From: Microbotryum violaceum
Lineage: Eukaryota
Assembly: GCA_001244265.2 (NCBI GenBank)
Contig: CDLV01000015.1
Location: 806,001-870,000 of the forward strand
Direction: 5' to 3'
DNA: 64,000 nucleotides
Part shown: positions 1-64,000 of the stretch, in pieces
Layout of the letters: every line of letters starts with the position of its first letter
Position numbering within the stretch: position 1 is the stretch's first letter
Translations under genes and position numbers: made by a program
Notes under the pieces: generated by a model
The model's database searches: none
Told to the model about the DNA's origin: nothing
The model's input: the letters and a program-made list of their open reading frames with translations, nothing else

Positions 1-4988
<4,988 letters not shown>

Positions 4989-5387
4989 ATAGTAGATAGT
5001 ATTCTTGATACTCTACTTGGTCAAAGTGAATTGGGTCTGACTAGATGATACGATTGTTGTACATTTATTGCACCCTTGTTTTCGTGAGAAAACACACACT
5101 GCATAAGCCGTGGCGATTTATCTGCAAGTGGGGCGGCGCCTTCTTGACTTATTAGCGCGCGCCCGGTGACCGAGTTCCGAATCGTTCTTCGAAAGAAACG
5201 GCCGGCGGAGCGGCATTTGCGCCTGCAAGCTGCACACTTCGGAGCTCCTTGGGTGGATGATCGAGGGTATCGAAGCGCCGCACATTTCATACCCCGCGGC
5301 TTTCTCGGTTTTCGGCCTTTTCGCTCCCACTCAAGACTTCCCGGCCAGCACTCCCTTCGTCCAACACGTTCACCGCCCCTCCCAGTC

Positions 5388-8119
5388 ATGTTGCCTCGGG
5401 TGAGGTCTTCGACTAGTCGGTGTATGCGTCGCTTTGGATCCGTCTGGGTAGCTGCACCTTCGTCGTCATCGTCGACTGCTGTTTCACCTTCGAGCACTTG
5501 CCGCCATCCCCCCGCATCGCGCGCCGCGGCCGGCGTCGGTCCCCCCACATGCTCCGAGCCCGGAACCACGCCGCGGCGAGCGCTGCGGCTCGCAAGCAGC
5601 CCCGCACAGCTGCCACCGCCGACCCGAACGGCGACGAACCGCTCTCCTGAGTCACGGCAGCAAGACCGCGTCCTGCCTCCTATCCTCGACTTCCACTACC
5701 TTACCGCCCTGTCGATCAGTCATGGACGTGTTCGCGCGACCACCCACTCCCCCGGCGAGCCCGTGCGATTGCTACGTGCCTTCCATTCGTCGACACGACG
5801 GTACACGACCCCGATCGACGGTGTGTCCCATACCCGCGGCCCAACCGATCGACCTTTACTCGATGTCACCTTACCACAATTCTGGTGCCAGCTCGTAAAA
5901 GACTATGCGCAATCACCGGCCCTCGTGGTACGCCATGAGCGAGCCGACATCCACTCCCCATCCTCGGCCCCAGGTGGGGTCACCGCCGACGAGGACTGCA
6001 TCCGTTGGACATTTGACGAGATGGATCGGCATATCGACGCGCTTGCTCGAGGCTTGCGCAATCATGGCGTACAAAAGGGCGATCGTATCGGGGTCTTCTT
6101 GGGCAACAATTCATGTTATGCCCTTTTGCAATGGGCCACAGCCAAGGTCAGTATCGTGCCATCCATGCGGCGGAATGGGGTCTTTTTCTCCGGAATGGGG
6201 GGGAAGATGAGAATTCTGATCTTCCGACCGTTTCCAGATTGGCGCCGTGCTCGTATGCATCAACCCTTCCGCACCGGCTCCTGAACTACTGGCGACCCTC
6301 AACCTGTCAGGAGTCTCGACATTGTTCATCTCGCCGACGATTCGGAGGAATAGTCATCTCTCTATGCTTCGGCAGCTATTCCCTGCCCTCGCGTCGACCC
6401 CGGCCGATCAGGATTTGCATGATGAGGTGTGCCCCACTTTGAAACAAATCGTCATTGTCGACAACACGAAGCTAGGCGCGGTGAGATTTGGCAAGATGTT
6501 GGAAGAAGAAGGGTTCAAGGGACGCGATGCAAGACATTGGTTCGATTGGAGCTCTGCGGGAACTACACTCGAAGTGGAAGGTCAGAGCGTTGAGGACGTC
6601 GTCAACCATCAGTTTACCTCGGGGACGACTGGGAACCCCAAAGCCGTTGCGCTAACACACAACAACGTTCTCAACAATGGACTTCTCATTGGGGATTGTA
6701 TGCACCTTCGACCACCCGATCTCAAGGAAGGGTGGCAAGGCGAACGCTTGATCAATGCGCCACCGTGAGTGGAATAAGCAGCTCGATTTGGAAACAAGCA
6801 TCAACAGCTGACTAGTGTTTACCAATGCAGCTTCTTTCATTGCTTTGGTCTCGTTCTCGGCAATTTGGCGTTCTGGACCCATGGTGGGTGCATCATCGTC
6901 GCCTCCGAATCGTTCGATGCGACCCAAGTTCTTCGCGCAGCCTACCTCGAAAAAGCCACTGCGATTCACGGAGTACCTACCATGTTCATCGTCGAGCTGG
7001 GTCTACTGGAAAAACTCGAGAAAGGAGAGGACGTGTCCGGGTTGAGCGATCTAGTCCCACCTGGGGGAGGACGACTTGAATTTCCGAGCTTAAGAACAGG
7101 CATCGCGGCGGGTAGTCCGGTGCCCGATGAGGTGATGCGCAAGTTGGTCAAGCGGATGAACCTCAAGGATTTAACGATTACGTATGGTCAGACTGAGACT
7201 TCGGTGAGTCGTATTCTGAAGAATGATTGTATTTGTGCGGTAGGAGCTGATCCCTCGATATTGCATGGTACACCTGATCAGCCTGCATCGTTCATGTCCA
7301 CGATCCACGATCCCCTCGAGCTGAGATGCACTACCGTTGGACGTATCTTACCCCACACCCATGCCCGCATCGTCGATCCGAACCATCCTCTTTACCCCTC
7401 GCCCGAAACACCTTCCCTCCCCGTCAACTCCCCCGGAGAGCTCTTCTCCGGCGGCTACCTCGTCATGCATTCGTACCACGAGAACCCGGCTGAGACGGAA
7501 AAATCTGTGTTTTACGATAGAGACGGGGTCAAATGGTTACGTACGGGTGATTTGGCGTCCATGGATGAGGAAGGGTACGTCAAGATTCGAGGGAGGATCA
7601 AGGATATCATTTTGAGGGGCGGGGAAAATTTGTTCCCCGTAGTGATTGAGGCGAGGACGATGTTGTTGGAGGGGATTGTGGATGTCTAGTCGGTCCACGG
7701 TGCTTTGGTGGTGTGCATCTGCGTATCGATCGGGCTGACCCTTCGCTCTTTACTCTTGCGTAGCGCCATCGCCGTTCCCGATCCCATCATGGGCGAAGTC
7801 GTCGGGTTATTCATCGAACGAGCCAAAACAGAAGCTGGGCGGAACTTGATGAGTCAGATGGTGCGCGACCACGTCAGGAAGCTGCTGCGGATCCCAATCG
7901 ATTGGGTCTGGTACCTCGGCGAAGATGGGGTTGGAACCGAATGGCCTAAGACCGCGAGCGGCAAAATTGTGAGTTCATGGCAGTCGAACTGGATACGAAT
8001 TGGAGTCATCATGTGGTACTGAAAGATTAACGATTTATGTTCTTCAGAGGAAAGTCGAACTTCGTGACTGGGCCACACCCTTGGTCGAACACGAAGTAGG
8101 TAAATTAAAGTCGTCTTGA
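5388..8119 (+). CDS. AMP-binding acyl-CoA synthetase (ACSF2-like), probable N-terminal mitochondrial presequence
   Basis: Motifs QFTSGTTGNPKA, PP|LFHCFG, YGQTET, TGDLA, GRIKDIILRGGEN and PKTASGKI. The N-terminus (MLPRVRSSTSRCMRR) is Arg/Ser-rich. Introns 6147-6237, 6765-6830, 7204-7281, ~7689-7763, 7969-8047. Start codon choice is uncertain. Confidence 0.9.
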
Positions 8120-8151
8120 TCGGCATCTCTAAGCCCTTGATCAGTATGACT

Positions 8152-8156
<5 letters not shown>

Positions 8157-8190
<34 letters not shown>
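8157..8190. repeat. (TC)17 microsatellite
   Basis: Perfect TC dinucleotide run just after the acyl-CoA synthetase stop, between convergent 3' ends. Confidence 0.95.
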
Positions 8191-8193
<3 letters not shown>

Positions 8194-8466
8194 GGTTATT
8201 GGATCTGCACGGGAGTGTTTTGTATGGGCAATGGCGATTCTAATGTACGAGCATAGATGAAAAGAGGCATAAATTGTGAGAAGGTCGTCATAAAAAGAGC
8301 ATAAAAACGTTATGACGGAGATCATGAGGGAAGTAAGAACAGGAAGGGACGAAATCGATCGGGAAGGAAGAGGGCGACACGGGGGAAGAGGAGGTATCTA
8401 CGGATCCACTATGAACAAGACGTCAAAGTCTCCGACGGATCATCTCCGCACGCCAATTCGGACAGA

Positions 8467-11400
8467 TCAGAAAAGCTTCTTGAGCGCGTTCCTCCACTTG
8501 GTGCTGTGTTTAGCCCCTTTGGGAGCATTCGCACTCTTCTTCATCCGCTCGTAAGCAAGCTCTTCCTCCGATTGATAGACGTTCGAAGCATCCGAAGAAG
8601 TGGCGAGACTATCGACGGAGAATGAAGGTGTAGAAGCTCGGGAGAGTGAGCTGGACCAACTGCTGAAGAAGGACAGAACGGAGCGGGAACGGCTGGGACC
8701 TCGTGATTGGGGTCGAGCATGGGACGAGGCACGGGAATCGGTGCGGTCCCCTGATGTCGGTGTGGGAGGCGGGGAAGGGGAATCGCGGAACTTCACAGAT
8801 CGTTGCAAGGGTTGGACGGCTATGAGGTTGGAAAAGACGTTTGGCGAGTTGGTTCGAGGTAAGGTGCGCGCCGCGTTCGAGGAAAGGATCCGCGGACGAT
8901 TGGCTGCCGGAGCGGAACGGCAGGTTCTATAAGGGATATATCGAGGACGTCAGTGAATGGACTCTTCGACCGGCTGGTAGGAATAACTTACTCGAACACC
9001 GGCTCTTCGCCCCCCTTGACCGACTTCCTCAGCGTCGAAGTCCTGCTCGCCATTCGCAGAAGTCTCGTCCCACCTCTGACGGGGCTTGGAACCAAAGTGA
9101 TTGTCGGCTCATCGACGTCCGCATCATCGCTATCACCGTCGTCTTCCTTCTCGATCGGTTCCGGTACCCAAGTCGGGAGTTGGCGACCTTCTTCGACGAT
9201 GACGGATCGGAGGGTACCCATGTTGGGAGCATTGGGCGAATCGGGCTCCTCGGTCGACTCGTCTTCGCTTTCGGTAAGGGAGATGGAGGGGACGTTGCGA
9301 ATGGCCGTCGGGATGCGTCGATGGCCGCGCTTGAACCTCATCGTGTCCTCTTCTTCTGAAGGTGCTTTAATTGAAGCGGTGGAAGAGTCTTCCGAGAATT
9401 GAGACGAAGCTGCATAGTCAGGAGATGTGAGTCAGCTTCCTGCGAGCTACCGGGTCGCGCGCGATTCGGGGGAGAACTCACCGCTACTACCGAGCGGCTC
9501 TTCCGACTCGGTCTGAGTCGTCTGGTTCTGAACGAACGACGGAGCAAGCGACGGACGGATCTTGACCGAAGGTTGTCTCTTCGCATCCGCACTTGAGCTA
9601 GAAGCCCCAGCGGCGCTTCTCGAAACACGTCTGGGAGCAACTCCGACTAGCCTCGAGCTCGAACGGTCTTGACGCGCCAAAGACTCCGATGAGCGCTGCG
9701 CCTCTCGAGCTCGGAACTCGGCGAGCTCTTCTCGGGACAAGATGGGCATCGCGGCACCGAGTTGTTCGACGGCGTCCGATCCGTTGCTGCTGGGCGAAAT
9801 GGATCGCCTGACCAGGGTCGACGAAACGGCCTCGTTGGCTCGACCGGCATCGATGATGGTCTGGATATGGCGGGAGAAAGACTCGAGCCGAGAGCTGAAA
9901 TTAAGGAACCTCAGATCAGCGTTGTGCTCACAAGCCGCTGTTTGAATGTCAAAGCGCTCACATCTCGGATCTGAGCGAAGAATGCGCCGTCGAGTCGATT
10001 GTTCGGTCTGATACAGCCGAACGATGGTCAGTTCTTGATCTTCACGATAAGTATTGACATTGTACTCACTTGGCCCTACACCAAACTCGGTGGTATCGCC
10101 TGGCTCTCCACCATACTCAGTGGTATCGCCGACCGACAGCATGGACCCAGCAGCGGAAGTTCGGCGTCCTTGTTCAGGTGCTGCGAGATTGTTCGCTGAC
10201 GGCTTGAACCCACGGAACGAGAACACCGACGGTGTGCGGCGAACGGACATGGCTCGGAGTCCTGGGTGAATTTAGAACTTATAACTAAGCCTATGTTGTG
10301 GGACTTTGAGAAGACGGATTGACTCACTCTTGACCATGGAATTCGATTCACGCTTCGGCGAGGGTTGGGTTTGCTGGGGCGATGGATCCGCCGCTGCTTT
10401 GGGTGAAGAGCGATCCTCTGCAATTGGTCGAACGGAAGCTAACCAAATCACGTTGATGTGAGTTGAGAGTGATACTCAAAAGGCATGAAGCTGACTTACA
10501 TCGCGTGAAGGCTTGGAACGAGACCGATCGCTTGGATTTAACGTTTGGAGCTCGCGACTCGACGACTTTCTGTCTTTCAGCAAAAGCCAATACAGGCGAC
10601 TCGAAGCTAGAACCCCTGGACTGCGAGGAAATTTGATTCTGCTGCGATTTGGATTCCGCCTCTGAATGGTCTTTCGGCGCCGGAGGTAGGATACCGTGTT
10701 GCTCTATCGGTGTTGTCAAATCTCGGAACAGTGTCGGCATCGCTGGCGGTTGTGAGCTTTGGCGCTTGTGCGCCCCACCAGTCGACTGGGGCGACTGAGA
10801 GCCGGACCTACGAGGCTTCTCCGGGGATGATGAGGTTTGAGGCGAGGCCAGAGCGACTTTCGAGGTGCGATGCGAGAGCGGAGCATTGTGCTTCGACGGA
10901 ATTCGAGCTGGGCCATTGGGTATGCGGGGGAGGGCGACGAACAGAGGCGCTCGAACCGGGATCTTGGAAGGGGACGTGATCCTGGATGTGGTGATCTGGG
11001 TTCTCGCCGTGGAAGGTGACTGGGTGACCTTCTTGGCTTTTGGCCCAGAGTTGACACGCTGTCGAGGAGTGCTGGGCTGCGTTAATGGGCTCGTTGTCGG
11101 TGAAGCATTGGCGCGGCGCTCGCCCAGGAGCAGGGGGCGCAGGGGGAACGAGGAACGGACGTCGGCTTTTTCCTCTATTACAGTGAAGGAGGTCTTTTCA
11201 GCCCACGTTCCTTTGTTTCAAAATCAGGTCAACTTACGGAACGGCGAGCTCGTGCGATCACGATGCACCTGAATTGAATCCCTCTTTTCGACCTTTCGAC
11301 TCGGCGTTCCCTTGCGAGAGCTGCTTCCGTGAACCTTCACAGGAGTTTTGTTCTTGACCGGCGTCTGAGCAGACTTGGGAGTGCCTTGAGAGTACCGAAT

Positions 11401-12760
11401 CGTTTTGGGCGAATGTTGAGGCGTGGGGACCATCTCGAAGAAGCGGTGCAGCAGCGCGAGACCGCAGCCTTGAACGCGCTGTTTGACGTTGGGCTCGACC
11501 ATGTGATGAATCAAGTCCTCAAAGTCTGTGGAGGGCGAGAATCGTGATGAATCAGAGACAGAACATAATTGCGTATTCACCTCACTCACCAGATGAGACT
11601 TTAAACTCTCCACAAAACGATCCTTCGACCGTTCGACCATAATAAACCTCGAGAGCGTCTCTCGTGAGGAACTCCTCACTTTCGGTCCTCTCGAATGGCG
11701 TCCTCCCCACCACAATTTCCCACATCGTCACGCCAAGAGCCCATACGTCGCTGAGTCGTTCGTCGTGAAGTATGCCCTTGGCGCGCTCAGGGGAGAGGTA
11801 CTCGGGTGTACCCCACGACAGCGAGCTCAGGAACCTTTCAGGTGCATCACGAGCATACTGGACCGCAAAACCAAAATCACACAGAACGGGAGTATCATTG
11901 CTTCCGAGCAAGATATTGGCGGGTTTGATGTCGTTGTGCGAGCATCCATGGGCGTGAAGAAATTCGACGGCGGAAAGGAGACCACGAAAGTAGAAGCGCG
12001 CGCGCGATTCGGGAAGGGCGACGGGCATGAGACGCGGGTAGTACGGCATTACGCAGAGGGCGTAGGAGGGGGTGATGATGAAGGATTCGAAGTGGATGAG
12101 GTTGGGGTGGGACGCGCCACGGAGAGAGCGAATAGCCCTGCAGAGGTAGCAGGGGAGTCAGATTTCTGAGATTGCGAGCGGGATAGGCAGTTCGCTGGTG
12201 AACTTACTTGAATTCAGTCCACAGAGATCGAACTCGAGCGGACGACGTGGGGTTCTTCGATCGATGTACAAGCTTGACTGCAACAGTCTCGCCTTTCGAG
12301 GAACCTGTCTTGCGTACACATTTCCAGACCGAACCCTGAAGTAAACGGCCCGGCAAGGTCAGCTTTCAAATTCTCGTCCTTGAGAGCTTTGGTCCAGTAG
12401 AGCTTACCCAGTTTCCAAACCCTACTTCAGTGACGAATCTGTGGAGTTGACATGGTCAGCTTCTTGCCGCTTTCCCCATTCGGTGCAGACGCGAGACAAG
12501 GCTTACTGAAGCTTCTCGGCGAGCGTCGCGTCGGTGATGGAGAATATGTCGGTCTTGGACCTACCATTCGTCCCCTCACTCGAGACATTCTTGCCAACAT
12601 CTTCCCGATGGTAACCGGTTTCGGTGACGAGGGTCCTCAAACCCGAAACCGCCTTACCGGCAGTGGGCGAGGAGTAGTGCTGATTCGCGAAATCGTGCGC
12701 CAGTCGAGGGATGATCGTCCCCGAGGCCCGATTCGGTGATGTGTACACAGCAGTGGACAT
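8467..12760 (-). CDS. Ser/Thr protein kinase with N-terminal catalytic domain and long low-complexity C-terminal tail
   Basis: Spliced translation gives GFGNW|GSVW (Gly loop), VAVK, catalytic loop HNDIKPAN, DFG, WGTPEYLSPE and SDVWALG. Downstream minus-strand exons end ...KWRNALKKLF* at 8467. Tail exon boundaries are approximate. Confidence 0.85.
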
Positions 12761-14256
12761 GACGCCGAGACTTGTCCGAGATCCTGCGGATGCTCGAGGT
12801 TGTTCAAGGAGTTTGGATCCGGGAACGACGCGTTGTCTGATGCTCGCGAAAAGGGGGTTCAGTGTTTCGTTGAACACGCGTCGAGGCGGATGTTGATTGA
12901 AATGGCGATGAACACCGGGCGTGAATCGTGGTCGTGGGTCGGGGATCGTGAAGGCAGGGGTCGTTACTGCTGCACCGGGATAGATAGAACTTAGTGGGAA
13001 GACACACAGAAAAACTGGTACCGGGAAGCTTACAATCGTGATCGTCGGGTTTCGTGCACAAGAGCTTCCCCGAGGCGAGTACAGGAGCACGCGGCACACC
13101 GAGCCGTGAAGTCGCGGAGGGGCAGAAGCGTCGGCTTGGTCGTTGATGATAGTCGTGTCAAGGTCGTCAACAAGGGTCGTCACAATACACAACACCAAAA
13201 AGACGAAGGAAACAACCAAGAGTCGTAGAGGGTACGTACGCGAGCTGTGTAAAGCCGGCCCAGCCCTGTGCAACAACGCGACACGCGTTTCCTCGCTTTT
13301 TTTCAGCATGGCCCGTTTCACAGGGGCTGGTCTCACGCTGCGAAAGGGGCCAGCTTTGGCCTGGATCGTCGATCGCGCGCATCTCTCAGTCATTTCTAAA
13401 GGAAACACGCGTGCGGATCGAACTCTGAGACTACTCCAACTCGCTCGAATTGCTCTCCAACCCACCGTGCTGCCATGTGGTGGGAATTCGACCCGCCAGC
13501 TAGTGTTGCAACGCGAAGTTGCGACGGCGGGCGACGCGTCGGGTCGAGTAGTGCCCACTGCGGCCGATCTGTATTTTCCAAATCGTATCCTTGCCTGGTT
13601 CTGCGCTCAGGATGTATCACGATACTGTCGATGAGTCTAGCAACACAACAAGGGGGTTTTCTGGTGCTCCACGTATTTGCGGCCTTCTTTATGTCCGTGC
13701 CGCGGCTGCTCGGCCGCGCAGGGTGGTCTCAGCGCGACTCACGTACTCACGCCTGCGCCGCGCTGGAGCCGCGTCGGCCAATGAGATCGCGCCTGAGTGG
13801 GCGTTCTCAGAGCTCACAGCGTTTATCGATGAACTCGGGCGTCACAACTTCATGTGCAGGGATCTATCGATATCTATCTCCGAGCTTCACGTGACTTGTC
13901 CGAAACTTCGCAAAGCTTTCCTGATATGGCCCCCTGACCGGAGTGACCACTCGGAGTCAAGTAATACAACAACAACGTTACTCCTCTTTCACGGCCTACC
14001 GAGCCCGCGCCGGGCCTCTCGACTTGGCGCTCAGCCGGCTTCCGTCCTTGCCCGGCTTTTGCCTCCAGGCCAGCGTGGCCGTGGCCGTGGCCGTCCCGCG
14101 TTTCTCCGTAGCGCCCGATGGGAGGCGCCGTCCCGATCCGCTCTCATCTTTCTTTCTCCTTGACCACCTCTCCCGTCACCTGACCCTTCTTTATTCTATC
14201 ACTTTTCGCACAAACAATCCTCCCTTTCACCCTCTACCCCAGCACCCCCAGCGCAT

Positions 14257-14438
14257 GTAAGTGCGGCTTCCCTGCTTGCCAGCTGCCATTCTTGCGCGTG
14301 GCAGCGTGTCAGGTGGCCAGAGGTGGGCCATTCTCGGCTGCCGAGGTCACCGGGTCGTGTTCGGGCGCTGTACGTTCGTTCGTCTGCTCACGCTTCTTGC
14401 TCTCTCCTTCTCTTCCCACCCCACTCCTCCCCGCACAG
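14257..14438 (+). other. Probable 5'UTR intron of PCK1
   Basis: GTAAGT donor at 14257, branch-like GCTCAC, long pyrimidine tract and CAG acceptor at 14438, 9 nt before the PCK1 ATG. Confidence 0.7.
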
Positions 14439-14447
14439 TTGCCCATC

Positions 14448-16736
14448 ATGCCCGGACGTACCGACACCCCCAAACAACACTTTGAAGAGAGCAGCTCTCA
14501 CCTCGAGGGGTAAGTCCTGTCTCTTTGCCTCACGCAAGGTGGGGCCCTCCGCTTCGGCGGTGGTCGGAACCTTTCGGCCTACGAAAATCAGCCAGTCCTC
14601 TGGTGGCCGAGTTGCATCGGTTTCACACCGCGGACGACTGCCTCACCCCCTGTCGCAGTGCCTGTACTGTTGTATTGGCCGCAACATGGACTGCATTGTT
14701 ATGCGAGGCTGCTCCCAGCATCGTTCCGCCCGGTCATCTGCATTTTTTGACTGGACGACGGGGGGGCGGACCATCCTCACCCTATAGAAAGAACCCTCAG
14801 CTGATCCACACTTAATTCCTCGCCTCCTCCAGCCCCACTGCCACCTATGGCTTACTCGGGAAGGATCTCGACCTCTTCTCGGAGGCCGGTTTCGACATGG
14901 AAAAGGTAGAGTCTCTTCCGCCTCGCTGCCCCACAATTTCCGCTTCGAGCGAACAAGTCACGCTGAGCTTGTTGCCGCCGCATCTCCGCTTCCTCTCAGA
15001 TCCACTTGAAGCGAAACGCTCCCGTTGCTCAGCTCTACGAGGACGCCATCAAGTACGAGGGCGCCGTCATCTCCAACTCGGGTGCGCTCATCAACTTCTC
15101 TGGCAAGAAGACCGGTCGTTCGCCCAAGGACAAGCGTATCGTCTACGAGGAGACATCCAAGGACGATGTTTGGTGGGGTCCCGTCAACATGAAGGTAAGC
15201 ACTCGTGTCGAGATCAGCTCGTGACATCGGTCGCGGAGTGTGTTGTCTGAGGTATGTACAGCCGCTGACGACCTTTCTACTGTTTGGTGACCGCCGCAGA
15301 TGGACGAGCACACCTTCGAAATCAACCGAGAGCGTGCCATCGATTACCTCAACACCAGGGAGAATGTCTACGTCTTTGACGGCTACGCCGGCTGGGACCC
15401 CAGGTACCGCATCAAGGTTCGAGTCATCTGCGCTCGTGCCTACCACGCCCTCTTCATGCACAACAGTGAGCCTTCCTTTTACCCGGTTTGCATGCTTCGG
15501 GTTCTAGTCAGCTGACGTTTTCACGGCCTTGGTCTTCACGTAGTGCTCATCCGACCTACGGCCAAGGAGCTCGAGACTTTTGGCGAGCCCGACTTCACCA
15601 TTTACAACGCCGGCCAGTTCCCCGCCAACCGTTTCACCGCCGGCATGACGTCGTCGACCTCTGTCGAGGTCAACTTCAAGCGCAAGGAAATGGTCATCCT
15701 CGGTACCGAATACGCTGGTGAGATGAAGAAGGGTATTTTCTCCGTTATGCACTACTTGCAACCGGTCAAGTTCGGCAACTTGTCTCTGCACTCGTCCGCC
15801 AACGAAGGTCCCGACGGCGACGTTTCGTTGTTCTTCGGTCTTTCCGGAACGGGCAAGACGACCCTCTCGGCCGACCCTCGCCGCAAGCTCATCGGTGATG
15901 ACGAGCACACCTGGTCCGATGCAGGTGTCTTCAACATTGAGGGTGGTTGCTATGCCAAGTGCGTTGGCCTCGACGCCGAGAAGGAACCCGATATCTACAA
16001 CGCCATCCGCTTTGGTTCGGTCTTGGAGAATGTCACTTATGACTACGCAACCCGAGAACCCAACTACGAGGACACGGGTATTACCGAAAACACTCGAGTT
16101 GCTTACCCGATCGAGTTCATCCCCAACTGCAAGATTCCTTGCATGGCCAACACGCACCCCAAGAACGTCATCTACCTCACCTGCGACGCATTCGGTGTGC
16201 TTCCCCCCGTTTCCTTGCTCAACTCGGACCAGGCACAGTACTGGTTCTTGTCCGGTTACACGTCCAAGACGCCCGGAACCGAGGATGGTATCACAGAGCC
16301 CTCGCCAACGTTCTCGACCTGCTTCGGGCAGCCCTTCATCATCCTGCACCCGAGTCGCTACGCATCGATGTTGGCCAAGAAGATGACCGAGCACGGCAGT
16401 CGCTGCTGGTTAATCAACACCGGATGGGTCGGTGGCAAGTTTGGTGTGGGCAAGCGTTGCCCGCTCAAATACACGCGCGCGATCGTCGACGCCATCCACG
16501 ACGGCTCGTTGGCAAAGTCCGAGTTCCAAAAGAGCCCGATCTTTGACTTGCAAATCCCCGTCTCGATCCCGGGCTACGACATTCCCCAAAACATCCTGAA
16601 CCCCGCTTTGGCATGGGCCGACAAGGACGCCTTTATCAAGCAAAACAAGTCGCTCGCCGACATGTTCACCAAGGCATTCGAACGCTACGAGGCCGACTGC
16701 TCGCCCGAGGTCAAGGCTGCTGGGCCCAAGTACTAA
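14448..16736 (+). CDS. PCK1: Phosphoenolpyruvate carboxykinase (ATP)
   Basis: Motifs [44 protein letters not shown] and [10 protein letters not shown]. Exons approximately 14448-14509, 14833-14905, 15000-15194, 15300-15465, 15544-16736. Confidence 0.97.
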
Positions 16737-17214
16737 AAAGGTGAACCCTAAAAGTAAAAGTGAAAAAGTGAGGGGGGTTTCGGCCATATGGAATTTATCT
16801 GTTTTTGTCATCTCTGTATTTGAGCTATCGGACCTTGCCTTATCTTTTCTTTCATACTGTGCGAAATATCGATCAGTTCAGAGCAAGTACTTGTTGACGC
16901 GAGAATGAGAATAAAATCGTGTCGCTCCAGGTCCCGGAATGGGGCAATTCCCCGGGGGCTTATCTGGCCTTTGACGGGTTATTATTACCTCTTGCCCCCA
17001 CATTCGATCACCCGGTCCACACTGAATCGCGGGGAACGGCTTGCGTCATTGGCAACATCCACAGCTCGGTAACGTAGAACGAGCTCTCCCAAAGACCACC
17101 ACATCAAGTCGTGAAGCAGTCGTGAAGCAGTCAAGACGTCAAAAGTGGTCCGAGGTGAACGACCCCGACCGGCCGAGGCTGTGCTGTGCGACGTAGCTCA
17201 CAAGCCAAGCCACG

Positions 17215-19940
17215 ATGGACTGTCTCAAGGCGATCCAGACCTACGTCAACAAGATCATCACCAACACGTCCGGGATCAAGGTCTTGTTGCTCGATGCAGA
17301 GACGGTGAGTGATGCAGCCGCCGGTTGGGAGAGACGGAGTTGGTGAGTGAGAGAGAACTGACCCAAGTGCTTCGATCATCCCAGACGGCGATCGTTTCCC
17401 TCGCATCGACCCAATCAGCTCTGTTATCACATGAGGTCTACCTCACCGATCGGATCGACAACCCAACACGGTCCCTGCCTAGTACGGTCGCGCCAGGCGC
17501 AGCGAGAGGAGCGAGTGTCTATCCTCCTTCGAGAGCGGTCGAGCGTCTACCTCACCTCAAGTGCATCTGCTTGCTCAGGCCCACCGATGAGAGCATCGAG
17601 GCGTGTGCGAGGGAGCTGAGGGAAGGGAGGTACGGCGGTTATTGGTTGTGTGAGTGTGCTATCAATCTCGGCAATCGCGCTTCATCGATCGTCGCTGGGT
17701 CGACTGCTGACCCCGGCGACTTTCGATAACCTACAGACTTTACCAATGTCCTCAAAAAGAGTCAGATCGAAAGGCTGGCCGAAGCGGACGAGCACGAGCT
17801 CGTGCGAGAAGTGCAGGCAAGTCGATTCCTGCCTCCCCCACCTCGATATCCAATGCTAATCTTGAGGCGAGTTCTCACTTGATTAGGAATACTTTGCCGA
17901 TTACTCGCCCCTCACATCCTCCCACTTTTCACTATCAATCCTCCCGACACCACTACACCCCTCCATGTCGCAAAACACCATGGCCCTCTTTGGTGACACC
18001 CCCTCGGTCTGGTCCCCCTCCTCCCCAGCCCTCACTCGCCACGTCCAAGGCCTCAGTGCCCTACTTCTCTCCCTCAAGAAGAAACCTCTCATTCGCTACG
18101 AACGCATGTCCCCACTGGCCAAAAAGCTCGGACAAGAACTCATGTACCAAATCAACGAGGATGGACGCGAATTATGGGACTTTAGAAAGTCCGCGTCCGC
18201 ACCGTTGCTGTTGCTCTTGGACCGGAGGAATGATCCCGTCACGCCGTTGTTGAGTCAGTGGACGTATCAGGCTATGGTGCACGAGTTATTGGGAATCACG
18301 AATGGGAGGGTCTCGTTGGCGCACGCACCCGAGGTCAGAGAGGAGTTGAAGGTACGTTGGAGGCCTACACGGACGCGAGCCCGCGGATGAAGGCTGACAA
18401 CTTTCTTTTGAACGATTCGACCCCGTATAGGAAATCGTCTTGTCACCTGATCAGGACCCTTTCTTCGCCGCGAATCTGTACGACAATTTTGGTGATCTCG
18501 GAGCCCACCTCTCTACTTATGTTCAAGATTACTCGACCAAATCAGCCACCTCGAACGCCAAGAATATCGAGACCGTCGCGGATATGAAAAGGTCAGTAGC
18601 ATCGATCATGATTTTTCGGCCTTCTGATCACAAAATCATTCCTACACGCGCGTAGATTCATTGAAGAATACCCCGAATTCCGTAAACTCGGCGGCAACGT
18701 CTCCAAACACGTCGCGCTCGTCGGTGAACTATCGCGACTCGTTCATGCTCGCAACTTGCTCGAAGTATCAGAATTGGAACAATCGCTCGCCTCGAACGAA
18801 TCGCATTCCGCCGACTATCGCTCCTTACAACAAATGATTACCTCACCTGATATCCTCCCCGAAGCCAAATTACGTCTCGCGATACTCTACGCCCTGCGTT
18901 ATCAAAAATCACCCCAGAACAACATTCAGGGTGTGGTCGATCTGTTGAATCAACAAGGGGTCAAGGATGCCGATATGGTGCATGTCATGTTGAATTTCGC
19001 GGGCGCGGACCAGAGGCAGGATGATTTGTTCGCAAATGAGAATTTCTTTACGAGGGGTAAGAGCGCGCTTAAGGGTTTGAAGGTAGGTCTTTCCTGTCTG
19101 GTGTGTGTTGGTGATGTGCTGTTGAGGGGCGTTGGCTAACTGTCTTTGTCCGTCTGGTAGGGAGTGGAGAATGTTTATACGCAGCATACACCGCATTTGG
19201 CCGAGACGATCGATTTACTACTTCGTGGGCGGTTGAAGGAAACGAGTTATCCGTTCATTGAGGGACAAGGTGCCGGACAAACCGGGGCGACAAGGTGCAC
19301 ATGAACATTATCTACGCCTGAACGACCTAGATTGAGACTGACCCTGGGCCTGATCTCCTTGCAACGATCAGACCGCAGGAGATCATTATCTTCGTCATCG
19401 GAGGCACGACGTACGAGGAAGCCAAGACCGTCGCTTCACTCAATGCTCAATTCGCTGCTGGGCATGGATTAGCAAGCTCCGTAGGACCGGGTGGAGTGGG
19501 TGCGCCGACTCAGAATATGACGGGGACGAGGATCTTGCTAGGTGGGACGTGCGTGCACAATTCAAGAACGTGAGTCTATTGATAAACATCAAAACCGATC
19601 AAAATTCCTCCGTATTCAGAAAAGCTTACGAACCTTCTGATCTACGTGAGGTCGCAGATTCTTAGAGATGACCAAAGACGCCGCCTTCTCCTGGCCCGCT
19701 TTCTCCAACTCGGTGGCATTGGCCCAACGATCGACATTAGCTTCTTCAACGGCCTCAGCGTCAAATACTAATTCGGGAATGAGTCTTAACACCAACGGTC
19801 CTATCAACCTCAATATTGGACCTGTGACGTTGAACAATGTGGCTGGGGGGTTAGAGGCGAGTGTGGATGCGGCGAGAGATGGGTGGAGAGATTTGGTCGG
19901 CAGGGTCAAGGCGGGGGTCGATCAGGTTCGGTTGCAGTAG
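17215..19940 (+). CDS. VPS45: Sec1/Munc18-family vacuolar protein sorting protein Vps45
   Basis: N-terminus [90 protein letters not shown]. Many short introns. Confidence 0.94.
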
Positions 19941-21198
19941 GAAGAGGGATGGATAGAGATCATTATATTTGGTCGGGAACGTCGGTACTTAATGACTACT
20001 TCAATGATGAATCTGTGATGACCTACGGCGGTGATGCAATGTCAATTTTTGATGTGAGAATCTTGTCGTTCCTGCCGACCTGTAGTGATGGGCGCTATAG
20101 GAATCGGCGAAGTTCGCAATCGGAGCCGCAAGCCTGCCTGTAGGATCTACACTCTGCAGTACAGGCCCTTAGTTTGGGCAGATCCGAAGAACCAAGTCCG
20201 CATGAAGGTACAGGAAATTCATCGAATATGGCGAGTTCCTCTCCCCGAAGCTCGTGGACCTGGCTGAAGTTCAGTGTGCCGTGCTCCCAATCTTCTTCGA
20301 GCTTTCCTGCGGACCGTGCTCATCCAAAATTATCATATGAGGGATTGATATCTTAAATCTCAAATCTTCCGTTTGTCTACAATATATGAGTCGAATTTAA
20401 TGATTGCTGACCCGGCACGAAGCCCACAGGCTAGCGCGAGCTCAAAATATTCGGTTCGGAAAACCAAACTTCTCCATATCCCAAAGATTCGACCCGTGTA
20501 AAACATCTCACAGCTTAGTAAGTAAAGCCGATCTGACATGTCGCAAATTAGGAATTTCGGAGTCAATTCCCCGCTGCGCGCGAACCTTCCTAATCGAGAC
20601 TTGGGGTTTGATGAAAAGCGCGCGCGCTCCGGGCTGCATTCGGCAAGTTCCCCCTATCGCTTGGAGGCCATCGTCAGCTTTAGAAATTTAGAGAGCTCCA
20701 ATAACGCTCATACCGGGGGCCCGACTCCCCTAGCGTCCTTGATCGGGATCGGCAGAGGGGGTCTGGGTGAATTTTAAGCATTTCTTCGTGAGGACTTTGC
20801 GTTTAACATGTGCCTTGACTCAGACCTTCGGCGGGCGACGACCAAATCCCGGATCAAGACCTGCGCCGTCGACGCTCATGGCACCCGTGCCGGCTCGGTT
20901 CGCTTCCCTTCAGTCCCTCATCCCTTGTATCCTTTCTCATCGTTTCGTTTCGTTCCATCTTTAAGGTCTCTCCGCATCAGCTCGCTAAACTCGGTGGTTC
21001 AAACACACACCACACTCGTTCCAGCTATCCCGACGGCTTCGACCACCAGCGCGCCCTGTGAAGCCGGCCAGCGATCGGTACCGCCGACTCCTCACCTGGC
21101 CCCAAGTCGTCCACTTTCGACTCTTACATTCGTTTCCCAACCACTACATGACACACCCACTACGGAACGAAAGCTGAAACCTCCCACTTCTCTGAAAG

Positions 21199-22610
21199 AT
21201 GAGGTCCTTGCACAACTTGTTCGCCCTTACATTGGTCATGGCTGGAACCGGGGTTTCGTCAGCCTCGCCCGAGCGTTCCCAAGTTCCCGACACGGTCGAG
21301 CAATTGCTGCGTCGTCATCCCGATGGACCTTTATCGATTCATCCTCGAGATTCGAAACCTACTGCGGAGTTCAAGAAGCGAGCTCATGCGCCTCATGGCT
21401 CGAGGGATCATACATTTTCTAAGCGTATGGCTCATCAGAGTGAGTTTTCGTCGTAGGAATCCGCGCGGTCGCCCTCTACCCTCATTCCGGAAGACAATGT
21501 GCTGATTCACTTCGAAAAACCCAGACATGAATAAAGGTATTGTTAAGAAGAACCGCGCTCGTCGCTACGAAGGTGATGCTGTCGAGAAGAGGTGGATCCA
21601 AGGCCCATCGATCATTCAGGACTCAACGCCGACGAACGGACTCCCACCACCCGGAGCCAACATCAATTACTTCAACTGTACGTGACTCGATGTTTTCTTT
21701 CTTTCTTTTGCTCAAGTGTGTTAATCATCCTATCAACATCTTTCGAAATATCACAGCGGCCCTCCCGTCTGGTACTGGCGGCGGTGGCCCTCGGGTCGTG
21801 CCTCCCACCTTCGCCCCTTTACGGACACCGAACCTGCCCCTTCTCGGACTCAATACGATTCACGCAGCCTTCCAATCCGCCTCACCTAGCTTCGAATCGG
21901 CACCAGTACCAACAATCACCCCTTCGGCCGTCGAACTTCAACTCGCAGTTAATTCGCCGACACCGGGAGGAATTGCCGACGCGTCTGCTGCGGCCGCTAT
22001 CGGCGGTGTGCTCAAGAATGTGCTCGACGTGCCAGTTGCTTCACCGACCGCGATATCCCAGAAGGCAAAACGCTGGGTCTACGGTAGCTCGATCATTCAG
22101 GACGACTCAGCAAGTTCGGGCTCGCCCAGCCCGGCCGGAGGGAACGTCAACAATTTCCTCGGCTACGGCGGCAGCTCAATGGGAGGTGGGGGTGGGGGAA
22201 CCCCCATCTTGACACCACCTACGTTCCCTGGTTTGCCCGGTCAAGCTTCGAATGGTGCGAATGCTTTGGACCAAGCGGCTAATCACTTTCCTTCGCTTTC
22301 GCCGTCGCCCTCACCCTCACCCTCGAGCGAAGCCACTATCGTCACGAGTCAAACCTCACCCGCTCCGATGGTTGACCCCATCTCACCGAGTGCCGGTCCA
22401 CCCGTGACACCACCGTCATATGCGTCGCCTCCCATCATTCCGGGAAGCGTTCGCGTCGTCTCTCCTCAAGACATCACTTCGTCCTCCCCCGCCGCCGTTC
22501 CCACCACGACGACGTCTACTCGATCGGTCCACGCGGAGGTGGAGGATGAGATCAAGTACGAGTATGATGAGGTCCCGGCAATGGAGGATGAGTGGTATGA
22601 GGCCGAATGA
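21199..22610 (+). CDS. Secreted Ser/Pro/Thr-rich protein with dibasic sites and two KR-preceded similar peptides
   Basis: Hydrophobic N-terminus MRSLHNLFALTLVMAGTGVSSA. Introns 21440-21524 and 21678-21756 keep an open frame to TGA at 22610. Contains KR-WIQGPSIIQD and KR-WVYGSSIIQD. Confidence 0.75.
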
Positions 22611-22854
22611 GCTGAAGGAGCTTATACCCCGGCTTGATCATTATATGTCGTGTAGCTTTTACTATCATGTCCTTGTCCGATGAATATGCGAACCAGTATC
22701 CTCGATGTTGTGCCTTCGATCTGTGTAGAACACCCCGAATCTTCATCAGCATGAACAACCGTTCGCTGCCTCCCATCTCAACCGCGAGAACCGAGAAAGC
22801 GTCGAGGCCTCCCTTGGACTGTACAAACACGTTCCAATACATATCTACATCTAT

Positions 22855-24694
22855 TCATCTCCTACTCTCAAGATCGTAAAACCACCCACTGATCCCATAC
22901 CGAATCCCAAACGCGACCAAGCTTCCCACCACTTGTAACCCCATCATACATTTGGTCAAATTCGGCTCCTTCATCGGTCCGAACCAGACCATGATTAATG
23001 TCAGAACGGTGAAATTGGAAACGGCTTCGATTTGTCCCTTGGCGTCCCTTTTGACTTGGACTAAGCCGAATTTATGGCACGTTTCAACGAAGAATGTTTG
23101 CAGTTTGGTTCGCTTCGCGATTGGGAGAGGAGCGAACGAAGGTTCGAGTTTTCGAGTTTTGGGATTGTAATGAGGGAGGCGGTGGCGAGGGCAAGGGACG
23201 AGTCCGAAGAGTTGGGGCGTCGAGTAGAGGAAGTTGAAGATTTGGGGGAGGAAGAAGAGAAGGAGCGTTTTGGAGAAGTGGCCTGTGATACCGACGACGG
23301 CAAAGGCCATGCCGGAGAAGTAGCAGAAGGTATCACCGATGAAGGCTCGGGCAGGATACCTGAGACAGTAGGTGGTGTCAGTTTGTGATGATAGCGTCTG
23401 CAGAATCGAATCGGCGACGTACCAATTGTGCTTCAAGAGACCAAAACAGACGCCGATGAGTGGCAGCATGAAGTACAACGAGAACAAGTGACGATCACTA
23501 AGCTCGGCCGAGCCCCTCGCCCAACCCATGCCGACTTTGGAAGCGGTCTGACCCAAGATGGGCGAGAGGTCGAATGTCAGGTGAAGAAGATCGTTGAGGA
23601 CGATCGAAAGGGCGATGACCAAGGCTTGACCGACTTCGACTCCGTTGACACCGGCAAGGATGTTGATGCTGTTGGTGCAGAAGGTTGAGAGCATCGACAT
23701 GTAGAGGTAGTACAAGGGGCCTGTGCAAGAGGTCATCATCATGCCACCGGGTCAATATTTTCCAACAGCTCCGCAGCACCTGCAAGCGGGGGCGGTGCGG
23801 TCATGGCAAGCTTTGCAGGCTAACTCACCAAGATGGACGACACCATTTGTAGAGACGGCATCGAAGAGCGTTCGGACGCCCAAGACGTTGGGGAGTACGA
23901 CGTCGGTTACACCATGTCCAGCTGCGTACGTCACGAGGAGAGGCACCGAGGCAATGACTGCGTGGACGGTGCAACACACAACACAAATCATACGACGCTT
24001 CAACCCATACTGATCGGATTGCAGAGTACTGGAGACTGACCTGGGATTGGCAGCTTCCACCTCCATCGAATGTCAAAGACGTCGTCCATAAAACCGAGAA
24101 AGACGGCCATGAGGAGGCTGAGCAGACTGGCGAGGTAAGTTGCGAACGAATGGTGCGGAAATACGAGCGAAGGATCCATGGTGGTAACAGGTTGGGCTTG
24201 AGCGATGTGGGAGCCCTGTACTGAGTCGCGGTGGGAAAAGGACAGGAGTGACGTGTTCGGCAGCAGGTGCGCGAGGTACGGCAGCGGCGCGAACAAGGAC
24301 AACAGCAGGATGTAGACCGAAGCACCGATCACACCCGTTGCTTCAGGTCTGCACGCACCAAGAGTAGCACGTCAGTCAAGCGGCAGGACAACTCTCAGCG
24401 CTGATCGTAGCCCCTTTAAGCGTACAGGAGCACGTTCCCGGGCGAAGTCGACGATACCTCCACGACGACGCCCTTGCTCTTCTTGGTTGACTTGGACTCG
24501 GTCGTCTGTGTGGAGTCGGGTGCATCTTCGTTCCGCTTGAAACCAGGCTTGAGCATGTCCTTGCCGGCCAGACCTTTCTTGACCAGATCGGGGCCGAGCA
24601 TGGGCACCAGTCGAGCGGTGAGACCGTACGCGACGATGCTGATCCCGAGCGACACCACCACCGTCAACAACGGTTCAGCCAGGCCTGTCGACAT
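22855..24694 (-). CDS. ALG7: UDP-GlcNAc:dolichyl-phosphate GlcNAc-1-phosphate transferase
   Basis: Motifs LGFMDDVFDIRWRWK, FCTNSINILAGVNGVE, YPARAFIGDTFCYF, GHFSKTLLLFF and PCPRHRLP. Several introns. Confidence 0.95.
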
Positions 24695-27504
24695 CCTTGC
24701 AGACTCGGTGGCGTGACGAGGGTGTGGAAGAGGGCGTAAGGCGCGGTGACCGGTTGAGCAGCGAGACGGACCCGAGACGGTCAGGAAGCCCCAAAAACAC
24801 GTGCCGTTCTTTCATGACGCTCGGACCGCCCGTCTGAGACAACGCTCAGGCTGAGTCAGCCGTTGTCTTCGTTTTGAGACAAGGCTTGCAGCAGTCGTGC
24901 AGCTTCGCGTCCGGACTTTCCGCTACAGTAATGCAACAATAAACACCAGGTGATATAAACGTTCAATGCACCCTCTTGCTCAAGCTGGGACGATGGGGCC
25001 TGCCGCCGTCGAAACTCGCCGGACTCCGGCCCGGTCCACAACTAGCAGTCGGACAACGTTGTGCGCACCTTCATGAACGGCACAGATCCTGCTCAATAAT
25101 GGCGAAGCGAGGTCCGCTACATTCGTTTTCTGACAAACGGTTTCAGATCTTCCTACCATTTACTCAAAAACACTGATTACTAATTAGAGCACAAAAGTCT
25201 CGATATCCCAGACACAGGGTCTAACTGCGGAGTCGGAAGGAGAGGGCCAGCCCCACTACTGCATGACCGCCTGAACCTACCGACTCGGGCACTGACTCAG
25301 AAGAATGGAACTTGTGAAGAGCCTGGTGGGTGCGGTAGGAACACGGAGCCAAACTTCAACCTCGTCCCGAACGGGTTAGTCGAATTTCGCCCCGCCCCCC
25401 ACCTCCCCACTTTCCCTGGATTGGGCCCATCAATGAAAATGTCGCTCCATTGCCGTGAAAGTACAAGCGCAGAGGCGCTAGCCGTCCCGCTCAACAAGCT
25501 TGAACCTAGAGCTAATCGCGCGCTGACCCTCCCTTTGTTGGCGTCAGTGGTTCGATGCTTCATGTATAGCACGCTAGGGGCTTCGCCAATCGCTTTGCGA
25601 CCCTTGCGACCCTCCCATCGTTCCGTCGCGCTCGATCCGGTGGGTGCTGGCGCTGGCCTTGGCTATAAGGTCTGCACAACTCCTACCTGTTCACTTCAGA
25701 AGAGACGAAGCCACTGACAGGACTCGAGCTGGAGTGATGCCGAGGACACAGCATATCTCGGTGGAGCACTGATGGCTGTACAACTGATGGCGCGCAGGCA
25801 GAAGCGGCTTATTAGGGGCTGGGCCTCGGCCTCGGGCCACGCGCGAGTCGGCGTCTCGTGGAGCTCCGGTATTGAATAGCAGCGTTCTGAAAGGAAAACA
25901 GCTAGCATATTCATCGGCCCCATTGACAGCGAAGTGGTGTGGCGGCCGGTTGCTTGGGCGTGCCTGACTTGAAGCGACAAACTGCACGATATGGTTATCC
26001 GGCGCACCAGCCGAGGAAAATTTCCGTTCCGTCTCACCGACGTCGGTCCTGGAAAGAGAATTTGAAGTAGGATCGTCTTCACAGAGCTTACTACAACAAC
26101 TTACGAGTACCGTCCCGCCGTCCACGTTCAGTTTGACGGACAAGGACTAAGAGGTACTCCACGACCATTCAGCTCCGAGATACACGAGTGAGATGATGAG
26201 AATAGCGTGAAAATCAGGAAATCAAAAGGAGAACAGACGCAAAGACAGAGCTAGGTGCGCGCGCAGGATAAGGAATTAACCAAGACGAATAACAACAAGT
26301 CAGGCTCTCAGACCCCACTTCTAACATTCAGGATATTTGGCGTTGCTATGTGCCCAGGAGTGGCTGAAGCAGCTAGGAAGGTGTTCGGGTTAGTTCAGGT
26401 ATGCCGTGCCGAAGTTCTACACGTCAAGTCGTTAGCCGAGCTATGGCACAGGCCCAACAACGTGATCCGGAGGGCAAGATCCAGACAGCGAGAAGCTCCT
26501 CTCCGCCATTCCAGCAAAGGCATTAGAGCACTAGAAGGTGCAGTGGGGTTGGGCGCAGGCTCGATTGGGAACTGAGACATTTCGCATGCTGCGGGTGCGC
26601 AGAGGCGGCGGCATCCGTGGCGTCCATGCGAGACTCGGACGTCGGTGTCTGGCATTCGGGTCTTCCGTGGTGATCTACAGTGGGTTAGGGAAGAAGACGT
26701 CCAGATGAATCTGTAAGATGTGATGGTGATCTAGACGAGCAAGCGATCCGCGAGTCGCGTACGACCGCTATCGTAAGAAAACCATTTTCTCATCCGAGAC
26801 CGTTTGGTAATTTTAAGTTGGCTATCGCGCCCGGCCCGTCGTGCGCAACGGCGCGGCGCGGAACCTCTGTCGGTTCAGTCGATGGTGGGCCACGACTCAT
26901 GCTAGTATCTACAGGAGCACGGAGCGTAGTTTCAGGGCGAACTCGGCCGCAGTAGATCGTCAGCTTGCTGTCATGCTCAATTCATTACGTTGGCGGAAGA
27001 ATTGAGTAGGTTCTCCGACGAAACCTGTGCGACTCATTGCGTCGGTAATAACATGATAATCATCTAAGTCAGGCAATCCAAACGGCAGAAAGCTTCTATC
27101 GTCCTAGAGGGCAGAGGGCAGTATACATCTTTCAGTCGGCTGCCCGCTCGCTCGGAGTCTTTGGAGCACTCTTTCTCCTGCCCCTCACCCCGCTCTTTCC
27201 GACTTCGTACACCCGGTTGTCTCTCGCTCGGAGCGTCGACTGGTGAAACTACGTATTCTCTTTTTCCATGCGATCTGGAAGCTTCTCGCCGCCGCCGATA
27301 CGTTTGGAAGCTGCAATAGTTCGGAGCTCAGCCGGGTGACCAGCTTTTTTTAGCCGCCGAAGGGGTCCGCCAGCTACCCAACTTGCAACAGAACGTTCAG
27401 TCGGAACCTTTGAAACCAATCACCGAAACGGCTTTCGAAGATCTACGGGCGTCGATCCAGGCGTTCAAGGGTTACCTCGTATCTTTGTGAAAACACCCAA
27501 GGGG

Positions 27505-27546
27505 TTTTTTTTTGGGGGGGGGGGGGGGGGGTGGGGGGGGGGCGGG
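27505..27546. repeat. T9 followed by ~30-nt interrupted poly-G tract
   Basis: Direct read: T9, G18, T, G10, CGGG. Confidence 0.9.
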
Positions 27547-27931
27547 TATGGTTGGTTCTGTTGCAGGATCGATGAGTCCTACACTATTGGCCTAGCCAGT
27601 GTGCTTAAATGCATCTCCTCCGACTTTTCCAGTGATTTCTAGGCCTTAATAAAAGTTGACTGTTATTGAAATCGATCAGATAAAAATAGTCGGCATCAAC
27701 GACGAACGGTCGACGGGGCCGCTCAGCTTACTCCGCAGCAGCCAGTGCATGCCAGTGCCCTCGGCGCAATGGGTTAATGCCAGCAGTGTACGCTTCATTT
27801 GAGTCTTGCGTCATAATTGCATAGAAAACTCAGAGGCGGAAAAAGCTCAAAGCTCCGCAGCCTAGGAGTTTGCAGTGCAGGTTCTTGATATTGATCGCCC
27901 CCGGACTCCACCGTCCGCGGTCACTCCTGCT

Positions 27932-28066
27932 GGCCTCTCAGCTCAAAAGGCCTCTCAGCTCAAAAGGGCTGACTGTCAAACCGACTAACGCCGCGTTGCT
28001 CGAGCTTGCCGGGGAGGACAGGCGGGTGCGATCGAGGACTCGAGCGCCTTACTAAGCGCCTTACTA
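27932..28066. repeat. Two short tandem duplications (17 bp x2 and 12 bp x2)
   Basis: GGCCTCTCAGCTCAAAA twice at 27932-27965; AGCGCCTTACTA twice at 28043-28066. Confidence 0.85.
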
Positions 28067-28490
28067 ATTAAAGCAGCCTACCAAGATCGCCGCCGCCAGA
28101 GTACGTTTTTTTTCAAATTTTTACGGATCCCTCGTTTCTTCATGTCGGCAATCGGAGAAATCGGCAGAACGACAGGTCATTTTCAGTTCGTACACGCAGA
28201 TGCGTGAACAACCAGTAGTGTCGAGCGGTTAAAGCGAGGTCAAGCGCAGCTGATCAAAGCTTGGCGCCCGCACCCTTCTGCTTGCCAAGGCACCGCTGCC
28301 TCTGTGGCCCCGGCCGTCTCTTCTCTGACCCCCCTCTGGCTCACAACCGCCGCCGAGACATTAGACTGTTCCAAATCGGCTGCGACTTTTCGTGCGCCGT
28401 TACGCGCGGACCCACCGAACCTCATCCTTGCCTCTGAATTCCAAACTGTCGGTCCGTCGTAGTGCTGCCAACCAACGTGGCGCACATTGA

Positions 28491-31161
28491 ATGTCCACCA
28501 CGACGATGCGAGGCTCGAACAAGGCTGAGCTCAAGATGGACCTCGACATACCACCTTTCCGACGACGCGTCAGTTCGACGTGGGGAGCCGCTGCGTTTCC
28601 CTCGGTGTTGCTGCCAGTTACGACAGCCACCACCACCACCACCACCAGCGCTACGGGCCCCGCGGCGACCGCTATGGGCCCCGCTGCGGGTGGTGCTGCC
28701 GAATCTTCGACCTACCCGTCGGATGGACTGGGCATACGGGGGCTGTCATCTGAACCGCCTGTGGCTCGACCCACAAAGAGAAGAAGTGGTAACCAGGAGC
28801 TGCTCGAACGCGATACGTCGAGGTCAGTCCTTCTTTTACCCTTCGGTTCTGGTTGTTGCTCCGGGCCATAAACAGCCTCTCGCCTCCCCGTTACGGCGTC
28901 GTCCTATCGCGATCCGTGCATGCCGAACCCTGCTCACTCTGGTGCGCGAGAGCTTAAAGAGATGGGTTGCTGTCACATGTCACCGCGGGCAAAGTCCCTG
29001 TTATCACGGCGGTAGCTGATTGTGCGAATGCGCTCTGCTCTTCTTACCCCACCCCACCTTCAGGGCCCGAACAAGATCACCCGAGATGTCGGTCTCAGCC
29101 GGCCGGCGCACGAGTCGACCGGCCGGAGCAGCAGCCGGCGGCGCTCAAGCCTCGTCCTCCGCCAACGCCACAGACTCGACCTCCTCTTCGTCCAAGTCGG
29201 CTCTATCCGCACTCACGAACGGCAACACCAATACGAGCGGAAGCAACAAACGCGCTCGCACGAGCCTCGGCGCCTCCCACGGCTCGACGATCGACTCCCT
29301 AGCTTCGGTCGCGTCCGAGGCGTTGCAGACGTTTCCGATCCCGAGCCCAAACGTGCTATCCCAATCGGCGGGAGCGAGCACTTCTTCGAATGGGCCGCAG
29401 GACCGACGTCCTGTGAAGACGAGGCGACCTTCGCTCGTCTCGCGTACTTCGATACCACCGAATAACTACCGTGCGGTACCGACGTCGGAAGATCTTTCGG
29501 GTTCACGTAGCGCCGAACCTTCTTACGTCAACAAGGCGAGCACGAGCATGAACAGCAGTTTTGACCCCGTTCGAGAGAACAACAACTCTCCTGGTAGCTT
29601 GTCGCAAAGAAGGGGCGAGACAGCGGCCGGGAAAGGGTTGAAGATCACGACATTGCCTGCTGGTGAGGTCGTTGAACAGGCCCCTCGGACCGCGCCGGGC
29701 CACATCGTCACAGGTCCTTGGGGTCCCAATGGGCCTACGGGCCAAGTGAGCGGTAAAGGCCACGGAAGACGAGGCACGAGCTTCAACGGTCAAGGTCAAT
29801 TCATGGCACAGGCCAAAAACTCGGGCGGCGGACCTCATGCTTCCGTGCCGACGCCGCTTCAAGCGATCCCCGTCTCACCCTATACGGTCGCACCTACTCA
29901 AGGTCAACCTTCACTGCATACGCAGTACTCCCAGCAAGCCCACAGCCACAGCCATGGTCGCTCGCACTCTCATTCCCACTCTCGGCACTCTAACTTGCCG
30001 CCTATGTCGGTTCCGAACTCGACGAGCGCTACTCGACACGGCTCCGTTTCAGGCGCTCCTGTCTTGGACCCTTACTACGCCCCTACGGTAACAGGGACCT
30101 ATTCCGTCCCGATCCCTCATTCGCAACATCGTTCCTCTATCACTTCTACCCCAGGTTCGATCGCGACCTACCTCCCACCTCATCAAACCGTCCCCGCAAC
30201 CAGCTCATCGATTTTGGCGTCCAACGCGTACCCTTCTTCTTCTGCATCAACATCCTCGATCATGGAAACGAGCAAACATGCCTTCCTAGCTCCCTTCTCA
30301 ACCCTCTACGACGCCTTCCACGAAACTAGTACCCTATCACGTTCTTTGGATCTTGAACTTGGTCGTGCGCGAATGATCTTGAACCAATTGGACGAAGGAT
30401 GGATCGATACGCTCGTTCGAAGGGAGAACGAAAGGCTTTGGAATCGAGTGGTCGAACTTGAACGAATTGTGGAGGATGAGAGGAGGTTATGTAGGGATCG
30501 ATTGGGTAGGTTGGAAAGGGTTGTTTTGGGAGATCCGAATGGGTCGTCGTCGACGACGATGATTAGTTCGGCACCTAGTTCGGCGTCCGTTTCGGCTGGT
30601 CCTGTTGGTGGAACTGGGTTGGGGTTCGCTGGTTTGGGCTCAGGGGGCGGTACTACTAGGAGGGGTTCGGATTCGTTGGGTGGTTATACGATGTTACCTA
30701 CGATGGGGTCGGGGATCGGGCACGAGGAGAATACGACTTCTGGAGGGGGAGGGGGTGGTGGTGGGTCAACGGTTTTCGCGAGAGGAATGGAGGAGGGAGG
30801 ACCTGGGGGACTTGAGATGGACGAATCTTCTTCCGGCGGCGTGCTTGCGGGGGGAACGGGATCTGAATCGGGTCCATTCATCAAGAGGGAAAGGGGAAGT
30901 ACTCCCTTACCACCGCTTATGACGACGGGATCTTTAGTCCCTCGACGAAAAAGCGTCATGTCCCGTCCGGGAACGGCAACTTCGTCTACTTCTTCGAGGT
31001 CGATGAATGAATCTGGGGCTGGAGGTGGTGGTGGAGGTATGAGGAATGGGATGTCTGATACGGGCAATTCGACGAGACGAAGCTCGATGAATACGAGTCA
31101 AGGGCCGAGAGGGGAGGATGTGGAGATGAGTGGACCTGGTGCGAGTGCGAGTGGGGGATAA
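28491..31161 (+). CDS. Hypothetical low-complexity (Ser/Gly/His-rich) protein with a central predicted coiled coil
   Basis: Long uninterrupted ORF 29064-31161 joined in frame to an upstream exon by intron 28823-29063. Helical segment AFLAPFSTLYDAF...ENERLWNRVVELERIVEDE. Start is uncertain. Confidence 0.7.
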
Positions 31162-31617
31162 GGGCATGGGCATGGGCATGAAACATGAAGGACGGGAGTG
31201 ATGATACCAGAGTGTTTCACGAATGGGTTCATGTTGGCTCTTTGTTGAAACAGTTGCGATTACCTTGGGTTTGTGTTTAGATCGGCTTCCTTCGCCGGTA
31301 ATGAAAAACCTGGTGTTGTACGAATAATTATTTGATTATCTCGTCTTTGCTTTCGTGCGTGAGAATTAGTACCGTGGGTCCGTGGTGATGAGATGACAAA
31401 TATGTGCAAAAGACGAGATGAGAGCATTCGTTAGGCGAGTACGTTGTAGGAATATTCAGCAGCAAGGGAAAGAAGGTTGAAAAGCGCGAGGTTCGTGAAA
31501 TGTACTGATGGAAGAAAAGCTGAGGGTCACGAAGCGAAGCAGAAAGAAAACAAACAGGAGGCAGAGTGAAGAAGTCGTCCATTCGTCGGCCAAAAAAAAA
31601 CCAATCACTCCCTCCCC

Positions 31618-33019
31618 TCAACAAACGACACATCCACACCCGCTTCTCTCTCTCTCCTCCCGACTCTTCACGGGTCCGACCCTATTACTTCCGACCATCC
31701 TCGCCTCGTTCGCGCCATTCATTCTCCGTGCTGAAGTTTCGTTCGTTGTTCGGACTAACATCGCCTGCCGAGTAGCCGATTCAAACACCTCGTCTACACC
31801 TTCGTTGAACAAAGCGGAGGTCTCAAAGAAGGCTTTGGCGCCGATTTCGCGCGCGGTTTCTTCGCCCTATTTGGGGGGGGGGGGGGGAGTCCAGTCAAAA
31901 GATGCTAGAGTTAGGTTAATCGCTTCAAGGAGACATGGGCTCAACTTGATCACGCTTTTTTCTCACCTCTTGTGTACTAATACACCGCGCCGGGCTCTGA
32001 TTCCCATCCCTGAGATCCTTCTTCAACCCGACCAAAAGTACGGGCACGTCTTTGAGGTGGGCGCGTACTTCTTCGATCCATTTCGTTGTGACGTTCTCGA
32101 GTGAGTCGGGGGAGTCGACAGCGTAGCAGATGAGGATGACGTGCGCCGAGGCATAGGATAAGGGTCTTAGACGCTGTGTGTGGGGGGAGGAGGATGAGGA
32201 TGAGGAGAGGGAGCTGATTAGTCAAGGTGGTGGGGTCAGACATCAATAGTACGGTGGGACGAACTTCGAATGATTCTTGACCTCTGTACGAGTCATCGCG
32301 AAAAACGTGGAGTAAATTAGTATGGAGGGGAAATCAGGCAGCACGGGTCTCGACTCTTTCGCCGGGGGGGCAATCCTCCTCGTATACGAGCGACGACTCA
32401 CGCCGTATCCCACAACGCCAACTGAACGGCCTTTCCATCCAACCGAATCTCTGCGACGTAGTTCTGTGCGAATGGCCAACAGCGCAGATCAGCCTTTTTT
32501 TCTCCGGGATTGGCTAAACTGTGTCCCCGGGACGTACCTCGAATATGGTGGGTTCGTACTCTTGTGGGAACTCTCCCATTGAAAAGACTGCACGAGATAG
32601 GAAATCCCAAGTCAGTGACCCTCTATCCGTGCCCATGGCTGTAACCTCCTTTCTCATCGCGCAGACCGAAGGAGGCCGTGTCTCGTCGTCTCTGTCGTCG
32701 TCTGCCCCGCGTTATCGGCCGTGCTCGCGCTGACGTGACGTGCGAAACCGACGTGGAGGGTCGACCCAGGCCAGGACCGAGCGAGCGAGCGAGCGGAGCG
32801 ACGTTCAAGTTGCCCGTAGAAAACCAACGAGACCGTACCTGATAACAAGGAGGTCTTGCCAGTCGCTCCGTCACCTACGACCACGAGCTTTCGTTTTGTC
32901 TGTTTCGAAAAAGGATTCGGTACCCAGATGGGAGAGTCAGTTTGCGTTGAAGCGGAGACAAGAGGGGGGACGGGTATCAGTGCCCCAAGGGATAAGGAGC
33001 GTACGGGTTCGGGTGCCAT
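31618..33019 (-). CDS. RHO2: Rho-family small GTPase, Rho2-like
   Basis: [64 protein letters not shown] and C-terminal CGCVVC*. Six exons including a 19-nt microexon at 32265-32283. Confidence 0.9.
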
Positions 33020-33759
33020 GATGGGGAACTAGGGGTTGTGCGATAAAGAAATGAGCCGCTATCGTAGTCAGTCGACCGATTCAGATTCAAGGGAGGGGCT
33101 TCGCGGGGCAGGGGAGATCGTTGACCGACGACGACGACGACGTGTGAGACGGCTGTGAGGCCGGGACGAGCAGAGTGGGGCGTGTGTGTTGGGAGGGAAG
33201 CCACTTGGGTGATTAGCAAAGTGTCGTCCAAAGAATCAAAGTGTTTCTCGCTAGTACCCGGAGGCGGTGTGGGGTATGTATGTTGTGTCAAACAGAGGAG
33301 AGCGACCGTAGCTCAGCGGCACCGGTGCGTGCGCCCCCGAGCCCCGAGCTCTGCCAGGAAATAATGACGACCCCGTGAGCTTCTCGCATTCACGCGCATG
33401 TTCTTTCAAGCTCAACATCACGGTGGTTGCCGCAAATTGAACATGACTGGGCACACCGCCGCTTTTTTGTTGGTCGCAAAATCTGGGGACATGGTCAGAC
33501 TTTTTCTCAGAGTGTACTACTATCTTTGGACGCGATAACACGGGTGGTGAAATAATATAACCAGCCGTCCGGATATTGTCGAGGTGCGCGATTGATCGAT
33601 CACTCACTGATGACCTCGAGATTACGTTCAAGGAGCATATACTTAAAATAGCCCAGTCAACCCAGGGAAAACCATTTTTGGCGAAAAATAACGATGGTGT
33701 TTAATGAGACCCCAACAACATCGACATCCCTCACCTGCTATTTACCGAAGCTTCACTAT

Positions 33760-34787
33760 GGAGCTTTGAGATAAATCGGAAACTGCGTCCGATGCAGAGT
33801 GAACGGAAGCTCAGCCGATGACCCTGTCTTGAACGTGATCCGCGGCAACAAAACGGGTTGTCCAGTATGATCTCCTGTGAGAATGATGGCTTCGAGCAGG
33901 CGGGTGTGTAACCGAGTTAACAACAGTCTTGCCGCTGCACAGCCCCGCGGCGGGGTCCAAAGTTCTGAGGAGCATGACGGGACATCCCACTTTGAATGTT
34001 GCAGCGCGCAACGCCATCCCGGCGATGTTGAGACTCTGAAGGTACTCGATCGAGAACAGTGAATCGTCTTCGGTTTCGACCGAATCCGCGCTGTAGAACG
34101 TTTGAGCATCATCCGGCAGCAGGTTGAGCACCGTGTCGTTGATCCGATCCACCTGCGAATTTTTGGGCTCCAGAATTGCTCGATCTCGGAAGTATTCGAC
34201 TTTCCGCGTATATTGACATATTGTCCATTCGAGCGCGGGGACGGGATAAACGTGTCTGATCAACCCGGATCTGCTCCGCTTTTAGGCAGACAAACATGCG
34301 TCTTCAGGCCGCTGCAGACCGCATGACCGAAACGGAACGGGCAAAGGCACAGGGCTTCGGAGTTGGAGACGGCTCGGCGAACAAAACAGGAGACTCTATC
34401 GCGCTCCCACGTGAGCTTCTCCTGCCGGCGACCACGAGGAACAGATCCGGTATAATCAGACACGTCGTTCCCGTCCCCGCGCTCGAACTGGACAACATGT
34501 CAATAGGCGAAAAAATCGAATACTTCCGAGATCGGGCAATTCTGGCGCACAAGAATCCGCAAGTGGATCAAATTAACGACATGATGCTCGACCTGCTGCC
34601 GGGTGACGCTCAAACGTTCTACAGCGCGGATTCGTCTAAAAGACAGGCAAGGACTACTACTTACAGAGAGATGCAGCACCTCAACTTCCCCCCAGAAGGC
34701 AGCATTCATGATGACGATTTGTGTAGGCGATGACTTGGGAATGTCGGGAAGGCATTGCTTCGAATCCCCTGTGATGTTACAGTCCAA
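33760..34787. mobile_element. Degenerate, rearranged Helitron RepHel (PIF1-like helicase) fragments
   Basis: Helitron helicase-like motifs: GDSKQCLP (- strand); TNMRL...VGDG and [25 protein letters not shown] (+ strand); RAILEPKN...EYLQSL...[17 protein letters not shown] and LPRI...RTQFP (- strand). Frameshifts throughout. Confidence 0.88.
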
Positions 34788-35162
34788 CCGGTCAGTTAGT
34801 CATGCTGCCCTGCGCTTTGCTTTTGAAAGATTGGCACACACCTGCCAGCGCGACTGTCACGGGATGGTGAGCCGCAATACATGAGGTGCGATGAGAAAGG
34901 TGTGAAGAGCAGGAGGGAGAAAGATGGAGAAGCCAGCGCCTCAGTTTCAAGCGGGCTCATAGAATGTAGCGGAAGGCCGCGGAACGTCGTGGAGTAAAGC
35001 CCAGTGTCGGCAAGCCGTAACACGCTGGCGGGGCTTCCTAACGGCGGAATTGGCGCACTGGCCGACACTACCCGAGGTCTGGCATATATTTCGGCAGTGG
35101 CAGGAACTGGATGATTGAAGGAACTACGCTACGATGTGGTAGACACGCAAGATAGGTCGTTT

Positions 35163-35340
35163 CAGTCTGCTTCGGGAAGCAGAGAGTCATGTGCCAGTGT
35201 AGGCTGCTTTGATGGAAAATGGAACCTCGGCGAAACGGAAACAGCGCTAGCGAGCTCGGGCCGACATGCAAAACAGTCTGCTTCGGGACACAGAGAGTCA
35301 CGTGCTATTTAATGGAATCTCGGCGAACGTAGGCGAAACG
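35163..35340. repeat. Degenerate tandem duplication, ~110 bp period
   Basis: CAGTCTGCTTCGGGA..CAGAGAGTCAYGTGC...ATGGAAYCTCGGCGAA occurs from ~35163 and again from ~35274. Confidence 0.75.
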
Positions 35341-35851
35341 GTTTGTCGCTGGCCGACCCATGCTGAAACGGCGCTACTAGCTGAGATCGCTGGGAGCGCT
35401 GGACCGAGAGCTGCTTATGTCTTCCGAGTCACGCTGCTCTGACCAGATGGAGCACAACGCATGAATTCAGCGCTCTGCTATCAAAGTGTATCAGTGCCCC
35501 AGCCTCCAGCATACTTTATCATACAGCTAGGGATTTGCCGTAACCATTCGCGCCAATTCGTTTGAAAAAGCTGGGTTTTCGGTATGCCATGCTTTGGGGT
35601 GCATCATTCCTCAATTCAATTCCTAAGAGTTTTGAAACGCTTTCGAGCGTCGGACCTCTTTCATAATGTGCCGAGAGAAAGCAGCCCCGGCCGACGGCGG
35701 TCGGGTTTGGTTCGACCTTCGCTCCGGCGCTTACATCCAGCTTGACCCTCCCTCCTGCCATCCTGCCATCCTCCCTCCGCTATCGCAGTGCACCATTGAC
35801 TAAAAATACACCCAGTACACGGGTTATTGACCCCTTACCTTACCCTCCCCC

Positions 35852-38818
35852 ATGCCTCGTCATATCGTGTTCGACGATGCGCCGGAGGACGTTCGAGTCG
35901 CTATCGCTTCAACTTTGAAAGCCAAGTCCACTTCCACCTTCGTCAAACCAGTACTGAATAGTAAAGTACCAACAATCGTCAAGGATGGGCAAAAAAGTTC
36001 GAACTTGATGGATAAGCTTGAGGGGGAGAAGAAGCTTTCGCTCGAACAAGGTCAAAGTCCGCCTCCGTCGCCCTCTACCCAGATCGAGATCGCGACCGAG
36101 AACAAAGCTGTGAAACGACCTCGAATTAGTTCCAAGTCGAGTGGGAACGTCGTAGGATTTCATGAATCCGATGAAGAGGACCTCAAACATCAAGCCAAAC
36201 GTTTTGCCGCAAACGGGAGTGGGAACGTTGCGGAGGAAAGGAGCAAACGGAAAGAGGTGGCCAAAAGTCTAGAGAAAGGGAGGATGGAGTTGCCCATTTG
36301 GCAAGGGAAGAGATCAATCTTGAAGAGTTTGGAGGAGAATGATACGGTCGTGATTTTGGGGGAGACGGGTAGTGGGAAAACGACTCGTATGTTTTTATGG
36401 CGCGCGGCGAACGAATTCTTCGAATTTGAATCCAAGGGCTCATTTTTTCAGCCTTTCGATTCTTTCACAGAGGTTCCTCAATTCATTCTCAACTCATCTA
36501 CACCATGTGCATCACCAAGGATAGCCGTCACCCAACCTCGTCGAGTCGCAGCGACCTCTCTCGCCTCTCGCGTTTCCGCCGAAATAGGTTGCAAACTCGG
36601 TGGTCTAGTCGGGTACACCGTCCGATTCGACGATCGATCGACCCCCGCGACTAGATTGAAGTACATGACCGACGGAGCGTTGTTGGCGGAGATGTTGGGC
36701 GATCGGGATTTACTGAGGTATGATGTGGTCATTCTGGACGAGGCGCATGAGAGGAGCTTGAGGACGGATATGTTGTTGGGGTTCTTGAAGGGGATTCAAA
36801 AGAGGAGGAGGGAGAGGGTGATGAGGTGGAGCAAGGGGAAGAAGAAGGGTAAGAGTAGGAGAGGGGAGGACGGTGAAGAGGGGGAGGAGAAGGAACCGAC
36901 AGATTTGAAGATCGTCGTCATGAGTGCCACGATCGACGCCAAGCGGTTCAGCGACTTTTTTGATGGGTGGGTGCGAGCAGCGACCAGGAGGGGGAGGAAC
37001 AAAAGACTGATTCATTGTGATGATTCAGTGCGCCGGTACTCTACGTCAAAGGTCGTCAACACGCCGTGACGATCATGTACTCCGAGGAACCCCAAGTCGA
37101 TTACCTCGACGCTGCGCTCAAAGTGATCTTCCAACTTCACATGAGGTCCGAATCACAACTCAGAGGCGATATCCTCGTTTTTTTACCGGGTCAGGATGAT
37201 ATCGATGCGTTGGGTGTGTCGATCAAGTCGTATGCCAAGGATTTGGTTGTGTCCCATCCTGAACATGATGCGGTGAGTTCAATCTTCGTCGGGTACCCCG
37301 CACCCCAAGCTTAGCCGCAGCTGATACCATACCCGTCTACTGCTGCAGATCCTCGTTTGTCCGCTCTACGCCAAACTTTCTCCCGCTGAACAAGCCAAAG
37401 CGTTCATCCCGACCCCCACCCATACCCGCAAAGTCATCCTCGCGACCAACGTCGCCGAGACATCCATCACGATCCCGGGGATTCGGTTCGTCATTGATAC
37501 GGGTCTGGCTAAGGAGAAGCAGTATCACGCTTCGGTTGGTGAGTGCGCGATTTCGAAGTTCGAGATATCGAGCTTTCTGAACTGATGAATATCGATCAAG
37601 CACAGGTATCGACTCGCTGGTCTCTGAACCGATCTCCCAGTCCTCGGCTCTTCAAAGGACGGGTCGAGCCGGTCGTGAAGGTCCGGGCGTCTGTTTCCGA
37701 CTCTACACCGAAGAATTCTTCTACACCCTTCCCCGGACGACCAAACCGGAGATTCAACGCGTTTCTCTCACTTTCGCTCTCTTGCATCTCCTCGCTGCTG
37801 GACAAGGGGATGTATGGTCCTTCGACTTTATGGATCGACCGGAGAGGGATTCGATCACTTTTGCTTTGTTGACGTTGCATGGTTTAGGAGCTTTGGATAA
37901 GAAAGGGCAAATCACACCCTTGGGTAAACGAATGGCTTCACTCCCTCTCGACCCTATTTACGCCAAAGTCCTTCTTACTTCCTTCGAAGAATCTTGTCCA
38001 AGAAGGATTATCGACCTCGTCGCTCTCTTAGGTTCCAAAGATCAACTCTTCATCTCGACCTTTGCAACAAGGGAAGAAGCGAATAAAGCCCGAACGAAAT
38101 TTCGTCATCGTTCTGGAGACCATTGGACTTTATTGAATGTGCTTCAAGCGTACGAAGGGATTCAAGGTACCGAACAGAGGAAGGAATGGTGTCGCGCGAA
38201 TTTTGTGAATCATCGTGCGATGGTGCAGGTTTTGGATGCGAGGAAACAGGTTAGGGATAGGTGTGAGGGATTAGGATTGGAGTGGGATGTGGAAGGGGAG
38301 GGGGAGGGGAAAGGTGGGGAGGAGGAGGAGGAGGAGAGGGTTTTGGCGAGTTTGATTGCGGGCTTGTTCGCGAATTCGGCGTTGTTGCAGCCGGATGGGT
38401 CGTACAGACATACGATCTCGAGACAGGTTAGTTTCAGGTTGAGTTTGAGTTCATCGAGGAGAGGGGAAGAGCCGAGCCTGAGTTTTTCCAAACCTGCAGC
38501 CGATCATGATCCACCCTGGCTCGACCTTGCATAACAAAAAAGTCCCTGCGATCGTGTACGACGAGCTCGTAAGTGCTTAGGTCATATCCCACGGGCACAA
38601 ATTTGTGGTTCTGGCTAATCGGTTCGAGCTTGCTGCTTCAGGTCCTGACAACCAAGACCTACGCTCGTGGAGTATCGGCGATTTTGCCAATGTGGTTGAG
38701 AACTAAGGTACGTCTCTCGTGGTCGTGGGGGTAGGAGAACGGAAAGGCATAAAGCTGATGTTGATTTCATTTATATCTCCAGGCGCCGACAGTGTTCAAT
38801 GCCAAGGAAGGGAAATGA
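35852..38818 (+). CDS. DEAH-box RNA helicase, DHX33/Dhr2/Prh1-like
   Basis: Motifs GETGSGKTT, TQPRRVAA, DEAHERS, MSAT, LVFLPGQ, LATNVAETSITI and QRTGRAGR, followed by HA2/OB-fold-like C-terminal exons. Last exon 38783-38818. Subfamily assignment is inference. Confidence 0.92.
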
Positions 38819-39384
38819 CACGCTCAAGCTGGTTGGGCTGAACGTCTTTGGAGTAGGAACTGCGTTCATCTTATCGGAGGAACCTGTAATATGGTGTTTT
38901 CTCCCACGCTCAAAAAAATGTGAACTACGCGAAGCTACTACGATGCTCGGATGCGAATCGAGAACACCACTCTTCAAAGCTATTGAAAATGGCCTGGTAC
39001 CTGAGGGGTGCTCAATCTTCTCACAGGAATACTGTGCAGCGCAGGTGGCTCGTCAGGCCCTGTCCCAGGGATTCTTCATGATGTACACTCCTTTCAAGCA
39101 TGATCATAGCTCCGATCGCGTCTCCTGAGGACAAGAGTCCAGTCGCTGACTCCCGAGTCGGGCTGTGCAATCCCCGAACAGGAGTTAGGAAGCGGTCCGA
39201 GCTCAAACGCCGAGCTCAAACGCTTCGATCGGCGGTCGTTCGATGCGAGTGCGGCTCGGTTTCGGCTCTCGTCGTCTGCCATCATCACCATCATCCATCT
39301 CCGACACACCCATCCCCCACCTCGTAGTAGCACAGCCCATACAGGCCTCGCTCCTTACCCTCTTCCTCATCCCCTTCCCCTACA

Positions 39385-40760
39385 ATGGGTCGCCCAACAC
39401 CCCGCCCGTCGTCGTCGTCGTCGTCGCTCCCCACGCTCGCAGCATGGACCACTTTGACAGTCTCGACGCTGCTCCTCCTTCTGACCGCGACGCCTTGCGA
39501 GGCCGCACAGGACTTTACTTCGAACTTGACCAATTGGGAGGGGACATGGTCGACGGGCACAGGAGCGGTCGTTACGGGTCCGGTGAGTCGACGCTGCTAG
39601 GTTGTGGTGGACGGCGTGGTGAAGGCACGGGTGAGGCGTGTACGTGTGTGTGTGTGTGCCCAGCGAGGCCCAGCATGGCGCGCGGCGGCGGTGTTGTTGG
39701 CTAATGCGCGGTCGACCCCTGGTAGGATTCAGGCGCATGGCAGACAGGGGATGAGCATTGCGGGGAGTATGTGAGGGACCATAGAGCGACAGATGGTAGA
39801 ATGGTCTGATAGTGGAGGACGTTGTGATGACGGTACGGTGATTGCTCCTGGTGGTCGATCAGTTGTGCGCCAGGCATCGTCCAGGTGAACGTACACCATC
39901 AGCGCGCCCAGCCTTCACCTTGACCGCTTCGGACGAGCACCACGCTCCGCTCTCAAGACACGCACCGGACTGCTCATCATATCAAAGACACTCCCAGGAG
40001 CAGACTCTAATCACACCGAACATGTTCACTGCCTGCAGGGCTTTGCGGATCCAATGAACAACAACAAGCCGTTCAGGTACCCGACTAACACCGGCATCTC
40101 CTACTCGTTCACCAACGACGGCTACTTTGAGGAATCCCAGTACCGCTTCTTGGGTAATGGTCAGTTTCAGAATCGGCGTGGACTGGCACTTTGCGACGCG
40201 GTCGTCGGTCGACTCGGCGCTTTGACCCCCCTGACACCCTACCCTCTCTTTACGCATAGGCTCGAAACCTACCTGCTCGAAAGCCGTCGCGATCTGGCAA
40301 CACGGTCGTTACTATTTTCATGACAACGGTTCCGTCACGATGGACCCAAGCATCTTCTCCGCCGACGGACGCGTGCTCGTCCAGGATCCTTGCGCGGCCC
40401 AGACCGAGATTCTGACCTACTACAACCAGCCTGAACTATTCAACGGGTGGACCATCACGATCGATAATCATCACCAAGCTTATATGCTTCAGTTGATTCG
40501 GTTCGATGGGAGTTATTTCCCGAGGTGCGTGGACCCAAACCGGCGCCGGTGTGGGAGAATGAGGGAGAGAACTCATTCTTCGTTGATCGTGTCCAAGCAG
40601 GTTGTTTTTGACTGTTCGACCACCGACGATGTTGCCGACTGCCGATTTGACCGCTGCAACGTGAGTTGACGCACGCGAACAAAACCCTCCTGAGAAGAGG
40701 ATTGCTTATATTCGTCCTTCGCGTGCTTGCAGAAGCGGCTCGACATCAAAGACGACTTAG
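39385..40760 (+). CDS. ROT1: ER chaperone Rot1-family protein
   Basis: Signal-peptide-like N-terminus; GTWSTGTGAVVTGP|GF, TGISYSFTNDGYFEE, IWQHG, DGRVLVQDPC and PPTMLPT. Introns 39583-40038, ~40160-40259, ~40525-40600, 40661-40732. 3' end is tentative. Confidence 0.88.
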
Positions 40761-41861
40761 AGACCGCGTACACACTATTTTAACGAGCCCAGCTTTTCCC
40801 CATCTGATTAACGACCATCTCCCCGCCACATGCCTGAACAGACAGTGCGTTTCGAATCGACGGCCTTTAACCTCCTTTGGCCAAACTGACGTCGTCAGGT
40901 TGTACGAACTTCGCACAGCTTACTAGCTCCGCAGATGAAAGCCCTCCACGATACGAATTTTTTAGACTTTCCTGTTTCCGATAGACTCCCTCATCAGGAG
41001 TCCTACGTACCATATCGTACCCTACCCTTTTCTTTCTACTTCTACACTTGTTGTGATATCTTTGTCTCTCTTTCTTTCTCTGCTTTCAGAAATCGCCTGG
41101 CTGTCTTCTCGCTCGCTCGTTCGTGCGTTCGGGGGTTTTTTTTTTTGTTTTTTTGCAGCTCTGGAATAAGATGGCTCGTATTTCCTTTCGTGCGATCCAT
41201 CGTCGTGGTGGTCTGGCTTCTTCAACATGGTTTGTGTGAGTATGTGCCTGTCGAAGGTAGGCAGGGTTGAGTGTAAGACCATGCATGATCGATGATCGGG
41301 GATCGAGGATCGGGCAGAATCTTCGTTTTCGCATGAACTTGAGAGCTCAAGGAAAAGACGATGGTGAAAATCGGGGTAGTTCCAGCGTGCGTTTCGAAAG
41401 CTGTTGTTCTATTCAAAGACCCTTTGATGAAGCGTGCCTGGGCTAGGTCGGCTCCATAGTTGACGTTAGCCATAATGGAACAAAGGCGCTGGGAGAGTTC
41501 GGCGCTGGGGCCCGGCGATCTGAGCTATCTGAGTGCCAAATTGGTAGGGAGGGTGTGGCATGCGGTAGCTACTGCCATCTACTACATCCCGTAAATTTGC
41601 TCGTCCCTCCAATACGGCCACCACGAAAGAAGAAGAAAAAAACTAAAAAAAAAAAAACCTAAAATAACACAAGGTCGTGTACTACTGGAGAAATTCGGGA
41701 CTCGGTTTTCAAGTTGGTGATTTATTGATAATCGATCGCGCAAGAAGTTGATCGTCGTCGTTCGTCTTGTCGTCGTGTCGGCCTCGCATCACGCGCTGCC
41801 CTGTCGATTGTTCGTCATCCACCTTCGTCATCGTCTTCATTACCTTTCACTTCGCCGCACG

Positions 41862-44106
41862 ATGAACCTCGACGATGAGATGATGGCTTCCTTGGGAGGG
41901 ATCGAGTACCAACCGATGAATAATCAACACGGGGTTGGGAGTTCGAGTGCGGGCGTCAAGAGGGAATTGGATCGTAAGTCTCGGGCAAGGGGGGGCTTGA
42001 TCTGACGGTGACGTTACGCTTCAAAGGGGGAGTGAAGGGCGCTTAGCAGGAGAAGTGGTGGTGGTGTCATTCGGGTCGTTGAGCGATAGGGATCGTGCCG
42101 AAACAAAACCGAATGAGCGTGTGTACCCATTCTGGTGGTGCAGGACCATACATACACTCAGTCGCTCCAGAAACGAGCGTCGAAGCTAAAGCAAACTGAC
42201 GCGCTCGAACCGCCGCGCATCGTCATCTATTCCTCCTCCTTCTTCACGCGTCCCGTCTTGTACAGTGGTCTTTATCCTCGATTGTACTGGATGTGAGTCT
42301 GTTTTTGTTATTCACATGTTGGGAATCGGCGCGCGGTCACTGACGGGGTCCGTTTCCTCCCTTCGTGCTTCATTTAGCGATGGGATCTTATATCGCCGTT
42401 AGTCACCTCTCGCACTGGCCCACCAAGAGGGGACAGCATCCGTTCCTCTCTCCTTCGGTCTATTCGGGATCAGATCAAAGAGAACTAAACCCAGGCGCCT
42501 TTACTCGTCCCCCACCAGAGCGCAACCAAGAACATCGAACTGATCGTCGAGAACATCCTCGATTCGGGCAAATTGCCGAACCCCGAGGCGTTGAGGATCG
42601 GTTTGATCGCTTACAGGTTAGTCTCGGGATGATCGGTGAAACGGTATAATGGGTGTGTTGACGATATGTTCTGCTCTTTTCTGCCTCGCTTCCTCGGCCG
42701 TCCCGATCTACCCGTGGTGCACAATTTTCACGTTTTCGGCGAATCATCAGGGACTACCCACCTCAAGACAATTCCTACATCACTCGTTCCTTCGATTTCA
42801 CTTCCGACGTCTCATCCGTCAAAGCCGATCTCAAAACGCTCAACGCTTCAGGTGGGGGTGATGGACCGGAAGGCGTGACGGCGGCGATGAAGGCTTCGTT
42901 AGGGTTGAGTTGGAGATTGGGTGGTGGGACGAGTAGGATGGCGGTATTGATTGCCGATGCGCCTTGTCATGGGTTGGGGGAGTGAGTCAGATACGAGAAA
43001 CTTCAGATGAGATGATCGAATTGATGTTTTCTTCGGGCTTTTATGTCAGGTATGGTGATGGGTTTCCTGATGGCGGTCCGGTAAGTTTCTTCGAGTCCTG
43101 ATTTGACTCGTCCGACTCGGCGTCTGAAACCTTCCTTCTGTTTGCCACCTCATCAGGACGAAGAAGACCCACTTGAGATCGCAAGGTTGATGGCACAACA
43201 AGCCATCGGTCTCTTCGTCGTCGCTTGTGAACCCGCATTATCAGGTAAGCATCTTGACCGCGTGACACCTCGGTTCCGTCAAACTAAACCGACCCTTCAT
43301 CAGGCTACCAATTCGGCCTCGACTTTTTCCGCGCCCTGACCGTCATCACCTCCGCCGTCCTGGTCCCTTTAACGACCGCTTCCCTGCTCTCACACGTGAT
43401 CGTTGGTTCCGCACTCGAACAAATGGACATGGAACGCATCATCGAAGAAGTCGGTCTAGTGGTCGCGGAGAGAGTGCACGAGGGACAGGCTTCAGTCGAT
43501 GATATCGCTTTGGAGTTGCACCAAAAGTTGTTATTGAGGGGGGAGGAGACGAAGCAGTTAAAGTTCGAACCGATTCATGTGCGTCACGATCTCGGTCCTG
43601 CTTTGAGATTCAGTCCCGTGGGCTCATAGCTAACTCCTTAACTTGGGTCGAACGGTCGATCCGAATAGCGCGAAACTCCCGAAGCACAACATAACGTTCA
43701 AGTGCTCACCACCTCCCCTACTCTCCAACACGCCAAATCCCAATTGAAAAAGATTGTCGGTAGTCGATTCACGAAGAAATACCTCGAAACGCGCTACAAT
43801 CGAACCGCCTACGTTTACCCTCCCAGCGTACCCCCAAGACCTTCTTCTACCTCTTCTCTAGGCTCGGCAACTTTGAATCCGGGTAGTCCGCAACGAAAAG
43901 TTATTTCAGAATTCAAGCCTTTTGTGGCAAAGGGGAGGATGACGCTTCAGGAAGCGCCGATGGCCGAACAGTTGGACGCGGGAGAGGGGGAGGATGGGGA
44001 TGATGGTGCGGGCGCTATCGAGTTGAGGTTTGGGAATATCAGCTTGGAGCAGGCCAAGAGGATCACGATCGCGAGTGCTTGGAGGACACAACCCCCGAGG
44101 GCTTGA
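41862..44106 (+). CDS. Stand-alone von Willebrand factor A domain protein (resembles the vWA domain of vwkA-type alpha kinases, no kinase domain seen)
   Basis: Spliced: ELD|LVFILDCTG|SMGSYIA|SAT, GLIAY|RDYPPQD, ASGGGDGPE, VLIADAPCHG and YGDGFP. Microexons 42266-42292 and 42378-42397. Confidence 0.85.
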
Positions 44107-44450
44107 AGAGGGGAGCAGAAGCGCAGCGCAACGTGGCTGAGAGGAGCTGGAGCACGGGGGTGGTGGTGAAGGGCTTTCCTGACGTTTCTTCGTTTCCCTT
44201 GTCTTTGTGTTTATCATACATCCTCCGTTTTGTCATTTTCCCCCACGTTCACGACTTTTGGGTACTCGTTTTTCTTGACTCTTACCCTCGCAATGCAAAT
44301 GTTTTTCTCTCTATCGCCGTTCAGTTCGTAAAGAAGAATGACATGTACGTGAAAGCAAAGGGAGCATGGAATGATCCTTTTTCATAATTACATACGTGCG
44401 ATTGCTACACTCTTGTACTTGATTCTCCTCATCTTCGTGTGTCGTTCTTT

Positions 44451-45857
44451 TCATTCAGCCAACAAGACGTAATCCCTTTGCGAGAACGCAAACTTGAGCA
44501 CTGGTACAGTATTGACAAAATCCCCCCCCCAGATCAGCACTCGATCCTAAGCAAGCCCTTTCAAACCTTCTTGAAATTAGGACTGACCGTCGCCCGTTTT
44601 CAACTCGTAAAACCTCTGCTTGGGCACCATCTCATCATTGACCAAAGTCCCGTTCGCGGAATCGAGGTCTATAATGAACGGTCTAGTAGGCGCGCAAGGA
44701 GATGAAGATCAGCTTTCCTTTTTCATCTCCGGTAAGGTTCGAATAACTCTTGAACGTACTTGACGACCGATTTGGTATCCCCAAATTCGTTCGTTTCGTG
44801 TACTTGTCGGTATTGTAATACGGCATGTTGTTTCGAAGCGGAAGGGTGGTCGATAGGGATGTCGGCGACCTGGAGGAGGGAGGTGTGGGTCAGGTGGGGT
44901 TGTGGGGGGTGGGTGCAGAAAGGTACGCACTATCCTATCCCTCCCAAACAAGTATGCGGATTGTCGATGGACCAAAATAAGGTCTGTTCGTTTTGACCAA
45001 TAAAGCGAAGGAGAAAAGTCAGAAAGAGTCTTTCACACCTGTGATCTGATCTTCCCCTACGGCCAAACGAGGAAACGTACCCAATTGTTCCTTACCCTTG
45101 AAGACGTACAGCCTCCACGACCGTACGGGTTTCCTCGCTTCGGGGGGTTCGTTATATTTGAGGACCACGCCTCGGAGGGTACTGTGTCGTGATCGACCGC
45201 GGGTGAGGTTAGCAAAGTAATTCGGGAGAACTCTTGAGGTTTGCCTACTGACTTTGTTTCCGCCGCCAACGCGCCTGAATTAGCGAAATTCGGTTCGACA
45301 GGTTTAATCTTCTCCATCGCTCCTTCATCGACTCCTCCTCCACGTCGAGAAGAAGGTTCGACCCCATCTTTATGCATTTGGTCGGCTTGACTCGCGAGAG
45401 CACGACTGGGTCTTCCGGGGGAAAAAGAGCGGGAACGGGAAGGGCGTCGGGCACCCCAGTCGGGTTTGGTATCCGGTGGTACGACGGAGCGGGTGGTACG
45501 TGGGGGCGATCTAGACCGAGATCGTCTTGAGGAGGAAGGAAGAGGTCGTCGTCGGGAGTTGTCCGCGTCCGCATGTCGGTCGTCGCGATCAAAGTCCCTT
45601 GGTCGTGGTGGTGGACTTTGCCTTCTTACATCCCGGTCATGGGATCGACCATTGCCTTCTGTTCTTCTATCATCACCCTCATACCTCTCCCGCTGGTCAT
45701 ATTCATCTCTCCTTCGAGCAAGAGGTGGCGAGCGCTCCCGATCGTGCGGTCGATTCGAACGTCCTGCATCAGAGGGATAGCGAGAGGACATGCTGGTGTT
45801 GGGGTTGGACCGGTTCTTGAGATGAGGAGGTGGGGATCGATCGTAAGGGGCTGACAT
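44451..45857 (-). CDS. PML1: FHA-domain RES complex protein (SNIP1/Pml1)
   Basis: RS/RD-rich N-terminus; PNFANSGALAAET, LKYNEPPEARKP, WRLYVFKG, SAYLFGRD, HPSASKQHAVLQYR and DLDSANGT. Ends ...RDYVLLAE*. Confidence 0.9.
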
Positions 45858-46256
45858 GGTGGGGAAAGTTGGGTAGTGTGTGCGAGCGAAGAGGAGGAAA
45901 CGTCGGTGAACACCTCCGGGTGTGAGGCTCGGGCTAATTCGTCATTTAGAAGCTGTTAGGAAACCTCGATACTCGCCCGCTTGCAGTTTGGCCCTCCCCC
46001 ACCCCGGGCCAGCTCTCACGATCTCACGGCTCTCGCTCTCCTCCGCTCGCATCAACCTTCTCCCTCTCGCTTTCCCCCAATCGGCGTCCAGCGTCAAGCC
46101 TGCACCTCTTTATTCAACTCGAACGATTTTTTTGTTTGGGGTGAGGCAGAGGACGAGATGCAGTTGCCGCGGCCGGGGGAGCATCACCGAATCGAGCGGG
46201 AGCAGCCGACGTTGCTTCAGAGACACCTTCGACCTAACGCATCCGTGGGATGACTA

Positions 46257-46863
46257 CGTTCACGTAGGATCATCGACGCGGTTGGGGTAGCAGCGATACC
46301 GCCGGCTTCGACACGAGGCGGTAATTGGGAACGGTTGAGGGGCACACCGCGCTCGGTGGGCAACGAAGGAGGGACGATGATGCTTCGGCGGATGGAGATC
46401 GATAGAAACCGGGCAAAGGAGGGACTGGTTGATCTGACGAATCGGGATGATGAGATATGAAGAACTAGGATCGCGTAATACGATGCGCTGGTGAAGACTT
46501 GTGCGATCTCGTCGTGTACGTGCGAGCAACGTTGCCAGCTCAGCTCCAGCGTGTGTTTCCCTCGTAGAGCTTCCAGCTATAACTGGAATTGAGGCTGATG
46601 ACAGCCTCCGTGTTTTTGGTGAGCACAAGGTGACAGAGGTCGAAGGTATTTGGCCGATCACGTGGCATGCACTGACGCGCTGACGCTATGGGTGGGGCAC
46701 CACAGCAACGAGATGACCTTCGCAAGGCCGACTCCGAGGCGTTGAGTATAGTCGTGGGACCAGAACCTGGGTGCTACATTTGGGTGTAAACAGAGTAACG
46801 CTGGAAGGTATTATACTTCAAAGACCGTTTAGACTTGCTCAGATCTTTGTGAAGAGCGTACAT
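46257..46863. repeat. Direct repeat copy A (~600 bp), diverged copy of 50041-50658
   Basis: Colinear shared blocks such as GGGGTAGCAGCGAT.CCGCCGGCTTCGACACGAGGCGGT, GCGATCTCGTCGTGTACGTGCGAGCAAC and TATACTTCAAAGACC.TTTAGA. Confidence 0.92.
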
Positions 46864-46975
46864 CGGTGTCACGCATAAGCCGTCCGTCACAATGCATCAG
46901 CGCGGGTGAGCAGCAGCAGTGGCAGCAGCAGCACTGCCGTCTCACAGGCTCGGAGCTAGTACTACTAGTAGTAGT

Positions 46976-49082
46976 AGAGGCGCCGCCGTGCACGAGGCTG
47001 CCAGGGCCAGGCCAGCTAATACCAGAGAGACAAGTGTTCGATACCATGCAACAACTGCTAAGATAGTAACCCTTGAGCTGCTGCTGTTCATCACTCTCGG
47101 CTTGCGGCGTGTGCAGTGCGTCCAAGTTGGACGGTAACTACTTATGAACGCTCGCGCGCGGCGCCGCCCGGATCAACCCTGCTCCGCGATGATCCAGTGG
47201 CGGTGACCACCGTGCGACTCACCAGTGTGTGACATTCGGCCGTCTGTTTCAATGACATGGCAGTGAGCAGCGTATTGGTGGATTTAAAGGCTGGTATTCT
47301 TTCTCGGTCCATCGAGTGTACGATGCTACAGCCTCGCGGTGCTGTTCGATCATCCTCATTCAATCAGGCCGCTACGCGCGTGAAGTTCAAGTTGGTTGAA
47401 GCTTGCCTTCTTCGTCCCGTTCATTCCACTTCTGAGTCCTGCCACATTACAACGAGAACGTCCCTGCTTCGACGCTTTACAGACCTCCGTCCTGCTCTAT
47501 CCTCTGAGGTTGTATTCCCCGAGTCCACCGCAAGTGTTACTCCGGATCCCGCTGGTGAGTCCGAGTCGTCTGATTGCGATGATGTTGCGGTCGCGGCGCT
47601 CGGGCCTGCGCCCATGAAGCTGAAGCTGATACAAAAAAAAACCAGCGAAGCTCCGGACCACGACTGACGTCAAACGTTGGCCCCTGAAATAGCCTGCTCT
47701 CTAGGAACTGGGTGTCTGCCAACCTCGTCGTCCTCGGGCACGATCTTTGAAACTTACCCAGTAGGTCGAGGAAGCTTTTCGTTGAGTTAGTTGGCGCGTG
47801 CCGGAAACTGAACGACGCCTGTCGACTTCTCGCGTCAACTCCTCCCTTCAGTGGCGCGACGACGAGAGACCAAGCCTGCTGCGCCGAGCCTGCCGCGGGT
47901 GGTGCCACGAAAATTCGTCAAGATGGCCGCATTCAATCAGGAAACGAACAAGAGGACCCGACCGACGCAAGAGTGAGGAAGGAGGTGTATCGAATGGTAG
48001 AGAACTCCGAGTTGACATGCTCGAGGTATTTTCTACACCATTCGATGCACCCCCTTCTTCACTCTTGCGTCGGTCGGGTCCTCTTGATCGTTTCCTGATT
48101 GAATGCGGCCATCTTGACGAATTTTCGTGGCACCACCCGCGGCAGGCTCGGCGCAGCAGGCTTGGTCTCTCGTCGTCGCGCCACTGAAGGGAGGAGTTGA
48201 CGCGAGAAGTCGACAGGCGTCGTTCAGTTTCCGGCACGCGCCAACTAACTCAACGAAAAGCTTCCTCGACCTACTGGGTAAGTTTCAAAGATCGTGCCCG
48301 AGGACGACGAGGTTGGCAGACACCCAGTTCCTAGAGAGCAGGCTATTTCAGGGGCCAACGTTTGACGTCAGTCGTGGTCCGGAGCTTCGCTGGGTTTTTT
48401 TTTGTATCAGCTTCAGCTTCATGGGCGCAGGCCCGAGCGCCGCGACCGCAACATCATCGCGAACGGGATCCGGAGTGACCCTTGCGGTGGAATGGGGGGA
48501 TTTAATCTCAGAGGATAGAGCAGGACAGGGGTCTGTAAAGCGTCGATGCAGGGACGTTCCTGTTGTAATGTGGCAGGTTTTAGGAGTGGAATGAACGGGA
48601 CGAAGAAGGCGAGCTTCGACCAAACGCCCACTTTTACGCGCGCACGGACGCGTAGCCGCGCGATCCGGCGGACTGAAATTGTAGTGCGACTGGTGGACGA
48701 TCGAACAGCACCGCGAGGCTGTGGCATCGTAACCTCGATGGGCCGAGAGAGAATACCAGCCTTTCAATCCACTCACAAAGGCCAATACGCTGCTCACTTC
48801 ATTGGAATAGACGGCCGAATGTCACACACTGCCAGGGTCGAGTCGGTGGTCGTTGCCACTGGATCATCGCGGAGCAGGGTCGATCCCGGCGGCGGCGCGC
48901 GCAAGCGTTCATCAGTTGCCGTACAAGTCCGTCAACCGCACTGCACACGCCGCAAGCCGAGAGTGATGAACAGTAGCAGCTCAAGGTTACTATCTCGGCA
49001 GTCGTTGCATGGTATCAAACACTCGTCTCTCTGTGCTATCAGTCGGCCTGGCCCTGGTGGCAGCCTCGTGCACGGCGCCTCT
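46976..49082. repeat. ~2.1 kb palindrome (inverted repeat, ~1 kb arms, ~8-nt loop near 48012-48019)
   Basis: 47576-~48010 is almost exactly the reverse complement of ~48020-48460, giving mirror-image ORFs 47798-48187(+) and 47848-48237(-). Diverged outer arms continue to ~46976 and ~49082. Confidence 0.96.
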
Positions 49083-49399
49083 CAGACTAGCTCTAGTCTG
49101 CGCCCGTGATGTCACCGACGGCCTGCCCTAACGCGCTTGCAATTCCGCCCCCACTAGCTCTCCTCAGCTTGCTCATCGAGGTCACTGGAGGGCGGTTGCT
49201 CTCTCTCGCTGCTTCGGCCAACCGGCCTCTGGCGGCGATCCTACACCTCCTGTTCGATTCGATCAAATCCTTCCGCAAGCCGCCCGAATGGCTCCTCCTG
49301 GGGCCTCCCTTACCCGTCGACGCGACCCTCCGAACGCGTCGGCTCGAGAGCGTCGTGCCGTGGCTCACGGGCGGTTACCAACATTGCAGTAACCAGAAG

Positions 49400-50500
49400 A
49401 GCTTGTGTGCATCTTATGCCCTCTTCAATTCGTCGCTGTGTCGGTGCTCGTTTCCTGGGGCTCTAGCACTATAAGTTCGTACGGTGGGCGTGCGTCTGTC
49501 GTGGCGAAGAAGCTTGCGATCATGAGTTGGGATGCAGCGACTCTCGAGACGCAGAATCGAACGTCGTCCGGAGGCAAGCCCTTCCTCATTGTCCTCCGTG
49601 GGAAACAGGTCGTGCGCAGGTGACGATCTCCCTGCACGCAGTTGAGCGAGGAAGGAGGCTGTTCGTCGGAGGTGCTACCTGTGGTGCAGCTTGAAACGGC
49701 GAGCTCCCGGCGGTGAGTCGTCGAGCTTATTAGGAAGTGCGTCCGTCTTGCCCTTCTTGCAGAGTCGTCGCCCACACCTGCCTGACACGTGCTTTGCCCT
49801 TGTTGAGCCAGTGCCGTTTTCAGAACTGGGATCGCGTCGGGTCGCTCGATCTCCAGGCCTCGCTTCATCCACTTCGTCATCGATCGTTTTGATCGCCTCT
49901 TTTGCCGCCTTGTCGGCGTGCTCTTTGCCATCCATTGCGCCATGTCCTAGGGCTTAGCAGTTGTTCCTACCCATTCATCGCCGGTATCTGCGCCTACACC
50001 AGCCGTTACACCTGCGATACAGACGCTCGCTCTCAAGATCACTTCACGCGCGCGATGTAGCGCCTGGGGTAGCAGCGATCCCGCCGGCTTCGACACGAGG
50101 CGGTGATCGGCAACGGTTGAGGGGCACACCACGCTCGGTGGGCAACGGAGGAAAGACGATGATGATGCATCGGCGGATGGAGATCGACAGAAACCGGGCA
50201 AAGGAGGGATTGGTTGATGTGACGAATCGAGTTTGATCAGATATGAAGAATTAGGGTCGCGTAATACGATGCGCTTGTGAAGCCTTTTGCGATCTCGTCG
50301 TGTACGTGCGAGCAACCTTGTGTCAGCTCCAGCGGGTGTTTGCCCAGTAGAGCTTCCGAAGTATATCCTCTTTCGGAATCGAGCGTGGTGACAGCCACCG
50401 TGTTTCTGGTGAGCAAAAGGTGGCACAGGTCAAAAGTTTTCGGCCGATCACGTGCCGTGTACTGATGCTGACGCTATGGGTGGGGGTGGGGCACCACAGC
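49400..50500 (-). mobile_element. Degenerate non-LTR retrotransposon (I/Tad-like) fragment: RNase H and C-terminal region
   Basis: Minus-strand LGHGAMDGKEHADKAAKEA resembles the RNase H motif GHxGxxGNExADxxAKxA. Downstream ASFLAQLRAG resembles the SxLxQLRTGH motif. Many stops and frameshifts. Confidence 0.65.
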
Positions 50501-50658
50501 AACGAGATGAACTTCGCGAGGTCGACTGCGAGGCGTTGAGTAGTCGGAGAGTCGAGTGCAGTCGTAGGACCAGAAGCTGGATTCTACATTACTGTGTAAA
50601 CAGAACAGCCGTGGAAGGTATACTTCAAAGACCATTTAGATTTGTGAAGAGCATACAT
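50041..50658. repeat. Direct repeat copy A' (~600 bp)
   Basis: Aligns by eye, colinearly, with 46257-46863. Confidence 0.92.
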
Positions 50659-51321
50659 TAGTCTCACCCATAGGACCCACGGGCGTGGAACCCCGAAGCC
50701 CCGCCGCAGGCAGATATTTTCTTCCGACATTTTGAGGACCCAAAATTGTCGAGGCGCCTTTGAAGAGGTCGATATTCTGGGACCAAAACCATGTTTTTCA
50801 GCCGAGCCGCCTGTGCAAATCTCAACATTTTATTCGGTGGGTTGACACAATTCGCCCTACCTTCAGCGGCACGCCACTTTCGATCGGCCGCCGCGCGCCC
50901 GCAAACGCTCGGAACACGTTTTCGAGGACTTTGGAATGATTTTGGGAGCATGTAGAACAAGTTTTGGTATCCTTTTGAAGCGCATTTGAAAACTGATTTT
51001 GGACCAAAAGAGGGTGAAAAAAGCCAACAAAAAGTTCAGAACAGAGCGTTTTCCGACATGGGCCGCTGGCTGGGCTTTCGGGGGCCCTTGACCGTCGATC
51101 CGGTGAGCTCGACAGCGCTCCACAGGCGCGCCTTGGCGCTGCTGGGCCTCTTGCCTCAATCGTCGCTTCGTTGCTGCACACTACATAGTCACCACCGACA
51201 TCCGTGATCCTAGATCAGCGTGTAGCTTCCTAATTTTGCTAACCTAGACCAATCCAGTTTGCCAGAGTACCCTCATGTGAATCACGCCCACGCGCCGCAG
51301 TCATGGCAAGTTCCGATTGCC

Positions 51322-53595
51322 ATGTCTCGAATTCGAACATTGACGAGCCCATTGCCCATGTACAGTACCCAAAAACTCCCTTTGTCTCCTCGCCATAGCG
51401 TGATGTCCCACGCTCAGCTCAGCGAGACCCGATGCAGTGACGAACCGCGAGCGCCCCTCAGCTCTGCCAGTACGAGTCAGCACAACCGACAGCTTCCGGA
51501 TCACAGCGACGCCTCGGAGTCACCCCACCTTCGGCGTGTCAGTCGCGTGACTAGGCTCAGGTCTCTCGAATCCTCCATTAGCGAGAGCAATGACGGAGAC
51601 CGCGAGATCGAATGGGCGGGATTGAAGGACTTTTTCCTCGCGCCGTTGACCGACGACATTGACACGACCGTCGTCCCAGAGATCGTGTGGGAAGACGGAA
51701 AGCCGACGTTGGTGAGTGCGCACAGGGCACATGATGGCCATCGGTCTCTGGTGAACGTGGCCGAGCTGAGTTTGATCACCGAGTGAACAGAAGAGTCGAG
51801 GTCGCTTGCTGAGCTTTCAAGAAGACAACCAGAGCGTTCAAGTTTATGATCCGTCGGTTATCCCGGATGTCGTCCTCCTCACTCGCGAAGCATTCGGGGC
51901 CGACCCAAGTCTGGTAGCTACCTGGACATCGGACGACGAGGACGGCTACGATGATACGCGGTCGTGGTCACAAGTTGCTGCCGTCGCCGAGTTTGAAGGG
52001 CCGATGACCGACTCGGAGTCCGAAACCGAGTCCGTAACCGGGTCCCTTCCTCAGCGCATCCGAGAATCGCTTCGCACGCTCGTTACGCACTCGCTCCGAT
52101 CTCACGCACTCGGGTTCGACCTCTACGAAAACGTTCTCGAGATCGTCCTCCATACTCCAAGTGGTCGTTTTTGCAGCCCCGTGATCTACTGTAAGGAAGC
52201 GAATGGTTACCTGTCGACTTTTCTGGCGAGACTGCTCAGCCTGAGCGATCGTGAGCTCGGTGTCATCTCCTCACTGTTTGACCGCGCTGGTCCGGCGTCT
52301 TTCTCATTTGCATCGTCCGAGCTTCCATCTCGGGTTCCATGTTTTCAAAAGCACTTCTCGGGCTCTCCTCGACTCGAAAAAATCAGAATCTTCGAAACAC
52401 TCTTCCAGTCCAATTCCATCTTTGGACGTCACTCCTCGGCGTTTCGCATTTCAGCCGGCCGCGAAGGGTCGACTGCGCTTACCGAGTACGCAATGACGGT
52501 CTTCTTTGTCGAAGAATCTCGCTGCGACGAGCACGATCGTATCCGTCTCACGATCGCCAACGCTTCACCCGACGATCGACAAGGGCTCACTCATATCGTC
52601 GACGTGTATCGCGAAAGCGACTTTGTCGTCGTTCCTCGATTTTTTCCCGATACCCTCGACGCCAGCGAGTGGGGTCTCAAGCCGCGAGCGTTGGAGGTGA
52701 CATTCCATGAACAGTGCTTTGAACCGATCTGCGTCGTCGATTCGACCGAAGCGTTGGCACGCGTTATTCTGGGTGCCGTTCAAGGTCGGGACGCTCAGTC
52801 TTACTCCGTGATATGCTTTCCTCGCGCCCCTGGCTGATCACGGTGGCATCTATCTACTGCAGGCCTAGACAGTCTTTACCGCCTGCGTATCCTTCATCGG
52901 GACGTCTCCGCACCGAACGTTATGGTCACATCGGACGGTAACGGCGTGCTGATCGATTACGACACTGCGGTGTTCATGGACGGTCCGGAGGGGGAGGCGG
53001 AACGCAAGAAAAACGTTGTGAGTACATTTCTGGCCCAGCCAAGGCTGGTTTCGCCACATTGGGCATCGACTAGTGCTGATGACGGACCGCGGAGAACCGA
53101 TAACGCCAGGGAACGCTTACTTTTCGCGCGCGGGAACTGGTCAAGGAGTACGAAGGGCGACCACCGTTCTTTCATGAGCCATGGCATGATATTGAATCGC
53201 TGGTCTATGTGATTATGTACACCGTTTTAATCATGCCCAGTGGACCCGATGACTCGAGCGAGCTGTCCGAGGACGTCAAGAGCATCTGAAGGCGGTGGAA
53301 CTCGCATCTCGGAGCCGTCACCTCGAAAGACGAGCTCTTCTTAGCGCCCTGGGGTGCGAAACAATGGTTCGAGCCCTTCAAGGAGTTTTGGAAAGAGGAT
53401 CTGCGTGCGCTCGTGCAGACTGTCGCCAAGTACTGCGGTCTGGGTGTGCAGCGCAGGTTGTGGGCTGCGGAGGTCGACGAAGCCGCCATCCTCTAACCTC
53501 GTTGGGCAAGCGGCGAATTATCGCATCGCCAGCTAGCTTCGGACCTGCATGCTTTGATCGCGCGGGACAGGGCACTGCTTATGGTCCAGGGGTGA
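51322..53595 (+). pseudogene. FunK1-like fungal protein kinase, disrupted by in-frame stops
   Basis: ILHRDVSAPNVM, GVLIDYDTA and, after intron 53018-53109, GTLTFRAREL and HEPWHDIES. In-frame TGA 53287-53289 and TAA 53494-53496 interrupt an otherwise open C-lobe. Start is uncertain. Confidence 0.75.
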
Positions 53596-54318
53596 GAAAG
53601 GATGCGCTCTAATTTTGTAGCATAAGTGTTGGCATTGTCATTGCAATGTTTGTTGACAGAGATACCTGTTGGTCCAGTGGCCCTCAGAAAGGCTCGGAGA
53701 CCGGCTCCGACTCCGGTGTCGTTCGCTACCGACAGCTTGAACAGCAACATCCACATCTCGGCGCAAGCAATGGCTTCGTGTCGGCCGAGAGTGCGTTGAA
53801 AGAAGGTTCCTAGTTGTCTGTGGACTAAACCACAAACAAGACTGTGATAAACTGAGCTCAAAAATCCGCAGCGGAGAAGGCTTTGTCCTCGGATATGATG
53901 AGTCTTAAAAGTTGTGAGTCTTAAAAGCGCCTTGCTTGTTGTATTCGCAAGCCAGCTCCTGAGTCTTCACCAAGCGCAACAGCCGCTAAGCTCAATGCGG
54001 TCCTTGCAGCGTCCTTGGCCCCAATTCGAAAGGGAAATGCGCATGTTGGCGAGGAGGGAGCCGGGCCGGTCCAACCGGCCGGCCGTGAAAGTCGACTCGG
54101 ATGCGACGGCGTTAGCACCGGTCGGAGCGATTTTCGGATTTCTGGCTGCTGGAGAGCGATTTTTGAACACTTTCATAACATTGAATTCATGGAAATCTTC
54201 CGATTTCCGACTCAAAATAGGTACAAATCGACCCCTCAGACATCTTATCCCGCTGAACTTGCTGTTTTCGGAGACGCACGCATCTCATCGAGTCAAGCTA
54301 CTGTCAAGCCCACGCGCG

Positions 54319-54354
54319 TCTCTCCTCCCACGTGACTCTCTCCTCCCACGTGAC
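54319..54354. promoter_or_regulatory. Tandem 18-bp duplication carrying two GTCACGTG (Cbf1/bHLH-type E-box) sites
   Basis: TCTCTCCTCCCACGTGAC x2, about 95 bp upstream of the ATG at 54448. Function is inferred from the motif only. Confidence 0.5.
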
Positions 54355-54392
54355 ACGATGGATCACTCGCGCTAGCCATCATCAGCCTATCA

Positions 54393-54430
54393 GCCCCTCG
54401 CCCCTCGCCCCTCGCCCCTCGCCCCTCGCC
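54393..54430. repeat. (GCCCCTC)n heptamer repeat, ~5 units
   Basis: Direct read of sequence. Confidence 0.9.
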
Positions 54431-54447
54431 CATCCACACCTGGAACG

Positions 54448-57224
54448 ATGGAAGCCTTAGAATCATTCTTCAACCGCGTCAACACCCACCTCGACTCGAC
54501 TGGAAATAGGCGCGTCTCCCCCACGACCACGGCGATGACCACGGCAGCAGCGATGACCAGGGCAGCAGCGCTGACGAACGCTTCCGGCACGCTTCGGGTA
54601 AAGTCAGAGCACGACGACGACGACGATGCAGCCTTGGAGTGAGTTCACACGACGGTACGAGGGTACAAAGTTGTCTAAATTGTACGCTCCTCTTGGTCGT
54701 CTACAGTCTCCGACCCACCAAAAAGCGCAGACGGTCCGGCAAAGTACTCGACGTTTGGAGGGCCCAGACCGCCGCCGCTCTTTCAGCCGCATCCTCAGCC
54801 TCCGACTCATCAACGACTTCATCCCCGACTTGCGGTGTCGTCGTCGTCCAACAGAATCGATTAGGACCACTCAATTTAAGACCGAGTAGTCCGATGGCGA
54901 GGATAGGGAAGAAGGAGATGAACGCTTCCCTATATTGGCATTTGATATCACGTGCGTCTCACCGGGTTGGAGGGAGGTAAAATCTTCCCGGGGAGGGAAG
55001 ACTGATCTCATCTTCTCCGACTCGTTCAGTCTCGGCACAAGCTTCGAAATTCGTTACCATTGGGGCGAGGACAGTGGAGGATGTGTTGAGCACCATTACG
55101 AGGAGGACGTCGGCCGATGCTGAAACACGCTATGAGAACGTGAGCTCCTGTTTCCTCACATTCCGGATTTCGATCATGAAGAACCCACCTCATGGCCCTC
55201 CATTTCCAGGTCGTGCTCGCCTCCCTCGCCGCCATCGGTGCGCGTCGTTCCTTCCATTCCAGTATAACAGGTATCATGGCCCCTTCGCTCCTTTCCTCCC
55301 CCGACGAATTGACGACCCTTGCTCTAGGGGAGAGGAGGGACCCGGCGTGTTCGAGTTTGATTGCTAGGGCTGTGGAGACGGCGGAGAGGTCGGGCTTGTT
55401 CGATGATTTGGAGGGGACGTCGATGGAGGTGATGAATATCCTCAGGATTGCAACTTCGGGTGAGTGGGGTCGTTCGAAGTGATGGGAGTTTCCTCGAAAG
55501 TGGGGCTGATGTCCCACCCCCCTATTTTTGCTCATATCATTAGCCGGAGCCAGCTCCGCCTCCTCGTCCGTCACGAACAAGCGTCCCTTCACGACCAACA
55601 TAGTCCAAAACTCGCATCGTTTACGACTCATCGATAACATGCGCAAGAAAGGCGTAGGCGCATTGGTGATTGCTAAACACGGCGATCCGACGACGAGGTT
55701 GGCGGGCAGGACGTTGGAAGGGGATACGTTACTGGTGTTTGATGCCTATGATGCGGTGGTAATGGGAAAGGAGTTGGTTGTGTGAGTTGGGTTGGTTGTA
55801 TGGGAAAGGGGAGTCCCGACAAGTTGGCTGATCTCCTGGCTTCTTCATACCACTCACTACAGACAGGACGAGATGCTCGACATCTATGGGCTCGAACAAG
55901 CTCAAATGGATTATGCATCCCCCATTACGAGAATTGAAGAACGGACGATTACCTCAGACGCGTGCAACAAAGATGCCCCAGCAGAGTGGGATGACGTGCA
56001 ACTTGACAATATTCGACAACTTCGGTGGTTGGCTAAGTTGAGGTTGCAAGGTGAGAACGAGCTCAAGCATTAACCTCACCTGAACTTTATCCCGTGCATC
56101 GGTGTTCTAGTCGATCTGACCATTTGGGTCTGGTCTGTATAGACCCTGATTTGAGCTCGAACGTCCTCCAAGTTTTTCAACATCTTTTCGCGACCGTCGA
56201 TGAAAGGCTTCGAGACCTGCACGACGTGCGAAAGATGGTGCGCAAGACGCCACATTTCTTTGCTGGTAAGCTCTAGTCCAACTAGTCTGAAACCTTTACT
56301 TGATTGACAGTCATTGCCTCACCACGCCTTCCCCGTAGTCCCCCTCCTCACCCTCGTCGCCCTCGTGACCGAAGCCGAGCGAAGGGCCTCAAAAGACCCC
56401 ACCTCCATAGAGGGGCAGAGGATCGTAGAGGGTGCGCAATTGAGGTTCCTCAAGTGGTTGAGGTTGTTCGTTCAGATGATTGGATTGGTGAGGTTTGAAT
56501 ACAGCGTTGGATAAATTCTCGAGAGAAGGGGTGGTGGAGCTAAACGGACTTTGTTTCGGGGCGGGTCTCATAGATTGGTGATTCCTATGCCGATAATCAC
56601 ACCCGTGCGATCTACGTCATCAAACTAGTGCGTACACCCCAACCCTTACCACTTCTCAATCCTAATAACCCACCCCCTCCACAATCACAGGACTTCCTTC
56701 TCACCTGGATACCCCTCGCCATCCTCGGAGCCCAACACCATGCGCTCCAAACCGGACCTTTGAAGGAAGCAGAGTTTGATTTCGACAGTTTGAGGATCTT
56801 GCATCGCGCGCTCAAGTTGGCGACGACGGTGTATAAGAGTGCTTGTACGTCTGGGAGGGGTTTGGGCTACACTATTATGTCGAGGTTTGGATCGGTTTAG
56901 GACGGAGTGCTGATGTTGTCTTGTTTGTTGGGATGGGTTCGACAGCTCCGATGGAAGTTAAACTCTCTCGCGCTTTAGCGGAGGTAGGAGAACTGCACCC
57001 ACCTTCCACCACCACCCGTCCACACGAGGAAGGAACGGATTTCTCTTCTTCCACTCAAGTTCGAACGGCGTCTTTCGCATCATCAGTTGAGGTAAGTTGG
57101 TTCTCCGCACCAAGTTTCACCTCTGAGAAGGGACTCGAGCTCATTTCTGTTTTCATAGGTCGAGCCGACTTTCTCCGCGGCTGAAATGGTGCAAAGGGCT
57201 TTGAGGGACTTGGAGGGGTGGTAG
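54448..57224 (+). CDS. Hypothetical multi-exon protein of unknown function
   Basis: Chain of ORF pieces bounded by canonical splice sites (e.g. donors 54639, 55140, 55460, 57092; acceptors 54707, 55210, 57158). Plausible last exon ends ...RDLEGW*. No family recognised. Confidence 0.55.
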
Positions 57225-57841
57225 GTGGGAAAAGAAAAAGAAAATACACAAAAGTAGTTAAGGGATATGGCTTATGAAGTATACGGGTGTGCTTGGGCGT
57301 TCAGTTCGACTGTTCATCTTGTTGTACACCTTTTGATCACCCCTCTTGTAGCAAGAAATAAAGTTCGGATCGTTTTATCCACTTTTAAACCAGCCTCAAA
57401 GAGCATCTCTCCCAAAGGAGCGTAGAATGAACTTGGCAAAGTCCCAAGCGTTTCAAAAACGAATGAAGAAAGGAAGAAAGACACGAAAAAAAGAACAGTA
57501 AGAAAAGCACCCGGCCAAGAAAGTCCCCTGTATGTACGAACGAACACGGAAACAAAGAAAGGAAGCAAAGGAGGGACCAGCGAAAGCAAAACAAACAGAC
57601 AGAAACATTCCCTAGGATCGGGCCATGTGCGTGTGTGCGTATGTATGTGTATGGGCAAGGGTGAACGAGTGATGGACGACAAGCGTGCATGTCGGGGGGT
57701 AAACAAATTTGCGATAAGGGATGCGAGGGGTAAAAGACGGAAGGATAAGGGAACGAACAAACGAGGGTTGCGAGTGAGGGGGAGGCGTGGAAAGACGAAA
57801 GATGCACAGACAAAAGGGGAGTAAACCAGCTCCAAGGGTCA

Positions 57842-60800
57842 CTAATCGACACTCGCGAACAGGATCAGCGTCGGATGCCCCGACGACCCCTGCCCCGCAT
57901 TCCTCACGTCCTCCATCGCCATCAACACGTCCTCATCACTCGTAATGGCGATTTTGTCTCCGTCCTCATCGAGGTACTTGAGACGGAGGAAAGACGCATC
58001 TTGCAATGTCCGACCGCAAAGACGAATCTTCTTGAGGACCTTGTCGAGCAACTCGGCGTACGAAACTGTCGCGAGGACGACGACGACAAAGGTGTCTTCG
58101 CTGTAGGTGACCTTGACGCGCACGGCTGAGGATGGAGCGGAGACGCTGTTGGACCGGGCGGCGTCGTGTGGGAGAGGCGGGTGGGGAGCACTCGAAACGG
58201 GGGAGGTGGCGTTCGAGTAGATGGGCCCAGCGGACGTGTTGGAAGTCGTCGAAGACCGGTCGGTGTGGTTGCTCGATGAGCTGAACCTCTTCATGTGCGT
58301 TGACGCCGACGACTGCGACGCCAGTGTGCTCGCACCCGAGTTGGTCGCACCCGGTTGCTTCTTGCTGTTGCCTTCACCGTTCGTCGAGGCGTACGCATAG
58401 GGATGGGAGGACGCGCCGTTGCGGGAAGACCATTCTTGGTCGGCCGCCGAGGTCGAGGTCGTCATCGCGCCGCCGAATTGTTGTTGCTGTTGCTGATGCA
58501 TGTTGGGGCTGCTCGCCGATCGGTTGCGAAGCATCGCCGGGGCTTGTGGTACGGCCGTGGTGCCGTACGAGCCCTGTCGTTGCATCGGCGCGGCCGAGGC
58601 CTGGTGTCGCAACGGCGGTCGGCCGCTGTAATCGTGGCCACCGTCCTGATCAATTTGCCCGGGCCCTCTCGGGTATGCTGACCCCCACTCGGTGCTCTGC
58701 TGTGACCGCAGTTGGTGATTGCTCGCTGAGGGTCGGACATTGCGATCATTCGGATAAGCGCTCGCTGCCCCTCGCGGCAAACTCGGTGTCTGAATCCGCC
58801 ATTCGTTGATGAGGGCCGACGACGAATCCTGTGTCTGTGCTCGCGGGCGATTCGCCGGATCGCCCGGCGCTCCACGTTGCTCGGCGGGCAAGGACCGTGT
58901 CGCCACACCTGCTCGTCGAGGAAGGCTACCCGCGTAGCCATGTAAACTCGGCGTTGATCGGCCCGATTCGGTCTGGTTCTGATAGTTCTCGTCGAGGTCG
59001 TCTTCAAACTCGTTGGCATAAGGGTTGCTACTCCGTACGGCCATCGACGACGCCTGGGAGCTGTTCCAGTCGTTCCCGAACGCGTACCCTGATGGCCCGA
59101 TGCTCGGACTGAACTCGGTCATTGGCGTCTGCGGGAATTGCGAGATGGGCGAGTTCATGCCGCGTTCGGATCGTCGACCGCCGGAGAGATGGGCTTGTCG
59201 GCGTCGCAGTGGCGCCTCTTCGACCGCTTTGGTGATCGTCCGTTGCCATTGCTTGAGCAGCTCCTCGGTGCGACATCGCATCGTGAAGGCCTCCTCCGCG
59301 ACGTCGCCTCGCCATCTGACATCGAGCAAGCATTGGCCTGTGAAACCGCCAGGTATGTGCTTTTTTCAGCCTTCGTGAACACGGACACCGGCTCCCTGGT
59401 TCGAGATCGCCGGACTCACCTCCGACTCGGCTCGGCACCGCGCCCGTGACGTTGTTGATAAAAATCCGACCCTTGAGCAAGAGCATCGTCGGCCGTCGTG
59501 TTGACGAGGTCGGTATCGGCCGCCTGATCATCGAGTTGCTCTTGCTGTTCTTCTTGTCCTTGGGGTTCGGCGGCGCCTCCTTGCAGCACAGGATGATGCG
59601 TTCAAAGAGGTAGATGATGTATTCGCGCTCGGTGTCATTTTTGATGACAACAAAGGGTTCCATCAGTAACAACTCGCCGAAGGAGTTGATATCGTGCCCC
59701 TTCCAGTCGTCGACGCGCGAGCCGAGGTCGAGTACGGCCTGGTGCATGTCCTCGCGTCGCTTCGTCTCGTTGACACGATCAGTCACGCGCATGATGGCGG
59801 CGTGGCCGGCTTGCAGTTCGAGGTAGTAAGGGCTCGATTCGGGGGTGTTTTTCACGAGCTGACCAAGAAGGAGCGGGTATTTGCAGATGCGCTGCACGGG
59901 TTTAATGAGCAGGGGGGCAAGTTCGGAGACGGGGTCGAGGACGTGCGAAAGTTTCTGTGTGTGCAAAGCGCGTAACCTAGGATGTCAATAACGCAAAGGC
60001 GTGTCGTGTCGCATTCGTGTCAAGATCAAGCCCGTCCCACTCACAGATAAGGCGGTATTCTCCGCAATGGCGAGATCTTGGGCGGCGGTAAGATTCGAGC
60101 AGTAAGGTTCGTAGACGGCAAAGTGATCCTCCATTTGCAGGAAGAGATGACCGAATCGTTGCTCCTCGGGTGGTCGACTCGCATTCGCTTCGACACCGAT
60201 AAGGAACCGTCGTTGGAAGTCGCACAGGGTGTTGAGGTTGAGGAAGAGGTTGTGGATCTGATCCTGGGTAATGATGTCATTGGATTGGACTTGACGTTGA
60301 TAGTCCTGTGGGGAGCCAGGGGGGAATGATCAGAGTTGGGCTGCAGCAGGTGCGATGGGAGGGGGGAATTGGCAGGTGAAAGGGCTAGTGCGAAGACCCC
60401 TCGCTGGACAACGTGCCCACGATCCATGTGGCGCCCTGGAAAGGAGACACCCCAGCTGTGTCGGGCTTTCAAAGGGAGGGTGTGCGGCAGGGCCGTGCCG
60501 ACCGATAATCCGACAGGTGATAACGGGGTCGTAGGGCATAGCTCATGCCAGGAAGAAGGAAGACTGACCTGTAGAACCTCGAGGTCCTGGACGTATTTGC
60601 GTTCAGAATCCAGTATCTCGCGGACGATCATGCTCCTCTCGTCCGAGGGGCCCGCCGGTGCGAGCGGAACCGCCGGGGTCGCCTTGGGAGGCAGCAGTCG
60701 ACCCTGATCCTCCAACAGGTTCAGCACTTTGGTGACCGTATTTATGACCTGTAAAAGAGTCAAGCCACGGGTACGATTGATTGTGAGTGAGTCAGCTCGA

Positions 60801-61552
60801 TTCGAGTGGCATCTTCAGCGCTGTCCCCTTTTCCACCTCCGTGACAGGAGCAACCATGACCATCCCCTGGTAGCAGCTGCAACACCCACCTTGACGACGC
60901 CGTTCGTGTCCTGTCCATAGAGCTCGTGGATCGCAAACAGATCGGTGTCGGGGAACTTGAGGTCCTGCTTGCACGCCATGACAAAGTGCGCGGTCCCCTT
61001 CTGACACGCCTTGAGGTTGAGCATTGTCGCCTGCGGGTTCACCTCGAGGCGTCGCTCGAGTTCGAACGCGTTGAAGAGGAAGCACAGCGAGGCGCCCAAG
61101 CGCAGCATCTGCAACGAACGCGAGACCGGATCGGTCGAGATGGCCATGTGCGCCTCGTTCTCGTCATCGGGCTTGGCGAAGCGGTCGGTGAAGCCTGGCA
61201 CCCGGTCCAGTCGGTCGAGCACGGCGCGACAGTTCTGGTACAGCGACGACGAGGCAGTGGCCTGGCGGTTCACGACCGAGTTGGTCGCCACGGGGGCGTC
61301 GCCAAAGGTCGACGGCATGCGGTCGAGCAGAGGGCGTTGCGTCGCCGCAGACGTGAGCGGCGGCGATTCGTTCGCGCCGGCGGACGCAGCTGTCCAGTCA
61401 GGCGCGCGCGTCGGGCGGTGAGTTTGGCAGTTGGTGAGTGAGGCCGGTCAGGGTCACAGCGGCACAGTCATCGTCAGCCAACAGTGAGCCGACCGCGGAA
61501 CCGATCGCGTCATTCGCCACTACACCGAGCGGACGCAGCTTCACTCACCCAT
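57842..61552 (-). CDS. CDC24: Cdc42 guanine nucleotide exchange factor (CH-DH-PH-PB1)
   Basis: CH-like RLGASLCFLFN...DTNGVVK; DH EILDSERKYVQDLE and LIKPVQRICKYPLLL; PH YLFERIILCCKE and LKGRIF; PB1 KYLDEDGDKIAITSDEDV. First coding exon is ATGG (61552-61549), followed by intron 61548-61390. Confidence 0.95.
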
Positions 61553-62574
61553 GATGGACTACTGAAGAGTCACACAAATACACGCCGGTCCGAACACGCG
61601 ATCGACAAGGGGAGTGAGTACAAGCGAGAGGGGGGAAGGGCGTGACAGTATTAGCGGAAGCGCGCACTAGCACGCAGTGGCGCACGGTTCGCGACTCGCT
61701 CTTGCACTCACTCACGCAGGCCCACTGAAGCGCGCGCGCGCCGTTCGACCAAGGAAGCGTTTTACTAATCGACGATCGAACCCTCAGTCCCTCCAATCAA
61801 GGCCAGCCAGCCTATTGCCGGCGATCCTTCATTCAAGACGTGCAGTCCACAGAGACTCGGCTGCTTCAGAGGCGACTCATTGACCTGCATACAGTCAGCC
61901 TTTAGCACTAGAAGGAAGTGATGTCGACAAATACACCCCGTCTCAACAAAACAACACATCCCAAGCCCTTTCACTTTCATCACCTTTCAATGATGGAAAC
62001 CGCTTGGGACCGGGATCTAGAGTCGGCATCTGGAGTCGGGCGGGACCTTTCAGATCTTCTTTTCAGAGCATGCCGGAAAGCTTATCCCCACCTCGGACCC
62101 AACAGCGAACCCAACAGCTTGTATTTATGTACCCCCAGTATATGTCCGAGCGAAAAGTAACAGAAATATGTAGTCTATTCCATGCTCTACAGGCTGGCGT
62201 CTCCCCGCGAAGTAGCAAGCAAACGTGAGGAAGGCTCACTGCAGTGAAAGCGGTCCGGCAGCCGCCCGGAGGAGCCAGGGGTAGCCTTCGAGAATAAAGG
62301 GAACCCTCCGTCTATCTCTTTCTCGGGTCGGATCTTGGTGAGCGAAGCACCATAATAAATCGCCATATCTATAGCCACGCGCTGAATTTATGTCCTATCA
62401 TGATGTGAGCAAAACAGCTGCAAGCCTGCGGTTAATAGGGTACATGTACAAGCATACACGTTCGAGGGCCGCACAGGAACGGTGCGGTTAGGGTTCAGTA
62501 GTTGGCAGGGAGGTAGGCTCCTGCAGAGTGTCGGCTTGAGCCTCGAGTGAAGAGGCCGTGTCTGTTGACGTCGT

Positions 62575-62793
62575 CTAGGGTCTCAACCTCGTAAAGGGGG
62601 TTCGGTCGGGGACGGCGGATCCCGAAAGCGACGTCCCCCTGTTAGGGTGGTGTGCATGTAGGGCCTCGTTCGCCAGCGCGTGCTCGCCTGAAAAGGTTGA
62701 CAGGGATTCTTCAAAACGTTTCAGGAGTAAAGCATACATCATAGCCATGACTGGGCGACGAGATCCCGGAGGGAGTGGTGGTAATAATACCAC
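62575..62793 (-). pseudogene. Fragmentary inverted paralog of the ORF at 62967
   Basis: LPPLPPGSRRPVMAMMYALLLKRFEESLSTFSGEHAL matches LPPLPPEARHPVMAMMDSSLLKRVEQTLAAFLDEHEL in the + strand ORF. Confidence 0.7.
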
Positions 62794-62966
62794 ATTCCAC
62801 GGTCGCGTTCATTTCTTAAGCCCGCGAAATCTGCTTTTTTTTCCGGTTTAGTGGAGTTTTAGGCCATCTTAGAAATGAACGCCCCGCGAGCGCGCGGCCG
62901 CGTTTAGCCACTCTGAAACGCCCCACCACCCACCCCCAACCCCCATTTGTACTCCCCAGCCTTGAC

Positions 62967-64000
62967 ATGTCGTTCGGAAAACCCGAGGTCAACTTATCCG
63001 GCCCCTTCTGCGCACTGCCCGCTCCGGACTGGGATTTAGCAGTGCATGGACGATGTGGAGCGGTGCTCCAACCGGCTCATCGCTCGACGCGCATCCCGAA
63101 CGAGTTGCCACCACTTCCTCCCGAAGCTCGTCACCCCGTCATGGCCATGATGGACTCGTCGCTTCTGAAACGCGTCGAGCAGACCCTGGCCGCCTTCTTG
63201 GACGAGCACGAGCTCTCGAGCGCCGTCCTCTCCAAGAATGTGGAGCTGCTGAAGCAGACGCCAGCCGCGCTCCTGTGTACCCGCGGACCTACGTGCACCG
63301 CTATCATCCACGACCTTCGGATCCGAGTGCTCGAGCCACTCCTCCAATTCCTCCTGAACCAACTGGAGCTAAAAAGCAACCGGGGCGTCCCCAAGTCCGC
63401 ACTATCGTCTCCAGTTTCGCCCTCAGGACCCGTCCCAGCCGGATGGAGTCACGTTGGCCTTGATGAAGGATCGTCCTGGAACGTGCGTCGCTCTAATGGT
63501 TATCCACTTTGAGGAGGATGACAATTTCCTCTCCTTTGGCCCTCAAATCAACCTGTTCGCGCGAAAAGGCGAGTGCAGGTATCACCTTCACCACGATCGC
63601 CCGATTCCTCTCCAGAACGGCGGCAGAAGTCATGGAGCGCAAGCCATCTTGAACAAGGTCTAACCTCTGAAACTGAGCTTATACTGGTGCCCACTCCACT
63701 GATGACCTCGTACTTTGACTTCTTGTTCAGCTGGCGTTGCTGATGGAATCGGCGGTCGAGCGCCACCCCGAGACCGGCGAGGTCATCGTTCCTGTACGAT
63801 TCGGCATGATCCTCAGCACTCAACTGGGCATCTTTGCCGAGGCCAGTGCGTACCCGTCTCGTGTTTTCGTTCTCGCCCGCGCACAGAGCTTATGTGATTT
63901 GCGCTTTCCCAGTTGTGAAACCGCAGAACCCCAACGACTTTGGGCTCATTTACTCGCCGCTGTTTCACACAATAGGCGCGATACACTATCTCGATAGGGA
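62967..64000 (+). CDS. Hypothetical protein (3'-truncated by window) with an apparent +1 frameshift near 63370
   Basis: ORF from ATG 62967. Coding-like sequence continues in the +1 frame after CTAAAAAGC, through intron ~63658-63730 (AILNK|LALLMES). Confidence 0.55.

Follow-up and report, generated by a model that had tools for sequence, protein, structure and literature searches.

A 2.1 kb, almost spacer-free palindrome of Microbotryum with a putative RIP-like signature in its outer arms and a probably re-copied centre

Introduction

The palindromes of the human Y chromosome are genomic palindromes that are homogenised by arm-to-arm gene conversion. In yeast, long inverted repeats of the Alu-IR type are fragile. 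Inverted arms also characterise the foldback or long-TIR non-autonomous transposons, of which Tm1 is an example, and endogenous hairpin-RNA or inverted-repeat siRNA loci are known as the hpRNA genes of Drosophila and the IR71-type loci of Arabidopsis. RIP-like hypermutation of repeated DNA in Microbotryum is reportedly also the subject of Hood et al. 2005. The target of the RIP-like process in this genus is given as TCG/CGA, which is changed to TTG/CAA, in the accessible text of two papers (PMC6831777, PMC4469406). Fungal hairpin small-RNA loci have been reviewed, as far as the accessible part of the review goes (PMC9757828), and M. lychnidis-dioicae is stated in the accessible part of PMC4469406 to contain one Dicer, two Argonautes and one RdRP, all of them expressed.

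In the present work, a palindrome was analysed within a 64 kb stretch of DNA of the anther-smut fungus Microbotryum, the whole of which is called the window. The window belongs to M. lychnidis-dioicae: one of its ORFs, encoding PEPCK, matches the protein of the p1A1 Lamole strain with 100% identity, with the next best match at 82%. A search with a neighbouring 691-aa ORF pointed only to Basidiomycota, with scores below 0.9. The locus resembles the human Y palindromes in its inverted arms, its short spacer and a near-identity that would be due to intrachromosomal copying and not to the youth of the structure. Unlike them, it is of kb scale (not tens of kb to Mb), has gene-free arms and would have been homogenised only in the centre-proximal 40%, in a tract ending at a 21-nt heterology. 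With the fragile inverted repeats of yeast it has in common arms of >300 bp that are ~99% identical and <30 nt apart, so that extrusion of a hairpin or cruciform and central breakage are expected; still, it has persisted in at least two natural lineages. The Drosophila and Arabidopsis loci share with it the long near-perfect inverted repeat, the minimal loop and a host with Dicer, Argonaute and RdRP, whereas the Microbotryum arms are partly decayed, are no better conserved than their flanks and are known from DNA alone. As in the RIP-like hypermutation of the genus, the differences between its copies are rich in transitions and concentrated about fourfold at TCG, but not at other CpGs; in contrast to a transposon family, it is a two-copy non-coding inverted duplication with a light mutational load, an unraised composition index and an inner 430 bp free of scars.

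Results

Structure of the palindrome

The 2.1 kb palindrome is genuine and consists of two inverted copies at 46984-48017 and 48018-49077. Repeat finding returned 11 inverted repeat pairs which together tile this single palindrome. Pair I1 (47633-48004 / 48031-48402) comprises 372 nt at 98% with 26 nt between its arms, pair I4 (47576-47643 / 48393-48460) comprises 68 nt at 100%, and the complementarity of the outer pairs (I2, I3, I5-I11) ranges from 78 to 98%. When the region was compared with the 64 kb window by blastn, 46984-49077 matched its own reverse complement with 84.4% identity over 2187 columns (E=0). Only three repeat pairs were found in the entire window, and repeat finding and blastn against the window revealed no internal subrepeats in the arms. 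The coordinates of all features are given in Table 1.

Table 1. Features of the palindrome and its surroundings (positions in the window).
Feature	Position	Strand	Remarks
DR1, left direct repeat, ~600 bp	46283..46877	+	blastn, families D1-D9
Outer left arm, diverged	46984..47575		pairs with 48461-49077
Heterology at the identity step	47551..47575		25 nt facing 4 nt of the right arm
Inner left arm, near-perfect	47576..48004		423/429 positions match the right inner arm
A9 run	47633..47641		mirror T9 at 48395-48403; length varies between runs
Imperfect centre	48005..48030		26 nt between the long arms; 6-nt terminal loop in RNA fold
Inner right arm, near-perfect	48031..48460		repeat pairs, global alignment
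Outer right arm, diverged	48461..49077		blastn, global alignment
Unique 1 kb segment	49078..50064		no repeat in window; ORFs without Pfam match
DR2, right direct repeat	50065..50672	+	repeat finding, blastn, alignment
High-copy dispersed repeat fragment	50869..50966		just right of DR2; contig depth

In a global arm-to-arm alignment, the inner arms showed 423 matches, 6 mismatches (6/429) and one gap block, a single extra C/G adjoining the A9/T9 run. All but one of the six mismatches fall within 47977-48000 and thus adjoin the centre. The outer arms (~600 bp) gave 500 matches, 23 gap blocks and 48 mismatches, of which 34 are transitions and 14 transversions. A net 21-nt indel at 47551-47575 lies where the identity changes: on its outer side the identity per 100 columns is 82-85, on its inner side 100. 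The earlier note had described 1 kb arms, a loop of ~8 nt, ~430 bp of near-perfect pairing, an indel of ~20 bp and ~600 bp of diverged sequence; alignment and folding bore these figures out in essence, and the sharp identity step that it had claimed is real.

When the inner 885 nt were folded as RNA, a single hairpin with a 6-nt terminal loop was obtained at -948.5 kcal/mol. Shuffled controls reached -318.8 ± 5.9 kcal/mol (20 shuffles), which corresponds to a z of -106.

Coding potential and surroundings

Stop-to-stop ORFs with a length of 70 aa or more numbered 41 between 46200 and 50800, and 17 of them were run against Pfam at E<=0.1. The 14 ORFs in 46217-50429, which cover DR1, the arms, the unique segment and DR2, had no match. 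A YppF match at 50664-51035, outside the palindrome, was rejected as chance level (E 0.0058, below its cut-off). The homologue search among 1.84 billion representatives was confined to one arm ORF, the longest with 196 aa (48519-49109). It returned a single match (E 3e-8, 8 stretches), a tandem-repeat artefact protein that is not credible as a homologue. Many indels between the arms are not multiples of three, and no Rfam family matched 44000-53000 at gathering thresholds. The palindrome is non-coding.

The locus is intergenic, beside repeat fragments and ~1.1 kb upstream of an FHA (SNIP1/Pml1-like) gene. The name SNIP1/PML1 had been proposed for this neighbour before and is plausible, but its downstream exon-like ORF at 44723-44929 (minus strand) matched FHA with E 0.0013 and 19.6 bits, under the cut-off of 20.7, and the neighbouring 266-aa ORF had no Pfam match.

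Two direct repeats, which had gone unmentioned so far, bracket the palindrome together with 1 kb of unique sequence. Their blastn identity was 80.3% over 628 columns, and their alignment contained 510 matches, 61 mismatches and 17 gap blocks. Both begin with TG and could end with CA. Still, a reading as LTRs was rejected by eye, as target-site duplication, primer-binding site and polypurine tract are all absent: the 5 bases before the first repeat differ from the 5 after the second, there is no TGG-type primer-binding site after 46877 and no purine run before 50065. No tRNA gene was found in the 64 kb window. A piece of ~48 nt in DR1 (46348-46395) also occurs elsewhere in the genome, with loose contig ends on both sides in runs X1, X10 and X15 and before the piece in X20. 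The dispersed fragment to the right of DR2 reached a summed depth of 2709 compared to ~73 in X1 and was raised in all four runs; loose ends were located at 50869 (X10, X15, X20) and at 50966.

Occurrence in sequencing runs

The stretch was found in 20 of the 24 sequencing runs examined, from seven studies, and contigs were compared from four of them (X1, X10, X15 and X20). None of the 20 runs is recorded as RNA. The centre is crossed by an X10 contig (record 12, 47924-48111) with 94 nt on each side and by an X15 contig (record 20, 47322-48066) with 696 and 49 nt on either side; both runs come from different studies and bear different organism labels. Since these contigs cross the centre, the mis-assembly or fold-back chimera that had been named beforehand as a refutation of the structure was rejected. 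A joint of 46050 to 49176 in X1 and X15 was not counted, its shorter side having 24 letters, fewer than the 31 required.

X10 and X20 represent a lineage whose flanks have diverged by ~0.4%, with 17 differences across 4529 nt. The palindrome is present in this lineage and therefore predates the lineage split. Substitutions between the lineages amounted to 11 in ~1405 nt of the arms and 17 in 4529 nt of the flanks (p=0.07), and the arms are thus not better conserved. In the window, 47977 (G) faces 48058 (T) as a mismatch; in X10 and X20 the two positions pair owing to 48058 T>C, and an additional T at 48081 in the same two runs leads to a bulge. The left inner arm of X10 contains variants relative to the window at 47597 and 47683, and the X10 contigs listed leave ~48112-48410 uncovered. 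The A9 run has lost 1 nt at 47633 in X15 and at 47642 in X10; on the side of the T9 run, 48394 is changed from G to T in X1 and X20, with TT inserted behind it in X20.

In X1, outer-arm contigs had depths of 70.9-79.4 compared to 70-76 for single-copy flanks; the contig of the outer right arm (record 4, 48431-48792) was near single copy with 79.4. The inner arm, collapsed into one contig (record 3, 48088-48460), reached 114.4, ~1.6x the flanks (~73), which fits two genomic copies with both arms collapsed. Contig depth thus suggests that the arms are not a multi-copy family. In X20, which is guessed to be RNA, the depth was 2-5 across arms and intergenic flanks alike and indistinguishable from DNA.

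Distribution of the differences between the arms

The differences between the outer arms appear to bear the RIP-like signature of the genus Microbotryum, a point that is new. Transitions were present at 10 of 26 TCG-type sites compared to 24 of 267 other C/G sites (Fisher p=0.00017), and p stayed between 0.00017 and 0.00036 across four alignment scorings with two gap margins each. A general CpG effect is absent, with transitions at 5 of 65 non-T CpG sites. In the inner arms, none of the 27 TCG-type sites differed (0/27 vs 10/26, Fisher p=0.00027). As expected of a RIP-like process, transitions between the copies are concentrated at TCG/CGA, and the sequence exists in at least two copies per genome, namely as the ~1 kb inverted copies. 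The arm-to-arm differences of the TCG type were counted without an outgroup, so that the direction of change is unpolarised.

The RIP index (TTG+CAA over TCG+CGA), as defined in the accessible text of PMC6831777, did not exceed 1, with 0.74-0.88 for the four arm segments and 0.79 for the window. As the index is not raised, any RIP-like episode would have been light. The outer left arm had the lowest observed/expected TCG+CGA of all segments (1.09 vs 1.63 for the window), and among the arm segments this depletion is confined to it; of the 10 TCG-type differences, 7 have their T/A state in this arm. One of these, at 47175, reads CAA in the window and CGA in X10 and X20, and hence arose or reverted after the lineage split. 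Among the flank transitions listed between the lineages, 3 of 15 were of the TCG type (odds ratio 2.3, p=0.18). TCG may therefore be somewhat hypermutable in unique DNA too, and as a bias is possible in unique flanks, its dependence on the repeat is unproven. The case for a RIP-like process, probably a light episode, rests on 10 sites.

Discussion

Proposed history of the locus

The analysis establishes how the palindrome is built, that other strains have it too, and that the bias towards TCG is seen in its outer but not in its inner arms. These findings are probably best read as an old non-coding inverted duplication that was scarred in a RIP-like manner and whose centre was recently re-copied from arm to arm. 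The order of events and the conversion mechanism suggested by the sequence would be as follows. Long ago, ~1 kb would have been duplicated in inverted orientation. Both copies would then have been recognised as repeats and undergone RIP-like C>T hypermutation at TCG, along with indels, and this phase would account for the 23 gaps in the outer arms and for their substitution level of ~9%. Recently, the inner ~430 bp would have been copied from one arm onto the other, so that the scars in this part disappeared. As a probable route, break repair or gene conversion would have proceeded from the hairpin-prone centre outward to the 21-nt heterology; the breakage expected at the centre provides a source for such centre-initiated repair. 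Last of all, the A9/T9 run would have slipped and minor changes would have arisen right at the centre. The imperfect ~45 nt around the centre may stabilise the palindrome.

Re-copying of the inner part after scarring is indicated by the contrast of 10/26 scarred sites in the outer and 0/27 in the inner arms, and arm-to-arm conversion, an idea already raised in the earlier note, is the best account of the identity step. Selection for a paired inner stem would likewise keep the inner arms alike.

It is unlikely that, instead of being a conversion tract, the inner perfect part goes back to a second palindromisation of later date. In this improbable scenario, a larger and older spacer would have been broken, and by folding back on a short inverted repeat the break would have primed synthesis along the left arm; the new strand would have joined the old right arm again at the start of homology and left the 21-nt junction. 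The step is indeed sharp and lies exactly at the indel, the residual mismatches cluster within ~40 nt of the centre as for an imprecise fold-back point, and fold-back priming is documented in yeast for inverted duplications in the accessible text of PMC7467729 and PMC10622511. However, the end product cannot be told from that of centre-outward conversion on present data, and a former spacer without trace has to be assumed in addition.

A source of hairpin RNA

The organism has the RNAi core machinery, as described in the accessible part of PMC4469406, and a transcript through the locus would therefore be a Dicer substrate, as had been proposed. If the locus is transcribed, the near-perfect RNA duplex of ~430 bp could possibly be diced, and putative small RNAs might be a by-product. 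Silencing of a repeat family by the hairpin, another earlier proposal, is unlikely: with inner arms at two-copy and outer arms at single-copy depth in X1, there is no near-identical repeat family to silence, and neither blastn nor repeat finding detected an arm-like target elsewhere within the 64 kb window.

A functional endogenous long-hairpin RNA (hpRNA / endo-siRNA) gene, with an inner stem kept paired by selection and siRNAs acting in trans or cis, is rather improbable. The folding of the inner 885 nt into one near-perfect hairpin, the RNAi core reported as expressed in the species (PMC4469406, accessible part), the retention of the palindrome in two lineages and the centre mismatch 47977/48058 that has become a matched pair in X10 and X20 are in line with such a gene, and natural long fungal hairpins are called still to be explored in the accessible text of a review (PMC9757828). 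On the other hand, contig depth and the window offer neither a near-identical family nor a target, the comparison of arms and flanks between the lineages points in the wrong direction, the extra T at 48081 adds a bulge, and the outer 600 bp are decayed with 23 indels. A low probability is also assigned to a more specific form, namely a putative long-hairpin RNA gene that occurs naturally in a basidiomycete pathogen of plants. Its near-perfect inner stem of ~430 bp would stay paired because it feeds Dicer, and its siRNAs would act either in cis on the surrounding repeat-bearing region or on some diverged target elsewhere. If true, RIP-like mutation and RNAi, two genome defences, would meet on one sequence. 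Among the literature matches listed, there was no small-RNA profiling of Microbotryum.

Transposon relic or artefact

There is little chance that the locus is what remains of a non-autonomous DNA transposon of the foldback or long-TIR type. As in foldback transposons such as Tm1, two long inverted arms form nearly the entire unit, with almost no spacer. Repeat fragments are nearby (50869-50966 with ~37x the flank depth, 51552-52000 with several-fold depth), and transposable elements, TIR elements included, make up 14% of the genome according to the accessible text of PMC4469406. Unlike these transposons, the locus is single-copy DNA by contig depth, has no internal subrepeats and showed no transposase remnant in the Pfam search of the ORFs or in the homologue search with the one arm ORF. 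A scan of 70 x 65 boundary pairs revealed no target-site duplication at the palindrome ends; its only three candidates were all inside the arms at the self-complementary GTGCAC.

An assembly or library artefact (fold-back chimera) is extremely improbable, although tiny-loop palindromes are a known chimera product and the whole structure is spanned by no single contig among those listed. Contigs of X10 and X15, two runs of different studies and labels, extend over the centre by at least 49 nt in both directions. The lineage to which X10 belongs has SNPs of its own, and a chimera cannot yield diverged outer arms with 23 indels.

Significance

No nuclear palindrome of Microbotryum was found by title or abstract among the literature matches listed. 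Judged from its sequence, the locus is so far a well-described structure with an inferred history. It represents a verified natural long palindrome that is almost free of a spacer and survives in at least two lineages of one fungus, and hence a natural case for how fragile palindromes persist and are revised. For the RIP-like process of Microbotryum, which is still uncharacterised, it provides a two-copy test case that is not a transposon. With scars on the old part and none on the part that was probably re-copied, it would help to separate repeat-triggered from transposon-associated mutation, and the contrast in scars may serve as a relative clock for the copying event. The class of natural long-hairpin siRNAs in fungi is called unexplored in the accessible text of a recent review (PMC9757828). 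Given the fact that the species has a full RNAi core, the locus would be an obvious first candidate for a natural long-hairpin siRNA source in a fungus.

Structure of the palindrome

The repeat search found 13 inverted pairs between 45000 and 51500, eleven of which tile a single palindrome. With blastn (46200-50800 against the window), 46984-49077 matched its own reverse complement with 84.4% identity over 2187 columns (E = 0). Globally aligned, the inner arms had 423 matches, 6 mismatches and a single gap block, which is one additional base adjoining the A9/T9 run. All but one of these mismatches cluster at 47977-48000, beside the centre. The outer arms had 500 matches, 48 mismatches (34 transitions, 14 transversions) and 23 gap blocks. 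The identity step between the two layers is located at 47551-47575, where 25 nt of the left arm are opposite 4 nt of the right arm. The palindrome is present as the earlier note had described it. The inner 885 nt were predicted to fold as RNA into a single hairpin with a 6-nt loop at -948.5 kcal/mol, compared with -318.8 ± 5.9 kcal/mol for 20 shuffles.

The whole 64 kb aligned with itself yielded three repeat pairs in total. The direct repeats DR1 and DR2 flank the palindrome and 1 kb of unique DNA and share 80.3% identity over 628 columns (blastn); the earlier note had not mentioned them.

Features of the palindrome locus and its surroundings (window positions)
Feature	Position	Strand	Properties
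Smaller inverted repeat	34081-34277 / 34438-34634		197-bp arms, 85% identical, 160-nt spacer
Left-hand ORF	45057-45857	minus	weak FHA signal in downstream exon-like ORF, E 0.0013, under cut-off
DR1	46283-46877	plus	~600 bp direct repeat
Outer arms	46984-47575 / 48461-49077		pairs I2, I3, I5-I11, 78-98% complementary
Inner pair I4	47576-47643 / 48393-48460		68 nt, 100%
Inner pair I1	47633-48004 / 48031-48402		372 nt, 98%, 26 nt separating arms
DR2	50065-50672	plus	~600 bp direct repeat
High-copy fragment right of DR2	50869-50966		~100 nt; depth elevated in each of the four runs, ~37 times the flanks in X1
ORFs	51322-52837		sub-threshold match to fungal protein kinase family PF17667, E 3.8e-5, 23 bits vs 24.1 cut-off

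The palindrome in public sequencing runs

The stretch was contained in 20 of 24 listed public runs, from seven coded studies, none of them on record as RNA. Contigs were compared from four runs, each carrying a different organism label (X1, X10, X15 and X20). The centre was bridged by X10 record 12 (47924-48111), and X15 record 20 (47322-48066) bridged both centre and identity step. These contigs contradict the mis-assembly that the earlier note had named as a refuting outcome. X10 differed from the window by 17 SNPs in 4529 flank bases (~0.4%), and many SNPs were common to X10 and X20. Together with the bridging contigs, this shows that two natural lineages or more carry the palindrome, which is older than their split. 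A fold-back chimera can explain neither this distribution nor the 23 indels between the arms. As the length of the A/T homopolymer varied among runs, the additional base is attributed to ordinary slippage or sequencing uncertainty.

In X1, contigs of the outer arms had depths of 70.9-79.4, similar to the flanks (70-76), and the contig merging both inner arms had 114.4. Taken as a proxy, these depths fit two inner copies and one of each outer arm, without a further near-identical copy. Contigs of X1 and X15 joined 46050 to 49176 with six foreign letters between them and only 24 letters on the shorter side; the join probably reflects a short motif that recurs at another genomic site, not a deletion allele.

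Neighbourhood and coding content

The PEPCK ORF at 15645-16736 was 100% identical to a Microbotryum lychnidis-dioicae p1A1 Lamole protein, while the second-best match reached 82%. GC content ran without a break across the locus. The high-copy fragment right of DR2 lies in an AT-richer patch, has loose ends on either side and derives from a dispersed element present in many copies. Within the ORFs with the sub-threshold kinase match (51322-52837), several times flank depth was observed at 51552-52000, which indicates a multi-copy gene family adjoining the locus. A ~48-nt piece of DR1 (46348-46395) also occurs elsewhere in the genome, with the same foreign flanks across the runs compared. Directly left of the palindrome, X1 contigs are cut at a (CAG/GCA)n-like trinucleotide run (46907-46935). 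Most differences between the arms of the smaller inverted repeat are transitions. On both strands an open frame leads outward (33756-34259, minus; 34260-34733, plus), and the repeat may represent two duplicated exons arranged head to head.

Rfam gave no family match in 44000-53000, and no tRNA genes were found in the window. Pfam was searched with 17 of the 41 stop-to-stop ORFs that reach 70 aa or more; those in the direct repeats, arms and unique segment had no match. For the longest arm ORF (196 aa), a search of 1.84 billion representatives gave a single match, to a tandem-repeat artefact. Numerous arm-to-arm indels are not multiples of three in length, and no reading frame is therefore preserved along the arms.

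RIP-like scars

PMC6831777 describes the RIP-like C>T hypermutation of repeated DNA in Microbotryum as TCG/CGA to TTG/CAA. Between the outer arms, 10 of 26 TCG-type sites differed, compared with 24 of 267 other C/G sites (p = 0.00017). The bias persisted when four scoring schemes were each combined with two gap margins (p 0.00017-0.00036). A general CpG effect was absent, as 5 of the 65 non-T CpG sites of the outer arms differed. None of the 27 TCG-type sites differed between the inner arms (p = 0.00027 against the outer arms). Between the direct repeats, 6 of 30 TCG-type and 22 of 254 other C/G sites differed (p = 0.095). RIP-like scars in the outer arms and none in the inner arms are a new finding. 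The T/A state is in the left arm, whose outer part has the lowest TCG content among all segments, at seven of the ten TCG-type changes on which the case is built without an outgroup. Site 47175 is CGA in X10 and X20; thus, change at TCG-type sites went on after the lineages had split.

The composition-based RIP index counts against this reading, as it was not elevated (0.74-0.88 in the arms, 0.79 in the window). A slight lean to TCG is likewise seen in the flank SNPs that separate the lineages (3 of 15 transitions shown, odds ratio 2.3, p = 0.18). The outer arms qualify as a lightly RIP-like-mutated duplication.

Proposed history and function

We infer that duplication and decay came first and that the centre was re-copied afterwards. 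An old inverted duplication would have been handled as a repeat and would have decayed; later, the 430 bp of one arm nearest the centre would have overwritten their counterpart in the other. A break at the hairpin-prone centre would be the most likely trigger, a kind of breakage established from yeast palindromes. Repair would have used the other arm as template, its tract stopping where the 21-nt heterology prevents pairing. The central mismatch cluster would be what this repair left behind, and it may help to stabilise the palindrome. As a variant with the same end product, fold-back priming could have rebuilt the centre out of a spacer that was once larger.

A selected function as an endogenous long-hairpin RNA or siRNA locus is improbable. 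The idea is mechanistically sound in this species; the genome paper (PMC4469406) reports a single Dicer, two Argonautes and a single RdRP, each of them expressed, besides 14% transposable elements and RIP-like hypermutation. However, conservation of the arms between lineages does not exceed that of the flanks (11 differences in ~1405 nt vs 17 in 4529 nt, p = 0.07). In one lineage the hairpin would have an extra bulge at 48081, while the centre mismatch at 48058 is repaired there. The silencing of a repeat family, raised as a possibility in the earlier note, is unlikely: no repeat family in the window matches the arms, and the X1 depth fits no further near-identical copy. Incidental dicing of a putative read-through transcript is compatible with the history proposed above.

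A foldback transposon and an LTR element failed their tests, as no target-site duplication was found flanking the palindrome and LTR marks were absent from DR1 and DR2 on inspection by eye.

Among the papers listed by literature searches on Microbotryum palindromes, on Microbotryum siRNA and more broadly, none describes the locus by title or abstract. The palindrome is a real, neatly layered structure whose most likely explanation is ordinary, and the locus would work, on a smaller scale, like the genomic palindromes that gene conversion homogenises.
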